DNA from: an uncultured Gammaproteobacteria bacterium
GTDB taxonomy: Bacteria > Patescibacteriota > Patescibacteriia > SBBC01 > CAIJZX01
DNA: 64,000 bases
Direction: 5' to 3'
Assembly (NCBI GenBank): GCA_964397195.1
Contig: CAYNGY010000001.1
Coordinates: 269,415-333,414, forward strand
Positions 1 through 64,000 of the stretch are shown here, one piece after another. The position numbers and the translations under genes were made by a program. The notes beneath the pieces are model-generated. The model saw only the letters and a program-made list of their open reading frames with translations. It was not told the origin of the DNA and did no database searches. How positions within the stretch are numbered: the stretch's first letter is position 1; each line of letters starts with the position of its first letter.

Positions 1-34
1 CGACGCGTCAGTGAAGCGACAAGGTACCGAATAA
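1..34 (+). CDS. 3' end of upstream ORF (possibly rplV/L22 C-terminus), partial at window edge
   Basis: Frame 2 is open from the window edge to TAA at 32-34 and directly precedes rpsC, as in canonical operon order; too short to identify. Confidence 0.25.
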   Translation, partial: DASVKRQGTE

Positions 35-38
35 TTCT

Positions 39-692
39 ATGGGTCAGAAGGTTCATCCAAAAAGTTTCCGGCTCGCAGTCACGTCACAGTGGAACTCTCG
101 TTGGTTTACGACGCGTGAATACCCGAAATTCCTCCGCCAGGATGTTGAAATTCGCAAGTTCTTGAAGAAGAAAATTCTTAATGGTGGTGTGGCGGCCGTT
201 GAAATTGAACGCTCATTGCAGAACTTAACCATTACCATCCATACCGCCAAGCCAGGTGTGGTGATCGGGCGCGGTGGCGCGGGCATCGAAGCCTTAAAGA
301 AGGGTGTTCGCCGGCTCCTGATGGGACAGGGCACCTACAACGTCAAGCTAAATGTTCAGGAAGTGAGTAAACCGGACCTGGCCTCGATGGTTATCGTCGG
401 TTCGATTGCCGAGCAGATTGAAAAGCGCTTACCGTTTCGTCGGATCATGAAGCAGACGGTTGAACAGGTAATGCAAGCTGGCGCCAAAGGGGTCAAAGTC
501 ATGCTCGCCGGCCGGTTAAACGGCGCGGAAATCGCTCGCACGGAAATGCTGACTCGCGGAAGTCTCCCGCTCCAGACCCTGCGTGCGGACATCGATTATG
601 GCCGTGGCGAAGCCCAGACGACCTATGGAAAAATTGGTATCAAAGTTTGGATTTATAAGGGCGAGGTCTTCGCGAACCAGCCAACCCACTAA
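39..692 (+). CDS. rpsC: 30S ribosomal protein S3
   Basis: 217-aa ORF with KH-domain and S3 C-terminal signature (MGQKVHP..., GRGGAGIE); position in S10/spc operon. Confidence 0.95.
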
Positions 693-694
693 GT

Positions 695-1111
695 ATGTTG
701 ACTCCACGTAAAGTTAAACATCGCAAATGGCACCGCGGACGAATCCGCGGGAAAGCCACGAGCAAAACGACCGTTGCCTTCGGTAGCTTCGGCCTGCAAG
801 CGCAAGAACCGCGCTGGGTGACCGCGCGACAGATTGAATCTGCTCGGCGCGCCATGACCCGATTCGTGCAACGTGGTGGGAAGATCTGGATTCGTATTTT
901 TCCGGACAAGCCGGTCACCATCAAGGGGAATGAAATCCGGATGGGTGGCGGCAAAGGTGCGGTCGATCACTATGTAACCGTGGTCAAACCGGGAACCATG
1001 CTATTCGAAATGGATGGAGTCAAAGAGAGCGTGGCCCGCGAAGCGATGCGCCTCGCCGCCTACAAGCTCCCGGTCAAAACGAAATTTCTTACTCGCGAGT
1101 CCACTGAATAA
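695..1111 (+). CDS. rplP: 50S ribosomal protein L16
   Basis: 138 aa starting [11 protein letters not shown]..., a typical L16 N-terminus; follows rpsC. Confidence 0.95.
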
Positions 1112-1116
1112 TTTGT

Positions 1117-1323
1117 ATGGATTGGTCTGAACTCCAACACGCGACCCCAAACGAGCTCCAACGGCAACTTGGTGAGCTCCGCGAGCGCCTGCGCGGTTTG
1201 CGCTTCCGCCTCTCTGTCGGTCAGGAAAAAGACGTTCGCGAAGTTCGCGACGTTCGTCGCCACATTGCTCGAATTTTAACTAAGCTTCGTCAGCTCAAAA
1301 CGACAACGGAGAATAAGGTATGA
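1117..1323 (+). CDS. rpmC: 50S ribosomal protein L29
   Basis: 68 aa, coiled basic protein in canonical position after L16. Confidence 0.85.
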   Translation: MDWSELQHATPNELQRQLGELRERLRGLRFRLSVGQEKDVREVRDVRRHIARILTKLRQLKTTTENKV

Positions 1324-1568
1324 CCTCAACGACACCACATCGCCGCCGACTCCAAGGAACGATCGTCTCGACCAAAATGACGAAGACGGTTATCGTCCGC
1401 GTCGACCGAATTAAGACGCACCCGAAGTATGGGAAAAAGTTCACCGCGTCAACCCGGTTTGCCGTTCATGCCGAACAGCCGGATCTGAAGGTGGGCGATA
1501 AGGTTTGGATTGAAGAGACTCGTCCTCTCTCGGCCACCAAGCGATGGCGATTGATTAGCCGCGTATGA
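1320..1568 (+). CDS. rpsQ: 30S ribosomal protein S17
   Basis: 82 aa, [20 protein letters not shown]... S17 OB-fold signature; ATGA-type overlap with rpmC. Confidence 0.92.
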
Positions 1569-1936
1569 TTCAACTCCGCACCATTCTCAAGCCAGCCGAT
1601 AATACCGGCGCCAAGCGCATTGCCGTGTTCCGTGTTTGGGGCGGCTATAAGAAACGCTATGGCCAGCTCGGGGACATCGTCACCGGCTCAGTCAAGGAAG
1701 CTGTGCCACATGGCATGGTCAAGAAAGGCGATGTCGTTCACTGTGTCATCATTCGCCAACGCAAAGAATACCGCCGCGCTGATGGTTCCTATATCCGTTT
1801 TGATGATAATGCCGGTGTCATCGTCGATCCGAAATCGAAAGACCCGAAAGGGACGCGTATTTTCGGCCCGGTGGCTCGTGAGTTAAAGGCCAAAGGTTTT
1901 TCCAAGATCGTGTCATTAGCCTCGGAGGTACTCTAA
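1565..1936 (+). CDS. rplN: 50S ribosomal protein L14
   Basis: 123 aa, [17 protein letters not shown]... canonical L14. Confidence 0.95.
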
Positions 1937-1940
1937 TCGT

Positions 1941-2264
1941 ATGTCCCGCATCAAAGTTAAAGTTAAATCCGGCGACATGGTCCTGGTTCGAACCGGCAAA
2001 GATGCCGGGAAAAAGGGCAAAGTCTTGCAAGTTTTTCCGCGTGAAGGCCGACTCGTCGTCGAAGGCGTCAACTCCATGACCAAGAATATTCGCTCGAAAC
2101 AGCGGGGCCAGGCCGGACAACGCGTTCAATACAATAGCCCGATCCATATCTCGAACGTGATGGTTATCGATCCCAAGTCGAGCGAGCCGACCCGGTTGGG
2201 GACCATGATGGTCGGTGAGCGCCGCGTTCGACGTAGCGTCCGTTCTAAACAACCGCTGGCATAA
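1941..2264 (+). CDS. rplX: 50S ribosomal protein L24
   Basis: 107 aa with KOW motif (GDMVLVRTGKDAGKKGKV). Confidence 0.93.
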   Translation: MSRIKVKVKSGDMVLVRTGKDAGKKGKVLQVFPREGRLVVEGVNSMTKNIRSKQRGQAGQRVQYNSPIHISNVMVIDPKSSEPTRLGTMMVGERRVRRSVRSKQPLA

Positions 2265-2270
2265 GATCCC

Positions 2271-2822
2271 ATGATTTCCCGACTCCACGATCACTACCGC
2301 AAAACCGTTGCTCCGGCCTTAAAAAAGGACCTTGACCTGTCGTCCTCGATGGCGGTTCCGACCGTCTCCCGGATCGTCCTGAACTCTGGATTCGGTCGCT
2401 TCACCAAAGATACGAAGCACCAAGAAACAGTCCTGCGCACGCTCGAGCGCGTGGCCGGTCAGAAAGCAGTTCTGACGAAGGCAAAAAAATCCATTGCCGC
2501 CTTCAAACTCCGTGAAGGTATGGTCATCGGGGCAAAGGTGACGCTTCGTGGGGAGCGCATGTGGGAATTCCTCGATAAGCTCATTAACGTTACCCTGCCT
2601 CGTGTTCGAGATTTCCATGGCATTAACGCCGACGGCATGGGCAAAAGCGGCAACATCACCCTTGGCATTAAAGAGCACATCGTCTTTCCAGAAATCGGGA
2701 GTGATGAAGTCGAGTATCTCCATGGACTCGAAGTAACAATTATTACGACGGCGCGCACTCGAAGTGCCGGCGAAGCCCTGCTCGCAAAGCTCGGTTTCCC
2801 ATTTCAACGTTTGAAGCAATAA
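2271..2822 (+). CDS. rplE: 50S ribosomal protein L5
   Basis: 183 aa, canonical L5 motifs (NVTLPRVRDF, GNITLGIKE). Confidence 0.95.
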   Translation: MISRLHDHYRKTVAPALKKDLDLSSSMAVPTVSRIVLNSGFGRFTKDTKHQETVLRTLERVAGQKAVLTKAKKSIAAFKLREGMVIGAKVTLRGERMWEFLDKLINVTLPRVRDFHGINADGMGKSGNITLGIKEHIVFPEIGSDEVEYLHGLEVTIITTARTRSAGEALLAKLGFPFQRLKQ

Positions 2823-2826
2823 TTCT

Positions 2827-3012
2827 ATGGCCACCTCCGCGCAAATTGCGAAGTCCAACCGACGACCAAAGTATTCGACCCGCCTGGTTCGTCGCTGCTG
2901 GCGCTGTGGACGCAAACGCGGATATATTCGCAAGATGCAACTCTGTCGAATTTGCTTCCGCGAATTAGCCAACAAGGGAGATATCCCGGGGATGGTAAAG
3001 GCATCCTGGTAA
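2827..3012 (+). CDS. rpsN: 30S ribosomal protein S14 type Z (zinc-binding)
   Basis: 61 aa with CxxC...CxxC (CWRCGR...CRIC) typical of S14Z; position between L5 and S8. Confidence 0.92.
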   Translation: MATSAQIAKSNRRPKYSTRLVRRCWRCGRKRGYIRKMQLCRICFRELANKGDIPGMVKASW

Positions 3013-3022
3013 CACGACACGT

Positions 3023-3406
3023 ATGACCGATCCTATCGCTGATTTCATCACTCGCATCCGGAACGCCCAAATGGCTAACCACGCTGATGTCGTGTTGCCG
3101 TACTCGAAATTTAAATACGCGGTGGCCCAACTCCTTGAACGAGAGGGGTGGATTACCGGACTGACCGTGGTTGATGGCGGGAAACACCTGCGGGTGCTCT
3201 TAAAATACCATCTCGGAAAACCGGTCATTAACGAAATCAACCGCATCAGCCGTCCCGGTCGTCGCGTCTACGTCAATCGCACTGATATCCCGCGTGTCAA
3301 GAACGGCTTCGGGACCGCCATTATTTCGACCTCACACGGACTGATGACCAGCGCCGAAGCCCGAAAGGCCAAACTCGGTGGTGAGGTTGTTTGTGAAATC
3401 ATGTAG
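3023..3406 (+). CDS. rpsH: 30S ribosomal protein S8
   Basis: 127 aa, MTDPIADFITRIRNAQMA... canonical S8. Confidence 0.95.
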   Translation: MTDPIADFITRIRNAQMANHADVVLPYSKFKYAVAQLLEREGWITGLTVVDGGKHLRVLLKYHLGKPVINEINRISRPGRRVYVNRTDIPRVKNGFGTAIISTSHGLMTSAEARKAKLGGEVVCEIM

Positions 3407-3409
3407 CCT

Positions 3410-3961
3410 ATGTCACGTATTGGTAAACTCCCTATTCAACTTCCGGCCAATGTGACGCTCACCGTCGCGGACGGGAAGGTCGTGGCCAAAGGCCCGAAAG
3501 GCGAACTGACCTTCGCGCCGCATCGCCATGTAACGGTGACGGTTGCCGATCAACAGGCGGTTATTACGGTCGCCCATCCGGACGAGCAATCCGATCGCGC
3601 GCTCTGGGGGCTCACCCGCGCGTTAGTAGCCAACATGGTTCGTGGCGTCACTGACGGTTTTGCTAAGAAACTTGAGATTAACGGTGTCGGGTATCGCGCG
3701 GTGGTGACCGGTCAGAATGTCCAGCTGTTCCTCGGATTCTCCCACTCGATTGATTTTCCGCTCCCGGCTGGAATCACGGCCACACTTGAGAAAAATGTAC
3801 TGACCATTTCCGGCATTGATAAACAGCTCGTCGGTGAAATTGCCGCCAAAATCCGCGCCCTCAAGAAGCCAGAGCCGTACAAAGGAAAAGGGATCAAGTA
3901 CGATACCGAGGTCATTCGTCGCAAGGCTGGTAAGGTCGTTAAGGCCGCGGGCGCTAAATAA
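3410..3961 (+). CDS. rplF: 50S ribosomal protein L6
   Basis: 183 aa, [12 protein letters not shown]... canonical L6. Confidence 0.95.
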
Positions 3962-3972
3962 GCACGTGCTGT

Positions 3973-4320
3973 ATGAATAACTCACAACAATCACGCCACC
4001 ATCGCCACCGCCGTATTCGCGCCTCGATTATCGGGACCGCTGAACGACCGCGTCTGGTTGTCTTTCGAAGTTTGAAACACATCTCCGCCCAGCTGATTGA
4101 TGACACCGTCGGTCGGACAATTGCCTCGGCCGATGACCGACAGCTCGAAAAAGCGAAAGGGAAGAAGGTTGACCTCGCCAAAGCGGTCGGGACGCTCATT
4201 GCCAAAAAGGCGACGGAGGCCAAAATTACTTCGGTGATATTTGATCGCGGTGGCTATCAGTTCCATGGACGCATTCGCGCACTGGCTGACGGCGCTCGTG
4301 AAGGAGGGTTAACGTTCTAA
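3973..4320 (+). CDS. rplR: 50S ribosomal protein L18
   Basis: 115 aa, basic N-terminus, RLVVFRS... L18 signature. Confidence 0.92.
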
Positions 4321-4321
4321 T

Positions 4322-4846
4322 ATGCATTCTGTTGAACAACGAGGTGGCGGACGACGACGACGATCATCCGCGCAACGCGAACCACGCGAATTCGAGCAAA
4401 AGACGATTGAAATCGCCCGCGTGACTCGCGTTGTGGCTGGTGGAAAACGTATGCGTTTTCGGGCCACGGTCGCCATTGGTGATATGAAGGGCAAAGTTGG
4501 CATTGGCATGGCCAAAGGCGGCGATGTGTCCATCGCCATCCAAAAAGCCGCCACGGCCGCTCGAAAAAAGATGATCGTTGTGCCGATTGTTGATGACACG
4601 ATTCCACACCAGGTGTATATCAAGCGTGGCGCCGCAAAATTATTGGTCAAGCCAGCGCCAAAAGGAAGTGGTGTTATTGCCGGCGGTCCGATTCGTATTA
4701 TCATGGAACTAGCTGGGGTCAAGAACGTCGTCAGTAAGATTCTCGGGTCCTCAAACAAGATTAATAATGTGTATGCGCTGTTCGAAGCGCTGGGTTCACT
4801 CCAGACGCGTGAGCACGCACGACAGCTTCGTGGAGGCTCCCGATGA
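4322..4846 (+). CDS. rpsE: 30S ribosomal protein S5
   Basis: 174 aa, S5 dsRBD and C-terminal motifs (VTRVVAGGKRMRFRA, GSGVIAGG). Confidence 0.95.
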   Translation: MHSVEQRGGGRRRRSSAQREPREFEQKTIEIARVTRVVAGGKRMRFRATVAIGDMKGKVGIGMAKGGDVSIAIQKAATAARKKMIVVPIVDDTIPHQVYIKRGAAKLLVKPAPKGSGVIAGGPIRIIMELAGVKNVVSKILGSSNKINNVYALFEALGSLQTREHARQLRGGSR

Positions 4847-5289
4847 TTACGTTACACACACTCACCCCATCATCCCGGCGCACGAACCCAAAGCGGGTTG
4901 GTCGGGGAAACTCCTCAGGTAAGGGGACTACTGCTGGCCGTGGAACGAAAGGGCAACGCGCCCGTACCGGTGGTCGCAATAAAACCGGTCGTCGCGCCTT
5001 AAAGGCGTTAATCGAACGAACGCCAAAAATCCGGGGGTTCCGCTCAATTCATGAGCCATGGACGGCGGTCCCGCTTGATGCCATCGCTCGCGCCTTTACT
5101 GGCACCGAGGTGATCACACCAGCGAAGTTGGCGGCCAAAGGCTTGATTCGTCGTGCTCGTCCCGGCGTTAAAATTGTCGGTGCGACTACGAGCGGAAAAA
5201 AATTGACCATTAAAGCACAGAAGTTTTCGGCTGGCGCAAAAGCCTCAATCGAAAAAGCTGGCGGTCACGCCATCGAATTAACATCATAA
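4843..5289 (+). CDS. rplO: 50S ribosomal protein L15
   Basis: 148 aa, Gly/Arg-rich N-terminus typical of L15; overlaps the rpsE stop (no L30 gene in between). Confidence 0.93.
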   Translation: MITLHTLTPSSRRTNPKRVGRGNSSGKGTTAGRGTKGQRARTGGRNKTGRRALKALIERTPKIRGFRSIHEPWTAVPLDAIARAFTGTEVITPAKLAAKGLIRRARPGVKIVGATTSGKKLTIKAQKFSAGAKASIEKAGGHAIELTS

Positions 5290-5294
5290 CGCCC

Positions 5295-6572
5295 ATGTGG
5301 GATAAACTCGCCCTCGTCTGGAAAATCCGGGATGTCCGGAATAAGATTCTCGTAATCTTGGGCCTGTTGGTGATCTTCCGGTTGGCGGCGCATGTGCCGA
5401 TCCCGGGCGTTGATGTAGCGGCGCTCAAGAACTACTTCCAATCGAATCAATTATTCGGTTTATTGAATATGTTCTCGGCGGGCGGGTATGATACCTTCTC
5501 GATCGTCATGCTTGGCGTCGGACCGTACATTACCGCCTCGATTATTTTCCAGTTGCTCGGGATGATGATTCCGGCAATTGAAAAAATCCAGAAGGACGGC
5601 GAACGTGGGCAGGCCCGTATTAATCAGTGGACTCGATATTTGACGGTACCACTTGCCGCGGTCAACTCCTTCGGGACGATCGCCCTCATCCGCCGATCCG
5701 CACCGACCATTTTGCCGAACCTGAACACCTTTGAATTCGTTTCAGCGATTCTGACTATTACGGCCGGATCGATCTTCCTGATGTGGCTCGGGGAAATCAT
5801 CACCGAGAAAAAGGTTGGGAACGGGATCTCCCTGATGATTTTTGCTGGTATTGTCGCCGGGCTCCCGTCAAAACTGCAACAGACAGTGACCGTTGCCGAC
5901 TCGTCGAAAACGTTCGATTACCTTATCTTCGGCGCCTTAGCGGTCGTGACGATCATGGCGGTTGTCTATGTGACAGAAGCGGTTCGAAAAATTCCGGTCA
6001 CCTATGCGCGACGCGTCTCCGGCTTAAAAACCTATGGTGGGTCGGAAACATTCCTGCCGATGCGGGTCAACCAAGCCGGCGTGATTCCAATCATCTTCGC
6101 CGTCTCGCTGATCTTAACGCCGTCGTTGGTCGCCCAGTTTTTCTTAAGCTCAAAGATTGTCTGGCTTCAGCACGCCGCCTCAACGGTCAGCCGATTATTC
6201 CAACAGGGGACGGTGACCTATGACGTCGTGTATTTCCTCTTGGTGTTCATCTTCACCTACTTCTATACGGCGGTAGTCTTTCAGCCAACCCAGGTCGCCG
6301 AGAATTTGCAGAAACAGGGCGGCTTTATTCCGGGTATCCGACCGGGTCGACCAACCGCCGAGTACCTGTCGTATGTCACGAATCGCATTATTCTCGCCGG
6401 TGCCGGATTCTTAGGCGTCATTGCCCTGCTCCCAAACCTTGTCCAGCGCTTTAGCGGGATTACGACTCTGATCATCGGCGGTACCTCGCTCCTGATCGTT
6501 GTGAGTGTCGTCATCGAAACGGTAAAGCAAGTTGAAGCCCAACTCATTGTCCGTGACTACGAAGGCTTCTAA
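5295..6572 (+). CDS. secY: preprotein translocase subunit SecY
   Basis: 425 aa, 10-TM protein with SecY signatures (GIRPGRPTAEYL); canonical position after rplO. Confidence 0.95.
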   Translation: MWDKLALVWKIRDVRNKILVILGLLVIFRLAAHVPIPGVDVAALKNYFQSNQLFGLLNMFSAGGYDTFSIVMLGVGPYITASIIFQLLGMMIPAIEKIQKDGERGQARINQWTRYLTVPLAAVNSFGTIALIRRSAPTILPNLNTFEFVSAILTITAGSIFLMWLGEIITEKKVGNGISLMIFAGIVAGLPSKLQQTVTVADSSKTFDYLIFGALAVVTIMAVVYVTEAVRKIPVTYARRVSGLKTYGGSETFLPMRVNQAGVIPIIFAVSLILTPSLVAQFFLSSKIVWLQHAASTVSRLFQQGTVTYDVVYFLLVFIFTYFYTAVVFQPTQVAENLQKQGGFIPGIRPGRPTAEYLSYVTNRIILAGAGFLGVIALLPNLVQRFSGITTLIIGGTSLLIVVSVVIETVKQVEAQLIVRDYEGF

Positions 6573-6618
6573 CCGCCAACGAGCCGTGGGCGCGAAAATC
6601 GTGTATACTGTGGGGGCT

Positions 6619-7296
6619 ATGAACAAACCCCGTATTATTATTCTTGGGCCCCAAGGGTCCGGGAAGGGAACTCAAGCCGGGCTCCTGTCACGACATTTTC
6701 ATATTCCGCATATTTCGGCCGGCGACCTCCTGCGTGATGAAGCACGCCGCGGGACGTTACTCGGAAAAAAAATTTCCAAAATTATCGACGCCGGTCGTTT
6801 GGTACCAAATAGTGTACTGTTTTCCGTCGTCAAAAAGCGGCTGCTGAAACCGGATGCGCGGCGCGGTTGGATTCTTGATGGGTACCCGCGATTCCGGGCC
6901 CAAGCGAAAACGCTATTTCGCTTCGTCAAGCCGTCGCTCGTCATTAGTTTGAAACTCAGTGATGCGCAAGCGATCAAGCGCCTTGGGGGGCGCCGTGTCT
7001 GTCCACGCGGGCATATTTACCATATCGATCATGATCGCCCAAAGCGCCGGGGATTCTGTAACTATGATGGCTTGCCATTAAAAGAACGGGCGGATGATAC
7101 ACCGGCCGCAATTCGAAAACGTTTGACATGGCACCATCAGCAGACCGACCCGCTCATCTTGGACTTCCATCGAAAACGGATGGTGGTCGACATCGATGCC
7201 AAACCAAAGATTCATGACGTTTTTGTTTCGATCATCAACCAGGTAGAACAGAAACCATGGCAATTATTTCCAGCGACCAAGACGTCGCGGCGCTAA
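6619..7296 (+). CDS. adk: adenylate kinase
   Basis: Starts MNKPRIIILGPQGSGKGTQ (P-loop); the longer ORF from 6532 overlaps secY, so the internal ATG at 6619 with a GGGGG SD is preferred. Confidence 0.9.
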   Translation: MNKPRIIILGPQGSGKGTQAGLLSRHFHIPHISAGDLLRDEARRGTLLGKKISKIIDAGRLVPNSVLFSVVKKRLLKPDARRGWILDGYPRFRAQAKTLFRFVKPSLVISLKLSDAQAIKRLGGRRVCPRGHIYHIDHDRPKRRGFCNYDGLPLKERADDTPAAIRKRLTWHHQQTDPLILDFHRKRMVVDIDAKPKIHDVFVSIINQVEQKPWQLFPATKTSRR

Positions 7297-8000
7297 CACA
7301 GAGTGGGAAGATTCTCGCCGATACCCTCCGGGCCGTCCGTGAACTTGTCGTCCCCGGTATCAGCACACGTGAACTCGATCATCATGCGACCACACTCGTC
7401 CGTAAAGCCGGAGGCGAACCAAGCTTCTTGGGTTTCCAGGGCTATCCCGCGAGCCTGTGCGTCTCGGTGAATGATGAGGTGGTCCATGGAATTCCCGGAC
7501 GTCGGACGATCAAGCCCGGCGATGTCGTCAGTCTCGATCTCGGCGTTGCCTACGAAGGTTGGTTGACGGACGCGGCGATCACCATGACGGTCGGCGCGGT
7601 ATCGGCCGATGTTGAAACGTTGCTCTCTGTGACCGAAGCGTCGTTGCGGGCCGCCGTCGCTGCGGCGGTAGTTGGGGGTCGCATTGGTGACATCGGCGCG
7701 GCCGTTGAGGGTGTCGTCCAGCCACACGGGTTCGGGATTGTCGATCAATTGTGTGGCCACGGTGTTGGTCGCGAGGTTCATGAACCGCCACAAATACCTA
7801 ACCGCGGTCGGGTTGGCACCGGTCCACGGATTGTGATCGGATCGGTACTAGCGATTGAACCGATGATTGTCCTGGGTCAACCGGGTGTGTATACCGCCGA
7901 TGACGGTTGGACGGTCTTGACGAATGATCATTCGGTGGCGGCTCATTTTGAGCATACCGTCGTGGTGCTCGAGGATGGTCCGCATATTATGACCCTATGA
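7257..8000 (+). CDS. map: type I methionine aminopeptidase
   Basis: 247 aa, pita-bread fold motifs; follows adk as in canonical operons. Confidence 0.92.
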   Translation: MAIISSDQDVAALTQSGKILADTLRAVRELVVPGISTRELDHHATTLVRKAGGEPSFLGFQGYPASLCVSVNDEVVHGIPGRRTIKPGDVVSLDLGVAYEGWLTDAAITMTVGAVSADVETLLSVTEASLRAAVAAAVVGGRIGDIGAAVEGVVQPHGFGIVDQLCGHGVGREVHEPPQIPNRGRVGTGPRIVIGSVLAIEPMIVLGQPGVYTADDGWTVLTNDHSVAAHFEHTVVVLEDGPHIMTL

Positions 8001-8386
8001 AAGTGCAAGGAACAGTCATCGGATTTGATCTCGGGACGCGCCATATCGGCGTCGCTATTCGTCCGGCTGGGACAGAAATCATCCTGCCGCGGCCAAGTTT
8101 GCATGTTCAAGACGATGCGTCGTCCCAACAGGCGATTTTGCAAGTTATTCAAGCTGAAGAGCCGGTGGCTGTTGTGGTCGGAATGCCGCTGACGATGCGT
8201 GGCGAGGTCGGCCCGCAAGCCGCGAGTGTTGAAACATTTGTCGAGAAACTCCGCCCGTTGGTAGCTTGTGAAATCCATCTGGCTGACGAGCGGTTATCGA
8301 GTCAGCTTCCTGATGATGAGAGTGGCGTTGATGATCACGGACGTGCCGCCCAGTCGATACTTGAAACCTGGCTCTCCGCCCAATGA
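7997..8386 (+). CDS. ruvX: Holliday-junction resolvase-like RuvX/YqgF
   Basis: 129 aa, IGFDLGTRHIGVA... RNase H-like YqgF signature. Confidence 0.85.
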   Translation: MKVQGTVIGFDLGTRHIGVAIRPAGTEIILPRPSLHVQDDASSQQAILQVIQAEEPVAVVVGMPLTMRGEVGPQAASVETFVEKLRPLVACEIHLADERLSSQLPDDESGVDDHGRAAQSILETWLSAQ

Positions 8387-9468
8387 GCTGGTTCCCATTG
8401 GCGATGATTGTGATGGCGGCTGGCGTGAGTGCTGTCGGGACCCGGACCGTCATCCATCTCGCTACGCGGTGGCGCGTGGTGGACGACCCGAGCAGTGATC
8501 CAGACCGAAAGCGACATGGGCGGATTGTCCCGCTCCTCGGTGGCTGGGCAATTATCGGAGCCGTGTTACTTTGTCTGTGGTTTGTTCAAATCTGGCCAGG
8601 CGCGGCCGAATGGCGCCTTTCGCTGCCACAAATCATCGGGATTACGCTGGCCGGTCTGACGATCATGATTGGTGGCGGGGCGGATGATCGCTGGCGCCTC
8701 CGACCAGCACAGCAACTTATCGCACCGGTCGTCGCGATTGCCTGTGTTGTGGCGGCCGGTATTGGGGTAACCGAGATTCGGAATCCGTTCGGTGGGATGA
8801 TTGATTTATCCGGGGCCATCGTGACGATTGGTCCGATAACCGTCACCATTATCGGTGGCATTTTTACGGCCATCTGGTTGTTTGTGACGATGTACGCGAC
8901 GAAACTACTGGACGGCATTGACGGGTTAGTGACCGGCGTTGGACTGATTGGCGCCGTGATCGTCTTTCTCCTGACACTTCGTCCAGAAGTGCATCAACCG
9001 CATATCGGGTTATTGGCGCTGATCGTTGCGGGCGCGACCGCCGGATTCTTGTGCTTCAATTGGCACCCGGCCAAGATATTTCTTGGGGAGAGCGGGTCAT
9101 TATGGATCGGCTTCGTCCTCGGCCTGCTCGCCATTATCGCTGGCGGCAAACTCGCCACGGCGCTCCTCGTCCTGGGTCTGCCTATTTTGGATCTCGTCGC
9201 CGTTATTCTCTACCGGGCGTTCATCCTGCACCAATCGCCATTTCGCACGTCCGATCGCAGTCATCTCCATTTTCGGCTGCTTGATCAAGGCTGGTCAGTG
9301 CGCCGAACCGTATTGTTTCTCTATGCCGTGACCGCCATCTTCGGTTTCTCCACCTTAATTGTCCATGGACTGACGAAGGTGTTCGTCCTTGGGTTTCTGG
9401 TGGTCATGATGGTCAGCGTGGCCACGTATTTCATCCGGCGTACGCGCTCGGCGCACCCGACCGCATGA
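8383..9468 (+). CDS. glycosyltransferase family 4 (MraY/WecA-like polyprenyl-phosphate sugar-1-phosphate transferase)
   Basis: 361-aa polytopic membrane protein with a DGIDGL motif; ATGA overlap with ruvX. Confidence 0.8.
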   Translation: MSWFPLAMIVMAAGVSAVGTRTVIHLATRWRVVDDPSSDPDRKRHGRIVPLLGGWAIIGAVLLCLWFVQIWPGAAEWRLSLPQIIGITLAGLTIMIGGGADDRWRLRPAQQLIAPVVAIACVVAAGIGVTEIRNPFGGMIDLSGAIVTIGPITVTIIGGIFTAIWLFVTMYATKLLDGIDGLVTGVGLIGAVIVFLLTLRPEVHQPHIGLLALIVAGATAGFLCFNWHPAKIFLGESGSLWIGFVLGLLAIIAGGKLATALLVLGLPILDLVAVILYRAFILHQSPFRTSDRSHLHFRLLDQGWSVRRTVLFLYAVTAIFGFSTLIVHGLTKVFVLGFLVVMMVSVATYFIRRTRSAHPTA

Positions 9469-9962
9469 CGAGTCGTGTGGCGCTGATCGGTGGATTGGTA
9501 GTCAGTGTGTGCGTGCTTTGTGCTGTTTGGTACGGCGTCCCCCAAAAAACGTCGCCGGTTACTTCTGGCGACTACCGACGGATGGACGTGAGGATTGCCG
9601 AACATAATTTTCACGTTCGGGTACCACAAACAGCCGCCGCTTCCGCCCGGGGGCTCGGCGGCGTAACCGCGTTAGCGACGGATGAGGGGATGTATTGGGT
9701 GTACGCGTCACCGCAAATGGTGACATTCTGGATGCAGGGGATGCGCATTCCGCTCGACTTTATCTGGATTCGTGACGGACGAGTGATTGGAACGACCGAA
9801 CAGGTCCCGCCACCCGAAAAAGATAACGTTCTACCACTGCCACTCTTCAATCCTCCAGAAAAGATCGAACGCGTGCTTGAAGTAGCGGCCGGAACGGTCG
9901 CACGACTCCACATCCAGACGGGTACCGAAATAATTGAATCTCCGGCCACCGCTGCGCCTTGA
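9465..9962 (+). CDS. DUF192-family protein (membrane-anchored)
   Basis: 165 aa, N-terminal TM then a DUF192-like core (MRIPLDFIWI...). Confidence 0.7.
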   Translation: MTSRVALIGGLVVSVCVLCAVWYGVPQKTSPVTSGDYRRMDVRIAEHNFHVRVPQTAAASARGLGGVTALATDEGMYWVYASPQMVTFWMQGMRIPLDFIWIRDGRVIGTTEQVPPPEKDNVLPLPLFNPPEKIERVLEVAAGTVARLHIQTGTEIIESPATAAP

Positions 9963-10041
9963 CAAAGAGGCGCATTTCTGGTAGGCCTGATGCATTGTAG
10001 TTCCTGGCTGCACCACACCCCAATCCGAAAGGGCCCAGCAC

Positions 10042-10845
10042 ATGGACCAGGGTTTGAGCATCGAAACCAAGGGGCTGATCACGACCATCTGTCACCCTGA
10101 CGGACGCCTCGGCTGTCGTCATGGCGTCGACATCGTCAGCCTCGAGAATCGGCGGACGCGTTACCGCGCCTTTCGTACCGATCTGTACTACCCCGACGAT
10201 GCACTGGGGGTCCATATCCCGCAGGGCTACGTTCGCGACCTCGTCGCACGCGTGCCCCACACGGAGACCGAAGTCGAACAGGTCTGGGAGGAAGACTTCC
10301 GGATCGATCCGAGTACGCTGAGCGCCGGGCCGGAGCCGCAGGCGCCGCACGCGCCCGTCGGGACAACGCCCCGCCGCTTCGTCCGTCAGCACCCGCTGAC
10401 GGAGGTGAACGTCGCTCTGTCGGGCCCCCATGACGCCGGTATCGTCGGCTACCTGACCACCGTCGGCTGGACACTGCCGCGCGAGTGGTGGCAGTTGGCG
10501 AAGCTCGTCCATGGGGAATGGGTTCTGCCGCAGCCGGAGGAGCTGAGGACCGAGCCGATCGAGACCCATGGCCAGATCATCGACTTCCTGCATCCCGACT
10601 CGATCGACGTCGATCGTGACCTGATGAAGTTCATCATGGACGGCACGGACGACCTGAAGCGCCAGACCTTCCCGGGCGAGGGCAAGCGGACGCACACGGT
10701 CAGCGGCCCGCTCGGCTGTCTCGGGCGGCAGGTCCTGAGCAGTTTCGGGAAGGATCTGATGGCCGAGTACCGGAAGCTCTCGCTCGACATCACTGGCCAT
10801 GACCACAAGCTCACCATCCACTTCGGATGGAGCTGGATGCCCTAG
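10042..10845 (+). CDS. hypothetical protein (high-GC segment)
   Basis: 267-aa ORF; a + strand rho-independent terminator follows immediately; the competing minus-strand ORF would start inside that hairpin. Confidence 0.55.
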   Translation: MDQGLSIETKGLITTICHPDGRLGCRHGVDIVSLENRRTRYRAFRTDLYYPDDALGVHIPQGYVRDLVARVPHTETEVEQVWEEDFRIDPSTLSAGPEPQAPHAPVGTTPRRFVRQHPLTEVNVALSGPHDAGIVGYLTTVGWTLPREWWQLAKLVHGEWVLPQPEELRTEPIETHGQIIDFLHPDSIDVDRDLMKFIMDGTDDLKRQTFPGEGKRTHTVSGPLGCLGRQVLSSFGKDLMAEYRKLSLDITGHDHKLTIHFGWSWMP

Positions 10846-10865
10846 GCATCCGAACCGCACCACGC

Positions 10866-10906
10866 GGCCGGGCGCGCACACTGCGCGTCCGGCCGTCCCT
10901 TTTTTT
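10866..10906 (+). terminator. rho-independent terminator
   Basis: GGCCGGGCGCGC-acact-GCGCGTCCGGCC hairpin followed by T7. Confidence 0.8.
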
Positions 10907-10937
10907 ATCCCAAAAAACGTGATACCATGTTCCTACC

Positions 10938-12224
10938 ATGGCTGAAATAAAAAAAAGCCAGACATCGAACTCCAAGAAAACGCTCGTCCAAAATCCGCCA
11001 ACATCGAAGGCGGTTGTTTCGCGCCCAAAAAAAACGAGCGCCTCGTCAACTGTTGTTAGTCCTGCCTGGACCCAGAAAACGGCGCCCGTCATAAAATCGG
11101 CGCCGGCCAAGTCGACGCCATCCGTTCCACTGGCAAATCAAGTGTCAGTTTGGCCGTGGCTGTGGGTGGTCCTGCCGAGCCTTGGAGGATCACTATGGTG
11201 GTGGTGGACGCTAGCGAAAGTCTTGGCACCGCGGCAAGTCGCCTGGACGGCGCCGGAGTTGCTGTGGTATCTCTCGATGGCGCTGGTGGCGATGGCGGTA
11301 ATGGTTGGTCCGGCCATGCTCGGCGGTTTCGTCATTCGCGCTCGACGCTGGATCCCGTTGATCGGATTTCTAGTATCACTCCAAGCCGTCTGGTTCTTCG
11401 CCATCGACTGGGCGACGGTCGTCGCGATCGGATCGTTCACCATCGGCATCTGGCTCGCCAGCGAAGGTGTCCGACGCGAAACCTCGAGTCGTTTACGGCT
11501 TGATATACGGAGCTCATTGGCGCATGTCATGGCCTGGGTCATCCTCAGTCTTTCGATTGCGGTTTCGGTCCTCCACTTTTCAGCGGCCCAACAGTCGCTC
11601 GATCCGGTACAGGACGTGAATCGATTGATTACACGGGTGGTTTCCGTATCGGAGCGCCTCGTGGTGCAGTTTTATCCGGCCTATCAACCCGAAATGACGA
11701 TTGATGAGTTAATTGGTGAGCAAATCCCGACCACCGATGAACTCTTGCACTCGCTGACTTCAAAGACCAACTGGTCCGGCGATGAGCGGCAGCAGATCAT
11801 TGACCGCCTCTCTTCCCTTGGTATCTCAGGGTTACAGGTCCCGCCAGCCGGCGCCAAGATTGACGTCGTCCGAACTGCACTTGATACAGAATTGGCGGCG
11901 GCCCGTGGGGAGATGTTAAAAGAACTACGGAGCGGAGTTAGTCAACAGCTCGGGATTGAGCTTGATGGGTCGGAGACGGTTCATGCGGCCTTAACACGAT
12001 TGGCGGATAGTCGGATTCGGTCCCGTGGTTCGGCGTTTATAAAATTCTTACCGCCAATTCTCTCATTAAGTATTTTTCTGGCGCTCCGGTTATTAAGCCC
12101 GCTGCTCGAGCTGATCGTTGTCGCCGCCGGGTGGCTGTGGTATCGCATCCTCCGGTCGGCCCACATTCTGCAAATTCGCACCGAACCGGCCGTGGCCGAG
12201 CGGCTCCGGTGGGGGAGTCATTAG
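10938..12224 (+). CDS. hypothetical polytopic membrane protein
   Basis: 428 aa with several predicted TM helices and a Ser/Thr/Lys-rich N-terminus. Confidence 0.7.
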   Translation: MAEIKKSQTSNSKKTLVQNPPTSKAVVSRPKKTSASSTVVSPAWTQKTAPVIKSAPAKSTPSVPLANQVSVWPWLWVVLPSLGGSLWWWWTLAKVLAPRQVAWTAPELLWYLSMALVAMAVMVGPAMLGGFVIRARRWIPLIGFLVSLQAVWFFAIDWATVVAIGSFTIGIWLASEGVRRETSSRLRLDIRSSLAHVMAWVILSLSIAVSVLHFSAAQQSLDPVQDVNRLITRVVSVSERLVVQFYPAYQPEMTIDELIGEQIPTTDELLHSLTSKTNWSGDERQQIIDRLSSLGISGLQVPPAGAKIDVVRTALDTELAAARGEMLKELRSGVSQQLGIELDGSETVHAALTRLADSRIRSRGSAFIKFLPPILSLSIFLALRLLSPLLELIVVAAGWLWYRILRSAHILQIRTEPAVAERLRWGSH

Positions 12225-12247
12225 CACTCTTGCCAAGAGAGTGCTAA
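12221..12247. promoter_or_regulatory. CIRCE operator (HrcA binding site) upstream of dnaJ
   Basis: TTAGCACTC-N9-GAGTGCTAA matches the CIRCE consensus exactly; 22 bp upstream of the dnaJ start. Confidence 0.85.
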
Positions 12248-12268
12248 TTCTGCTAGGCTACGTCCATT

Positions 12269-13354
12269 ATGGCGGCTGATTACTACGACCTCCTGGGGGT
12301 CTCGCGCACGGCGAATGCTGACGAAATCAAGAAAGCGTTTCGGGCGAAGGCGCATCAATTCCACCCTGATAAATCCACGGGCGACGCGGAGAAGTTTAAG
12401 CAAATCAACGAAGCCTATCAAGTGCTGAGTGACGCTGAAAAGCGCCAGCAGTACGACCAGTACGGCCAAACCTTTGATCAAGCCCGCCGTCAGGGCGGCG
12501 CCCCGGGCGGCGATCCGTTCGGTGGCTTCGGTGGGTTCCAGGGCGGAAATGTCGACTTCGGCGATCTTGGTGATATGTTCGGCGACATGTTTGGTTTTGG
12601 CGGATCAACGCGAGCAACAAAGCAACATCGCGGTCGCGATATCGCCGTGAGCATGGACGTGCCGTTTCAATATGTCATCGATGGCGGGGAACAGCGGATC
12701 ACCATCAAACGACTCCTCCAGTGTGAACGCTGTCATGGCCAAGGCGCCGAACCGGGCAGTGATCGCGCCACCTGTACCACCTGCCAAGGGAGCGGCCAGG
12801 TTCGTCAGGTCCAGCGGACGATTCTCGGAGCGATGCAGTCAGTTCAGGCCTGTCCCACCTGCGAAGGCGAAGGGACAACGATCAAGACGCGCTGTGACCA
12901 GTGTCGTGGCGAGGGGCGGATCGAAAAAGCTGAGCCACTCTCCGTAAAAATTCCGCCTGGTATTTCCGCCGGCCAGAAAATTCGAATTAACGGCCAAGGT
13001 GAGGCCGGGCGCCGGGGTGCCCCAGCGGGTGACCTCTATATTACCATCATCGTTGCCGAAGATGCCCGATTCGTCCGTGATGGCGACGATTTAACCATGA
13101 CCCGATCCATCCCGCTCTCGACCGCCACCTTGGGGGGCACCATCGACGTCCCGACTGTCGAAAAGGATGTGACCCTCAAAATCCCAAACGGGACGCCAAG
13201 CGGGCGGGAATTCATTATTCGTGGTCAGGGCGTGCCGCATCTCCGCGGACGGGGACGTGGCGATCTACGGGTCAAAGTTGAGGTTGTGATTCCGGCCAAG
13301 CTGAGCGCCAAGGCTAAGAAGCTGTTGAAGGATCTGCAGGCCGAAGGGCTGTAA
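12269..13354 (+). CDS. dnaJ: molecular chaperone DnaJ
   Basis: J-domain with HPD motif (AHQFHPDK), G/F-rich region, four CxxCxGxG zinc-finger repeats. Confidence 0.95.
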   Translation: MAADYYDLLGVSRTANADEIKKAFRAKAHQFHPDKSTGDAEKFKQINEAYQVLSDAEKRQQYDQYGQTFDQARRQGGAPGGDPFGGFGGFQGGNVDFGDLGDMFGDMFGFGGSTRATKQHRGRDIAVSMDVPFQYVIDGGEQRITIKRLLQCERCHGQGAEPGSDRATCTTCQGSGQVRQVQRTILGAMQSVQACPTCEGEGTTIKTRCDQCRGEGRIEKAEPLSVKIPPGISAGQKIRINGQGEAGRRGAPAGDLYITIIVAEDARFVRDGDDLTMTRSIPLSTATLGGTIDVPTVEKDVTLKIPNGTPSGREFIIRGQGVPHLRGRGRGDLRVKVEVVIPAKLSAKAKKLLKDLQAEGL

Positions 13355-13427
13355 TCCGTGTGGATAACTTGCCAAATGGGCTTTTTTGTGCTATACTCAC
13401 ATTTGCTAGAAATCAAATACATAGGAC

Positions 13428-14015
13428 ATGCCAACCGTAGCCTCGCTCGTCAGTAGTCAGACACAGGCAAAATCATTTGTGGCGTCAGTCGATTGGGCCC
13501 ATCCGAGCTGGGACCTGTTTATCATCCTTTTCTTCGTCGTCGCGGCGCTCTTATATGGGCTCTCCCTTGGTCGCGATCGGGTGATAGTTATCCTAATCTC
13601 CGTCTACATGGCCCTGGCGGTCGTCAATTCGGCGCCGGGCATCGGAAACTACCAGGCTGATATTGGTGTTGACCAGTTCTTTGTCTTCCGCGTTTCGGCC
13701 TTCGTGGTCGTGTTTGTCGCTCTCTTTTTCCTGATGTCGCGCTCGGCCTTGTTGGCCACGGTCGCCTCGTCGGACAAGGCAGGGTCGTGGTGGCAAGTGC
13801 TGTTCTTTAGTTTCTTGCATGTTGGGCTCCTGATCTCGATCACGCTGTCTTTCCTGCCACCGTCGGCATCGGCCCACCTCGCACCGCTCACCCAAAAGAT
13901 TTTTGTTCAGGATACTTCGCGATTCCTCTGGATTGTCGCACCAATTTTAGCGATGATCTTGATTAAAGGGGGAGCCGCCAAGACCCGCCGTCGCCGTGAA
14001 GACGACGACGATTAA
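13428..14015 (+). CDS. hypothetical membrane protein
   Basis: 195 aa, about 5 TM helices, acidic C-terminal tail. Confidence 0.65.
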   Translation: MPTVASLVSSQTQAKSFVASVDWAHPSWDLFIILFFVVAALLYGLSLGRDRVIVILISVYMALAVVNSAPGIGNYQADIGVDQFFVFRVSAFVVVFVALFFLMSRSALLATVASSDKAGSWWQVLFFSFLHVGLLISITLSFLPPSASAHLAPLTQKIFVQDTSRFLWIVAPILAMILIKGGAAKTRRRREDDDD

Positions 14016-14691
14016 TTATACGAATTCATTAATTAATGTCAGAACTATGACACACAGAGTGAAACAGGTTGCCGGGTTGGTGCTCGGTGGTTTGATGGTA
14101 GCCGGAGCTGCTGTCGCCGCCACGACCCATCCGTCACTACCTCCTATCGCACCGGTCCGCGAACCAGTGGTGACCGTGCAAACATACACGGGGAAGTTAA
14201 AGTCGGTTAACGATGCGGGCGCATCGATCACCATTACGGTGACTTCGCCGAAAAAGTCAGCCGGCGATAAGGTCATGACCGTGAATGCGGACACGATCTA
14301 TTACCTCCGCAACGGTGTCGTCACGACGCTTGGTAACCTCCAGGCGGGTGATGAAATTAAGGTTTGGTACCTTAAGCACCTCCCGAACGCGGCCTTGAAG
14401 GTCTGGGATCGGAAAGAATGGTCAAGCACGTTGACCCGAACGATTTCCGACATTGCCTACACGCCAGAGCAAGCCGCGGCCACAGGTGTCACCTTCACCC
14501 TGACGAAAGTGCGAGCCTCAACGTTGTATGATGTTGTGGCTGGCCCAGGGACCGTGGTAGAGAAAGTCGTCACCGGCGGCACAGAAGCCAAAACACTCAG
14601 CGACCTAGCGAATGCACAGGTGGTCAAAGTGACCGGGCTTTGGAACGACGCGATGAAGAAGCTGATTGCTTCCAAGATCGTCATCCAATAA
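13996..14691 (+). CDS. hypothetical secreted/membrane-anchored protein
   Basis: 231 aa, N-terminal signal/TM segment. Confidence 0.6.
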   Translation: MKTTTINYTNSLINVRTMTHRVKQVAGLVLGGLMVAGAAVAATTHPSLPPIAPVREPVVTVQTYTGKLKSVNDAGASITITVTSPKKSAGDKVMTVNADTIYYLRNGVVTTLGNLQAGDEIKVWYLKHLPNAALKVWDRKEWSSTLTRTISDIAYTPEQAAATGVTFTLTKVRASTLYDVVAGPGTVVEKVVTGGTEAKTLSDLANAQVVKVTGLWNDAMKKLIASKIVIQ

Positions 14692-14717
14692 AATCAGATT
14701 CGAAACAACACCCTCGC

Positions 14718-15719
14718 TCACGCGGGGGTGTTTGGTATGGCGCGTTCGATGTCGGCGATCAGTGCACGGACATCGTCAACTGTTTCGACGGTCACGGCCT
14801 GACGCCGCAGAGCCGCCGCTCCCGGGAATCCGGTGATGTACTTAGCGAGGTGTTTCCGTAGTTCGAGCAGGCCGCGTCGGCCTTTTGTTTCCTGCGCTAA
14901 TTCCGCATGGAGAATCATTGCTGCCGCCGGGCTGAGCGTAGCTGGTGCCACATGTCCGGTCAGCAGAGATCGGGTTTCTTGAAAAATAGTCGGATGGCCC
15001 CAGGCGCCACGGGCGATGCCAACACCGTCCGCGCCGGTCGCGGTCAGCATGGCGACCGCATCATGGGCTGACGTAATTCCGCCGTTGGCTAGCACGACGC
15101 CCGGGAAAAGGCCTTTGACACGTTTGATGAGGGCATGGTCAACCTCGCCGCCATGACCGGCCTCGGCGGTGCGGCCGTGGACCATGACCGCAGCAATCGG
15201 TAGATCACGAAGTTCGGTCAGAAAATCAACGGCCGTGACGCGTGTCTCATCATCAGGAGCGACCGAGACGCGTTCTTTCCGGATACTGGCGCGAATCTTG
15301 ATGGACACGGGTAATGACGTCGCGCCGAGCGCCGCCTCAACGAGCGTTCGCGCATAGGCCGGGTCGCGCAGGAGCGATACGCCGGACCCGGATCCGACGA
15401 CTTTTCGTGCCGGACAGCCGAAGTTGATATCAAGTCCGTCGAACCCAAGCTGTTCGATCTTCTTCGCGGCGGCGGCGAATGCCTCGGGGTGTTTCCCGAA
15501 AATTTGGGCGACGACCGGATGTTCTTCAGCGCGGTGGTGCAGTTTCGCAATGACACTTGGCGCGCCGTAGGCAACCGCATCAGAAGAGACGAATTCCGTA
15601 TAGACAACATCCGCCCCGCCGCGTTTGCAGACAACACGAAACGCTTCGTCGGTCACCCCTTCCATGGGAGCGAGGGCGAGAATGGGTCGGGTTAGCTCAG
15701 ACCAAAAATTGCTCGGCAT
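14718..15719 (-). CDS. tRNA-dihydrouridine synthase
   Basis: 333 aa, TIM-barrel Dus signature (LAPMEGVTD..., FMN-binding motifs). Confidence 0.88.
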   Translation of the reverse strand: MPSNFWSELTRPILALAPMEGVTDEAFRVVCKRGGADVVYTEFVSSDAVAYGAPSVIAKLHHRAEEHPVVAQIFGKHPEAFAAAAKKIEQLGFDGLDINFGCPARKVVGSGSGVSLLRDPAYARTLVEAALGATSLPVSIKIRASIRKERVSVAPDDETRVTAVDFLTELRDLPIAAVMVHGRTAEAGHGGEVDHALIKRVKGLFPGVVLANGGITSAHDAVAMLTATGADGVGIARGAWGHPTIFQETRSLLTGHVAPATLSPAAAMILHAELAQETKGRRGLLELRKHLAKYITGFPGAAALRRQAVTVETVDDVRALIADIERAIPNTPA

Positions 15720-15742
15720 ACGACCCAGACTCTACAGAGTTT

Positions 15743-17155
15743 TTACTTTTTTCGCAACCGAGGCCCCTCGGGGCCGTCGACGATCACAAATCCCTGGGCC
15801 TCGATTTTGGCGCGGATTTTGTCGGCGGTCGCAAAGTCTTTTTTGGCCCGCGCCGCCATTCGTTGTTCGAGGAGTGCGGCTAACTCCGGTGTGGGTGTAG
15901 CGAATTCGTCACCTAGGTTTTGCATATGGAGTCGGGCTTTATCGGGAGTAAGGTCGAGACCGAGGACGCGGTCGAATTGGGCGATGGTAGCCATTTTCTC
16001 TGCGCTTGGCACAGCTTTATCCGCCAGAAGATTGTGCATGATGCCGATGGCTTGGGGAATGTTGAGATCATCGTTCACGGCCGCGGTGAACGAAGCTAGG
16101 TACGCCTCAGCCGGTTCAGCATTCGATGGTTCTGACTCTTGGGCGACGCGGGTCCATACATTCATGATCGCTGTTGCCGCCGCTTGGAGAGATTCCGCGG
16201 TGTAGGATAGCGACTTTCGGTAATGCGTCAGTAAGCACAAGTATCGGTAGGCGAGCGGATCAACTCCAAGCTCACCGAGGAGCATGGCATTTCCTTCCGA
16301 CTTGCCCATCCGTTTGCCCGGTAAGACGAGGAACTCACCGTGCATCCAAACCTTCACAAAATCATGATATCCGGCGCCCTCGTTTTGGGCGATTTCATTT
16401 TCATGGTGGACCGGGATGTGGTCGATACCGCCGCAGTGGATATCAAGGCCATTCGGGAATTCGCTGATCGACATAGCCGAGCACTCGATGTGCCAGCCGG
16501 GGAACCCAACGCCCCATGGGCTCGGCCATTCCATTTGCCGCTGCTCATCCGGTCGCGAAAATTTCCAGAGCGCAAAATCACTCGGGTTCTTTTTTTCGTC
16601 GTTGACTTCGACGCGGGCACCCGCTCGTTTCTCGGATGTTTTTTGCCCGCTCAGTCGGCCATACGTGGCGTCCTTCGACGTATCAAAATAGATGCCATCA
16701 CTCGTCTGGTAGGTAAAACCACTCGTCTCGAGTTTCTTGATCAGATCAATCTGGAGGGCAATAGTTTCTGTAGCCTTCAAAACTACGGTTGGCGAAACGA
16801 TGTTTAGTCGGGCGAGGTCACCAAAAAAGATCTGGGTGTAGTGTTCCGCAATCTGATATGCATCTTTGTGCTCCCGTTTCGCTGCGGCCTCAATTTTATC
16901 AACGCCCTCATCTTGGTGGTCGTTATGACCGCTCAAGTGGCCAACATCGGTGATATTCATGACGTGCTTTACGGCCAAGCCGTTAAAACGTAAAACGCGG
17001 GTCAGCAGATCCTCAAAAATATACGTTCGTAAGTTCCCGATGTGGGCAGAGCTATAGACGGTCGGACCACAGGTATATAAACCAACCGACGATGGAGCCA
17101 AAGGCGTCAGCAGTTCCTTTTTTCGGGTCAGCGTATTATAGAGAGTGATTGGCAT
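15743..17155 (-). CDS. cysS: cysteinyl-tRNA synthetase
   Basis: 470 aa, class I aaRS HIGH (HIGN) and KMSKS-type motifs, CysRS N-terminus (LYTCGPTVY). Confidence 0.93.
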   Translation of the reverse strand: MPITLYNTLTRKKELLTPLAPSSVGLYTCGPTVYSSAHIGNLRTYIFEDLLTRVLRFNGLAVKHVMNITDVGHLSGHNDHQDEGVDKIEAAAKREHKDAYQIAEHYTQIFFGDLARLNIVSPTVVLKATETIALQIDLIKKLETSGFTYQTSDGIYFDTSKDATYGRLSGQKTSEKRAGARVEVNDEKKNPSDFALWKFSRPDEQRQMEWPSPWGVGFPGWHIECSAMSISEFPNGLDIHCGGIDHIPVHHENEIAQNEGAGYHDFVKVWMHGEFLVLPGKRMGKSEGNAMLLGELGVDPLAYRYLCLLTHYRKSLSYTAESLQAAATAIMNVWTRVAQESEPSNAEPAEAYLASFTAAVNDDLNIPQAIGIMHNLLADKAVPSAEKMATIAQFDRVLGLDLTPDKARLHMQNLGDEFATPTPELAALLEQRMAARAKKDFATADKIRAKIEAQGFVIVDGPEGPRLRKK

Positions 17156-17241
17156 ACGGTACGGACAGTGTAGCGGACAAGAGGGAAAAAGAGAACCCCC
17201 GACGGGGGCCGCCGGGGGTAAACCAAAGGACTATCGTGACC

Positions 17242-17433
17242 CTAGGTGAAGATTTGGAGGGTCGTTAACGTCCAAAGTGCAAGGCCAGCCATGATGGTGG
17301 CACCAAGCGTGGTACCGCCAGCAACTTCGACCATCCAGTGTTCTTTTGCTTTCGCTGGGGCGACCGGTGCGGCCGGTTGTGGGGCCGTTGGTTGAACGGC
17401 CTGGACCGAGGCGGTCGGATTCATATTGTCCAT
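17242..17433 (-). CDS. hypothetical small membrane protein
   Basis: 63 aa, Pro/Ala-rich with a C-terminal TM; a GC-rich hairpin plus T-run follows on the minus strand. Confidence 0.4.
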   Translation of the reverse strand: MDNMNPTASVQAVQPTAPQPAAPVAPAKAKEHWMVEVAGGTTLGATIMAGLALWTLTTLQIFT

Positions 17434-17502
17434 AGTGTGTTTGTGTTTTATTTTTTTCGTATCCGCTCTCCGGAGAAACCCGGATACGGAGCTCAGATAG
17501 AA

Positions 17503-18531
17503 TTAAGCTTCAGTCGATCCGGCCTGAGCGTCCGGTGTCGTTGAAGGTCGACCTTTGTTTTCATGATTATTGAAACACTCGAGATCCGCCGCCCATTCCG
17601 TGAGAACAATCTCGACATCTTTTGCGGTGACTGTGGGCGTTGAATCTTCCTGTTGTTTTTGAATCGCGCGCAGACGGACTTTCGCCGCCGCTTCATCCAT
17701 GGCATCAATCGCTTTGTCCGGAAAGTGGCGGTCGGGGAGAACGGTAGCGGAACGATCGACGGCCTCGCGAATTGCGTCATCTGAAATCGTCACCCCATGA
17801 TGTTTTTCGTATCGTGACTTCAAGCCCTGCAAGATGGCGACGGTTTCCGTCGCGCTCGGCTCTTTGACGAAGACTGGTTGGAACCGTCGCTCGAGGGTTA
17901 CGTCTTTGACGATCTTCTGTTCATACTCACCCTCGGTCGTTGCGCCGATTGCCTGAAGTTCACCGCGCGCGAGCGCCGGTTTCAGAATGTCGGCCGCGTC
18001 AATCGCCCCGGTTGCTTCGCCGGCTTCGGCGAGCGTGTGTAGTTCGTCGATAAACAAAATAATATTTCGTTGTGAGGCTACAACTTCATCGAGGATGGCT
18101 TTCAGTCGTTTTTCAAATTCGCCACGATACTTTGTCCCGGCCACGAGTCCGGAAAGATCGAGCGCAAGAATGCGCTTCCCGCGGAGTGGGGAGGGGACAG
18201 TGCCAGTGGAAATCATATTTGCTAAGCCCTCGACGATCGCCGTTTTTCCGACGCCGGAATGTCCGACGAGTACGGCATTATTTTTTGTGCGTCGGGACAG
18301 GATCTCGATGACACGATCAATTTCATGTTGACGCCCAATCACCGGATCAAGTTTGCCGCTCCGTCCGAGCGCCGTTAGATCTTGCGAATAGAGACCGATG
18401 ATTGAGCCGCGCACGCGATACCGAATATTTTCGCGGAGGAGGACAACGCCGAAGACAAGAAAAATTCCGGCAAAGACAAAGAGCGCGATCCAGCCAGTCG
18501 GAGTTGAAATGAAATCAAGAAAAGCGTTCAT
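17503..18531 (-). CDS. membrane-anchored Clp/Hsp100-like AAA+ ATPase (single nucleotide-binding domain)
   Basis: 342 aa: N-terminal TM, then a ClpA/B D1-like domain ([15 protein letters not shown], Walker [10 protein letters not shown], sensor motifs); no second AAA domain. Confidence 0.8.
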
Positions 18532-18540
18532 GGTCGCGGA

Positions 18541-18684
18541 TTACGATTGGGACGTCGAAAGAATGATCCCGAGCACCGCCAAGCCAAGTGCGCCAACCGC
18601 GGCGAGAATAATAACCCCGACCGATACCTTCTTGGCCACCGACGTTTTTGTGGTGGTCACCGTTTGCTGTCGAGAAGTGTTCAT
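18541..18684 (-). CDS. 47-aa single-TM peptide, translationally coupled
   Basis: MNTSRQQTVTTTKTSVAKKVSVGVIILAAVGALGLAVLGIILSTSQS; its ATG overlaps the upstream stop as ATGA; below the ORF-track size cutoff. Confidence 0.45.
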   Translation of the reverse strand: MNTSRQQTVTTTKTSVAKKVSVGVIILAAVGALGLAVLGIILSTSQS

Positions 18685-19406
18685 GTGCGCAACATCAAGA
18701 CGAGAAAGAAGACGGCCGCACTCGCCATCACGTAGCCGAAGGTCAGGCGTGCGTTGGCGGGGATGACGGTTGTCGAAGTCGGTTCCGAAACATGAGCGGT
18801 CTGAGCATTCTTGACGCGGTGAAGCCCAAGGGCAATTCGTTCGTGTTGATCGGTCGTAAGATGCACATCAAGTTTTTCGAGATGTGTTTCTAGACCTTGA
18901 ATAATGAGTCGGACACGATCGGCCGCGCCTCGAGCCTGTGCAGTGAGCGCTACTTGTTGGGCACAATCTTTGAGCAGTGCTTCACATGAACGAGTGAGCA
19001 ATTCTTCCGCCGTGATGTGGGACTGATCAGCCATGGAATCAGCGAGATGGTGAATCGTTCCGGCCGGTGTTTCGCCGACCACCAACAGAAACTTTGGATG
19101 ATAGATGAGCTGGAGGTCAATCCCGACTACACCGCCGGTCGTGCGCCACGGTATGACCAGCTGGAGGTGGCAATACGAACGGTACACATCGATCGCTGAT
19201 TCACGGGGGATGGCCTCAAGCTTCTCGACATCAAGCGGGTGGATACCAAATTCACCGATCAGTCGCTTGACATCGGTTTCATCGAGATGCGTCGCGCGGA
19301 CGAATAACGCCGCGCTTGTTTGGCTGACATGAATTGACATTTTTCCTTTGGTTTTTTGCTTTTCTGACGTTATTGTAGCACGTTTTTCGACAAAAGTCAA
19401 CTTCAA
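18681..19406 (-). CDS. hypothetical protein with C-terminal TM (CorA-like N-terminal fold possible)
   Basis: 241 aa, single C-terminal TM; first gene of a three-gene minus-strand operon. Confidence 0.55.
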   Translation of the reverse strand: MKLTFVEKRATITSEKQKTKGKMSIHVSQTSAALFVRATHLDETDVKRLIGEFGIHPLDVEKLEAIPRESAIDVYRSYCHLQLVIPWRTTGGVVGIDLQLIYHPKFLLVVGETPAGTIHHLADSMADQSHITAEELLTRSCEALLKDCAQQVALTAQARGAADRVRLIIQGLETHLEKLDVHLTTDQHERIALGLHRVKNAQTAHVSEPTSTTVIPANARLTFGYVMASAAVFFLVLMLRT

Positions 19407-19446
19407 TAAATATGATTCAGGGCGACCGTGCGACGGTCGCCCTGAG
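19401..19446 (-). terminator. rho-independent terminator (minus strand)
   Basis: Perfect 11-bp stem CAGGGCGACCG/CGGTCGCCCTG followed by a T-rich run on the minus strand. Confidence 0.75.
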
Positions 19447-19463
19447 GTGCGTTTCGAGAGCGG

Positions 19464-20141
19464 CTAGTAGTTGCCGCTCGGGAGCGTGTTGACGGTGATG
19501 ACCGCCTCGCTGGACTTCGACCCGGAGTAGGACGTGACCAGCAGGTGAACGGTCTGACCGATGTTCTGGAATGTGAATCGAACACCGTGGACGCGTTCGA
19601 TCATGCCGGGTCGCCCGCGCTCGTCCGGCCGATTCATCGACTCGAGTGCCAGGCAGCGATCGGCGCCGGCGCGAGGTCCGTGTTTGAAGACGGACTCCAG
19701 GTCGTCGGGATCAGCCAAGTAATCGATCTCGACTCCGGTGATCACCGGCCCGCCCTGAGGAACGACCCAGAGCGTGAAGCCCCGAGCGCCGTCGGTCCAG
19801 ACTTGGCCGCCGCCGTAGAGCGTTTCGGCCTTGAGCGGCCGACGCCGGTTGTGAGACAGCGGATCAGGCAGGGCATTCCACCGGACGACGTACCGCGGCT
19901 CGACCATCACGCCCTCGGTGCTACTGCGCTGCGAGGCCGCGCGGCCATCACCGTGGTGGTGACCGGCGTTGCTGGCGTCGAAAACGACTTCGAAAACGCC
20001 GCTTCGCGCATGGACACCGTTGCCGGTGACCGTGACGCTCGGCTTCTCGCGCGGTGCGATCTTGACGCGGGCGTCGGCCATGGTGGTGAAGCCGATGAGC
20101 GCCATCAGGATCAACGCGAACTGCATGAACTTGTTGCGCAT
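19464..20141 (-). CDS. hypothetical secreted protein (high-GC)
   Basis: 225 aa, signal peptide MRNKFMQFALILMALIGFTTMADA, GGAGG SD. Confidence 0.65.
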   Translation of the reverse strand: MRNKFMQFALILMALIGFTTMADARVKIAPREKPSVTVTGNGVHARSGVFEVVFDASNAGHHHGDGRAASQRSSTEGVMVEPRYVVRWNALPDPLSHNRRRPLKAETLYGGGQVWTDGARGFTLWVVPQGGPVITGVEIDYLADPDDLESVFKHGPRAGADRCLALESMNRPDERGRPGMIERVHGVRFTFQNIGQTVHLLVTSYSGSKSSEAVITVNTLPSGNY

Positions 20142-20152
20142 GGCGCTCCTCC

Positions 20153-20542
20153 TTACGGGTAGTTGCTACCACCGATGACGACGCCCCAGTCGTACTGGTA
20201 GCCGTCGGCATTCGTGGGCCCATTCTTGTCGCCATCGATCGTCAGCTTCTTCGGGCCGACGTGGTACGTGGACGGCGCGATGCCGGCCGCCTCGTACGTG
20301 ATCTCGGTGCCGCCGAAGAACTGCTGCGGACTGCCACGGGATTCGCCGCTGGCCCAGTTGTAGTACTTGGTGCCGTTGATGGCGATGTACGCGAGCGGGA
20401 TGTTCTTGCCGTTGTGGAGCAGACCTTTCTGCTCCTTGATCGGTGACAAGATGCCACCGGGGTCGCATTCACGACACCCGATGCTGAGGAAGGCCGCGAC
20501 AAGAATCGCGACCGCCACGAATATCCTGATCGGATTCTTCAT
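20153..20542 (-). CDS. hypothetical lipoprotein (high-GC)
   Basis: Internal start MKNPIRIFVAVAILVAAFLSIGC (lipobox) with GGAGG SD; the longer ORF would overlap the divergent gene. Confidence 0.6.
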   Translation of the reverse strand: MKNPIRIFVAVAILVAAFLSIGCRECDPGGILSPIKEQKGLLHNGKNIPLAYIAINGTKYYNWASGESRGSPQQFFGGTEITYEAAGIAPSTYHVGPKKLTIDGDKNGPTNADGYQYDWGVVIGGSNYP

Positions 20543-20650
20543 AGAACGTGCCTCCATTCCTACGGTGGGAGCTGTTTCGGGACACTCTGTCCTATCATAA
20601 ATAGCGGGATTTGTCAAGACCCCGCGCCCGAAATGTGATATAATCGGTTC

Positions 20651-21121
20651 ATGGCAGAAGGCCAAATACACACACCAGAACGACCGTCATTTGCCCCACC
20701 GGAAGTTGGGCCGGTTGATATTGAATCCAAGGTCGAGCATCCGACTCCGTCCGTAGATACGACGATGGTGCATGAAGTCGTACCCATCACCCCAATCATC
20801 CCAGTCAATGCTCAGCCGATGATGGATGCGGATGGCACGACGTCGGCGCTAACGAAGCGGGTCGAAGACATCATGGTGGCCGGTCTCGCCGAGACGTATG
20901 CCCAACTTGATCCGGCCACGCAAGCCAAGTTCAAGGCTGAAGGTGAACGCACGGCCGGACTGATTTCTGATATGTTGGCCACGGCTAAGATCCACGTCAA
21001 AAAAATCGTCGATCTGCTCGTCGCCTGGTTACGCATTGTGCCGGGCGTCAATAAATACTTTCTTGAACAAGAGGCAAAAATCAAGGCCGACAAACTGTTG
21101 GCGTTAAAAAAGAAGTCATGA
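20651..21121 (+). CDS. hypothetical protein
   Basis: 156 aa; extended -10 (TGTGATATAAT) just upstream; ATGA-coupled to the next gene. Confidence 0.6.
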   Translation: MAEGQIHTPERPSFAPPEVGPVDIESKVEHPTPSVDTTMVHEVVPITPIIPVNAQPMMDADGTTSALTKRVEDIMVAGLAETYAQLDPATQAKFKAEGERTAGLISDMLATAKIHVKKIVDLLVAWLRIVPGVNKYFLEQEAKIKADKLLALKKKS

Positions 21122-23637
21122 ACCCTGATAGCGCCGAGTTTATCGATTTGAATGCGCGTCCGCTGATGATCAGTCCATGGTGGTGGGTCGCGCTCGCGAC
21201 AGTCGTCGCCTTCGTGATCGCTGTGATCGTAATTCGGTACCTGACTCACAAACTGAATCGAATTCCGCGGGCGATGGAATATGTCGTACTGCTCGTTTTA
21301 CTCCCGCGCGAAACGCTGAAACTCGAACAACAGAATAAAGATTGGCGGGATGTCTTAGCCGGGTTTGAAACGCTCTACCTGACCTTGGCCGGTGTTCGAC
21401 TCGAACATGGCGGGTCTTTCGCCAAAGCCTGGCGCCATTTTTGGTTCGGCCGCCACGATCATCTTTCACTCGAGATCGTTTCGACCAAAGGACAAATTCA
21501 ATTCTACCTCGCTGTGCCACGCGCCGTGCGCCAACTGGTTGAACTTCAGATTCAGGCGCAGTACCCGCAAGCGGACATCGAAGAAGCCGAAGACTACAAT
21601 TTGTTCGCCGCGAACTCAACTATCCGCGGAACGATGCTTCGTCTGACGAAGCCCTTCTTTTTTCCGATCCGGACGTATCGGAAGCTCGATAGCGATCCGC
21701 TCAATGCCATTACGAATGTCCTGAGCAAAGTCCAGCCGCAAGAAGGCGCGGCCATCCAGATTCTCATTCGCCCGAAATCTTCGAACTGGAATAGTCGTGG
21801 TCGGCATATTGCCCGCGCCATGCAAGAAGGGAAAACGCTCGGCGAAGCCATGGGCAAGTCCGGCGGTAATGTGTTACTGGCCTCATTAAAAACCGAAAGC
21901 GATCGGTATAAGCAACCGAAGACGCCGTACGTCACGCCGATGGACCAAGAGCTGATACGGACGATGGAGGAAAAAGCGGGGAAGCCCGGTTTTGATGCCA
22001 ACATCCGCATCGTCACAGCTTCACCACTCGCTCCGAATGCTGACGTCCACCTCGAAAATATCGTCAACGCTTTCAGTCAATTTATCGCCCCAGAGTCGGG
22101 CAATCAATTTCGTCGCACCAGCATCGTCAGCTCGAGTCAACTGATTAGCGATTTTATCTTTCGGCATTTCGAGAATGGACGCCGCCTCGTCTTGACGAGC
22201 GAGGAGCTGAATAGTATCTATCACTTCCCGCTCCCGCAGACTGAGACGCCGAATATTCAATGGCTCGCGGCCAAACAAGCCGCGGCGCCGGTCAATTTGC
22301 CGAGTGACGGAATCACGCTTGGTCATAATGTCTTCCGCGGTCACGACGCCGTGATCAAATTAAAACCGAACGATCGCCGTCGCCATGTCTACGTGATTGG
22401 GACGACCGGATCAGGAAAAACGGTACTGATGCAAGAAATGGCCAAACAGGATATTCGCAATGGCGAAGGCGTTTGTATTGTTGATCCGCACGGGAGTTTT
22501 GTCGACGACGTCTTGCCCTGCATTCCGCCGTCGCGCATGCATGACGTCATTCTGTTTGATCCGTCGGATGTCGATCGGCCGATGGGGCTCAATATGCTCG
22601 AGGCTCGCTCACCGGAAGAGCGTGACTTTGCCGTCCAGGAGATGATTGCCATCTTCATGAAACTGTTCCCGCCGGAAATGATCGGGCCGATGTTTGAACA
22701 CAACATGCGGAACGCGATGTTGACGCTGATGGAAGACGACGAACATCCGGGAACGATTGCGGATATCCCGCGCATGTTCACCGATAAAACATTCCAGCAA
22801 TACAAAATTTCGAAAGTGAAAGACCCGGTCGTTCGGGCGTTCTGGGAGAAAGAGATGGCGAAGACGAGCGATTTCCATAAATCCGAAATGCTCGGCTACC
22901 TAATTTCAAAGGTTGGGCGATTTATTGAGAACTCGATGATGCGTAACATCATCGGACAACCAAAATCAGGGTTCAATTTTCGGGCGGTCATGGACGAACG
23001 CAAAATCTTGTTGGTGAATCTCTCGAAAGGAAAAATTGGCGAAGTCAACGCGGCGCTGCTCGGGCTAATCATCGTTTCGAAATTGCAGATGGCTGCCCTT
23101 GGTCGGGCGAACGTCACCGAACTAAATCGGCCGGATTTCTTCCTCTATATTGATGAGTTCCAAAACTTTATTACCGATTCAATTGCGACAATTCTATCGG
23201 AGGCCCGAAAATATAAATTGAATCTGACCATGGCCCATCAATATATGGGGCAACTCGTCCAGGGCACAGACACGCGAGTGCGGGATGCGGTGCTCGGCAA
23301 CGTGGGGACAATGGTCGCCTTCCGAATTGGTGTCGAAGATGCGGAAGTGCTTGATAAACAATTTGCTCCGACTTTTACGGCTTTCGATTTGGTCAACCAG
23401 CAGCGCTTTACCGCGTACGTTCGTCTCCTAATCGATAATACGGCCGCGCCGCCGTTTCATATGCAGACCTACCCATCCACGATTGGCCAGACGACGGTGG
23501 GTGAGGCGATCAAACAATACTCGCGCCTGCGCTACGGGAAAGGCCGCGCCGTGGTCGAGGCCGAAATTCTTGAGCGGACAAAGTTGGGCACCGTCACCGC
23601 GGGCGCGACGCCACTCCCACCAGAACCGTCTCGCTGA
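21118..23637 (+). CDS. VirD4/TraG/TraD-like type IV coupling protein family ATPase (membrane-anchored)
   Basis: 839 aa, N-terminal TM, Walker A GTTGSGKT, Walker B FLYIDEFQNF, overall T4CP-like architecture. Confidence 0.8.
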   Translation: MNPDSAEFIDLNARPLMISPWWWVALATVVAFVIAVIVIRYLTHKLNRIPRAMEYVVLLVLLPRETLKLEQQNKDWRDVLAGFETLYLTLAGVRLEHGGSFAKAWRHFWFGRHDHLSLEIVSTKGQIQFYLAVPRAVRQLVELQIQAQYPQADIEEAEDYNLFAANSTIRGTMLRLTKPFFFPIRTYRKLDSDPLNAITNVLSKVQPQEGAAIQILIRPKSSNWNSRGRHIARAMQEGKTLGEAMGKSGGNVLLASLKTESDRYKQPKTPYVTPMDQELIRTMEEKAGKPGFDANIRIVTASPLAPNADVHLENIVNAFSQFIAPESGNQFRRTSIVSSSQLISDFIFRHFENGRRLVLTSEELNSIYHFPLPQTETPNIQWLAAKQAAAPVNLPSDGITLGHNVFRGHDAVIKLKPNDRRRHVYVIGTTGSGKTVLMQEMAKQDIRNGEGVCIVDPHGSFVDDVLPCIPPSRMHDVILFDPSDVDRPMGLNMLEARSPEERDFAVQEMIAIFMKLFPPEMIGPMFEHNMRNAMLTLMEDDEHPGTIADIPRMFTDKTFQQYKISKVKDPVVRAFWEKEMAKTSDFHKSEMLGYLISKVGRFIENSMMRNIIGQPKSGFNFRAVMDERKILLVNLSKGKIGEVNAALLGLIIVSKLQMAALGRANVTELNRPDFFLYIDEFQNFITDSIATILSEARKYKLNLTMAHQYMGQLVQGTDTRVRDAVLGNVGTMVAFRIGVEDAEVLDKQFAPTFTAFDLVNQQRFTAYVRLLIDNTAAPPFHMQTYPSTIGQTTVGEAIKQYSRLRYGKGRAVVEAEILERTKLGTVTAGATPLPPEPSR

Positions 23638-24197
23638 TGTCGGTCTGGATTGAGGCCGGTTTGGGCCTGGTCATTTTAGCCATTGTTGGCACAGCGGCCT
23701 GGGCCGGCTGGAAAGCGGCGCCATTTTTTCCGACCGCCGGTCGGGACGTCAATCGACTGCTTGATGTTGCCGGCGTGACGGCCGAAGACACAGTGATAGA
23801 TCTCGGTTGCGGTGATGGACGGATGCTCTTTGCGGCCGCCGCTCGCGGTGCAAGGGCCATCGGCTATGAGATCTCACTCGTGCCGTACCTGGTGGCAAAA
23901 GGGCGATGGTTCTTTTCGCCGGTTCGTTCGCGCGTCCAGGTGCGCTTGAAAAGTTTCTGGCTGGCCGATCTTTCCTCGGCCACCGTGCTGGTGGCGTTTC
24001 TGCTCCCGCGGTCTATGTCCGAGGTCGCCCGTCGGCTCGCTCCGGGTTTACGGCCGGGGACGAAAATTGTTTCATATGCCTTTCCTATTGCCGAGTGGGA
24101 GCCGATCCGTCGCGATAAGCCCGATCCGACCCGTCTGCCCATTTGGGTATATGCCACACCCGTGACTGGCGCTTCGGCCGCCCCTAGCGCGCATTGA
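23637..24197 (+). CDS. class I SAM-dependent methyltransferase (membrane-anchored)
   Basis: 186 aa, motif I VIDLGCGDG; start overlaps the upstream stop. Confidence 0.75.
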   Translation: MSVWIEAGLGLVILAIVGTAAWAGWKAAPFFPTAGRDVNRLLDVAGVTAEDTVIDLGCGDGRMLFAAAARGARAIGYEISLVPYLVAKGRWFFSPVRSRVQVRLKSFWLADLSSATVLVAFLLPRSMSEVARRLAPGLRPGTKIVSYAFPIAEWEPIRRDKPDPTRLPIWVYATPVTGASAAPSAH

Positions 24198-24277
24198 CCA
24201 TCGATTTATGGTGTGATATGCTACGGCCACCTGCCCACCGGTGACCGGTTGGGTGCCACAAAACAAATAGCAAATCT

Positions 24278-24907
24278 ATGGACGACCTCACGAACCAGCT
24301 CCCTGATGACACTACATCCACCACTGACGCAGTGGAGCATCCAACGCATGAATCAGTAGACCCGGCTGCCATCAGCCAGGCATTTGAGGCAATCCAACGT
24401 GAGCTCGACAACCTCAAGGCGATGGTCTACGGACTATCGGCGCCATTATCATTGCCGGATCGAGGCCGTCTCGTCACGACACCGACGCCGGTCGATCGCG
24501 AGGGAGCTCGCGTCATTGAAGGGATTTTTGACGGCCAAAATATGACCGCTCCGGACGGGAAGCAATACTCCGTGCCGGCGAACTACGCCTCCAAATCGAA
24601 GCTCGTCGAGGGCGACACGTTAAAACTCACGATTACCCGGGACGGATCATTTATCTACAAGCAGATTGGACCAATCGAGCGACAGCGTGTGATCGGTCGG
24701 TTGGTGCGCGATGATATGACCGGTGAGTTCCGCGTTGACGCCGCCGGGAAACAATACAAGGCACTCCTCGCATCCATTACGTATTTCAAGGGCGAAGCGG
24801 GTGATGAAGTCGTTATTCTCCTCCCGGAGACCGGCGAAGCGCGCTGGGCGGCGGTCGAGAATATCATCAAAAAGACCTATACTGATTCCGGATTGCTCGG
24901 GATTTAG
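24278..24907 (+). CDS. hypothetical protein
   Basis: 209 aa, acidic N-terminus, no recognizable motif. Confidence 0.55.
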   Translation: MDDLTNQLPDDTTSTTDAVEHPTHESVDPAAISQAFEAIQRELDNLKAMVYGLSAPLSLPDRGRLVTTPTPVDREGARVIEGIFDGQNMTAPDGKQYSVPANYASKSKLVEGDTLKLTITRDGSFIYKQIGPIERQRVIGRLVRDDMTGEFRVDAAGKQYKALLASITYFKGEAGDEVVILLPETGEARWAAVENIIKKTYTDSGLLGI

Positions 24908-24961
24908 GCGGCCTTGCTCGGGGAGCGCCAGTAGCGTACACTGGTGACGCACACGCGTCCC

Positions 24962-26614
24962 ATGGCCGAAACACTTTATCGAAAATACCGTCCCCAGTCG
25001 TTTGCCGATGTTGTCGGCCAGCGGCATATTCGCGTTACGCTTGAGCACGCGCTCCAAACGGACCGGGTTGCCCACGCCTACATGTTTACCGGACCCCGCG
25101 GCGTCGGGAAGACCACGACCGCCAGAATCCTGGCCCGGGCCGTGAATTGCGAGAAGCGTGGGCAGAACATTGAGCCATGTAATGCCTGTCCGTCATGTTT
25201 GGCCATCCTCCACAATCAAACCTTGGATCTGATTGAGATCGACGCGGCCTCGCAAACCGGCGTCGATAACGTTCGTGACAATATTATTCAGGGGGCACGA
25301 ATGGCACCGGTCATCTTGAAGCAGAAGATCTTCATTATTGATGAGGTCCACATGTTGTCGCTGGCGGCATTTAATGCTCTGCTGAAGATTCTCGAAGAAC
25401 CGCCGGCTCATGTCATGTTTATCTTGGCCACAACGGAGATTCACCGTGTCCCGGAAACGATTATCTCGCGGACGCAGCGTTTCGATTTCCAACGAGTTGG
25501 CTTCGATGACACCGTCCAACGTATTATCAGCGTCGCCCGACAAGAAAAGCGGTCGCTTGGTCGCGGAGTGGCTGAACGGATCGCCCGCGCCTCTGGCGGA
25601 AGTTTGCGCGATGCGGAAAGTATTCTCGGTCAAGTTCTGGCCTTCCCGGATACAGATGTGACGATCGAGCTTCTGAATATGATCATGCCGCGGAGCGATC
25701 AAACCACCGTTCTGAATATGATCGAGGCTATTTTACCGGGCCGAGCGGCCGAGGCGATTCAGTATTTTCATCAATTCGTGGCCGATGGTGGCGACGTGAC
25801 GACCTGCGTTCAAGACGTGTTAACAATGACCCGGCACCTGCTTCTTTTAGTAACGGATCCGGATGGCATGCTGAGCGCCATGAAGTCGCTCGATCCGACG
25901 ACATTGGAACGCTTACGACATATGGCCAGCAACGCCGACCAAGAACGGTGTCTCCGTATTATTGATACCTTTACCGAAGCGGTGCGTCAGGTGGCCTACG
26001 CCACCATCGAAGAGTTACCGGTCGAAGTGGCGATTGTCCGTGCCAGTGGCATCGATCAATCGGGGTCAGTACCGGCCACCCTGACTGGCGGCGTGGAACA
26101 GGCCGCACCCACACGAACAATCCCACGTCCAGCCACGCCGAAGAAAGCCGACGCTACTCCTTCCGAGCAGACGCAGCCGATCAAGGCGGCGACGAAACGG
26201 ACAGCCGCCGTCACTCTCGAGCAATTCCAGCAGGCGTGGCGCGCGCTGCAACAATCCTCATCACTCCCGCCGGGCTTAGCCCTCTCGGTCAAGCAGGCGA
26301 GTGTCACCGCTATGAATGGAGAACTTATCGAACTAACCGTGCCATTTGCTCTCCACGCGGATCGTTTAAACAGTGCCAAGAATCTGGAACTCATTCGTCA
26401 GTATATCGCGCCCGAATACGCGGACTACACCTTCCGGGCCCTCGTCGATTCTTCACTCGCTCCGGCCGATTTACCACCGCGCGAAGAGCCGACTATGTCA
26501 GCCACATCAACCGCTAAGCCAGTCACGACCACTCCGGCGCTCGTCGTGTCACCAGTTGCGGTCACGACCGGCGATGAGTTATGGGACAACCTCGTCGCCT
26601 CACTTGATTCATAG
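24962..26614 (+). CDS. dnaX: DNA polymerase III subunit gamma/tau
   Basis: AAA+ clamp-loader motifs (GPRGVGKTT, zinc module CNACPSC, DEVHML), Pro/Thr-rich C-terminus; start chosen at MAETLYRKYRP. Confidence 0.9.
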   Translation: MAETLYRKYRPQSFADVVGQRHIRVTLEHALQTDRVAHAYMFTGPRGVGKTTTARILARAVNCEKRGQNIEPCNACPSCLAILHNQTLDLIEIDAASQTGVDNVRDNIIQGARMAPVILKQKIFIIDEVHMLSLAAFNALLKILEEPPAHVMFILATTEIHRVPETIISRTQRFDFQRVGFDDTVQRIISVARQEKRSLGRGVAERIARASGGSLRDAESILGQVLAFPDTDVTIELLNMIMPRSDQTTVLNMIEAILPGRAAEAIQYFHQFVADGGDVTTCVQDVLTMTRHLLLLVTDPDGMLSAMKSLDPTTLERLRHMASNADQERCLRIIDTFTEAVRQVAYATIEELPVEVAIVRASGIDQSGSVPATLTGGVEQAAPTRTIPRPATPKKADATPSEQTQPIKAATKRTAAVTLEQFQQAWRALQQSSSLPPGLALSVKQASVTAMNGELIELTVPFALHADRLNSAKNLELIRQYIAPEYADYTFRALVDSSLAPADLPPREEPTMSATSTAKPVTTTPALVVSPVAVTTGDELWDNLVASLDS

Positions 26615-26659
26615 CTCATTTCGTGCTAAACTACCCTTAGATTGAGCAACTAACGTCTT

Positions 26660-27151
26660 TTGCCTATGCGCAAAATCTTATCAGGACTCGTCCTCGGCGC
26701 CTTTGTTATTGGTGCTGGATACGGGTTAGTCGGTTTTCAAACTCGGCCCGCGGATGCCACGGGTACAGAAAATGAAAACCACAATGGGAACGTGAACACG
26801 AATACGTCGACAGACGCCGGTCGTGTCGCGTGCGTTCTAGCCGCAGTTGGTCCGCGGGAGACGGCTATTCTCGCCTCATGGAACACCTACAGCGCCGCGA
26901 TCAAAGCCGCCTACGAAAAGCGCGCCACCGATCTCACGGCTGCTTGGAGCATCACTGATAAGAAGGCTCGGAAGACCGCCATCAAAAAAGCGTGGACCGA
27001 TTTCAAATCGAGCCGCAAGATGGCACGAAAAACCTTCAACAACGAGCGCTCAAACACCTGGAAGACATTCGAAAAAGCACGCAAGGCCTGCAACGTCCAA
27101 AGTGAAGGCTTTGGGAGCAGCGACGACGGACAACCAACTCACCGCGACTAA
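26660..27151 (+). CDS. hypothetical secreted protein
   Basis: 163 aa, signal peptide, Lys-rich repeats. Confidence 0.6.
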   Translation: MPMRKILSGLVLGAFVIGAGYGLVGFQTRPADATGTENENHNGNVNTNTSTDAGRVACVLAAVGPRETAILASWNTYSAAIKAAYEKRATDLTAAWSITDKKARKTAIKKAWTDFKSSRKMARKTFNNERSNTWKTFEKARKACNVQSEGFGSSDDGQPTHRD

Positions 27152-27172
27152 CCGTCCGTCCGTGCATCGAAT

Positions 27173-27205
27173 CCCGCTCCGCCTCTGGCGGAGCGGTTTC
27201 GTTTC
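27173..27205 (+). terminator. rho-independent terminator
   Basis: CCCGCTCCGCC-tctg-GCGGAGCGG followed by TTTCGTTTCC. Confidence 0.75.
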
Positions 27206-27207
27206 CG

Positions 27208-27236
27208 TTGACGAAAAAAAGAAAATCTCGTATACT
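27208..27236 (+). promoter_or_regulatory. sigma70-type promoter for tRNA-Gln
   Basis: TTGACG, 17-bp spacer, TATACT about 50 nt upstream of the tRNA. Confidence 0.6.
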
Positions 27237-27290
27237 CCGCTCGCTCGTTTCCGACCTTCACGGCGGAACACTCTATACGGGCACGTATCT

Positions 27291-27364
27291 TCCGGGATCG
27301 TCTAATGGTAGGACTCCAGGTTCTGGACCTGGCTATCTTGGTTCGAATCCAGGTCCCGGAGCCA
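27291..27364 (+). tRNA. tRNA-Gln (anticodon CTG), CCA encoded
   Basis: Cloverleaf folded by hand: 7-bp acceptor TCCGGGA/TCCCGGA, D-arm GTCT/GGAC, anticodon loop TTCTGGA, T-arm CTTGG-TTCGAAT-CCAGG, 3' GCCA. Confidence 0.85.
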
Positions 27365-27503
27365 TGGCGAAAGCGGCCGAACAAGCGTCGGCCGTCTTCG
27401 CCATTGATGGCTTGGCCTGGATTCGAAGGGCAGAAGCGATCCCGAGTTAGCCGAGGGGAGCGATCGGCGAGGTGCCGGTGGCACGTCGCCGCTGCCCAGG
27501 ATC

Positions 27504-27524
27504 GAAATCCAGGTCCCGGAGCCA
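27504..27524 (+). repeat. direct repeat of the tRNA-Gln 3' end (T-arm/acceptor/CCA), att-like
   Basis: 18 nt identical (ATCCAGGTCCCGGAGCCA) plus similar flanking bases 160 bp downstream of the tRNA; does not fold into a second tRNA. Confidence 0.7.
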
Positions 27525-27525
27525 A

Positions 27526-27567
27526 GGGTCTGACGCCCACCAACACGGTGAGTCGCAGACCCTTTTT
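27526..27567 (+). terminator. rho-independent terminator
   Basis: GGGTCTG...CAGACCC stem followed by TTTTT. Confidence 0.65.
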
Positions 27568-27655
27568 GGGCTCACGAGGTCTAGGACAACGACGCACCTC
27601 CGGCCAGGAAAGTTCGATTTTCCCGATGGGTGACGGTGATGTATACTTGCTGTAC

Positions 27656-28282
27656 ATGGAATTCACGTTATCAATAAAAACCGTTTTTGCCGGACTCTCC
27701 ATCGGCATTACCGCGGTTGGTGGCTTCTGGCCATATTTTCGTGACATCTTTCGACGCAAGACCACGCCGCATGCCTACACGTGGTTGATTTGGTCCTTGA
27801 CGCAAGGAACGGCGTTGGTGGGTCTCTGGTATGGCGATGGTGGCTGGGCGGTCATACCGATGCTGGCCGGGACGATCCTTGTTTTTCTTACCTTCCTCCT
27901 GTCGCTCCGTTTCGGTTCAAAAAGTATCACGCGGTTTGATACAATCATTCTCATCGCCGCTCTCGGCGCCATCATCGTCTGGTGGCAACTGCATAATCCA
28001 TGGTTATCTGTGTTGATGGTGACCATGATCGACGTCATTGGCTATGTGCCAAGCTTCCGAAAGACCTATCGCGAACCGTGGTCTGAAACCGTGGTCTCGT
28101 GGCTGATCTTCGCGGTCACGAATCTGTTTTCCATCGCTGCCCTCAGTTCATATAATTTCTACACGCTGACCTATTTGGTGGCCATCACCGTCGCCAATGT
28201 CGTGCTGTTGGCCATCAGCATTCTCCGTCGACGGACGATCCCGTATCCAAACTATGATAGAGTTACACCGAAATATAGCTAA
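27656..28282 (+). CDS. hypothetical polytopic membrane protein
   Basis: About 208 aa from the internal ATG; the longer ORF from 27305 would run through the tRNA and is rejected. Confidence 0.6.
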   Translation: MEFTLSIKTVFAGLSIGITAVGGFWPYFRDIFRRKTTPHAYTWLIWSLTQGTALVGLWYGDGGWAVIPMLAGTILVFLTFLLSLRFGSKSITRFDTIILIAALGAIIVWWQLHNPWLSVLMVTMIDVIGYVPSFRKTYREPWSETVVSWLIFAVTNLFSIAALSSYNFYTLTYLVAITVANVVLLAISILRRRTIPYPNYDRVTPKYS

Positions 28283-28286
28283 CAAT

Positions 28287-29291
28287 ATGAACAAACAGAT
28301 TTTAATTGTCGGTATCTTGATCGCCCTCGGGGCCGGGTGCCAATCAGTGCCTACCGCCAACACCAATGTGGCCAACCAGAACCAACCGGTGATCAACAGT
28401 GTGACTCGGGGCGTGTTTGATACCAGCACGACCGCTACGCAAAACGCTAACAGTGCTCTCAATCAGAATCTGGCGGTGACGAACACCGCCGTGACGAATT
28501 CCTCGCTATTCACCAACACGTCAACCAACACGAACACGGCCGTGGCGAGCACGGTCTCCGTGTTGCCGTTGGCCCAACGAGTCAGCGATAAAGCGTCAAC
28601 GCTCAGTAGTCCGGTGAAGGTGAAGACGATCGACGGGAAGGAATACTTCATGGTCGGCCAGCCAAAAGGGCAAAATAGTAAGGCCATCAAGAAGATTATT
28701 TTTTCGCTGCCGGGTCACGGCTCAACCGCCGAACAAGACTACTCCGCTTGGAAGTCGCAGATTGCATCGCACGATTATGCCCTGGCGAGCCTCAACTGGT
28801 GGCATGGCGGCGGCGAAGCACCAACTGATTACTATGCACCGAGCGATGTATTGACGCAGATCGAAGACTACCTGATACAGCAAGGGTATGACGCTGATGA
28901 TATTGTCATTCTCGAAGGATTTTCTCGGGGCAGTGCCAACACCTACGCCGTGAAATCATACGATCGCATGAACGGCGCTTTGATTATTGACGCGGTCATT
29001 TCCGCGTCAGGAAAATATCAGGCCAGTTTCCCACTTGCTCCACAAGCCCTCGCCACGCCGCTATTATTCAAACGGGTGCCGTGGATTCTCGCCTGCGGTG
29101 GGAAAGACCCAAATCCCTCACGTGATGGGTGCGACGGGATGAACGAGACCAAAACATGGCTAACAAGCCAGGGAGCGGACGTCTTAGCCGTCTTGGAAGA
29201 TCCGGACGGAGACCACGGGGCTTTTCACAAGAGTACACGCAAGTTAGCGAGCCAGGCGCTCGATATACTCGACGCCTACTTTCAACAGTAA
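28287..29291 (+). CDS. lipoprotein, alpha/beta-hydrolase-like
   Basis: Start MNKQILIVGILIALGAGCQS (lipobox); GFSRGS resembles a GxSxG nucleophile elbow. Confidence 0.65.
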   Translation: MNKQILIVGILIALGAGCQSVPTANTNVANQNQPVINSVTRGVFDTSTTATQNANSALNQNLAVTNTAVTNSSLFTNTSTNTNTAVASTVSVLPLAQRVSDKASTLSSPVKVKTIDGKEYFMVGQPKGQNSKAIKKIIFSLPGHGSTAEQDYSAWKSQIASHDYALASLNWWHGGGEAPTDYYAPSDVLTQIEDYLIQQGYDADDIVILEGFSRGSANTYAVKSYDRMNGALIIDAVISASGKYQASFPLAPQALATPLLFKRVPWILACGGKDPNPSRDGCDGMNETKTWLTSQGADVLAVLEDPDGDHGAFHKSTRKLASQALDILDAYFQQ

Positions 29292-29309
29292 CATCACATC
29301 ATCAACACC

Positions 29310-31184
29310 TTGTCTATGCGCCACAATCATCCACTCAAAAAAACACACCACCTGACCGTCATCCCCGGGTTAGTGCTGATGGTGATCTTTGGCGCCGCCG
29401 CCGCGGTGTACCTCGGGTTCATTACCGTCCCGGCGCTCTTCTCGCGTGATGAAGTCAGACCCGATCTGAGCGCCATCCAAGTCAGTGCGATTGCCCCGAC
29501 GGCCGACGAGAATGGATTCCCGGCGCTGAGCGCGGCGTTAACGTTGACTCCACTCACTGACCTCGATGTGGCTCAGGCGCAGGGGATGTACACAAATCGC
29601 GAGTGGTCATCAACCGAGGCCACCGCGCTAACCAAAAAGTATACGACGCTCCTCGACACGGCTACGACGGCCGCGGGTGCGACGATGATCATCCAGCCGG
29701 AGTTCTTTACCGCTGAAAGCACGCGCGCCACCTTTGATGGGTTTCTCAACTCCGATCCGAATTTCCCGGCGTCATGGTATACCTTTCCCATGACCATGCG
29801 AGCCGTTGGGCAACTTCTCAGCATTCGTGCCCACCAGCAAGCCTTGAATGGGGATTACCCCGCGGGCCTGGCCTCAGCCGCGACGGTGGCCAAACTTGGG
29901 CAGACCTTAGCCAATGGACGATCGACGCTAATCGGGCAGAGTATCTTTTCGCACATCATGGTGAGCGGTTTTGAAACCTTTCAGGCGGTAGCCGCAACAG
30001 CACCGGCGGATGCGGTGACCAAGGCTTTGCCGTTATTACCAACCGGTGATACAAGCGTCGGCGCGATGGAGAGTCTACGCGTCGAGAGCGGGACCTTCAT
30101 CGATCGGCTCCCACAACACCTGACGATGGATTGGGTCATCGGGTCGATCGGCGGGCTCTCATGGTTCAATACCGGTGTCTGGTCGATTGCCGCCAGTTCC
30201 GGCCAAGATCAGTTCATGTTCCATCCGAACGAGACGAAGCGACTGATGGCGGCGAATACCGCGGAGAATATCCGTGAAGTATCGGCTTCGTGTACGACCG
30301 TCACCCCGGAGTCGGATGAGAAAGACTGGAACCTCATTCGCCGCGGCCTCTTCCAAGCCAATGGTTTTGGTCAGATCAGCGCCGCCGAATATGATCGAAT
30401 GATGCAGGGGGTAGCGAAACATCGCTGTGACATATTCGCAAAAGCGAATATATTGCGAACCGCCGCGGCCGCCCGTGCCTTCGAGATCACGACCGGGGCG
30501 TTGCCGGGGGTGCTGACCGAGTTGGTCCCGGGATATCTGCCGTCGGTGCCGCTCGATCCGTACACTGGCCAAGCACCGAAGTATGATGCCATCAAGCGCC
30601 TGATCTTCACCGCTGGCGTGACCCGGACCGCCGCGGCGGGTGATCCGGACGCTCTGTATTGGTCCGTCGAAACGCCAACGGTGAAAATCCTGAACGGACA
30701 GGAGACCGTCTCGCCGAGCGCCAGTGTGATGACGAACCTCTACTATATCGCTGTGGATGATAATGGTGGTAGCGGAGAAAAGATCGGTTGCGGTGATAGT
30801 GTGGTGGCCGTCAAAAAGCCGATTGCGACCCAAAACCTCTTTCCCAATAAGCAGGTTGAAGTCGCCCTCAAAGCGCTCTTCGCCGATACGGCCGAAACGG
30901 TTGGGGAGTCGGGCTTAAAAAATACGTTAGCGGCGTCGAAACTGACGGTACTGAGTGTCGACATCGTCCAGCGGAATGGCCTCGTCAATAATAATGCCTG
31001 GGACGCTAACACGACGATGCGCGTCAAACTGAGCGGGACCATCTCATCCGGCGGAACCTGCGACGATCCACGAATCAGCGCGCAGATTCTCCAGACCATC
31101 GCGCAATTCACCGGCCAATCCAAAATCGACGTGACGGTCAATGGCCAACCATTAGCCACGATCCTATCGTCGCGTGGTGAATAG
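29310..31184 (+). CDS. hypothetical large membrane-anchored extracellular protein
   Basis: 624 aa, N-terminal TM anchor, no recognizable catalytic motif. Confidence 0.65.
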   Translation: MSMRHNHPLKKTHHLTVIPGLVLMVIFGAAAAVYLGFITVPALFSRDEVRPDLSAIQVSAIAPTADENGFPALSAALTLTPLTDLDVAQAQGMYTNREWSSTEATALTKKYTTLLDTATTAAGATMIIQPEFFTAESTRATFDGFLNSDPNFPASWYTFPMTMRAVGQLLSIRAHQQALNGDYPAGLASAATVAKLGQTLANGRSTLIGQSIFSHIMVSGFETFQAVAATAPADAVTKALPLLPTGDTSVGAMESLRVESGTFIDRLPQHLTMDWVIGSIGGLSWFNTGVWSIAASSGQDQFMFHPNETKRLMAANTAENIREVSASCTTVTPESDEKDWNLIRRGLFQANGFGQISAAEYDRMMQGVAKHRCDIFAKANILRTAAAARAFEITTGALPGVLTELVPGYLPSVPLDPYTGQAPKYDAIKRLIFTAGVTRTAAAGDPDALYWSVETPTVKILNGQETVSPSASVMTNLYYIAVDDNGGSGEKIGCGDSVVAVKKPIATQNLFPNKQVEVALKALFADTAETVGESGLKNTLAASKLTVLSVDIVQRNGLVNNNAWDANTTMRVKLSGTISSGGTCDDPRISAQILQTIAQFTGQSKIDVTVNGQPLATILSSRGE

Positions 31185-31246
31185 CGCGGTTGTCCGCAAC
31201 CCAGGTCCAGTCACTGGCCGTGGGTTTCTGGTATACTCTTGAAATG

Positions 31247-31594
31247 AGCACCAGCGCCCGGACCGTGGAGTACATTACGGAACAGATCAGCACGGCCGGC
31301 GATGTTCGGTATCGAAAAATGTTTGGAGAGTATGCGCTGTACTGTGATGATAAGGTGGTGGCGCTCGTCTGCGATGATCAGCTGTACCTCAAGCCGACCG
31401 CGCCGGGGCGAACATATCTCCAGGAGGTTGATGCGGCGCCCCCGTATCCCGGTGCGAAAATATATTATCGAATTAGCGAGGACCGTTGGGATGATCGCGA
31501 GTGGATGACGACCGTCGTGAAACTGACCGCCGCCGCACTGCCGCTTCCCGCGACCAAGAAGACCCGACGTCCATCGCCCCCCAATACCGCCTAA
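31247..31594 (+). CDS. TfoX/Sxy N-terminal domain protein (competence-associated)
   Basis: MFGEYALYCDDKVVALVCDDQLYLK matches the TfoX_N signature; start could also be 31190. Confidence 0.7.
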   Translation, partial: STSARTVEYITEQISTAGDVRYRKMFGEYALYCDDKVVALVCDDQLYLKPTAPGRTYLQEVDAAPPYPGAKIYYRISEDRWDDREWMTTVVKLTAAALPLPATKKTRRPSPPNTA

Positions 31595-31615
31595 TAGGAA
31601 ACTATCTTTTTTCTA

Positions 31616-32226
31616 TGAAGAAAATCCCAACGATCGAGTTTCGCACGTCGCGCATTTACAACGCCCAGTGGACTCGGCCGCCGGAACTGCAAGAACCGCC
31701 GTCACGGGCCGAATGGCAAGCCCGATCCAAAAAGCTGATGCGTCTTTGGACCCGCCATCAGTCGAAGATTCTTCGGACTATGTCGTCCATAACTGGGCTA
31801 CCGTGGGGCGAATCACACATTATTGTCTATCTCTCGTGGGGGATTCGACCGTTCTCTGACCCACTGACGCTCAATCTACGGAAAGATGTCGATAGTGTCT
31901 TCGACACGTTGACACACGAGCTCATCCATCGCCATATAAGCGGCGGCCAAAATTGGGTGCGGGTGAAGCGGCGATGGAATGCCATGGTGGCAAAGTATCC
32001 CGGTCAACCACCGGTGGCCACCAATCACATCCCAATTCACGCCATCCATGCGGTGTTGTGGCAGAAATTGTTTCCCGCCCGAGTCAAGATAATTCAATCC
32101 GATTTGAAATTGGCGCCATATCGGTGGTCATGGTCGATTGTGAATGAGCGCGGTGCGGCCCAAATCATCGAGGATATTTTTGGCCACGCCCAGCCGCGCA
32201 AAAAGCGCTCGACCCGCCGGGCTTGA
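31616..32226 (+). CDS. hypothetical HExxH-motif protein (putative zinc metallohydrolase)
   Basis: About 203 aa from MKKIPTIEF; THELIHRH motif. Confidence 0.55.
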
Positions 32227-32282
32227 CATCGCGGGAATGATGCGCTATCCTGTCTTCCGGCCTACTGCCAAAGGAGGGCTTT

Positions 32283-32486
32283 GTGTCCGTCTCAGTGATT
32301 GAGCGCGATTGGGTGATTCGGTGTGACACGCCTGACTGTACGGTCCAGCACGCGGTCAGCCTCGTGCAGTTCGACGGGGTATTGCCGACCGGATGGCGCC
32401 ATGATGCTATCCTTGGCCAGCAATTCTGCCCAAACTGTCCCGCGACCGGTGCCACGTGCACCTCGAACCCTGTTACGGCAACGTAA
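32283..32486 (+). CDS. small zinc-ribbon protein
   Basis: 67 aa, GTG start with AAAGGAGGG SD, CDTPDC...CPNC; TTGACA-17-TATCCT promoter upstream. Confidence 0.55.
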   Translation: MSVSVIERDWVIRCDTPDCTVQHAVSLVQFDGVLPTGWRHDAILGQQFCPNCPATGATCTSNPVTAT

Positions 32487-32577
32487 CGGGGTGATTTTTT
32501 ATTTGAAAGTGGAATCGGCCTTGCCAAGTATAGCGTCGGCTGGTATGCTGTGCGTCCGACTTCGTATTATTTGCTGT

Positions 32578-33567
32578 ATGCACACAAAAATTGTCGCCAC
32601 GATTGGCCCAAATTCTTCCTCACTCCCAACGCTCAAAAAATTAGTCGAGGCGGGAATGGATATCGCCCGGATCAATTGTTCCCACGCCACGCCGATAGAA
32701 ATTCGTCAACGCGTTACTCGCATTCGCACCGCGGCCAAGGCCGTGCATCGGCGAGTTGAGGTGATGCTTGATTTACAGGGCCCGCGGCTCCGCGTCAGCA
32801 ATGTTCCATCGACCGGCCGTGTCCTGCGCGATGGCGAAGTGGTCGTATTTGATACAAAACTCGCTCATCATCGCCAAAGTATCCATATCGACGACCCGTA
32901 TCTTCACCAAGACATTAAGGTTGGTCACCCATTATTTTTGGCGAATGGCCTGATGGAGCTGATGGTCACGAAGGTATACGAAACAAGTATCCACGCCCGA
33001 GTTGTCCGGGGCGGATTATTGTTGAATCGGAAAGGCGTGAATGTTCCACAGACGAAACTCACCACGTCGGGATTGACGCCAAAAGACATCCTCGATGTTC
33101 AGCGCGGGCTCGACGCCGGGGTTGATCTGATCGCGCTCTCGTTTGTCCAAAGCGCGAAAGATGTGCAACAACTGCGAGCCCTGACGAAAGGGCGCGTCGG
33201 GATTGTAGCCAAGATCGAAATGGCCGTGGCGCTAGGCCATCTGACGGAAATTATTAAAACCAGTGATATGATCATGGTGGCCCGAGGGGATCTTGGGTGT
33301 GAAGTGCCGCCGGAGGAGGTTCCGTTTTTGCAGAAGAAAATGGTCAAGCTCGCGAACAAGCATCGGCGCCCGGCAATTGTCGCCACGCAGATGATGATTT
33401 CGATGGTCAGTGCCCCTCACCCGACCCGCGCCGAAGTATCCGATGTCGCGAACGCGGTCCTCGACGGGGCGGCGATGGTCATGCTTTCCGATGAAACCGC
33501 GGCCGGACAATACCCGGTCGAAGCGGTGACTACAATGCATCGGATCATCCGTCGCGCCGAAGGGTAA
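32578..33567 (+). CDS. pyk: pyruvate kinase (short form, no C-terminal regulatory domain)
   Basis: MHTKIVATIGP..., MVARGDLG and other PK barrel motifs; about 330 aa. Confidence 0.85.
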   Translation: MHTKIVATIGPNSSSLPTLKKLVEAGMDIARINCSHATPIEIRQRVTRIRTAAKAVHRRVEVMLDLQGPRLRVSNVPSTGRVLRDGEVVVFDTKLAHHRQSIHIDDPYLHQDIKVGHPLFLANGLMELMVTKVYETSIHARVVRGGLLLNRKGVNVPQTKLTTSGLTPKDILDVQRGLDAGVDLIALSFVQSAKDVQQLRALTKGRVGIVAKIEMAVALGHLTEIIKTSDMIMVARGDLGCEVPPEEVPFLQKKMVKLANKHRRPAIVATQMMISMVSAPHPTRAEVSDVANAVLDGAAMVMLSDETAAGQYPVEAVTTMHRIIRRAEG

Positions 33568-33651
33568 TCTATTCAGGCCTGAACCCGCCTTGACTTTGGC
33601 GGGTGCTTTGCTAAGGTCGGGGAGTCCTATCTCTCTCGACCGTCCGGAGGA

Positions 33652-34470
33652 ATGGATATGCGCCCCTTTATATCTTGGTGGCGACTACTGCGCCTCAAGC
33701 ATGGCCTAACCGCTAGTGTGGCGACGTGGGTAGTGGCTACGTTTTGCCGTCCATCAGCCGCCCACACATCGACTATCTGGCTGGCGAGCGTCGCCATCGG
33801 CGTCAGTTGCGTGAGTGCCAGTGTGTTCCACTACGGCGCTGCCAACCGCATATACACGCGGAAGGGTGAGACCACGAGCCTCTCGCGACCGTCGACGCTC
33901 ATCGTGTGTGGAGCCGCTGGATTTCTCCTGTCGCTCATCATCGGCTGGGAACTTGGGTTCGCTGCACGGTGCGTCTTGGCCTACAATGCCTTGGCCGTCG
34001 TCTGTTACGCCCGCTGGTTGTCACGGCACTGGGCGACGAAAAACCTGACCATCGCCCTCGTCCTCATCTCGCCGATCATCATGGGCTACTTGGTCGCCCG
34101 GCAATGGCCGCCGCTTCTCGGCTATCTGCTACCGGCGGTGTTCTGCGGGTATCTGGCGCGCGAAATGGCGAAAGATATCAGCGACATCCGCGCCAACTGT
34201 GGCCTCAGAGTAACGCTACCAATCTGGATTGGTGTACCGGGGACGGCGCGTCTGGCGATTCTGTGTCTGGCTGGCAGTGTGGCGCTCTTGCTCTGCGCCG
34301 CCGACATCTCCGCCGGCCATCGCTGGTCGCAAGTTTGCATGGTGGCGAGCGCCGCGACCCTAGGTTGGACCGCGGTGGCACTAGCGATCGGCCAACCCGT
34401 CAAGGTGGCCGAACAGCGGATTGAATATGGTCATCTCTGGCTGATGACCAGCTTGCTCTTCTTCCGATGA
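33652..34470 (+). CDS. UbiA-family prenyltransferase
   Basis: 272 aa, about 8 TM helices, Asp-rich/UbiA-like topology, GGAGG SD. Confidence 0.65.
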   Translation: MDMRPFISWWRLLRLKHGLTASVATWVVATFCRPSAAHTSTIWLASVAIGVSCVSASVFHYGAANRIYTRKGETTSLSRPSTLIVCGAAGFLLSLIIGWELGFAARCVLAYNALAVVCYARWLSRHWATKNLTIALVLISPIIMGYLVARQWPPLLGYLLPAVFCGYLAREMAKDISDIRANCGLRVTLPIWIGVPGTARLAILCLAGSVALLLCAADISAGHRWSQVCMVASAATLGWTAVALAIGQPVKVAEQRIEYGHLWLMTSLLFFR

Positions 34471-34473
34471 TGC

Positions 34474-34512
34474 ACCGGGGTGTGGTCGTGACACCCCGGA
34501 TATTTTATTGTC
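34474..34512 (+). terminator. rho-independent terminator
   Basis: Perfect 9-bp stem CCGGGGTGT/ACACCCCGG followed by a T-rich run. Confidence 0.75.
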
Positions 34513-34545
34513 TAAATATCCCCTCCGGGGGTATACTACGAACAT

Positions 34546-34707
34546 ATGGCGATCAATGCTGTCTGGCATCGGGCCCATCGGATGCCGAAAAACCCGACGC
34601 CGATTCAGCGGCTTCACTGGCATGAAGCGCATATGAACCAGTGCGCCTGCCGCGCGCTGACCCCAGCCGCGCGAAAGAAACTTGTTGATTTAATCAAAAA
34701 GAAGTAA
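34546..34707 (+). CDS. hypothetical 53-aa protein (His/Cys-containing)
   Basis: MAINAVWHRAHRMPKNPTPIQRLHWHEAHMNQCACRALTPAARKKLVDLIKKK; below the ORF-track cutoff. Confidence 0.3.
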   Translation: MAINAVWHRAHRMPKNPTPIQRLHWHEAHMNQCACRALTPAARKKLVDLIKKK

Positions 34708-34727
34708 TGCAACGCATATGAAAAACA

Positions 34728-34898
34728 ATGGTGCAGTCGGCGGCGGAGTCTACGGAATGGCTTTTATCGGCGCCCTCATTTTCTTTATCCAACAGGCGGA
34801 TACGTTTTGGATGGGCGTGCTCGGTGTCTTGAAAGCGCTGGTCTGGCCGGCCATTCTCGTCTACCAACTGCTCAAACTCCTGAACGGGTAGAGAGGGG
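34728..34898 (+). CDS. hypothetical 56-aa two-TM peptide
   Basis: MKNNGAVGGGVYGMAFIGALIFFIQQADTFWMGVLGVLKALVWPAILVYQLLKLLNG. Confidence 0.3.
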
Positions 34899-34959
34899 AA
34901 GAATGTTGACGATCTAACCGCGGGGCGTATGGTATCCGTAGTGGTTGGCGTATACGGAC

Positions 34960-35277
34960 ATGCGCAGGTATTACGTCTATATTCTCGCCACGTATCGAAA
35001 CGGGACACTGTATATTGGCGTGACGAATAACCTCATTCGTCGGGTTGATGAACACCGACGCGAAATAGGCGAGAGTTTCACGAAGCGATACCATGTGCAT
35101 CGTCTCGTGTACTTTGAGGAAACGAATGATATCCGCGCCGCAATTTGGCGTGAGAAGTGTCTCAAGCGGTGGTATCGGTCTTGGAAAATTAGGCTGATCG
35201 AGGAACACAATCCATCGTGGCACGACCTCTATCCGAGATTGCTTGGGTACGATGGATGCCCGCCGACGCGGGCATGA
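34960..35277 (+). CDS. GIY-YIG nuclease family protein
   Basis: YVYIL...GTLYIGVTNNLIRRVDEH matches the GIY-YIG motif; TTGACG/TATGGT promoter upstream. Confidence 0.8.
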   Translation: MRRYYVYILATYRNGTLYIGVTNNLIRRVDEHRREIGESFTKRYHVHRLVYFEETNDIRAAIWREKCLKRWYRSWKIRLIEEHNPSWHDLYPRLLGYDGCPPTRA

Positions 35278-35406
35278 CGGCTAGTAGGTTATGAGGTACT
35301 ACCTAGTCGTGCGGAGATATTCATCAGTAATAAATGGTCACTCCCGCGTAGACGGGAGTCTACCCCGCCAAACACACAATCCCAGAGTCTGCTATACTCC
35401 CAGCCC

Positions 35407-36972
35407 ATGACCCAAGACACCGCCCTGGCGATCCTCACGACCGGCCGCAACGTCTTCCTGACCGGTGAACCCGGCTCGGGTAAGACGTATTTGGTGAACG
35501 CCTACGTCGAGTATCTTCGCGCCCACCACATCACCGTAGCCATCACCGCCTCAACCGGCATCGCCGCCACGCACATTTCCGGGGTAACCATTCACTCGTG
35601 GAGCGGCGTCGGAATCCGTGACCGCCTATCAAAAACCGATCTCGAGATCATTACGACGACCGACCGTCTCGCCAAGCAAATCTCCGGAACGGATGTCTTG
35701 ATCATCGACGAAATATCTATGCTCGATGCGTCCGTCCTGGAGATGGTTGATGAGGTTTGCAAATCCATTCGCCGCTCGGCTGAACCCTTCGGTGGCTTGC
35801 AGGTAGTTCTGGTCGGAGATTTTTTTCAGTTACCGCCGGTCTCACGTCCGGGTGACGAACCGGCGCGTTTTGCCTTTACCAGTCCGGTTTGGACCGAAGC
35901 GATGTTTGATGTCTGCTATCTGACCGAACAACACCGTCAATCCGACGCCGCCCTGACGAGCGTTCTGGCGGCGATTCGTGGTGGCCAACACTCCGATGAA
36001 GCAATGGCTCATCTCGACTCCCGTCGCGTCACGTATGACGCCGACGATCATGGCGCCACGAAACTCTATAGCCACAACGCTAATGTCGATGAGGTCAACG
36101 CCGAGAAACTCGAAAAACTTCCCGGCGATGTTCATGTCTTCGAGATGTCCCATCACGGCCCGCGTCATAAAATTGAAGCCTTAACCCGCGGCTGTCTGTC
36201 GCCGGAACGCTTGGAACTCAAAAAGGGCGCAGCGGTGATCTGCACCCGAAACAATCCGGAAAAAGGATTCGTCAATGGCACGTTGGCGACCGTGGTGGAT
36301 TTTGCCAAGACGGACGGCTATCCGATTGTCGAGACGCGTGATCGTCGACGCATCACGGTCGAACCAATGGATTGGGCAATTGATGAAGGGGAGAAGGGCG
36401 GCGCCCGGATTACCCAAGTCCCGCTCCGCCTCGCTTGGGCGATCACGGTGCACAAGAGCCAAGGAATGTCGCTCGATGCGGCGGTCATGGATTTGTCCCG
36501 TTCATTCGCGTTTGGGCAGGGTTACGTCGCGCTCTCGCGCGTCCGTTCACTCGATGGACTCTTCTTACTCGGGTGGAACAACCGTGCCTTGCTCGTTGAT
36601 CCGATTATTCAAGATCAAGACCGCGTCATGCGTGAACAGTCAGCCCAAGCTGAGCAGTCATGGGCGGCGCGGACCGCCGACGCCCGACGCGAACAACAAG
36701 AAGACTTCATCCGGCGCGCCGGCGGGGTCATCCATCCGAAAGTCTCGACCCACGTGCCGGGGGAAGTTATTGATGTCCCGCCACACGCCAAGCGACTTGA
36801 GGAGATTCGGAAGACCTATCCGCGCGCCTACACGCCGTGGAGTGATGACGACGATCAAGCCATTGCCGAACTCCATGCGAAAGACCTGCCGATGCGCGAG
36901 CTGGCCAAGCGCCTCGAGCGCCATCCGGGCGGGATTCGTTCGCGTCTCAAAAAACTCGGGTTGGTGCAGTAG
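35407..36972 (+). CDS. PIF1/RecD-like ATP-dependent DNA helicase
   Basis: 521 aa, Walker A GEPGSGKT, Walker B LIIDEISML, SF1B motifs, unusual basic C-terminal extension. Confidence 0.85.
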   Translation: MTQDTALAILTTGRNVFLTGEPGSGKTYLVNAYVEYLRAHHITVAITASTGIAATHISGVTIHSWSGVGIRDRLSKTDLEIITTTDRLAKQISGTDVLIIDEISMLDASVLEMVDEVCKSIRRSAEPFGGLQVVLVGDFFQLPPVSRPGDEPARFAFTSPVWTEAMFDVCYLTEQHRQSDAALTSVLAAIRGGQHSDEAMAHLDSRRVTYDADDHGATKLYSHNANVDEVNAEKLEKLPGDVHVFEMSHHGPRHKIEALTRGCLSPERLELKKGAAVICTRNNPEKGFVNGTLATVVDFAKTDGYPIVETRDRRRITVEPMDWAIDEGEKGGARITQVPLRLAWAITVHKSQGMSLDAAVMDLSRSFAFGQGYVALSRVRSLDGLFLLGWNNRALLVDPIIQDQDRVMREQSAQAEQSWAARTADARREQQEDFIRRAGGVIHPKVSTHVPGEVIDVPPHAKRLEEIRKTYPRAYTPWSDDDDQAIAELHAKDLPMRELAKRLERHPGGIRSRLKKLGLVQ

Positions 36973-37011
36973 GGGAGCACGACTGCGCGTAGATCGTGCT
37001 ACACTATTTGT

Positions 37012-37308
37012 ATGTACCATGTCTACATTCTGCGTTGCGCTGATGGGACGCTTTATACGGGAATGACGACGGATCTGCCGCGTCGCGTCGTGGAGCACAA
37101 CACGTCGTCAAAAGGCGCAAAATATACCAGAGCACGACGCCCGGTGACGATGGTCTACTCGAAACGATACCGCTTCCAACGGACGGCGGCTCGCGCTGAA
37201 GCGGCCATGAAGAAATTAACGCGAGACAAAAAACTAGCGCTCCTTCAGTCGCTTACTGTCGATGAGCGAGCGAAGAGCCTCCGAAAAGCACCGCCACTGA
37301 GCATGTAG
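37012..37308 (+). CDS. GIY-YIG nuclease family protein (second copy)
   Basis: MYHVYILRCADGTLYTGMTTDLPRRVVEH GIY-YIG motif. Confidence 0.8.
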   Translation: MYHVYILRCADGTLYTGMTTDLPRRVVEHNTSSKGAKYTRARRPVTMVYSKRYRFQRTAARAEAAMKKLTRDKKLALLQSLTVDERAKSLRKAPPLSM

Positions 37309-37490
37309 GCAGGTCGCGCCTTGACGAAAAATGCGCTCGCGCACATGACGCAGTGTTTGCGCGTGCTCGGATCGAGTTGGATGTGTCGTGCGACCTCGGT
37401 CTTTTTATAACCAATCGAGGGGTGTGTAATAGCCGGTGATAATAGTCGGCTGATATGATGAAAGATCGATTTTAATGACACATCGCGCCT

Positions 37491-37682
37491 ATGTATATCA
37501 AATTTGACCCGTACGATCGGGCGTACGAACCCGCCCACCCAGCCGAGCCAGCGCAACCTCGTCAGCCGGCGCAGCCACCCGAACCCGCCCGCCCTGCTCA
37601 GCCTCGAGAGCCCTCGCACCCGGCTCAGCCAGCACGTCCCGCCGTTCCGGCTCGCCCGGCCGAACCGGCCCATACGGAGTAA
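37491..37682 (+). CDS. proline-rich low-complexity ORF (doubtful)
   Basis: 63 aa made of PAxP/PxxP repeats from an imperfect tandem DNA repeat; no SD. Confidence 0.2.
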   Translation: MYIKFDPYDRAYEPAHPAEPAQPRQPAQPPEPARPAQPREPSHPAQPARPAVPARPAEPAHTE

Positions 37683-37816
37683 CGAGCGCCGCCCACGGCA
37701 ACATTGACTTCCCATAGTCGTTTCGATAAGCTGTGGGCACGTTCTCGGAACGTGGATATGTCGGATCGTCCGACAGTCCGCTCTTTACATTCCATCCTGT
37801 AGAGGGGAACCCGTCC

Positions 37817-38518
37817 ATGGTGCGTAATGTGTTTTTCACGCTCGCTCTCGTCTGTCTCCCGTCCCTCGCCGCCGCGGCCGAAGTCCCGTACTCCGGCCAG
37901 CTGTCGGAAAACGGCAACCTCGTCACCGGCAACCGTTACGTCGCGCTCAACATCTATGCGACGCCGACCGGCGGTGCTCCGCTGCAGCCAGCTCAGGCCG
38001 AATCACTCGCGGTCGTCGGCGGTGTGTACCACACGGTGCTGTCGGTTCCGAACAACATCTGGTTCGGCGGTGATCGCTGGATCGGCGTCTCGATCAACGG
38101 TGGGCCGGAATTTGTGCCGCGGTTGAAGTACTACGCTCCGCCGCGGACATCGCCGTCGTTGGTGACACGTTTTTCCAACTCCGCTTTTGTCGGGGACCAG
38201 TGGACGAAGATCGACAGCGTTACCGTCAATGCCTCTGTCGACGGGTTTACGATCATCAGCGTCGACGGGTTTGCCACCCAGACGATCAACCCAGCATCCG
38301 CAATGCAATACGCAATTGCCGAAACGACGCCGGCTGAAGCGCTCTCACTGGTCACGTCGATTCCGGTATCGGCGACGACCATGCCGATGAATGCGACGAT
38401 CACGGTAGCGATGACCTCTGGCACCCACAAGGTCTATCTGTGGGGGAAGGTGTTGGCCGTGGGCGGGCAGTATCTTACGGGTGTGAGACACTTCAGCGCT
38501 CTCTACATTCCGAACTAG
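37817..38518 (+). CDS. hypothetical secreted protein (high-GC)
   Basis: Start MVRNVFFTLALVCLPSLAAAA (signal peptide) with GAGGGG SD; TTGACT-17-TAAGCT promoter upstream. Confidence 0.65.
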   Translation: MVRNVFFTLALVCLPSLAAAAEVPYSGQLSENGNLVTGNRYVALNIYATPTGGAPLQPAQAESLAVVGGVYHTVLSVPNNIWFGGDRWIGVSINGGPEFVPRLKYYAPPRTSPSLVTRFSNSAFVGDQWTKIDSVTVNASVDGFTIISVDGFATQTINPASAMQYAIAETTPAEALSLVTSIPVSATTMPMNATITVAMTSGTHKVYLWGKVLAVGGQYLTGVRHFSALYIPN

Positions 38519-38527
38519 GAGGACACG

Positions 38528-39055
38528 ATGCGTACATTGCTCATCGCCGTCCTGCTCATCGGGACGGTCAGTGTCGCCTTCGCCCAGGCCATCCAGCCGA
38601 AGACCCTCATCTCGAGCGGGGGAACGCATTCCGCCGCCGGGAATGTGACCATGACCTCGAACCTCGGCGAACCCATCGCCGGTCACTCGCTCAACGGATC
38701 GACCGAGATCTGGCACGGGTTCTACGCGCCGATCCCGCCGTCCCTCGTCGGCGTCGACAACGAACCGCCGATCACGTTCATGTCCTTCCTCGGACGGGTT
38801 AGTCCGAACCCACTGCGCACGTCGGCCGTCATCGAGTTCGGCAACGCGATCCATCAGCGGGTCGAGCTCACGCTCTATGACGTCACCGGGCGCCGCGTCC
38901 GCCAACTTCGGTCGGGCGACCTCTCCGCCGGCATCTTCCGGATCCCATGGGATCTGCGAACCGACGCCGGGCAGTCCGTTCCGGCGGGCATCTACTTCGT
39001 CCGTCTCGCCACCCGTGATTTCCACGGGACCAGACGAATGGTGGTCATCCGGTAG
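38528..39055 (+). CDS. secreted protein with T9SS-type C-terminal sorting domain (Por CTD-like)
   Basis: Signal peptide; C-terminal about 80 aa (SPNPLRTSAVIEF...VELTLYDVTGRRVRQL...AGIYFVRLAT) matches the T9SS CTD/FlgD-Ig-like pattern; GGAGG SD. Confidence 0.65.
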   Translation: MRTLLIAVLLIGTVSVAFAQAIQPKTLISSGGTHSAAGNVTMTSNLGEPIAGHSLNGSTEIWHGFYAPIPPSLVGVDNEPPITFMSFLGRVSPNPLRTSAVIEFGNAIHQRVELTLYDVTGRRVRQLRSGDLSAGIFRIPWDLRTDAGQSVPAGIYFVRLATRDFHGTRRMVVIR

Positions 39056-39072
39056 TGCATCGCTCCGTTGTA

Positions 39073-39109
39073 CCCCGATCCCTAGCAAGGATCCGGGGTT
39101 TTCTTTTTT
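39073..39109 (+). terminator. rho-independent terminator
   Basis: CCCCGATCC...GGATCCGGGG hairpin followed by TTTTCTTTTTT. Confidence 0.75.
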
Positions 39110-39220
39110 ATCCTAGTTATTTTTGACAGCCGCCCGGGTTCAAGCCAGAGACTAGGGTTTTGAGTTTATCCACAATCAAGGTATACTAGGCAGGTATTTT
39201 AGCTAAGAATAGGGGATAAA

Positions 39221-39249
39221 TTGACATTCGGTTTTTCTTCGGGTAAGAT
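39221..39249 (+). promoter_or_regulatory. sigma70-type promoter of the R-M methyltransferase
   Basis: TTGACA, 17-bp spacer, TAAGAT. Confidence 0.55.
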
Positions 39250-39255
39250 TGAGAC

Positions 39256-40059
39256 ATGGCTACAAAAAAGGTAAAGGAATTTCGGTATTTCGACCAACCC
39301 GATTTTCGGCTGTATAAGGGTGATTGTATTGAAGTTCTCAATGGTCTAAAAGAAAACTATTTTGATATGATCTTCGCCGATCCGCCGTACATGTTATCGA
39401 ACGGTGGGTTTACGGTTCACGCTGGAAAACGCGTCAGCGTAAATAAAGGAAAATGGGATGAAAGCAAGGGGGCAAAAGAAGATTTTGAGTTTCACGAAAA
39501 ATGGATTGCAGCCTGTCGCCGAGTCCTCAAACCCGATGGCACTATTTGGATTAGTGGGACCTATCATTCAATATATGCCTGTGGGTTCGCACTTCAACTG
39601 CAGGGTTTCAAGATCCTTAATGACATCGCTTGGTTTAAGCCCAACGCGAGTCCGAACTTGAGTGGCAGGTATTTTACCGCTAGTCATGAAACTTTGATCT
39701 GGGCGAGGAAGGATCCAAAGGCGAAGCATACCTTCAATTATAAGCTAATGAAAACCGGCGACTGGAACGGTGATTTTCTGAAGAATCCAGGCAAACAAAT
39801 GCGGAGTGTTTGGGCAATCGGGACGCCCAAGGCGGCTGAAAAGACTTTCGGGAAACACCCGACGCAAAAATCTTTAGCATTACTAGAGCGCATTGTTCTG
39901 GCTTCAACCAACAAAGGGGCGAGAATTCTTGATCCATTTTCGGGAAGCTCAACGACTGGGATAGCGGCCGTGAAACATGGTCGGGAGTTTGTTGGGGTTG
40001 ATATTGACCATAAATTTTTATCACTTTCAAAAATGCGTTATCAAGCCGAGAAAGGTTAA
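39256..40059 (+). CDS. type II DNA methyltransferase, beta-class N6-adenine/N4-cytosine (DPPY)
   Basis: 267 aa; motif IV DPPY precedes motif I LDPFSGSSTTG (beta-class order); AT-rich segment. Confidence 0.85.
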   Translation: MATKKVKEFRYFDQPDFRLYKGDCIEVLNGLKENYFDMIFADPPYMLSNGGFTVHAGKRVSVNKGKWDESKGAKEDFEFHEKWIAACRRVLKPDGTIWISGTYHSIYACGFALQLQGFKILNDIAWFKPNASPNLSGRYFTASHETLIWARKDPKAKHTFNYKLMKTGDWNGDFLKNPGKQMRSVWAIGTPKAAEKTFGKHPTQKSLALLERIVLASTNKGARILDPFSGSSTTGIAAVKHGREFVGVDIDHKFLSLSKMRYQAEKG

Positions 40060-40063
40060 TATT

Positions 40064-40546
40064 ATGTCTGCCACGTACGCCGCCGCTCAAGGGTCGGTTC
40101 TCGAACAGCAGGTTCGCAGTGTTCTCGGACAAAAAGGATTTCAACTGGAAAGATACTCGGCCTGGTTGAAGAACCCAATGATCGGGGACGAATTGTTGCT
40201 TACAAATGCGCCATTCACAACCATCTACAAGCATTCCGGACATACGGAGTTCTTGTTAGTATCAAAGAAATATAACATCCATACACGAATCGAATGTAAA
40301 TGGCAGCAATCCGCAGGCTCAGTGGACGAGAAGCTGCCGTATCTTTACCTGAACGCAATTGAACAAATGCCGGAAGAAGATATTATTATTCTTATTGATG
40401 GAAAAGGTTGGAAGCCGGGCGCAATACAATGGCTTAAGGATGCGATCCGTGAGAAAAAATATGTTGTTGGTATTACAAAAACCAAGAACATCCAGGTATT
40501 AGATCTGCAGGGATTCATTGCGTGGGCTAACAAGACATTCCGGTAG
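40064..40546 (+). CDS. putative type II restriction endonuclease (PD-(D/E)XK-like)
   Basis: About 160 aa directly after the MTase on the same strand in the AT-rich island; candidate E-x-K in TRIECKWQQ; no other detectable similarity, as usual for REases. Confidence 0.5.
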   Translation: MSATYAAAQGSVLEQQVRSVLGQKGFQLERYSAWLKNPMIGDELLLTNAPFTTIYKHSGHTEFLLVSKKYNIHTRIECKWQQSAGSVDEKLPYLYLNAIEQMPEEDIIILIDGKGWKPGAIQWLKDAIREKKYVVGITKTKNIQVLDLQGFIAWANKTFR

Positions 40547-40680
40547 CTTGACTTTTTGTTACCGAAAGAGTAAAGCAAGAGTAGATCGTTCGTTACGAGT
40601 GTCACACGCGTAACGACGTTCGGGAAGCGATCTTTCAACCCGGGGACAGTCCATGTCTCCACACCCACGCGAGGGACACG

Positions 40681-40878
40681 ATGATCATCCTCGAAGTCAT
40701 TGGTGCAGTGATCGGGGCGGCGCTGTTTCTGGCGCTGATCTTGGTGGTATTGCTATTGAACTACGGCGGCCGCCAGTGCAATAAGTGCGGCTCGCGAAGC
40801 ATCAAGTGGTGGACGCTCAGCTCGGGCGACTACCGCTGTGTCTGCAAGGACTGCGGACACCGGTGGGACGAGCACTAG
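40681..40878 (+). CDS. small membrane-anchored zinc-ribbon protein
   Basis: 65 aa, N-terminal TM, CNKCG...CVCKDCGH. Confidence 0.5.
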   Translation: MIILEVIGAVIGAALFLALILVVLLLNYGGRQCNKCGSRSIKWWTLSSGDYRCVCKDCGHRWDEH

Positions 40879-41010
40879 GTACCCTGCACCACGTGTGGGG
40901 TTTTACATTTGCGCTAAAAACAAAAGATGATCAGCAGTGAGCCCGCGACAGGAGAACAGTGTTTTCGGCGGGCGCTTTTGTCATGCACAATAGACACACC
41001 CGGCGACGAC

Positions 41011-41982
41011 ATGGTAGGATACCGCCTCATGCGAAAGACACATGGGATAATGCTCGGATCGATTCTCGGCCTCGTGGCGATTGGGGTCGTGATTGGGGTT
41101 GTCGTTGAACAGCGGAAGAACGCGGCCGTCACGGATGACCTGAGATATGTAAACGAGATAAACCTCAGTAATGAATTTGCCGCGGATGCAGAAGGTATAA
41201 ATGATTTGCTCATCTCGGACGACGTCAACAACACGGTGAACGCCGCCGAAAATAGCAATGTGAACAGTGCGGTTGTGAATTCTGCTACGGTCAATACCAA
41301 CGTTCGCGTCAACACCAATACGACGGCCAAGCCAAAGAACACCAACGTCGCGACCAATAAGAATACGAACACCGCCGCTAACAAAAACACCAACGTCGCG
41401 GTGAATCACAATACGAATACGACCACGAACACGTCGACTAATACGAGCGCGAATACGAACAGCACCAATACAAATACATCGCTGCCCCCGGCTCCGGGTG
41501 AAATTCGCTTTTCCGCCTATACGACCGGGTACGGCTGGCCAGACAATACGCCGCCGGGCGGAGCGGTCTCGAATCCGGTCATCCATTCGAGCGCCGGCGG
41601 AACGGGAACATACAGCGACCCGATTACCCTCGCTGTGGGGCATAGTATTATCAGCGGACAGGATTACCTCGACTACCCGGCCGGCACGAAGTTTTACATC
41701 CCCGCGCTGCGGCGATACTTTATCGTCGAAGACACCTGCGGCGACGGGAACGCGCCGCAAAATGGGCCGTGCCACACCAGCGATGATCCGAACCATCCGC
41801 AGCTTGACCTTTGGGTCGGGGGACAAGGAGCGGCGTCCGCGGCGGTGTTTAGCTGCGAGTCAGCTATTACCGAGGTCCACCTCGTCATTCAACATCCGGC
41901 GTCGACCTATCGCGTTGTCAGTGGGCCGATCTATTCGGGGACCTGCTCGGCGCTCTACGGCGATACGGTGCTAGCCCAATAA
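41011..41982 (+). CDS. membrane-anchored protein with Asn/Thr-rich linker and C-terminal 3D/RlpA-like (DPBB) domain
   Basis: TM, then an NTN-repeat low-complexity region, then C-terminal GTKFYIP...VEDTCGDG... resembling 3D-domain motifs; start ambiguous (41011 or 41029). Confidence 0.5.
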   Translation: MVGYRLMRKTHGIMLGSILGLVAIGVVIGVVVEQRKNAAVTDDLRYVNEINLSNEFAADAEGINDLLISDDVNNTVNAAENSNVNSAVVNSATVNTNVRVNTNTTAKPKNTNVATNKNTNTAANKNTNVAVNHNTNTTTNTSTNTSANTNSTNTNTSLPPAPGEIRFSAYTTGYGWPDNTPPGGAVSNPVIHSSAGGTGTYSDPITLAVGHSIISGQDYLDYPAGTKFYIPALRRYFIVEDTCGDGNAPQNGPCHTSDDPNHPQLDLWVGGQGAASAAVFSCESAITEVHLVIQHPASTYRVVSGPIYSGTCSALYGDTVLAQ

Positions 41983-42033
41983 CACATCCCGCTCGATGGC
42001 GTGACGTCGGTCCGGAGGCGAGTTTTTGTATCC

Positions 42034-44409
42034 CTAGACGTCGAGCGGATTCGGAACCGACGTTTGCGGAACGGCCTCGCTGAGGAGCTGGAGATGGAAG
42101 GCATGCGCGTCGCCGCGTTTGCGAACTTTGTTCCAGAGCGGAGTGGCACCCTCAATGGCTTTGATCACGCTGCGCCAGACAACCAAGGCGATCACAATCC
42201 GGTAGAAGATACGTTGGAGTGGGAGGAGGACAATCAGCCAGCGTTTCCCGCGCTCCGGATATAAGGCGAGACCGGCGTAGAGCAGGTCAATCGCGGTAAA
42301 AATCAGGTAGACAATGAAAGCCGATTGACCGGAACCGGTGATGATCGCGAGGATGAGCAGGAAGTCCATCAGTGGGACGAGGAGCGAGATCAAAACGGTA
42401 AAGATCAAGGTATTCGGGAGGACAACCCAGCCCAGTGCCGGTCGCTCAAAGCTCAAAAAGTGGCGTTTGTATTTCCACAGGCACTGGACCGTGCCGAAAA
42501 TCCATCGCGAGCGTTGCTTAATAAAATCCTTCAGGTGGAACGGCGTTTCGCTGTAGGCATAGGCTTGCGACTCATAGACGATGCGATGGCCGGCGGCGAG
42601 GAGCGCCAAGGTCAGGTCCTGGTCTTCGACGAGTGTATCGAGACTGAAACCCCCGGCGGCTAGGACGAATGAACGGCGCCAGGCCCCAACCGGTCCGGGC
42701 ACGACGCCGATAGCGTTTATTTCATTAAAGGCGCGCTTGTCCATGTTCTGCGTGATGATGTACTCGGCCGACTGGAAGACGTTGAGAATATTTCGCGACC
42801 GCGTAGCGCAGACGCGACCAGCCACGGCCGCTACGGACGGATCATGAAAATGACGAACGAGGCGGGCGATGGTGTACCGATCAAAAATAGTGTCGCCATC
42901 CATGAAGACGATCACCTCGGTCTTGGCTAAATGTAAACTATGGTTTAATGCACGGGCCTTGCCGCCGTTTTTCAGGTTGACGAGGCGAACACGTCGGTCA
43001 TGGCGGTCCTTGATGATTCCTCGGACAATCTCGGCGGTCTTGTCTTTCGAGCCGTCGTTGACGACCAAGATCTTGAGGTGTTCGTAGGTACTATTGAGGA
43101 CGCTGGTAATCGTCGCGCCGATATTATCTTCCTCGTTGTAGGCGGGAATGACGACGGTGACCGGCTTGGTCCAGGCCGACGGCCGAGCGTACCCATTGAC
43201 GGCAGCCACGCCGCGGAAGAGCAGGGTCATGATCAACCGTACGAGTACTAACAAGATGACGATCCGGGTGATCCAAATAACCGTCGTGGCAATCGCCGGC
43301 GCGAGGCTAATGTAGACGCGTGACGCATCAGAGAAGAGGAAGACCGTATTCGTTTGGTGGGAAGGGAGCGGTTGGTACATGGTGGCCGTAATCGCATCGG
43401 CGATTGACATCCGAGTGGTCCGGTCGACCACGCGTTTGGTATCCGGGAGATTGTGTGTGACCTGCCAGTCGACGACGGCGGCTTGCGTCGATGCGCCGTA
43501 GGTCCCGCCACGGTCAACAATCGAATAGCCGCTCATAATCATGAATTGCTGCAGGGCGGTGACGGAGCCGTCAGTTTTCGCATCGGTCGCGCCGGGTACG
43601 AGATCTTGGGTGATCGCCATTTTTTTGGCCGCATCGAGGCCGAGGAGGTCTGAAGCGGTGGTGAACCGATACCCACGGGCGCGAAGCTCGTGGATTATGT
43701 CGGTCAGCGCGGCGATCGTATAGCGTTCGCTGCTCCCATCGTGCAAGAGAATGATATGCCCGCCACCCTTCATCTTTTCCAGCAAGGCGTCAACATTCTG
43801 TTTCGGAGAGGTCGCGACCCAATCTTTCGGGTCGACGTCTGCGCCGACAACCACGTACCCATTTTGCAGGGCCCAGTACAATTGCGGTTGCGATCCCGTC
43901 GGGGCGGTGGTAGGGTCGCTGCCAATATCGAGGAGATATGGGGGCCGGTAGAGCCGGATCGGTTGGCGGGTAATCGTTTCAATGATCGTATCGGTCAGGT
44001 TGAGCTCGAGTCGTAACCGCCAGTTTGAAGACTGGGCTGTTTGGGAGTGCGTGAAGCTGTGATTGCCGATTTCAAAGCCGTTCTCGGCCGCTTTTTTAAC
44101 AAGGGCCGGGTAACGCAGCGCCCGCGAGCCAATAAAAAAGAAGGTGGCCGGAACCTGCTCTCGTTTTAGCACGTCCATGATCGCTTCGGTGCGACCGGGC
44201 GAAGGGCCGTCATCAAAAGTCAGCGCCACGACCTTCGCGGCGCCGACATTATTGTAGTAATAGTTAATATTGACCTGCGCTGGTGGTCGATTGCTCGTCA
44301 GGAGGCCATAACTGAAATCGGCGACGAGAAAGATACTCAGGGCCAAAACAACGCCAACGATTCCACGAAAGATGAACTTACGAAAACGTCGCTGATTATG
44401 GAAAATCAT
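42034..44409 (-). CDS. bifunctional polysaccharide deacetylase (NodB/PgaB-like) / family-2 glycosyltransferase (PgaC/IcaA-like synthase)
   Basis: N-terminal TM, NodB motifs (TFDDGP, HSFTHS), a PG-binding-like segment, then a GT2 domain (VIPAYNEE, DGDT, QRSRW-type QxxRW) with C-terminal TMs. Confidence 0.8.
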   Translation of the reverse strand: MIFHNQRRFRKFIFRGIVGVVLALSIFLVADFSYGLLTSNRPPAQVNINYYYNNVGAAKVVALTFDDGPSPGRTEAIMDVLKREQVPATFFFIGSRALRYPALVKKAAENGFEIGNHSFTHSQTAQSSNWRLRLELNLTDTIIETITRQPIRLYRPPYLLDIGSDPTTAPTGSQPQLYWALQNGYVVVGADVDPKDWVATSPKQNVDALLEKMKGGGHIILLHDGSSERYTIAALTDIIHELRARGYRFTTASDLLGLDAAKKMAITQDLVPGATDAKTDGSVTALQQFMIMSGYSIVDRGGTYGASTQAAVVDWQVTHNLPDTKRVVDRTTRMSIADAITATMYQPLPSHQTNTVFLFSDASRVYISLAPAIATTVIWITRIVILLVLVRLIMTLLFRGVAAVNGYARPSAWTKPVTVVIPAYNEEDNIGATITSVLNSTYEHLKILVVNDGSKDKTAEIVRGIIKDRHDRRVRLVNLKNGGKARALNHSLHLAKTEVIVFMDGDTIFDRYTIARLVRHFHDPSVAAVAGRVCATRSRNILNVFQSAEYIITQNMDKRAFNEINAIGVVPGPVGAWRRSFVLAAGGFSLDTLVEDQDLTLALLAAGHRIVYESQAYAYSETPFHLKDFIKQRSRWIFGTVQCLWKYKRHFLSFERPALGWVVLPNTLIFTVLISLLVPLMDFLLILAIITGSGQSAFIVYLIFTAIDLLYAGLALYPERGKRWLIVLLPLQRIFYRIVIALVVWRSVIKAIEGATPLWNKVRKRGDAHAFHLQLLSEAVPQTSVPNPLDV

Positions 44410-44776
44410 GGGGGAAAATCTTTGGCGGTGACAAGGACTCGACTGTGCGGGCCGCAATTTTCCCTGTATTTAGCTCCGGTGTCAAGTTCGTTTGGATGGT
44501 CAAGTTGGGGACAAGTTTTTTGGCCACAACCAAAAGGGCAAATGGAACAATTCATCCCCAACTTATTTGTTGACAGGGGAGCCGGCCATATGGTTAGCTA
44601 ATATCCGCGCAATTCGTAAAGACCGAAAAGAAAACGATCCTTTCCCATTGTCTGGACCTCAACGGAACGTCATGCGTTTAGGAGGATCTATGAGAACCGT
44701 CCCATTTCGGCGGTCCTTTTTTCGGTATTTTCACTCGTCGTATATTATCTGGTCATAAAAAAATAATTCCATCATT

Positions 44777-47700
44777 ATGCAGAGCAAGTTCTCAATCGGC
44801 TGGAGAGTGCCGAACCGAAAAACCACCCGCCAGCGTTCGTGGCGCACCCTAAATGCGATCGTGGCGGTCTCGGTATTGGTCAACGTCTGTGGCTTTGGCC
44901 TGTTTGGGGCACCACAAGCGGCCGCGGCGCTTGATTCGGGTGCGATTGCGCCGAACCAGACACTGGTGTCGAATGCGGTCACCAGCCCAGATAATGCGTG
45001 GGTTTCCGACAATAATCGTGCCATATTTGGTGCCAGCACCGACACGGCAGATTATGGCTTCGCGAATATCGGCGTGCCGGTTGGCGCCACGATCACTGGT
45101 ATTCAGGTGACGTTGGAAGGGTTGCATTCATCGGGGTTTAACGCGCGTACCCTTACGACAGCACTTTGGAATACGTCGGGGAGCACACCGGACGCGTACA
45201 CGACGGTAAAAACAGCCTCGTCGATGTCGACGAGCTCAAACGACAACGTCAGCACGTTGGGTGGCGCGTCTGATCTGTGGGGCAAAACATGGACCGATGC
45301 TGACTTTGCCAGTGGTACCTTCAAATTGCGGATTGGTGTCAGCGGCTCCAACGGCAGCGCCCAACTCGATCAAGTACTGATCAAAGTGTATTTTACACCG
45401 GCCTGTGCATTAGCTACCCAGGGCAACCAGGTGAGTAACGGCGATTTTGAGATCGCCAGCGGCGATCCAACACTGCCGATGGACTGGGTGCCCGGCTACT
45501 TCGACCCCCTCAATATTACGCCAACCTTTACCTATCCGGTGGCCGGTAACCCTGGCAAGGCGGCGAACGTTCAAGTTTCTGCCTACACGGCGGCTTCTGG
45601 TGAAGAGGCGAAGTGGCTCTTTACCCCGGTCACGACCTGCCCGGGCAAAACGTTTGATATTTCCATCGGCTACACCTCAAACGTTCTGACGAGCGTCTGG
45701 GTGGCGTACCAAATGTCGAATGGAACGACGCCGAATCCAGAATGGGTCGCTGATGCGCCGGCCAGTGCGGCGTGGTCCACCGTGACAGGTCAAATAACCA
45801 TTCCGGCCGGAGTCGCGAGCTTTCAGGTCTTCCAGTCGCTGGCCGCCGTCGGTTCGCTAACGATTGATGCCGTCTCGGTCAAACCGCTCGTGCCGTTCCC
45901 CGAAGGGATGGTGACGCTCAATTTCGATGATACCTTCGCGAGCCAATATACCGTCGCCCCGCCAATCCTCAGCGCCGCGAACCTGAAGGCCAGCTTCTTC
46001 GCGATCACCGATTCGTCCGTTGGTATCGGATCGGACAGCAACTATATGACCTGGGCGAATGTGGCGGCACTGAATGCAGCTGGCCATGAAATCGGTGCTC
46101 ACACTCGGACGCACCCCGACTTAAGTCTCCTGACACCAGAACAGGCGCAGATTGAAATTGCTGGCTCGAAGACGGATTTAGTAAATCACGGTCTGACGCC
46201 AACCACCTTTGTGTATCCGTATGGCGTCTATAACGCCGCCATCATCCAGATGGTCAAAGATGCTGGATTCACGAGCGCCCGAAGCGTGGTTCGTGGTTTC
46301 AACTACCGAACATCGAATAAGTACGCCCTCCTTGATCAGCAAATCATCAACACGACCACGGTCGCCGAAGTTCAAGGTTGGATTGATCAAGCCAAAGCCA
46401 ATAAAACGTGGCTGATTCTTGAGCTCCATGAGCAGACCTCGACACCGGGTCCTGACACTGGCGTGTACTACAACACACCGACGCGATTGCAGGAAATCGT
46501 CACCGCGATTAAGAATAGCGGCATCAAGGTGGTGACGCAATCCGAGGGGACGACCTTAATCAATCCGGTGATCACGGTGGCGCCGTACGTGTTGACGCCA
46601 ACGAATCAAGATATCACCGTGACCGCCACGACAGATTCGGGCACGCTCAACGCGACGTCGCACCTATTTACTGCTAATGGATCGTTTGATTTTATCGCGA
46701 CGGATGAGAACGGGAATTCGACGACAAAAACGGTCACCATTACCAATATCGATAAGGTTGCGCCGGTGGTGACTATTGCGCCGTACACATTGACGCCGAC
46801 CAATCAAGACATCACCGTCGCGGCCAGCACAAACGAGGGGACGCTGAATACCACCTCACATGTCTTTACGGTCAATAGCGCTTTCGACTTCATCGCGACC
46901 GATGCAGCCGGGAATGTGACCACCCAGGCCGTGACCGTGACGAACATTGATAAAACAGCGCCGATTATTACGCTCGATCCTTACAATACGGCGCTGACGA
47001 ATAGCGATATTACCGTCACGGCGCATACGAATGAAGGAACGCTCAATGTGGCCTCGCACACGTTCACGCTGAACGGCTCGTTTGATTTCGTGGCGACTGA
47101 TGCAGCCGGGAATGTGACCACCCAGACCGTGACGATCAATAATATCGATCGCATCGCGCCCGCTGGCACCATCTCGTACAACACCACGGCGCCGACCAAT
47201 GGCCACGTCGTGGCCACCCTGCTCCCAAACAAGTCCGTGACCGTGACGAATAACGGTGGCTTGTTCACCCATGTGTTCACCACGAACGGGAGCTTTACGT
47301 TCACCTTCGTCGATGAGGCAAATAATACCGGATCGGCGATGGCGATTGTCTCAAACATTGATACGACCGCCCCGGTCATCACATTGACGCCATACAATAC
47401 CGCCCCGACAAATACTGATATCACGGTCTTTGCCACGACAAACGAGGGCTCACTCAACGCGACGGCACATACGTTTAGTGCGAACGGCGCCTTCACCTTC
47501 GTGGCGACGGATGCGGCCGGTAATAGCACGTCTCAGGCGGTGACGATCAGCAATCTGAACAAGGTCAAGCCGGTGATCACCCTGATCGGGTCAGCTACCA
47601 TCACTCTGACAAAAGGCGCGGCCTATAGCGATGCTGGCGCGACGGCGACTGATGATGTCGATGGCGATATCTCGATCAAGATGACGGCTGAGAACTCGGT

Positions 47701-48394
47701 GAACACGGCGGTTGTCGGGACCTATGCTGTCCGCTACACCGTGACCGATTCCGCCGGCAACGTAGCCGATCCAGTCACTCGGACGGTGAACGTGGAGGCT
47801 GCCCCGCAAGTGCTAGGCGCCACAACCTTCCACCCGATCATCAAAACGATCAAGCCGGTTAAAGGTGTGTACTCGTACAAGCTGAACGGGAAGACGATCA
47901 AGATTCAGCCGTTCGGTTCAGACTATAAAGGTGTGGTGTGGGGACGGAGCATCGACTTCGGAACGAGTGGCAAGATTTATGTCTTCCTGAATGCCGGTGC
48001 CTATAAGAAAGGCCAGATCAAGGTGTACCAAGCCAACGGGAAGCTCTTAAAGAGCTACAGTCCGTACGGTGGGTTTGCCCTGAGTGGCCTGAACGCTTCC
48101 ATCGTTTCGGAATCAAACGATCAAGTCTATCTCGTGGTGGGGACGCTCCGCGCCGGGACGACCGTCAAGACCTATCAGGTTACCGCCAAGAAGCTCACGG
48201 CGTTGAATGGACTCGTGACGACGACCAAATCCGGAAATGTCCAAGTGAGTTTCCAAAAGCTGTATAAAGGCCAGTATGGTCTGGTGACGATGAAGCTCGG
48301 CGATCGCAAGACATTGAAAGTCTGGAAACTGAATTTCACGACCAAAAAGTTTGTCGAAGATAAGAAAATCAGCAAAACGAAGCTGAAAATCTAA
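44777..48394 (+). CDS. large (1205 aa) secreted surface protein with NodB-like deacetylase domain and tandem Ig-like repeats
   Basis: Signal peptide; NodB-like block (VTLNFDDTF...HTRTHPDL); five about 75-aa repeats; C-terminal DUF5011/HYR-like Ig domain. Confidence 0.8.
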   Translation: MQSKFSIGWRVPNRKTTRQRSWRTLNAIVAVSVLVNVCGFGLFGAPQAAAALDSGAIAPNQTLVSNAVTSPDNAWVSDNNRAIFGASTDTADYGFANIGVPVGATITGIQVTLEGLHSSGFNARTLTTALWNTSGSTPDAYTTVKTASSMSTSSNDNVSTLGGASDLWGKTWTDADFASGTFKLRIGVSGSNGSAQLDQVLIKVYFTPACALATQGNQVSNGDFEIASGDPTLPMDWVPGYFDPLNITPTFTYPVAGNPGKAANVQVSAYTAASGEEAKWLFTPVTTCPGKTFDISIGYTSNVLTSVWVAYQMSNGTTPNPEWVADAPASAAWSTVTGQITIPAGVASFQVFQSLAAVGSLTIDAVSVKPLVPFPEGMVTLNFDDTFASQYTVAPPILSAANLKASFFAITDSSVGIGSDSNYMTWANVAALNAAGHEIGAHTRTHPDLSLLTPEQAQIEIAGSKTDLVNHGLTPTTFVYPYGVYNAAIIQMVKDAGFTSARSVVRGFNYRTSNKYALLDQQIINTTTVAEVQGWIDQAKANKTWLILELHEQTSTPGPDTGVYYNTPTRLQEIVTAIKNSGIKVVTQSEGTTLINPVITVAPYVLTPTNQDITVTATTDSGTLNATSHLFTANGSFDFIATDENGNSTTKTVTITNIDKVAPVVTIAPYTLTPTNQDITVAASTNEGTLNTTSHVFTVNSAFDFIATDAAGNVTTQAVTVTNIDKTAPIITLDPYNTALTNSDITVTAHTNEGTLNVASHTFTLNGSFDFVATDAAGNVTTQTVTINNIDRIAPAGTISYNTTAPTNGHVVATLLPNKSVTVTNNGGLFTHVFTTNGSFTFTFVDEANNTGSAMAIVSNIDTTAPVITLTPYNTAPTNTDITVFATTNEGSLNATAHTFSANGAFTFVATDAAGNSTSQAVTISNLNKVKPVITLIGSATITLTKGAAYSDAGATATDDVDGDISIKMTAENSVNTAVVGTYAVRYTVTDSAGNVADPVTRTVNVEAAPQVLGATTFHPIIKTIKPVKGVYSYKLNGKTIKIQPFGSDYKGVVWGRSIDFGTSGKIYVFLNAGAYKKGQIKVYQANGKLLKSYSPYGGFALSGLNASIVSESNDQVYLVVGTLRAGTTVKTYQVTAKKLTALNGLVTTTKSGNVQVSFQKLYKGQYGLVTMKLGDRKTLKVWKLNFTTKKFVEDKKISKTKLKI
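46560..47580 (+). repeat. about 225-bp tandem repeats (5 copies) inside the surface-protein gene
   Basis: Repeating peptide unit PVVTIAPYTLTPTNQDITV.A.T.EGTLN.TSH.FT.N..FDF.ATDAAGN.TTQ.VT.TNIDK.AP read directly in the sequence. Confidence 0.85.
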
Positions 48395-48447
48395 AACTTT
48401 TGGTGCGAGAAGCCTCGTCGATTGGACGGGGCTTTTCGTTTCGCGCT

Positions 48448-49215
48448 ATGCTATGGTCAATGACTCTTGACGTCCGCCGGTCACATCCGCGCCGCAACAT
48501 GAAACGGCATCTTCCGACCGATACATTTCGCTACGATATTCATGTCCCGTCGAAATCGGTCGCGCGGATTCAACGAGCGATCTGGGCCGGGATTACCCAG
48601 GTGCGTGAGCAGACGGGCCTCACGACCGGCGTCCGGGTGAAGGTCTATATGATGACCGGGATCAATAAAAATCCGCTGCAGACGAATACACCGCTCGCCT
48701 GTTATGGATTTACGACGACGAATGGGATTTCATTCGGATTGGCGCCGAACTATCTTCGTTCCTGGCGGTTCCGACAGGGATTGGTGAGCTCGAGCATCCA
48801 CGAGTATACGCACTATCTGCGGTATAAACACCAGGTCGTCCAAGGCTCGCGGACAGTCCTAGCGGGGATGATCGAAGAAGGCATTGCTATCTATCTGGAA
48901 ACCGTGTTGAATTCGGCGCCGCTCTATATTGACCTCCGGATGCAAACGGAAAAAAACATGCTGATATATTGGGAGAAGCTTGAAGGTGTGCTTGGTCAGA
49001 TGGGTTCAAAAACACCGGCGGTCTTAAAAAACGAAACGTACCGGACGATTTATTACCGACTCGGTTTCGGGATTGTGGCCCAGTATATGAATGATCACCC
49101 GCGGCTAACACTCCGACACGTGGTGACGATGCCGCGACGCGCCCTCATCGCCTATGCGCGCCGTGGATATAGGGAACCGCAAACGACCGACGGTCGGAAG
49201 AGGACGGCGAGGTGA
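48448..49215 (+). CDS. hypothetical protein
   Basis: ORF after a hairpin following the surface-protein gene; start ambiguous (48448, 48460 or 48499). Confidence 0.5.
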   Translation: MLWSMTLDVRRSHPRRNMKRHLPTDTFRYDIHVPSKSVARIQRAIWAGITQVREQTGLTTGVRVKVYMMTGINKNPLQTNTPLACYGFTTTNGISFGLAPNYLRSWRFRQGLVSSSIHEYTHYLRYKHQVVQGSRTVLAGMIEEGIAIYLETVLNSAPLYIDLRMQTEKNMLIYWEKLEGVLGQMGSKTPAVLKNETYRTIYYRLGFGIVAQYMNDHPRLTLRHVVTMPRRALIAYARRGYREPQTTDGRKRTAR

Positions 49216-49778
49216 GTGGAGATCAAGCGACATCGTCGTCAAGGATCCATTTCGTGGTGCGTACGAGTCCACGTGCAAAGCGGCTGCGTCTGGCGGTCCA
49301 CCCAGACGGTTCGGTCGTCGTGACCATACCGCAGCGCGTGGCCGTGTATCACGCCGAAGCATTTGTGCGTAACATGGCGCATTGGATTCGGGCGAGACAG
49401 GCATACTGGCGAGCACATCCGCAACCGAGGCCGCGATTCACCGCCGCCGATTACAAAAAATACAAGGAAGAGGCGCGATGGCGGCTGACGGAGATGGTGG
49501 TACGCTACGCTCAGGTATACGGATTTTCCTACCGCGCGATTACGATTCGGAATCAACGCACCTGCTGGGGGAGTTGCAGTCGGAAAAAGACGCTCAGTTT
49601 TAACTACAAACTCATATTTCTTCCGGCACGGGTGCAGGAGTACGTTGTCGTTCACGAGCTCTGTCATTTGCGAGAGATGAATCACTCGCCAAAGTTCTGG
49701 ACGCTGGTCAGCCAGATCATTCCGGATTATACTGAGCGACGCCGGGAGCTCCGACGGCTCGGCGTTCAATACCGCTAA
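49212..49778 (+). CDS. YgjP/DUF45-family metal-dependent hydrolase (WLM/SprT-like)
   Basis: 188 aa, HExxH motif VVHELCHLREMNH, DUF45-like N-terminus. Confidence 0.75.
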   Translation: MSGDQATSSSRIHFVVRTSPRAKRLRLAVHPDGSVVVTIPQRVAVYHAEAFVRNMAHWIRARQAYWRAHPQPRPRFTAADYKKYKEEARWRLTEMVVRYAQVYGFSYRAITIRNQRTCWGSCSRKKTLSFNYKLIFLPARVQEYVVVHELCHLREMNHSPKFWTLVSQIIPDYTERRRELRRLGVQYR

Positions 49779-49779
49779 T

Positions 49780-50199
49780 ATGGCCTTCACGATCCCGTCT
49801 TCAATTCCACTCCGGATCATCTACGTCCTTCTTGGCGTTTTGACGCTGTTTCAGCTGGCCCTGATTTTCGGTGCGCCGTGGGGGCATGCCGCCTGGGGCG
49901 GAGCGCATCGCGTTTTGCCGACGCTCTATCGGCTCGGCAGTGTCAGTTCAATTTTGCTCTACCTCTTTTTCGTCTGGGTGTTTCGTCAGCGCGAACAACA
50001 TCCGCAACGGAAAAGCACCAAGACATTGGCCTGGATCATTTTCGGGTATTCGGTAATCGGCGTGGTCATGAATAGTATTTCGTCGAGCCGCTTAGAAAAT
50101 TTCATCTGGGCACCCGTCTCGGCGATCCTTGCCGTCTGCATGTACCTGATCGCCCGACCGCCGCGGAATATCTACGGTCCATATTCGTATTTTCCATAA
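49780..50199 (+). CDS. hypothetical 4-TM membrane protein (paralog of the C-terminal domain of the 54521 gene)
   Basis: 139 aa; shared motif LFQLALIxGxPWGxAxWGG...VLPT..RxGSxxSIL with 54521..55510. Confidence 0.6.
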   Translation: MAFTIPSSIPLRIIYVLLGVLTLFQLALIFGAPWGHAAWGGAHRVLPTLYRLGSVSSILLYLFFVWVFRQREQHPQRKSTKTLAWIIFGYSVIGVVMNSISSSRLENFIWAPVSAILAVCMYLIARPPRNIYGPYSYFP

Positions 50200-50246
50200 T
50201 CCAGAGTCTCGGAGTATACTGGTGGTAATAAACCATCGCCTCAGTC

Positions 50247-51113
50247 ATGGACCCACAATCCAGCATGAAAAGAATACACCTCCTCGGAGCCGCCTTGGCC
50301 GTTTTCCTGGTGATCGCCGCCGGGTGTGGCACGAAGACGTCCTCCACGAATCAAACGATGGGGACGCCGACGAATAAGGCGACAGACGTGATTAAGCCGG
50401 ACGTCAACCTGAATGGTCAGGGCAATGACGTCGAAAAGAAAGTTGTCTTGCCGAGTACCACGGCCAAATATATCACGGCCGTGCCGCTTGACCTGACGCA
50501 AATCGAACGTATCTCGAAGTATCGCAGTTGTGCCGGACATGATCGCTCAGGATATTCGTTCGCTGGTGTCTTCGAATCCGACCGCTCGATGAAACACTAC
50601 GTCTACCCGGTCAAGAAATTTCAGGGCACCACAAACGCGGTTAAACTGTTCGCGCCGTTTGACGGAACCGTCGCGACGATCAATCCGGAAAAGGATAACG
50701 TTGGGGGACGGCCGAAAGGTGGTCACGGTATTGGATTCTCAACACCGGTTGACCCGAACGTCATCTTCCAGTTCGGCCACATCTATTTCGTCAAGGATTT
50801 TGTCGTCGGCGACTCCGTCAAAGCGGGAGAGCTTGTTGGGTATGCCGCGCTCGGCAACGTCGGCAATGACTTCGATCTTGATCTCCTTGGTACCCGTCTC
50901 CCGACGAGCGGGGCCGAAGTGCTCGGTTCCATTTTTGAACACCTGTCCCCGGCAGTGGAGGCCGCTTTCGCCAAGGTTGGCATCACGCCGGATACCACGT
51001 CCTGGAGTGCTGAGTATCGCGATGCGCATCCGTGCTATTACAACCAACCAGCCAAGCAAGATCCAACCCTGACCGGCCGAAACAACGTCGACTGGGTAGT
51101 CCTAAAAAAATAA
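50247..51113 (+). CDS. hypothetical lipoprotein
   Basis: Signal peptide/lipobox MKRIHLLGAALAVFLVIAAGCG (alternative start 50265); TAATG overlap with the next gene. Confidence 0.65.
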   Translation: MDPQSSMKRIHLLGAALAVFLVIAAGCGTKTSSTNQTMGTPTNKATDVIKPDVNLNGQGNDVEKKVVLPSTTAKYITAVPLDLTQIERISKYRSCAGHDRSGYSFAGVFESDRSMKHYVYPVKKFQGTTNAVKLFAPFDGTVATINPEKDNVGGRPKGGHGIGFSTPVDPNVIFQFGHIYFVKDFVVGDSVKAGELVGYAALGNVGNDFDLDLLGTRLPTSGAEVLGSIFEHLSPAVEAAFAKVGITPDTTSWSAEYRDAHPCYYNQPAKQDPTLTGRNNVDWVVLKK

Positions 51114-51778
51114 TGGTGACCCGACGCGCCTTCTCTCTATTTATTCTCGGCTTTTTCGCGCTCTGGACGCTCGCGTGGCTGAAACACCAGCTCCTGGTGG
51201 TCGGCTGGCACTGGTGGTCGGCGGATAATCACCCGGTCGAACTGATCTACTGGGCGATCATGAAATGTGTCATCTGGGTGGTCTATCCGGCGCTCTGGTG
51301 GTGGAAACGGGTACCGAACATTCGCGATTTCATCGGCCTAGCACCCTCATCCATTAAGTCAGGATATCAGTGGGGCAGTCTGACGACGCTGATTTGGGTC
51401 GGCGCCGCTCTGGCGGCCATGCCGCTGCTCGGGCAATCATTCGGTTGGCCGGACCACTGGGCTTCGTACGTCTATGCAGCAACGCTGACCCCAATCATGG
51501 AAGAAATACTCTTTCGTGGGTTTATCATCTCCGGGTTCCTGGCGCTTAAGATCGACGGCAAGATTGCGAACCTGATGACGACAATTCTATTTCTATTGAT
51601 TCACGGCGTTGGCTGGGCCTTCCAAGGAGTTTTCCTGCAGCATATCACCTCGACTGCGGTGGTCAGCATTGCGCTCCTGAGCATCCTCGCCGGGTTCATT
51701 CGCATTCACAGCGGCTCGCTTCGCGCCTCGATGCTCCTACATATCGGTAACAATGGCCTGGCCGGACTAATACCGTAG
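51113..51778 (+). CDS. CPBP-family intramembrane metalloprotease (CAAX protease-like)
   Basis: Polytopic protein with the EEILFRG motif and downstream conserved His residues. Confidence 0.75.
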   Translation: MVTRRAFSLFILGFFALWTLAWLKHQLLVVGWHWWSADNHPVELIYWAIMKCVIWVVYPALWWWKRVPNIRDFIGLAPSSIKSGYQWGSLTTLIWVGAALAAMPLLGQSFGWPDHWASYVYAATLTPIMEEILFRGFIISGFLALKIDGKIANLMTTILFLLIHGVGWAFQGVFLQHITSTAVVSIALLSILAGFIRIHSGSLRASMLLHIGNNGLAGLIP

Positions 51779-51996
51779 GGTCGGCGTGACTTGACATGGT
51801 TGGGCGACCGGGTTTACACTTTCAAACTCTTTAACAATTCGTTCGAAACCATCCATTCCTGGTTCCCTTATCGAGTAGGGGCAGTAGCGCGTAGGTCAGA
51901 CCGATCGTCTGGACTGTGCGCTGTGGCCCTCGGCTATAGCATCAGCGCACCGACACGACGTCGGTGCCACGGTCTACAACCAGGAGGAGGTTCCAG

Positions 51997-52602
51997 ATGT
52001 CTGGTCCGTCCGTTGCCCAGGAGACCCCCGGAGACATTGTCTTGGCGTTGTTGCAGGTCGACCCGAACCTCGGGTGCTGTGAGGTCGCCATGCGTCATGC
52101 GCGCGAGGACCTGACCATCCGCCACACCTTGGCCAGTCGGCTGCTGCGGCCGGAGATTCGTCGTCACCGCGTGACGGTCGACTATCGCCCGGAGGCCGTT
52201 CGTCGGATCAAGGAAGCGCTTCGGCCGCTCATCGCCAAGGCGACGCACTCGGGTCTGACCGAGGAGAGTTTTCGCGTGACGCGCACCGGTCGGGCCGACG
52301 TTTTCGTCGACGAAGTCTTCATCGGTCGCCCGCTCAGGACCGGCCAGAAGCTGGCCTTCATCCGCGCGCTCAAGCGGCGTCCGCTGTGTGTCATCGAATC
52401 GGTCACCACCTTCGACGAGGTTCTCTGCGGCGTCCCGTACCCGATCATGGCGCTCTGTAGTCCCACATTCGAAACGATCGGTTCCTTCGAAGCCATGCCG
52501 GCGTTGCTGCAGACGCCGGTCGAGCGGATCCCGAGCGCCTGTCGCCCGGAGACGCTCTGGAGTCAGGAGTATCGTATCCTCATGGCCGCCGACGCTGCCT
52601 AG
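51997..52602 (+). CDS. hypothetical protein (high-GC)
   Basis: 201 aa; strong SD CCAGGAGGAGG; + strand terminator downstream; the competing minus ORF would start inside a terminator hairpin. Confidence 0.55.
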   Translation: MSGPSVAQETPGDIVLALLQVDPNLGCCEVAMRHAREDLTIRHTLASRLLRPEIRRHRVTVDYRPEAVRRIKEALRPLIAKATHSGLTEESFRVTRTGRADVFVDEVFIGRPLRTGQKLAFIRALKRRPLCVIESVTTFDEVLCGVPYPIMALCSPTFETIGSFEAMPALLQTPVERIPSACRPETLWSQEYRILMAADAA

Positions 52603-52633
52603 CGTCACCCGTTCTTCTCGCCCTGTTCTCTGT

Positions 52634-52666
52634 GGGGAGCCCTCGCCGGGGCTCCTCCGTTTTTGT
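52634..52666 (+). terminator. rho-independent terminator
   Basis: GGGGAGCCC-tcgcc-GGGGCTCC followed by TTTTT. Confidence 0.75.
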
Positions 52667-52668
52667 AT

Positions 52669-52704
52669 AAAAAATTCGCGGTGGCCCGTGAGAGCCACCG
52701 CTGA
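52669..52704 (-). terminator. rho-independent terminator (minus strand), repeat copy 1
   Basis: GCGGTGGC-ccgtgaga-GCCACCGC hairpin followed by a T6 run on the minus strand; 36-nt identical copy at 53278. Confidence 0.75.
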
Positions 52705-52717
52705 AGGTGCGGGCGCA

Positions 52718-53164
52718 TCAGAGTCCGATGCCCTGATGAACCATGAGTTGGAAGGTCGTATTCTGGCCGAGTCGATGCACGCTGACCTTCAGGTACCAGT
52801 AGTCGTCGCTCTGCCACGACCACTTCCGATTGGGGTTGCTGATGCCCGTCATCCGCAGGGTGATCGGCACTCCATGGGTCAGCTGGCGACTGCTCGCCGC
52901 GAAGTCCACGTACTCGCCGCCCGTACCGGTGTTGGTGTGCTGGAAGTACGCCTGCCAGCCATCGAGGACGAGATCTTCGGCCGGCGAGATCAGGGTGATG
53001 ACGAGCGAGGTGTCGTGGAAGGCGGCCGTATAGGTGACGGTCGGCGCGTTCGGGTTGTCCGGGGGGGTCGGCGGCGCGGTCGGTCCGCTCTTTCCTTTCG
53101 AGCAGCCAGTGACGATACCGACCAAGATGATCAAGAGAGCGGATCGCGTTAAGAAACGGAGCAT
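52718..53164 (-). CDS. hypothetical lipoprotein (high-GC)
   Basis: Internal ATG with AAAGGAG SD gives MLRFLTRSALLIILVGIVTGCS (lipobox); the ORF extends to a GTG at 53203. Confidence 0.6.
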   Translation of the reverse strand: MLRFLTRSALLIILVGIVTGCSKGKSGPTAPPTPPDNPNAPTVTYTAAFHDTSLVITLISPAEDLVLDGWQAYFQHTNTGTGGEYVDFAASSRQLTHGVPITLRMTGISNPNRKWSWQSDDYWYLKVSVHRLGQNTTFQLMVHQGIGL

Positions 53165-53275
53165 TTGCCTACTCCTTTGGCGGGCGTAAGCGACCAATTT
53201 CACTTACATCGCTACCCTGTCATAAGCCATGGATCGTGTCAACCGTCGGACGAGGTGGACGAGTGTGCATCGGCG

Positions 53276-53313
53276 TAAAAAAATTCGCGGTGGCCCGTGA
53301 GAGCCACCGCTGA
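53276..53313 (-). terminator. rho-independent terminator (minus strand), repeat copy 2
   Basis: Same hairpin and poly-T as 52669..52704. Confidence 0.75.
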
Positions 53314-53339
53314 TGGTGCGAGGTGTGCGCTGCCTAGCG

Positions 53340-53843
53340 CTAGTTGATGAACAGGCCGAGCGAGGCGAAGCTGGTTGATGCCAGCTGATGCTCGCGGAGG
53401 ATGCCCCGACACTGTTCCGCCAGGGCGTCGGCCGACAGGACGTGCATCAGGTCGCAGTTCCAGGCGCGGGGTAGCAGCCGTCGATCGGACGGCGTAGTCA
53501 GGTGCAACCCCAAGCCGAACCGATAGGTCGGAAAGTTCCGTCGCGCGTCGAGGAACCGGCCAATGGCATCCATCGGGATCTCGCTGACGCCGGCGGCGAA
53601 GACGAAGTCCGTCATCGTCGGGGCGAAGACGATCGCCAGGACCTGACAGTTGTTGTTGGCCATCTCGAACGAGACCATGGCGTGCTCACTCGACGCTTGG
53701 TAGGCGACGAGGTTGCTGTTCACCTCGGCCAACTGTGCCGGCGGGTAGTTCAGGCTGATGACCGGCATGGTGGCCACGCCATCGGTAGTTACACCGATGC
53801 TGATCGAGTGGGCCCGGAAAACGCGGGCGAGTTCATGACTCAA
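53340..53843 (-). CDS. hypothetical cytoplasmic protein
   Basis: 167-aa ORF ending just upstream of repeat terminator copy 2. Confidence 0.5.
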   Translation of the reverse strand: MSHELARVFRAHSISIGVTTDGVATMPVISLNYPPAQLAEVNSNLVAYQASSEHAMVSFEMANNNCQVLAIVFAPTMTDFVFAAGVSEIPMDAIGRFLDARRNFPTYRFGLGLHLTTPSDRRLLPRAWNCDLMHVLSADALAEQCRGILREHQLASTSFASLGLFIN

Positions 53844-53959
53844 AGGACACTCCTTCCGTGAAGGTGGCGGCGAGAAACGTGACTCACTGCGGGGGACACG
53901 CTACCAAAAAAATCCAGGTTTGTCAACCCCAGCCGGTTAGGAAGTGGTGGCGGGTGAAT

Positions 53960-54457
53960 TTACGGGGTGACCCCGACAGTCAATGTTTGTGTGTCGACTC
54001 GCTGGACGCGCCAACACCCGTCAACCTTTTTTGTCGTCCATGTCAGACGGGTAAACGTCTGGCCATTGACGGCGCGTTCGCCAATGTCACTCCACGGATG
54101 GTTCTGATCAAGTCCGGTCAATTCAAGATTCTGCGATCGATAGGTCGACATCGCCTGTTCAAGCGACTGACGATCCGCCGCGGAAATATCCCGTGTGTAA
54201 TATCGCCGGACCGTGGCGCTATCATGGCTGGTCATGGCCGCTAAGAACCCACCGAGGTAATCCCGCGGGTCGTCGTAGCTGTATTGAATCGTTTTTGGCT
54301 TTGGACAGGTCGCGCTCGGGTACTGCTGCCAGATAAACCATCCACCGATCACGACGACGATAACGGTCAGCGAAGCAGCATACCAAACTAGGGCCCGAGA
54401 CCGATGTGGGACGGGGCGTGGGCTGTTGAATGCGTTGTTCGGGGTGGAATCAGTCAT
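53960..54457 (-). CDS. hypothetical membrane-anchored protein
   Basis: 165 aa, N-terminal TM then a SnoaL/NTF2-like sized domain. Confidence 0.5.
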   Translation of the reverse strand: MTDSTPNNAFNSPRPVPHRSRALVWYAASLTVIVVVIGGWFIWQQYPSATCPKPKTIQYSYDDPRDYLGGFLAAMTSHDSATVRRYYTRDISAADRQSLEQAMSTYRSQNLELTGLDQNHPWSDIGERAVNGQTFTRLTWTTKKVDGCWRVQRVDTQTLTVGVTP

Positions 54458-54520
54458 ATTCGAAATCTACCATATTCTATATGGCGCGACAAACCGTAGA
54501 ATCCGCGGTAGACTATCGTC

Positions 54521-55510
54521 ATGACTGTCTCCACCCTCCATCAACTCGCCACCGATATCGTCTCGCGAGCCAAAGTCCTCAAAGACAATCACACCGATCA
54601 AAGCGGCGCGCCCGTGAATTACGCCTGTATTTTTTCGCAGAGCGACACTGAATATCATGAACTCTTGGTTGCGGCGCAGGCGATAGGTACCGTCATCAAA
54701 GACACGCCCACCGGGCCGCTATTTCAGATCGCACCCCTCGCCACGAGTGCGGGGAAACTCCGGCTCCTAAAAATCCGCAAACCCGACGCAACTCGCCCCG
54801 AACGCGGTGATGCTGATTTTACCGTTGATGACTACCCGGGCTTCAAAGCCAGATGTCTGTCCAAACCGGGATTCAGTCTGATAGAACGTCCGGGGATGGA
54901 AATGATTGAATTGGTTGAGTCGGGGACGAACGTGCGCGCCTACTTTTCCTATCCGCCACTCGACCAAGAGCTTGGGCTGACGAGCGATCAGGTTATTCCC
55001 GAGATCGTGCCGAGTGCGAAACCGTCTCCCGGGCCTGCTATGCTCGCCCGCGTGTTTCGATATTGGCCGCTCAGCTCATTTCACACCAACCCGATCTATC
55101 GACTGCCGATGCTGGTCATCATGAAACTTCTCGGGCTGCTGGCACTCTTCCAGTTGGCGCTGATCTGTGGACTGCCGTGGGGGCGTGCCGTCTGGGGCGG
55201 GCAGGATGACGTTTTACCAACCTCATTACGAATTGGCAGTGCCATTTCGATCCTCATCTACATCCTGATGTTCAGCGTCGCCCTCGATCGCACCAGCGAA
55301 AACTCGCGCCGTGTTTATCGTCGCCGGACAGCGGTTCTGACCTGGGCGATCACCGTCTACCTCTATCTGGGTGTCGTCATCAACCTCATCTCGCCAAGTC
55401 TGTGGGAGAAATATTTGATGGCGCCGATCGCTTTCGTCCTCGCCCTAAGCTTCACTCGCTTGGTCCGTCGGCCGAAGATGACGGAGGCCATGGTCCACGC
55501 CAATTCGTAA
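54521..55510 (+). CDS. hypothetical two-domain protein: soluble N-domain plus 4-TM domain paralogous to 49780..50199
   Basis: 329 aa; C-terminal 140 aa align with the 49780 protein. Confidence 0.6.
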   Translation: MTVSTLHQLATDIVSRAKVLKDNHTDQSGAPVNYACIFSQSDTEYHELLVAAQAIGTVIKDTPTGPLFQIAPLATSAGKLRLLKIRKPDATRPERGDADFTVDDYPGFKARCLSKPGFSLIERPGMEMIELVESGTNVRAYFSYPPLDQELGLTSDQVIPEIVPSAKPSPGPAMLARVFRYWPLSSFHTNPIYRLPMLVIMKLLGLLALFQLALICGLPWGRAVWGGQDDVLPTSLRIGSAISILIYILMFSVALDRTSENSRRVYRRRTAVLTWAITVYLYLGVVINLISPSLWEKYLMAPIAFVLALSFTRLVRRPKMTEAMVHANS

Positions 55511-55540
55511 ACAAAAAACCCCGACGGTCGCGGTGGGCGA

Positions 55541-56698
55541 CTATCGGGGGAGAAGGGCGCGAAGGGCGGCGGCGTTGGGTGGTTCTTGGCGTTCGCCAAG
55601 GGTGATCAGGATGCCGTGTCGGTAGTAGGGCATCGACGGAACGTTCAGGCGGCAGTGCTGATGGATGACACACTGGAGACAGCTGCGGGCGAAGGCGCGG
55701 TGGCGTCGTGCATCCCAGGCCATCCGCAATGGGCCATGTCCGTTGACCGACGGTGTGGCCGTGAAGAGCGGCAAATCGTTGACGTCGGGCTGGACCCAGA
55801 TGATCTTACGTTCGATCTTCGTATTGCGGGCGCGGTACCGACCGTACTGAGTGAACCAGTTGCCCGGATTGTGCGGACACATATCGCGGGCAAAGAGCCA
55901 GATCGCGTTCGCGAACTCGATCGGATCGGTCTCGGTCAGGCGGGTGTACCGCACCATCAACCGGCGCAGAACCCGCATGATCTCCGGCGTGTAAAACGTG
56001 CGGTGCCGTTTCCGCTCGATATACATCTCGTGGCCGAGATGACCATCCGTCCAGCGAATGATCTTCGTGGCGACCGCGATGCGCAGCCAGTGGATGTCGA
56101 TCGGCGGCGGAAAATGGTACCGCCTCAACAGGCCGGCGTCCATGTAGAAATAGACGAGCATCGACACCATCTTGTAGCCGAACCCGAGGAAGCCGAGTTC
56201 GACGCCATGGACCCGGCGCGTCAGCAAAAGACGACAGGCGCCGTGATAGGTGTTGAGCTGGTCGATAAATCGCTGCATATCACCGCCGGTGAAGGCGAGT
56301 AAGCGACGCGAGTTTTCGATCCAGTGCTCGGCTACCTGAGCGCTGTTGAATCCGAGCTTGTAGGACTCGAGCAGGGCAGTCAAGGTCGCGACCTCGAGTT
56401 CCGACGCGGCGTAACTCGGGTTGAAGACCTCCGGATGATCGCGGTGCAGATCGGTCAGGGCCACCATCGCGGTCGTCGAGTTGATGCCGCCCTTCATCTG
56501 GCTACAGGCGTAGAACAGGAGCAGGGCGAGCTCAGTCGGACGGGCCGTAATGTCGGGCGGCATATTTTCGGCCACGTGTGGCACGACGAGGTCGGGGCGC
56601 GAGAAGGGATACTGCTGACGGCGGGCGGCGTCGAGGACCAGGCCAAACACCGCCCGGGCGCGACGCATACTCGTCAGGTACGGATGGGTGGTGGCCAT
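55541..56698 (-). CDS. hypothetical protein (high-GC) with C-terminal Cys cluster
   Basis: 385 aa from ATG at 56698 (ORF extends to GTG 56710); minus-strand terminator hairpin overlaps its stop. Confidence 0.5.
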   Translation of the reverse strand: MATTHPYLTSMRRARAVFGLVLDAARRQQYPFSRPDLVVPHVAENMPPDITARPTELALLLFYACSQMKGGINSTTAMVALTDLHRDHPEVFNPSYAASELEVATLTALLESYKLGFNSAQVAEHWIENSRRLLAFTGGDMQRFIDQLNTYHGACRLLLTRRVHGVELGFLGFGYKMVSMLVYFYMDAGLLRRYHFPPPIDIHWLRIAVATKIIRWTDGHLGHEMYIERKRHRTFYTPEIMRVLRRLMVRYTRLTETDPIEFANAIWLFARDMCPHNPGNWFTQYGRYRARNTKIERKIIWVQPDVNDLPLFTATPSVNGHGPLRMAWDARRHRAFARSCLQCVIHQHCRLNVPSMPYYRHGILITLGERQEPPNAAALRALLPR

Positions 56699-56881
56699 GG
56701 TCGGCCTCACTGGGTGGGAAGGACAGTGAATCAGGACGATCCCAATTCGCCCGCAGTATGGGCGTTTTCCGGGGGTGCGTCAAGCGCCTTCCGGGCGAAT
56801 AGTAGGCCTAGCCACGATTGACAAATCGTCGATTCCGTGTAAGGATGGGGCGGTCTCTGACGGTGATTCGAGATATGACCC

Positions 56882-57292
56882 ATGCACACCGGAGGTGCTC
56901 TTTTGGTACTGTTCGTCGAACGCTACATCAATCGCGGGGCGCTGGCGCCCGAGACCATCACGGTCGTAGAGTTGACCGGGGACGGTCTGCGGGCCATCGT
57001 CGCGACGGCAATGTCGCACCACGGGGTCAACGTCGACCCGACGATGATCAACCTCAACACGTTCTACTTGGACACGGTGCCGCCTCGTAGTAATCGGGAG
57101 GAGCATGTCGACTACATGAGCCACGACATCGTCATCGTCGTCCGTGACGATGCCCCTCGCTGGGTCGGCATGGGCTGTCATTCGACCGCGGAACAGATCG
57201 CTGTCAAATATGGCGGAATCTTGCCGCCGGCGCTCAAGGTTGGCGTTGCGATCCAGCTCTGCACCATGGTGGATGTCACGGTCACGACGTAG
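56882..57292 (+). CDS. hypothetical protein
   Basis: 136 aa, high GC3 coding pattern, followed 26 bp later by the next gene. Confidence 0.45.
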   Translation: MHTGGALLVLFVERYINRGALAPETITVVELTGDGLRAIVATAMSHHGVNVDPTMINLNTFYLDTVPPRSNREEHVDYMSHDIVIVVRDDAPRWVGMGCHSTAEQIAVKYGGILPPALKVGVAIQLCTMVDVTVTT

Positions 57293-57318
57293 AAGGTCCA
57301 CAATTCCGCGGAGGCCCA

Positions 57319-57693
57319 ATGCCGAAGATTCTGCTGTACCGCAAGCCGACGTTCATCACGGATGACATGGTCGGCGCGCTGACGCTGATACTTCGCGAGG
57401 AAGCGGCGCCGCTGCTCTCGAGTCCGAGCGCTGGTGAGATGATCACGCCCATGCAGATCGAAGTCTGGGTGCACGATGGGCACCCGCTCGACGACAACAC
57501 CTGTGATCTGTCGATCGAGGTCCAGGCCGGCGATGTGTCTGGGCGGGGCAAGACCGGGCCGAAGATCATCAAGACGCTGGCCGAAGCGGTCGGCCACATC
57601 GTGCCCCACCTGGTCGGCAACCCCCTGCGGTCGATCGACACCTGGATCGAGCTCGACCTCGGCCAGAAGTACGGCCGGAAGATCTGGCCCTGA
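57319..57693 (+). CDS. hypothetical protein
   Basis: 124 aa, GGAGG SD, terminator downstream. Confidence 0.55.
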   Translation: MPKILLYRKPTFITDDMVGALTLILREEAAPLLSSPSAGEMITPMQIEVWVHDGHPLDDNTCDLSIEVQAGDVSGRGKTGPKIIKTLAEAVGHIVPHLVGNPLRSIDTWIELDLGQKYGRKIWP

Positions 57694-57709
57694 ACGCACC
57701 ATCCCGAAG

Positions 57710-57766
57710 CCCGTCGCGAGGAGATTCTGAGCTTGTCTCAGACCCTCGCGACGGGCGATTTTGCTT
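57710..57766 (+). terminator. rho-independent terminator
   Basis: CCCGTCGCGAGG...CCTCGCGACGGG long stem followed by CGATTTTGCTTT. Confidence 0.75.
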
Positions 57767-57775
57767 TGAACGTGG

Positions 57776-57804
57776 AATTGACAACGGCCGTTTCACGGGA
57801 TACA
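57776..57804 (+). promoter_or_regulatory. sigma70-type promoter
   Basis: TTGACA, 17-bp spacer, TACAGT. Confidence 0.55.
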
Positions 57805-57856
57805 GTGTGGCCGGATTTGTTCGCACCCTCAAGTATCCAAAAACGAGGAGGCACCC

Positions 57857-58438
57857 GTGTTCCATGCGCTGCAGTGGCTTGGAGGGGGCTGCTACCTCCT
57901 CAATAAGATCTTTCTCGCCTGGACCGAGGACGCCGCGCAACGTGGTCATGATCGGTGGGCGAACATATGGCGAATTACCGCCTGGGTGGTCTATCTGATC
58001 GGCCTCCCGCCGTGGGTCATCATCTTCGTCCATCGGCAAGATTGGATCGCCGCTTCCGTGGAAGCCGGCGGGGCCCCGGCCATGGTCCTGGGACTAGTCA
58101 TCGCCATCAATGGCTCAACCGCGAAGTCACCGGTGTGGCTCGACCGACTGGCGTTCCTCTGCATCCCCATCGGCATCGGGTATAGTCTCTACGATTTCGG
58201 TGGCCTACGAACATTCAGTCAGGTTCTCGAGCTCGGTCTCGCACTCGGGTTCCTCACCGGAACGTACCAACTCGCGAAACAAGATCCACGAGGATACCTC
58301 TGGTACGTCCTGATGCATATCAGCTGCGGGTGGCTGATGGCGAACCAGGGTTTCTACTGGCTCGCTGCTCAGCAAGCCGTCTCGCTCCTCTTCATCATCC
58401 GGGCCTATGTGACAGCTATCCGGCGTCCGTCGGTCTGA
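57857..58438 (+). CDS. hypothetical polytopic membrane protein
   Basis: 193 aa, GTG start with GAGGAGG SD, about 6 TM helices. Confidence 0.6.
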   Translation: MFHALQWLGGGCYLLNKIFLAWTEDAAQRGHDRWANIWRITAWVVYLIGLPPWVIIFVHRQDWIAASVEAGGAPAMVLGLVIAINGSTAKSPVWLDRLAFLCIPIGIGYSLYDFGGLRTFSQVLELGLALGFLTGTYQLAKQDPRGYLWYVLMHISCGWLMANQGFYWLAAQQAVSLLFIIRAYVTAIRRPSV

Positions 58439-58444
58439 TGGCGC

Positions 58445-58480
58445 CCCGCTTCGTTCACTCGAAGCGGGCGATTTTGTTTT
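58445..58480 (+). terminator. rho-independent terminator
   Basis: CCCGCTTCG-ttcact-CGAAGCGGG followed by CGATTTTGTTTT. Confidence 0.8.
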
Positions 58481-58632
58481 CGGCGAGCCGATTCTCCACG
58501 CGGTTCTCGGCCTGGCCCGAACCTTGGTCGAACAATAATGAATATATACCCCAGAGATCGATCTTGACGTCAGTCTATTTGACGGCTAATGTGGCCGCAC
58601 GCACCTCTCCATCCTGTACCGGAGGACACACC

Positions 58633-59151
58633 ATGATTCGGACGTGTATCGTTCATCAGTTTTCGCCGCAGCTTGACGTACTGCTCACGGCGTATGCACA
58701 TGTCTTTACCCGGGCATTTCCGGGCCATCCCTTCGAGGACTCGCTTGCCCAGGCGCGTCACGAGATCGCTCGCGGCGATCGCTTCATCTTCGCTCTCGAC
58801 GAGGATGGAAACGTTCTCGGGTTCGTCACGTGGGAGCGGCATGGCTCGCCGTCAAATCGCCTCGCCGAACTCGAACACATCGGTGTCGACCTCACGAATC
58901 CTGCCGCTCGCGGCATCGGTCGTGATCTGATCGCCGCCCTCGAAGCGGATGTCCACGAGATCTACCGACTACATCGCTTCCCGGGCGCGCGAAAGATCTT
59001 CCTCCTGACGCACGCTGAGAACAACCGCGCGCAGAACCTCTACCGCAAGTGTGGCTTCGTCCACACGGCGACGCTCCCGGAGTTCTGGCATCCGCGCAGT
59101 GACCATCGCAGCGGGGACGAGTACTACTTCGAGAAGTCCTACCCGGACTAG
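58633..59151 (+). CDS. GNAT-family N-acetyltransferase
   Basis: 172 aa from ATG with GGAGG SD; acetyl-CoA binding-like motif (GIGRDLI) and a GNAT-typical C-terminus. Confidence 0.7.
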   Translation: MIRTCIVHQFSPQLDVLLTAYAHVFTRAFPGHPFEDSLAQARHEIARGDRFIFALDEDGNVLGFVTWERHGSPSNRLAELEHIGVDLTNPAARGIGRDLIAALEADVHEIYRLHRFPGARKIFLLTHAENNRAQNLYRKCGFVHTATLPEFWHPRSDHRSGDEYYFEKSYPD

Positions 59152-59190
59152 CCTGGCACATCGCGCTCCGCCTTCGCGGATAATCCGCGG

Positions 59191-59231
59191 CCCGTCATCT
59201 CCCTCGTGAGATGGCGGGTGATTTTTTTGTT
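59191..59231 (+). terminator. rho-independent terminator
   Basis: CCCGTCATCTC...GAGATGGCGGG followed by TGATTTTTTTGTT. Confidence 0.8.
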
Positions 59232-59322
59232 CGGTCGGTTCCCCACGCGGTTCTCGGCCTGGCTGGAACGATAAAGGGTGATATATCCTTCGACCCGGGT
59301 GGAGAGGGGGAATACCATACGC

Positions 59323-59352
59323 TTGACAGCTCCTTGAGTACTCAAGTATTAT
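59323..59352 (+). promoter_or_regulatory. promoter with embedded 12-bp palindromic operator (TTGAGTACTCAA) for the MarR gene
   Basis: TTGACA, 18-bp spacer, TATTAT; perfect palindrome at 59334-59345 in the spacer; -10 ends 8 nt before the ATG (near-leaderless). Confidence 0.6.
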
Positions 59353-59360
59353 ACAACTAT

Positions 59361-59795
59361 ATGACCCACCTCAGCCCATCAATCAATTTCTTTATCCAGC
59401 TCGCCAAGACGCAAAACCGATTGACGAATCGCTTTGACCGCGCCCTCGGCGGCCTGAGCCTAACCGAGCTCCTCGTGCTCCTGAGTCTCGAGCAGGCCCC
59501 GGATCATCGACTCCGCCGTGTCGAACTAGCTGCCCAAATTGGTGTCAGTGCCTCGGGCGTGACCCGGATTCTCTTGCCCATGGCCAAGGTCCATCTCGTC
59601 AAAGACGGTACGGTGGCCGATGACGCTCGGGTGCGAACGGTCATGGCGACGGCCGCCGGTCGCGATAAACTGCATGACGAATTGAAGCGTCTCCAATTCC
59701 TTGTTGATGAATTACTGCCGGATGGCACCCGCAAAGACCTCGGCGCGACGACGGAATTCCTTGAGGCCCTCGGCGGGCGGGCGATGATGCGGTAG
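59361..59795 (+). CDS. MarR-family transcriptional regulator
   Basis: 144 aa, winged-HTH pattern (LSLTELLVLLSLEQAPDHRLRRVELAAQIGVSASGVTRIL). Confidence 0.75.
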   Translation: MTHLSPSINFFIQLAKTQNRLTNRFDRALGGLSLTELLVLLSLEQAPDHRLRRVELAAQIGVSASGVTRILLPMAKVHLVKDGTVADDARVRTVMATAAGRDKLHDELKRLQFLVDELLPDGTRKDLGATTEFLEALGGRAMMR

Positions 59796-59867
59796 GTTGT
59801 CGCGCGAGTAGTGCGAGCCGGGTGGCGCGGGATTTGACATCCTGTTCGCGCGCTTTAGACTTCGACT

Positions 59868-60149
59868 ATGACATCTTGGTGGCGGCGGACAACATCTATG
59901 CCGAATGACGTGACTCGGGTGGAATTCGATCTGGCGATGCGCCGTATTGATGAGCGTTTTGATACGATGGAAAGACGTGTCGACTCCCTCGACACTGTCT
60001 TCGTCACCAAGGATGAGTTCAACACGAAGTTGGATGAGGTGATGGTTATCTTGCGTCGCCTCGATCAGGAACGCATCTTCACTCTCGTCTGGATCCGCCG
60101 GATTGATGCCGATGTGGCGCTGTTGAAAGAGCGGGTTGCGCGCCGCTAA
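59868..60149 (+). CDS. hypothetical coiled-coil protein
   Basis: 93-aa ORF with an Arg/Glu-rich heptad-like pattern. Confidence 0.4.
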   Translation: MTSWWRRTTSMPNDVTRVEFDLAMRRIDERFDTMERRVDSLDTVFVTKDEFNTKLDEVMVILRRLDQERIFTLVWIRRIDADVALLKERVARR

Positions 60150-60247
60150 CGCCCGAGGGGTGGGAGATGTATCAACAGGTCGGGTGATTGCTCGCGCCGC
60201 GTGGTTTTGCTACCCTCACCACAACCTATTTATTACACCTAGATCAT

Positions 60248-60673
60248 ATGATTGATTTCTCAATTTCGTGGATGCCGTTCCTGACGGTGGCGGTCGCTAA
60301 TTTCTTCCTGAGCTGGGTATATTATTCCCCGGTCTCCCCATTCTTCCGAATGTGGCAACGCGGACTCGGAATGGATCCGAATAATCGGACGATGACCGAC
60401 GACCAAAAGAAAGCTATGCCGCGCTTGATGATGGGCGCAGTAGTCGGGACGCTCCTGCTGTCGTACGGGATGCAGGTGCTCGTTCGCAGTCTCGACCTGA
60501 CGACGTTTTCTGAGGGGATGCTGATTGGCTTCGTCGCCTGGTTCACCTTTGCGGTGACCCACAGCTTGAACACCCAGTTTGAGGGCCGCAAGCCGGTCAT
60601 CCTGGTCATCAATGATCTTTGGTTCTTGATCACCTATCTCGGATTCGGCGGTCTGCTCGCCGTTTGGCGCTAG
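60248..60673 (+). CDS. DUF1761-like small membrane protein
   Basis: 141 aa, 4 TM helices, resembles the DUF1761 family. Confidence 0.55.
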   Translation: MIDFSISWMPFLTVAVANFFLSWVYYSPVSPFFRMWQRGLGMDPNNRTMTDDQKKAMPRLMMGAVVGTLLLSYGMQVLVRSLDLTTFSEGMLIGFVAWFTFAVTHSLNTQFEGRKPVILVINDLWFLITYLGFGGLLAVWR

Positions 60674-60692
60674 GTACACATACCGCCAAACA

Positions 60693-60718
60693 AAAAAACC
60701 GCCGCGGGGCGGTTTTTT
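60693..60718. terminator. bidirectional rho-independent terminator (copy 1 of an identical 26-mer)
   Basis: AAAAAACCGCCGCGGGGCGGTTTTTT; identical copy at 63201. Confidence 0.8.
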
Positions 60719-60725
60719 CTTCAGG

Positions 60726-61265
60726 TTATTTGTAAATTTTATCAAGCGTTGCTTCGTGTGGTTTGCCGATCGATTGGATCGTGTACCGTGGAAAAAGTGT
60801 CCGGAGTTTGCTGCGACGGAAAAGCTGATCAACCGTACCTTCACGTTCTTCATATGATAAACGTGACAGTGATCGGTAGAGAATAAGGTGGAGGAGTTCA
60901 TGCGCAATCGTTTCTACCACCCGTGGTACCGGATCGGTTTTTATAATGCGGAGAAACAAGCGGTTCGGGCGACGAAACTGGCCCTCTGGTCCAAATATTG
61001 AAACGTGGCTGATGTATACTGGTCGGACGTCTGCAGTCGAAAATCGTCGTACAATGGAAAAATAGGCACGCTCTTTTTTGCGCCATGCACGCTCTACCGT
61101 ACGAATGTCAATCGGGGACGGCGTGCCTAGAGTGAATAATGCAGACTTTGGGAGAGGAAGATTCACGGGCATGCGTTGACGACGAAACCACGTCCGGAGT
61201 TCTTCGAGGTCGCGCTGATGCGCGCGCTCGCGACGGATATCGTGGGAAAATGTGACGGTAGGCAT
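60726..61265 (-). CDS. hypothetical HExxH-motif protein (putative metallopeptidase)
   Basis: 179 aa, IAHELLHL motif; lies immediately downstream of the rSAM gene. Confidence 0.55.
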   Translation of the reverse strand: MPTVTFSHDIRRERAHQRDLEELRTWFRRQRMPVNLPLPKSALFTLGTPSPIDIRTVERAWRKKERAYFSIVRRFSTADVRPVYISHVSIFGPEGQFRRPNRLFLRIIKTDPVPRVVETIAHELLHLILYRSLSRLSYEEREGTVDQLFRRSKLRTLFPRYTIQSIGKPHEATLDKIYK

Positions 61266-61290
61266 AAGGACAGTATACCGCCAGTTGCGT

Positions 61291-61331
61291 ACAAAGAAAA
61301 CAAAGGATCCGGGTCGGCCTCCACCGACCCG
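61291..61331 (-). terminator. rho-independent terminator (minus strand)
   Basis: Perfect 9-bp stem CCGGGTCGG/CCGACCCGG with a T-rich tract on the minus strand. Confidence 0.7.
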
Positions 61332-61347
61332 GATTTAAGGTGTTGCG

Positions 61348-62718
61348 TTACTTGAGCAACCCGCAGGCATGCATCGTGACGATGAGTTCTCGGGCTTCCT
61401 GCTCCGCCGTGACGTTTCGGGCGAACGCGTCACGGATCTGGGCGACGACGTCGCCGATCGTTCGGGTGCCGTCGAGTAGCTGGAGCGTCTTGGCGCCGAG
61501 GGACGAGAAGGCGAGAATGCCGAAGCCCTTGAAGTAGCCAATCGGGCCGTTGATGTCGGACCGGATTCGGTACTGGCGGGTCACCGACAGCCGCGTATCG
61601 TCTGAGATGATCGCCCTCACGCCCATTTCCTTGGGCGTGCGGAGGTGTTGCCACCATTCGCGGGCTCGATACTGCATCATCCCACCGAGTCGACGCGACA
61701 TCGTCCAGACGTTTTCTTCTTCGGGCGTCGGGATGAACTCGTCCGGTGCGTAGAGATGTGCGCCCGGTCGTGAGGCAGAACATCCAGCCCCACAGAAGTG
61801 TGGGCACACGCGGCACTGCCATGGCAGGTGTTCCAGAGTGCGCATGGCCGCCAGTCGTTCCGTCCAGATCGTGGTCAGCGGAGTCGTCAGGATGTTGCCG
61901 AGCGTTCCGTTGAGGATGGAACAGGACTTGACGTCGCCGGTGAAGGAGATGTGGCCGAACCCGGTACCTTGCCAGCAGCCGGTGACCAGATCCCAATCCG
62001 CGACTGGGATCGTGCAGAGAGGGAAGGCGTCACCCATGACGGCGTTGATTCCGGTCTCGGCTTTGACTCGCCGCATCTCCGTGAAGAGCCAGCGGTAGTC
62101 CTTGAGGGACAACCGATCTTCGTGCCAGGTGGCGACCGCCTCGCCGGATGGACAGAGCCTCCCGACGCCGATTTCGTCAACCGGCACGTTGTCCCGACGG
62201 AGATCCCTCGCCATGGCACTGAGCGTCCGGTAGTTGGCTTGGGTTGGGGTGAACAGTAGGTTTATGGCGATGCCCGCGTCATGGCAATACCGGAGCCCAC
62301 GAATCGTACGTTGGTACGCTCCCGGGACGCCGACCATTGCATCGTGCACCGGCTCGGGTCCATGTAGCGACATTGCGCCGCTGGTGATTCCAGAGGCAGC
62401 GAGCGTCTTCGCCATCTCCCCCGTAATCCTGGTCCCGTTTGAGACGAAACCCATGAAGAAGTCGAGCTGTGCGGCGTACGCGACGAGCTCGCGCCAGCCG
62501 TTGAGTGTCGTGAATTCTCCGCCGAACCACCGAATCTCGAAGACCTCGGCATCAGCGAGAGCATCGATCACTCTGCGCACGCGCTCGACAGGCGGATTCA
62601 CATGGCGATGCGTCGCCGAGTTACTGAAACACGGGCCACACTTCAAATTACAGACGAGTGTCGCCTCGAGGTTCACCGAAATCGGCGATTTGAGCGCGGT
62701 GAGGACGTGGGGGTCCAC
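61348..62718 (-). CDS. radical SAM/SPASM-domain peptide-modifying enzyme with C-terminal PqqD-like (RRE) domain
   Basis: CNLKCGPC (CxxxCxxC), SPASM cysteine clusters (CWQGTGFGH...C, CRVCPHFCGAGC), C-terminal about 90 aa with a PqqD-like pattern (LLDGTRTIGDVVAQI...); GTG start at 62718 preceded by AAGGAGA. Confidence 0.8.
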   Translation of the reverse strand: MDPHVLTALKSPISVNLEATLVCNLKCGPCFSNSATHRHVNPPVERVRRVIDALADAEVFEIRWFGGEFTTLNGWRELVAYAAQLDFFMGFVSNGTRITGEMAKTLAASGITSGAMSLHGPEPVHDAMVGVPGAYQRTIRGLRYCHDAGIAINLLFTPTQANYRTLSAMARDLRRDNVPVDEIGVGRLCPSGEAVATWHEDRLSLKDYRWLFTEMRRVKAETGINAVMGDAFPLCTIPVADWDLVTGCWQGTGFGHISFTGDVKSCSILNGTLGNILTTPLTTIWTERLAAMRTLEHLPWQCRVCPHFCGAGCSASRPGAHLYAPDEFIPTPEEENVWTMSRRLGGMMQYRAREWWQHLRTPKEMGVRAIISDDTRLSVTRQYRIRSDINGPIGYFKGFGILAFSSLGAKTLQLLDGTRTIGDVVAQIRDAFARNVTAEQEARELIVTMHACGLLK

Positions 62719-62779
62719 GGCACTCTCCTTGTCGTTAGGTTGGGCGCGCTGGCGATGAAGCCAGCGCGCCCAACGGTGA

Positions 62780-62956
62780 TCACTTGCAGCAGCGGCAGGT
62801 GCACTCGCCGGCGCAGCGCATCGTGGCTTCACGGCGTGCATGCTGAGCGAGCGACCCGCGATTGCTCTGGACGACCGAGAACATGCCGACGGACGGGTTC
62901 GGGCTACCCCGACTCATCCCGACGAGCGTCATCAGGCCACGAAGAACGCGAGTCAT
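62780..62956 (-). CDS. 58-aa Cys-rich peptide, candidate RiPP precursor
   Basis: MTRVLRGLMTLVGMSRGSPNPSVGMFSVVQSNRGSLAQHARREATMRCAGECTCRCCK; SD GAGAGGAGGAAGGC 7 nt upstream; 59 nt upstream of the rSAM gene on the same strand. Confidence 0.55.
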   Translation of the reverse strand: MTRVLRGLMTLVGMSRGSPNPSVGMFSVVQSNRGSLAQHARREATMRCAGECTCRCCK

Positions 62957-63001
62957 GCCTTCCTCCTCTCTTGTCCCGAAACCGAAGGTAGAAAACGAGC
63001 A

Positions 63002-63089
63002 ATGTCGTATTCACGACATTGAGTTAGGCAAAATGCCCTCGCTTCGTCTTCGACGTCGAGAACTTGTAAAGGTTCTAGGCTGAGCCTAG
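63002..63089 (-). promoter_or_regulatory. upstream region of the peptide gene with two perfect palindromes
   Basis: ATGTCGT-attc-ACGACAT (63002-63019) and CTAGGCT-g-AGCCTAG (63075-63089); TTGACA on the minus strand at 63105-63110. Confidence 0.4.
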
Positions 63090-63200
63090 CAGAAAATTGA
63101 GATTTGTCAACCGCTAGATCTGCCGTCTGAATTACAGAGCGCCTTACCAAGGCCTTGCTTTTCAACTTGAACGGAAACACCGTGCGAAAACAGTTGTCAC

Positions 63201-63226
63201 AAAAAACCGCCGCGGGGCGGTTTTTT
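63201..63226. terminator. bidirectional rho-independent terminator (copy 2 of the identical 26-mer)
   Basis: Identical to 60693..60718. Confidence 0.8.
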
Positions 63227-63238
63227 GGTCTGATGGCG

Positions 63239-63634
63239 TTAGCCGCGCATTTCCTGCATCAGGCTAGCGCGGTTGCCTTCGGTGTCGGTAAACGAGACGT
63301 ACATGCCGACCCCCGGAATGGCGACCGGTTCGCCGAGGATTTTTCCGCCGGCGTCGGTGATGCGGTGCATCGCCGCTTGGATATCATCGACCGCAATCAC
63401 CACTGAAGGAATCGGGGACGAAGCGGCTTCTTTCAAGAAAAACCCGCCGTTGATATTGCCCGGTGTTTTGACCATTCGGTTTTCGTCGGTCTCAGTCGTA
63501 CCGGCGGTGATGTACCCGCCCATCTCCGGGCCGGTGGCATTCATCGTCCACCCGAAGGCCTGTTGATAGAAGGCGGAGACGCGATCGGCGTTCTCGTAGG
63601 GCATTTCGAAATGGACGACGGGGTTTGGGTTCAT
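63239..63634 (-). CDS. VOC-family (glyoxalase/bleomycin-resistance/dioxygenase) protein
   Basis: 131 aa, betaalphabetabetabeta-module pattern typical of the VOC superfamily. Confidence 0.7.
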   Translation of the reverse strand: MNPNPVVHFEMPYENADRVSAFYQQAFGWTMNATGPEMGGYITAGTTETDENRMVKTPGNINGGFFLKEAASSPIPSVVIAVDDIQAAMHRITDAGGKILGEPVAIPGVGMYVSFTDTEGNRASLMQEMRG

Positions 63635-63749
63635 AGGGGTGATAAAGAGTGAATATTTCTGGCTCTAGTGTAGCAAGGGTGGGTTCGGTCGTGAAGTCGG
63701 TCGGCCGTTGCTTCATTCGAGTCGGACCGCATGATATACTGGGGTCACT

Positions 63750-64000
63750 ATGGCTGAACGTCGACGACCGCGCGCCCGCGAGCGCCAACCTGAACCGGAA
63801 CGGAGCGCGATGGACGTGATGCGCGATTTCCATCGTTCGACCATCGGAAAACTGGTCGAATTTGCGTCGGCCGCGACCGCCGCTGGAGCCATCGGGTATG
63901 GTGGGATGGAGTACGCCCGCGGTCAGCAAGCCCATGCCGAAGCCTGGAAACAGTTCTCGCACGGCGATCACCGCACCGAACAGATTAGCCATGAAACGCT
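63750..64000 (+). CDS. hypothetical protein, 3'-partial (runs off window)
   Basis: ORF starting MAERRRPRAREPQPE... remains open to the window end. Confidence 0.3.
   Translation, partial: MAERRRPRARERQPEPERSAMDVMRDFHRSTIGKLVEFASAATAAGAIGYGGMEYARGQQAHAEAWKQFSHGDHRTEQISHET

Follow-up and report, generated by a model that had tools for sequence, protein, structure and literature searches.

The ORF studied here has 58 codons, lies directly upstream of a radical SAM (rSAM) gene and ends in a run of closely spaced cysteines, and the question it raises is whether it is a true gene for a RiPP precursor and, if so, to which of the known systems it belongs. The window, i.e. the whole 64,000-nucleotide stretch of DNA that was analysed, is a chromosomal segment carrying SecY, DnaX and CysS. 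The genomes of candidate-phyla-radiation (CPR) bacteria, or Patescibacteria, are tiny, and to our knowledge few biosynthetic gene clusters have been recognised in them, and a conserved three-gene RiPP cassette missed by standard annotation widens what these bacteria can make.

A short ORF missing from the annotation

The ORF occupies positions 62780..62956 of the minus strand and encodes 58 aa followed by a stop codon (MTRVLRGLMTLVGMSRGSPNPSVGMFSVVQSNRGSLAQHARREATMRCAGECTCRCCK). The sequence-only reading had described it as an unannotated ORF immediately upstream of the rSAM gene with the C-terminal pattern CxxxCxCxCC, and it was right on both points. The translated peptide terminates in CAGECTCRCCK, so that the final 11 residues hold five Cys, a density unmatched among the 939 stop-to-stop segments that a six-frame reading of the window yields at a minimum length of 40 aa. 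The NCBI record lacks the peptide and instead gives a 497-aa enzyme starting from ATG 62841 and overlapping the ORF. A Logan gene call is the sole record holding the window peptide, and in four further loci (L023-L026) the peptide is likewise uncalled in the underlying JGI, NCBI and ENA records. The NCBI start of the enzyme is extended too far and runs across the peptide; the locus also exemplifies a pitfall that short precursor genes generally pose to annotation. The Shine-Dalgarno (SD) sequence AGGAGG reported earlier is present (62962-62967, minus strand), the distance to the peptide ATG being 5 nt instead of the 7 nt given. The rSAM gene follows downstream on the same strand after a gap of 61 nt, counted from GTG 62718, which contains a stem-loop.

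The peptide matches no Pfam or NCBIfam model up to an E-value of 10, and a word-indexed protein search retrieved, besides the peptide, a single homologue (81%). Since this kind of search is too insensitive, the family was recovered via rSAM-anchored loci and by an exhaustive HMM search of 1.84 billion protein representatives, the latter giving eight clusters with an identical core type. A literature search, incomplete in its coverage, found no published description of the peptide family or the cassette.

Conservation of the peptide gene

Of the loci, 20 retain DNA upstream of the orthologous rSAM gene, and every one of them has a homologous small ORF close before that gene; these 20 represent 11 distinct sequences from hosts with a GC content of 31 to 56%. 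The earlier reading had named stop codons or frameshifts beside an intact rSAM gene as evidence against the ORF; none was found in the 11 distinct versions, so the ORF is not refuted on this account. The codon-level comparison it had also suggested reveals strong purifying selection on the peptide core, with a pN/pS of 0.106 (about 0.11) at a pS of 0.71, where synonymous sites are saturated. The core itself, RCAGECTCRCCK (residues 47-58; 62783..62818, minus strand), is conserved in all eight clusters with the family consensus (K/R)CAG(E/Q)CTC(R/K)CCK, and its Cys and Thr codons vary synonymously among the homologues. In one lineage (L001) the peptide terminates in CRCG, which indicates that the final Cys-Lys is dispensable.

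The N-terminal portion of the peptide is far less constrained (pN/pS 0.87), with the exception of a leader block VGxFSV(V/L)xGxxGS with a pN/pS of 0.36. It includes the motif FSVV (residues 26-29; 62870..62881, minus strand), of which FSV is invariant across all family members, so that the shared leader motif can be written as FSV(V/L)xG; judging from this pattern, we infer that it may serve as the recognition sequence for the RRE of the neighbouring enzyme. All distinct homologues but one (10 of 11) have a SD sequence of the GGAGG, GAGG or GGAG type 5-9 nt ahead of the start; in the exception, L012, it precedes an upstream GTG.

The opposite view, that the ORF is no gene and owes its conservation to an N-terminal extension of the rSAM protein from ATG 62841, to a regulatory RNA or to chance, would agree with the NCBI annotation of an overlapping 497-aa enzyme without any peptide, and with the conserved RNA hairpins within the region. 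It is nonetheless exceedingly improbable. The 41-aa extension is read in another frame, would have to cross both a hairpin of 15 bp and the SD that belongs to the enzyme, and is closed by stop codons in most of the orthologues, whose ORFs are of 460 aa; the alignment of orthologues starts at GTG 62718, on which ground the 497-aa annotation was rejected. Purifying selection without stops is confined to the peptide frame, the Cys and Thr codons change synonymously there, and ribosome-binding sites accompany the homologues as listed above. On this evidence the reading as a non-gene was rejected. An antisense ORF of 129 aa (62602..62991, plus strand) was discarded as well, as the sense frame is the only one to pair a low pN/pS with zero stops.

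The 58-codon ORF is thus a real, conserved and unannotated gene for a Cys-rich precursor peptide, and conservation across the homologous loci supports the layout originally proposed, namely a leader followed by a Cys-rich C-terminal core.

The radical SAM/SPASM enzyme and its RRE

The second gene of the cassette encodes a 456-aa radical SAM/SPASM peptide maturase (61348..62718, minus strand) with the SD sequence AAGGAG at 62725-62730. Its true start is most likely GTG 62718, judging by the orthologues, which begin at this position, and by the Logan call of the 456-aa form. The Radical_SAM and SPASM families of Pfam are both matched above the gathering thresholds, with 66.5 bits and 24.3 bits (cut-off 21.5), respectively. 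The CxxxCxxC motif (C23, C27 and C30) and nine further Cys are invariant in the rSAM family, as are the motifs Cx12Gx4C and Cx2Cx3Cx3C.

The C-terminal part of the enzyme (approximately residues 384-456; 61351..61569, minus strand) is a PqqD-like RRE. When the C-terminal 90 aa were searched, all 11 family members matched Pfam PqqD with the best E-value of 6.6e-11, and the domain from the window scores 25.3 bits against the cut-off of 23.4. In the PDB the profile of the domain matches PqqD (3g2b), with weaker matches to two lasso RREs, TbiB1 and TfuB1. The locus therefore shows what is generally seen in rSAM/SPASM RiPP systems: a conserved short ORF adjacent to and co-oriented with the enzyme gene, a CxxxCxxC motif combined with a SPASM domain, and a PqqD-like RRE. 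From these features the ORF is very probably a genuine RiPP precursor modified by the adjacent radical SAM/SPASM-RRE enzyme.

The best NCBIfam matches of the enzyme are AhbD, NirJ2, AhbC and MftC, with no curated cut-off reached; the AhbD, NirJ, MftC and GeoRSP-type SPASM models score 76-100 bits. The curated thioether maturase models lie much lower, SkfB giving 49 bits (cut-off 300) and AlbA 36 bits (cut-off 850), and neither the SCIFF maturase model TIGR03974 (cut-off 425 bits) nor the PapB models appear among the top 25 matches, none of which falls below 34 bits. Since the enzyme groups with the AhbD, NirJ, MftC and GeoRSP-type proteins and not with the curated thioether maturases, thioether formation is not implied by homology. 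MftC, PqqE and the known SbtM-type enzymes perform chemistry other than thioether formation. Because the enzyme stands outside the curated thioether maturase families, its characterisation could uncover thioether synthases of a new branch or, alternatively, a new radical chemistry acting on Cys-rich peptides.

Among solved structures the best relatives by profile are SkfB (E-value 2e-20) and CteB (8e-10, aligned over nearly the full length), ahead of SuiB and anSME. The sactipeptide maturases SkfB and AlbA are thioether-forming enzymes acting on Cys, and the substrate Cys can be bound by an auxiliary cluster of their SPASM or twitch domains. The SkfB alignment, however, is limited to the radical SAM core (residues 10-178), the NCBIfam scores are low, as given above, and both the precursor and the position of the RRE differ. 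According to the PDB alignments, the rSAM core begins at about residue 10 in the window enzyme but at residues 103-125 in CteB (103), SuiB and SkfB.

Comparison with SCIFF and ranthipeptide systems

In the sequence-only reading the arrangement was compared to SCIFF and ranthipeptide precursors. The layout does hold: as in the CteA-CteB, Tte1186a and freyrasin PapA-PapB systems, a short precursor with a Cys-rich C-terminus is encoded beside an RRE-bearing rSAM/SPASM maturase, and CteB is the second-best solved relative of that maturase. Membership in the SCIFF family does not, as there is no model match and the RRE is C-terminal. A bona fide SCIFF or ranthipeptide of the type with six Cys in 45 residues, with a maturase forming non-alpha Cys-to-Thr/Asp/Glu thioethers like CteB and PapB, would account for the nearly full-length alignment with CteB and for one detail of the core, where Cys48 and Thr53 are separated by four residues, the same spacing as in the Cys32-Thr37 link reported for the SCIFF peptides Tte1186a and CteA (PMC8326336).

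Neither the window peptide nor any of four relatives has an NCBIfam match at an E-value of 10 or lower, so TIGR03973, which we take to be the SCIFF precursor model, is not matched. The enzyme is topped by AhbD, NirJ and MftC, while an unrelated rSAM neighbouring the cassette in L023 does reach 104-108 bits on the TIGR03974 and PapB models. The RRE is located at the C-terminus of the enzyme instead of the N-terminus, the core has five Cys, or four, instead of six, with the five packed into 10 residues at the extreme C-terminus, and the hosts are CPR bacteria rather than Clostridia. The cassette also has an obligatory partner gene coding for a HExxH protein, and we know of no SCIFF system that includes one. 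SCIFF systems, like the cassette, often come without a transporter. Taken together, the assignment to the SCIFF/ranthipeptide family appears very improbable; in terms of sequence, the peptide is to be regarded as a RiPP precursor but not as a SCIFF family member.

The HExxH protein

Third in the conserved cassette is a gene (60726..61265, minus strand) encoding a HExxH zincin-fold protein of 179 aa, i.e. about 180 aa, with the motif HELLH at 60888-60902. It adjoins the rSAM gene in every locus, and its HExxH motif, placed on the active-site helix as is typical of the zincin fold, is invariant. Across 13 loci E140 and D146 hardly vary, and 90% or more of 35 members share E142, which lies 16 residues past HExxH as in gluzincins and is a candidate for the third metal ligand, a Glu in that group. 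The family is rare and patchy, with approximately 36 homologues in 5.8 billion proteins. Pfam gave weak matches to the putative Zn peptidases DUF5700, DUF2268, SprT and M78, the top Foldseek matches were all M1 gluzincin peptidases, none of them significant, and a search of PDB sequences with the family profile produced no match even at an E-value of 10. Based on these resemblances, the protein is somewhat more probably a peptidase than anything else.

Another group of HExxH proteins has to be considered here, namely the Fe(II)/alpha-ketoglutarate-dependent oxygenases such as ChlH, BpmH, PflC/PosC and PesO (TIGR04267), which are recognised as a RiPP tailoring family and are often encoded with, or even fused to, rSAM enzymes (PMC12636437, PMC13060819). 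The cassette protein shares with them the HExxH motif, a zincin-like fold and the association with a rSAM RiPP system, and one of the 35 homologues matches TIGR04267 with an E-value of 1.4e-3. If it belonged there, it would hydroxylate or oxidatively cleave the rSAM-modified peptide, which affects only one step of the mechanism proposed below. The window protein itself has no match to TIGR04267 (IPR026337) at an E-value of 1 or lower, the other 34 homologues do not match TIGR04267 either, and with 180 aa the protein is half the size of the solved HExxH domain (about 340 aa). The near-invariant E142 and the structural and Pfam matches, weak as they are, point to gluzincins and Zn peptidases. 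Such oxygenases also need O2. CPR hosts are mostly anaerobes. The oxygenase assignment is hence a possible but less likely one. For the HExxH partner the choice would lie between a leader peptidase of minimal size and a miniature version of this emerging oxygenase family, the former being preferred.

Organisation of the cassette and transcription signals

The conserved cassette consists of the peptide gene with a stem-loop, the gene for the rSAM/SPASM enzyme with its C-terminal PqqD-type domain, a terminator and the gene for the HExxH protein. The stem-loop, with a perfect 15-bp stem and a 6-nt loop, follows the stop codon of the peptide gene and precedes the ribosome-binding site of the rSAM gene (62739..62774, minus strand). 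A stem-loop of 12-17 bp with a differing sequence is found at the same position in all 11 distinct loci (z-scores from -2.7 to -6.0), often followed by a U-run. Past the rSAM stop codon there is an intrinsic-terminator-like 12-bp hairpin followed by CCTTTGTTTT (61307..61334, minus strand), and most of 12 loci show a comparable hairpin with a T-run in the spacer separating the rSAM and HExxH genes. The HExxH gene has no SD; a -10-like box TATACT (61272..61277, minus strand) is located 6 nt upstream of its ATG, and a TAnAAT-like box is found 6-8 nt before the ATG, likewise without a SD, in 11 of 12 loci, which suggests that the gene may be expressed from a separate, leaderless transcript. A bidirectional intrinsic terminator, AAAAAACCGCC-ccgc-GGCGGTTTTTTT (60692..60718, on either strand), closes the cassette.

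Upstream of the peptide gene, a putative sigma-70-type promoter for a joint peptide-rSAM transcript can be read from the sequence at 63083..63110 (minus strand), with the -35 box TTGACA (63105-63110), a 16-nt spacer and the -10 box TAGGCT (63083-63088). The proposal is based on manual reading and cross-locus comparison: the closest relative (L017) keeps TTGACA and a TAGnnT box, and TTGACA-N17-TAnnnT arrangements occur upstream of the peptide in most other loci. A sigma-70 consensus scan of 60500-63700 called no promoter, because the -10 box is weak. Between this putative promoter and the peptide lies a block ACCTTTACAAGTTCTCGA (63056..63073, minus strand) with 17 of 18 bases the same in L017 amid an otherwise diverged intergenic region. 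It contains CCTT[GT]A[ACT]AA, which is found approximately 10-20 nt past the -10 box in 6 of the 11 distinct loci, against a background of about one per 9 kb.

The two perfect palindromes noted earlier in the upstream region both exist, the first having 9-nt arms, longer than stated at that time: CAATGTCGT-gaat-ACGACATTG, a 5'-UTR stem-loop 43 nt upstream of the ATG (63000..63021, minus strand), and CTAGGCT-g-AGCCTAG (63075..63089, on either strand), which overlaps the putative -10 box. When the 243-nt intergenic region was simulated with a first-order Markov model, 0.3% of the trials gave two separate perfect inverted repeats whose arms had 7 nt or more, and 0.7% gave an arm of 9 nt. The role of regulator operators suggested for the palindromes gains no support from the comparison with L017. 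In place of the first, that locus has a hairpin of 10 bp with another sequence, GTGACGCGAC-ctcc-GTCGCGTCGC, at 42 nt from its ATG, and a different sequence at the same distance is the signature of an RNA structure and not of a conserved protein-binding site. The counterpart of the second is not palindromic, so conservation lends no support to an operator there. By these sequence criteria the palindromes are non-random, yet they do not behave as conserved operators. An Rfam search of the window and the intergenic regions found no known RNA family over the hairpins, giving sub-threshold chance matches only.

Proposed mechanism and possible function

The following scheme is put together from the features described above. 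A promoter approximately 125 nt upstream would drive one transcript with the peptide gene and the radical SAM gene, and the strong stem-loop past the peptide stop codon may attenuate read-through or stabilise the upstream segment, yielding more precursor message than enzyme message. The C-terminal PqqD-type domain of the rSAM/SPASM enzyme would bind the leader, probably at FSV(V/L)xG, and the enzyme would use a 5'-deoxyadenosyl radical to modify the invariant core. The likeliest product would carry at least one intramolecular Cys thioether cross-link, with the invariant Thr53 and Glu/Gln51 as candidate acceptors; thioether cross-linking is our best guess for the chemistry, a tentative one, with the other outcomes together somewhat ahead of it. 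Hints in its favour are the thioether synthases SkfB and CteB as the top solved relatives, the spacing of Cys48 and Thr53, and one locus in which a second rSAM, with the PapB and SCIFF maturase models among its best matches, is followed by an ORF of 41 aa containing CPGHCSC, a motif related to the core. The HExxH zincin-fold protein, separately transcribed, might then remove the leader or tailor the peptide further.

As to function, no transporter, immunity gene, second enzyme or other peptidase shared between the cassette loci was found, and in this respect the cassette fits a secreted bioactive peptide poorly. The invariance of the core across hosts of 31-56% GC, combined with the lack of a conserved exporter, speaks more for a molecular function that is conserved than for an antibiotic shaped by an arms race. 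In mycofactocin (MftA/B/C/E) and PQQ (PqqA/D/E/F) biosynthesis, the same logic of a precursor, a PqqD-type domain, a SPASM radical SAM enzyme and a metallopeptidase without an exporter gives a peptide-derived cofactor, with the modified residues at the extreme C-terminus of the precursor, as is predicted here. By analogy, the cassette might yield an intracellular cofactor or metal-binding molecule, metal binding being conceivable for a core with five thiols. MftC is among the best full-length NCBIfam matches (enzyme residues 8-326 against 7-328 of 339), and near-invariance of the core across very divergent hosts is what one expects of cofactor precursors rather than of antimicrobial RiPPs.

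Several features set the cassette apart from both systems, though. Its PqqD domain is fused to the C-terminus of the enzyme instead of being separate, the MftC score is 90.2 bits against a cut-off of 265, and the Cys-rich substrate ends in CCK and lacks the C-terminal Val-Tyr or Glu...Tyr motifs. The peptidase candidate is a small HExxH zincin, whereas MftE resembles creatininase and PqqF belongs to the M16 peptidases. No dehydrogenase or other downstream redox or client enzyme and no further tailoring genes co-occur with it, and the rarity of the family is unlike that of a core cofactor. An intracellular cofactor or metal-binding molecule made after the manner of mycofactocin or PQQ is on balance quite improbable.

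The three-gene cassette for a peptide natural product constitutes a small, undescribed and uncurated RiPP family, found almost only in CPR bacteria. One could go further and speculate, although we think it rather unlikely as a whole, that it represents a new RiPP class largely confined to CPR bacteria, in which a rSAM/SPASM enzyme of the MftC/NirJ clade with a C-terminal RRE would install an undescribed modification in the invariant core C-x-G-x-C-T-C-x-C, and the product, which a minimal HExxH zincin would release and no dedicated transporter export, would play an intracellular redox or metal-binding, cofactor-like role in organisms with very small genomes. The cassette is a compact system, open to synthesis and testing.

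The peptide gene

The cassette shared by the window and its related loci comprises a conserved coding precursor, an adjacent radical SAM/SPASM enzyme with a RiPP recognition element (RRE) and an obligatory HExxH partner. The peptide ORF lies at 62780..62956 on the minus strand, exactly where the sequence-only reading had placed it, and its 58-aa product, MTRVLRGLMTLVGMSRGSPNPSVGMFSVVQSNRGSLAQHARREATMRCAGECTCRCCK, ends in C-x3-C-x-C-x-C-C, in agreement with the Cys-rich terminus described there. Of the 939 stop-to-stop segments (40 aa or longer) in the six frames of the whole window, the peptide ORF alone has five Cys within 11 residues. The SD AGGAGG is also present (62962-62967), at a distance of 5 nt from the ATG rather than the 7 nt reported. 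As had been stated, the ORF is unannotated in the source record, the exact peptide being found in a Logan gene call alone. In the NCBI record, the enzyme is given as a 497-aa version starting from ATG 62841, which overlaps the peptide ORF in a different frame, and the peptide gene is absent also from the JGI, NCBI and ENA gene calls of the related loci.

The related loci were gathered with the downstream radical SAM protein (61348..62718, minus strand) as an anchor. This resulted in five loci from species-representative genomes, with MAGs labelled as Saccharibacteria (two), Buchananbacteria, Liptonbacteria and 'Gammaproteobacteria', and 11 further loci from metagenomes; the closest relative, L017, was retrieved via the peptide itself, which is 81% identical. 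A small ORF with the core C-x-G-x-C-x-C-x-C ends just before the enzyme gene in all 20 loci retaining upstream DNA (11 distinct nucleotide sequences), and an SD is located 5-9 nt ahead of its start in 10 of the 11 distinct homologues, with the exception of locus L012, where the SD precedes an upstream GTG. Frameshifts or stop codons in the ORF beside an intact radical SAM gene, which according to the sequence-only reading would speak against the gene, were looked for and found in none of the 11 distinct homologues, so the proposal stands on this point.

Nei-Gojobori counts over all pairs of homologues gave a pN/pS of 0.106 for the 12-residue core (with a saturated pS of 0.71), 0.36 for the VGxFSVVxGxxGS block, 0.52 for the linker and 0.87 for the N-terminal 22 codons, and the core Cys, Thr, Gly and Arg codons vary synonymously between loci. 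In the six-frame control of the ungapped block, a low pN/pS (0.34) coincided with zero stops in the annotated frame only; the mirror antisense frame has a pN/pS of 0.39 but contains stops. Codon-level comparison of the loci shows the peptide gene to be conserved and coding, its product being a putative RiPP precursor.

The peptide family

An exhaustive HMMER search of all 1.84 billion 50%-identity representatives returned eight peptide clusters at E<=1e-3, as well as two spurious long proteins. All the family peptides possess the C-terminal motif (K/R)CAG(E/Q)CTC(R/K)CCK and, about 20 residues upstream of the core, FSV(V/L)xG. The hydrophobic N-terminal segment is wholly missing in the subgroup of homologous peptides P0043 and P0044, so the minimal precursor consists of roughly 10 residues, FSV(V/L)xG, a 14-residue linker and the core. 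In locus L001 the peptide terminates in CRCG, making the final Cys-Lys dispensable, and the homologue P0045 carries a 23-residue extension beyond CCK. The family occurs almost solely in CPR/Patescibacteria MAGs, and the lone 'Gammaproteobacteria' and 'Thorarchaeota' labels, both on MAG contigs, may be binning errors.

The radical SAM/SPASM enzyme

When all the window ORFs from 52 kb onward were compared by BLASTP with all ORFs of the related loci, only two genes besides that of the peptide were common to them: the radical SAM enzyme, with an identity of 52-58% (82% in L017), and the 179-aa protein downstream of it. The neighbourhoods compared had no transporter, immunity protein or additional peptidase in common.

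The enzyme has a length of 456 aa from the GTG 62718 start, which has its own SD, and most orthologous ORFs are 460 aa long and start at the equivalent position. The 41-aa N-terminal extension in NCBI (62719-62841, minus strand, start ATG 62841) overlaps the peptide ORF, crosses the intercistronic hairpin and is not conserved among orthologues. The 456-aa form, not the 497-aa one, agrees with the orthologues and with the Logan gene call.

The Pfam matches Radical_SAM (66.5 bits) and SPASM (24.3 bits) both exceed their gathering thresholds. The CxxxCxxC motif (C23, C27, C30) is invariant across the enzyme family, as are nine more Cys, including the SPASM-type C248-x12-G-x4-C266 and C302-x2-C-x3-C-x3-C313. 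A Pfam PqqD domain is recognized in the last 90 residues of 11 of 11 family members, with a best E of 6.6e-11, and that of the window enzyme scores 25.3 bits (cut-off 23.4). Used as a profile, these residues match PqqD (3g2b) and give weak matches to the lasso-peptide RREs TbiB1 and TfuB1. On the strength of these domains and invariant Cys, the enzyme is predicted to be a peptide maturase carrying an RRE fused to its C-terminus. In contrast, the radical SAM core of CteB, SuiB and SkfB starts only at residue 103-125, behind an N-terminal domain.

Among solved structures, SkfB ranks first against the enzyme family profile (2e-20, core only), CteB second (8e-10, residues 17-315 against 103-420), followed by SuiB and anSME. 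No cut-off of an NCBIfam equivalog model was approached by the enzyme, which scored 100 bits with AhbD, 96 with NirJ2, 91 with AhbC, 90 with MftC (cut-off 265), 76 with GeoRSP rSAM, 49 with SkfB and 36 with AlbA. The SCIFF/ranthipeptide-like layout seen in the sequence-only reading does not extend to family membership: the family peptides gave zero Pfam or NCBIfam matches even at E<=10, and neither the SCIFF maturase model nor that of PapB is among the best 25 NCBIfam matches of the enzyme.

The finding belongs to a known kind, the radical SAM/SPASM-modified RiPPs, within which SCIFF, PapB-type ranthipeptide, sactipeptide, mycofactocin and other curated families were tested and none fits. In full-text searches, with their incomplete coverage of the literature, the core sequence did not appear in any paper, nor was such a system described for CPR/Patescibacteria. 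Three features were not found described jointly, namely the invariant CAG(E/Q)CTC(R/K)CCK core, the RRE fused to the C-terminus of an MftC/NirJ-like SPASM enzyme and the minimal HExxH zincin partner.

The HExxH protein

The 179-aa protein (60726..61265, minus strand) is present in all 16 loci directly downstream of the enzyme gene, with 32-42% identity. Its family includes about 36 proteins among 5.8 billion, all 'hypothetical' and none with a Pfam domain. Invariant residues are W61, H87, E94, G95, P100, R106, E118 and H122-E123-x-x-H126, and at least 90% of members share E142, D146, Y138, Y161 and Q164. The AlphaFold2 model (35 sequences) is confident (pLDDT 89, pTM 0.87); Foldseek gave no significant match for it, M1 peptidases being ranked best, and the family profile had no match in the PDB by sequence.

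HExxH proteins of RiPP clusters can be Fe/alpha-KG oxygenases and not peptidases (PMC12636437, PMC13060819), so both activities are to be considered, and one member weakly matches the alpha-KG-HExxH hydroxylase model TIGR04267 (E 1.4e-3). Sub-threshold Pfam matches lean towards putative Zn peptidases (DUF5700 in 13 of 35 members, SprT-like in 9, DUF2268 in 6 and M78 in 5). Due to this leaning, the small size of the protein, a gluzincin-like Glu 16 residues past the HExxH motif and the lack of any other protease in the cassette, a leader peptidase is the favoured prediction. A solitary homologue of the HExxH protein, P0026, was found at L021 2301-2861 (GCA_947085755.1, CAMTXK010000014.1), with neither a radical SAM gene nor a core-motif ORF in the 9.9 kb covered of this locus.

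Proposed maturation

The functional statements made here draw on sequence, comparison and predicted structure. The leader would be bound by the RRE of the enzyme at the FSV(V/L)xG strand, a hydrogen atom would be abstracted from a core residue, and the radical would be captured by the thiolate of a Cys, which may be bound to an auxiliary cluster, giving a thioether. The invariant Thr53 and Glu/Gln51 are candidates for the acceptor. Between Cys48 and Thr53 the spacing (x4) is the same as in the Cys32-Thr37 link reported for SCIFF peptides (PMC8326336); as to Glu/Gln51, either residue has a gamma-CH2 adjoining a carbonyl, and E-x-x-C is similar in spacing to NxxC. Thioether formation is put forward tentatively, somewhat short of probable. 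By homology the enzyme is closer to MftC, NirJ and AhbD than to the curated thioether synthases, and it may instead carry out different Cys-directed or C-terminal chemistry, such as SbtM-type thiooxazole formation, MftC-type oxidative decarboxylation or anSME-type formylglycine formation. The lack of an exporter and the invariance of the core would suit an intracellular cofactor-like or metal-binding product, which is nevertheless considered unlikely.

Organization of the operon

The anatomy of the operon was read from the sequence and by comparison of loci, and the functions of its elements are inferred. The unit starts after a bidirectional terminator (63200-63227) which ends the upstream glyoxalase-family gene. 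A candidate promoter on the minus strand consists of TTGACA (63105-63110), a 16-nt spacer and TAGGCT (63083-63088); both boxes are kept in L017 (TTGACA ... TAGAGT), and TTGACA-N17-TAnnnT precedes the peptide in most of the other loci. Just downstream of the promoter, the block ACCTTTACAAGTTCTCGA (63056-63073, minus strand) is almost identical in L017 though the surrounding spacer has diverged. Its 9-nt kernel CCTT[GT]A[ACT]AA occurs some 10-20 nt past the putative -10 box in six of the 11 distinct loci (window, L001, L006, L007, L011 and L017), against a background of about one per 9 kb, and may represent either a site for a regulator or a conserved transcript 5' end.

Both upstream palindromes noticed in the sequence-only reading are real (63000-63021, with 9-nt arms, and 63075-63089); two such inverted repeats appeared in 0.3% of first-order Markov simulations of the 243-nt intergenic region. 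Their suggested role as regulator operators was not borne out. The first is part of the 5' UTR, at a distance of 43 nt from the ATG, and L017 forms a 10-bp hairpin of different sequence 42 nt before its ATG, which speaks for an RNA structure rather than a conserved operator sequence. The second overlaps the -10 box, and the corresponding sequence of L017 is no palindrome.

Each of the 11 distinct loci carries a stem-loop of 12-17 bp behind the peptide stop codon (MFE z -2.7 to -6.0). The stem-loop sequences are unrelated, and in the AT-rich loci a U-run comes next. Intercistronic stem-loops of RiPP operons generally act as attenuators or stabilisers raising the ratio of precursor to enzyme message. 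The enzyme gene is followed by a terminator-like hairpin with a T-run (61307-61334) which has a counterpart in most loci. The HExxH gene lacks an SD and has a TAnAAT-like box 6-8 nt ahead of the ATG in 11 of 12 loci: in the window TATACT (61272-61277, minus strand), after the terminator hairpin, and in the other spacers between the two genes (L001-L017) TAAAAT, TAGAAT, TATAAT or TACAAT, often preceded by TGT. This arrangement suggests a separate, conserved leaderless transcript. A bidirectional terminator (60692-60718) ends the cassette.

Genomic surroundings

The window, with a GC content of 56%, is part of a chromosome and includes secY, dnaX and cysS. The glyoxalase/bleomycin-resistance-family gene directly upstream of the cassette (63239-63634, minus strand) is probably unrelated to it, since it is not conserved in other loci. 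Just upstream of that gene, past the 3' end of the window, L027 4246-7456 encodes a 590-aa radical SAM protein with weak similarity to B12-binding radical SAM proteins and a 442-aa protein without a family, neither of which was seen in other loci.

In a Liptonbacteria MAG, 1.5 kb from the cassette, there is a 41-aa ORF, MSKSVIRKVSYLGKKQDLKVHLTRIQCPGHCSCASKSKKRR (L005 2540-2665, the same as L023 4070-4195), 17 nt past a second radical SAM/SPASM gene (430 aa), whose best NCBIfam scores are all below cut-off (nif11-like 117 bits, PapB 108, SCIFF maturase 104). The CPGHCSC of this ORF has C-x-G-x-C-[ST]-C in common with the family core. Further radical SAM/SPASM peptide-maturase-like genes are located beside the cassette at L009 4595-5914, L004 6674-7888 and L023 12539-13695, and L023 also contains an ATP-grasp gene (MvdD-like, weak) with a 45-aa ORF. 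With such neighbours in several CPR loci, the cassette is often located in small RiPP islands. A DUF6624 protein is encoded near the cassette in two unrelated loci at differing positions (L023 11982-12485 and L025 4525-4992). Elsewhere in the window, a TraD-like coupling-protein fragment match (21118-23637), a RecD2/TraA-relaxase-like helicase (35407-36972) and a tRNA gene (27291-27361), all on the plus strand, may represent an integrated conjugative element.
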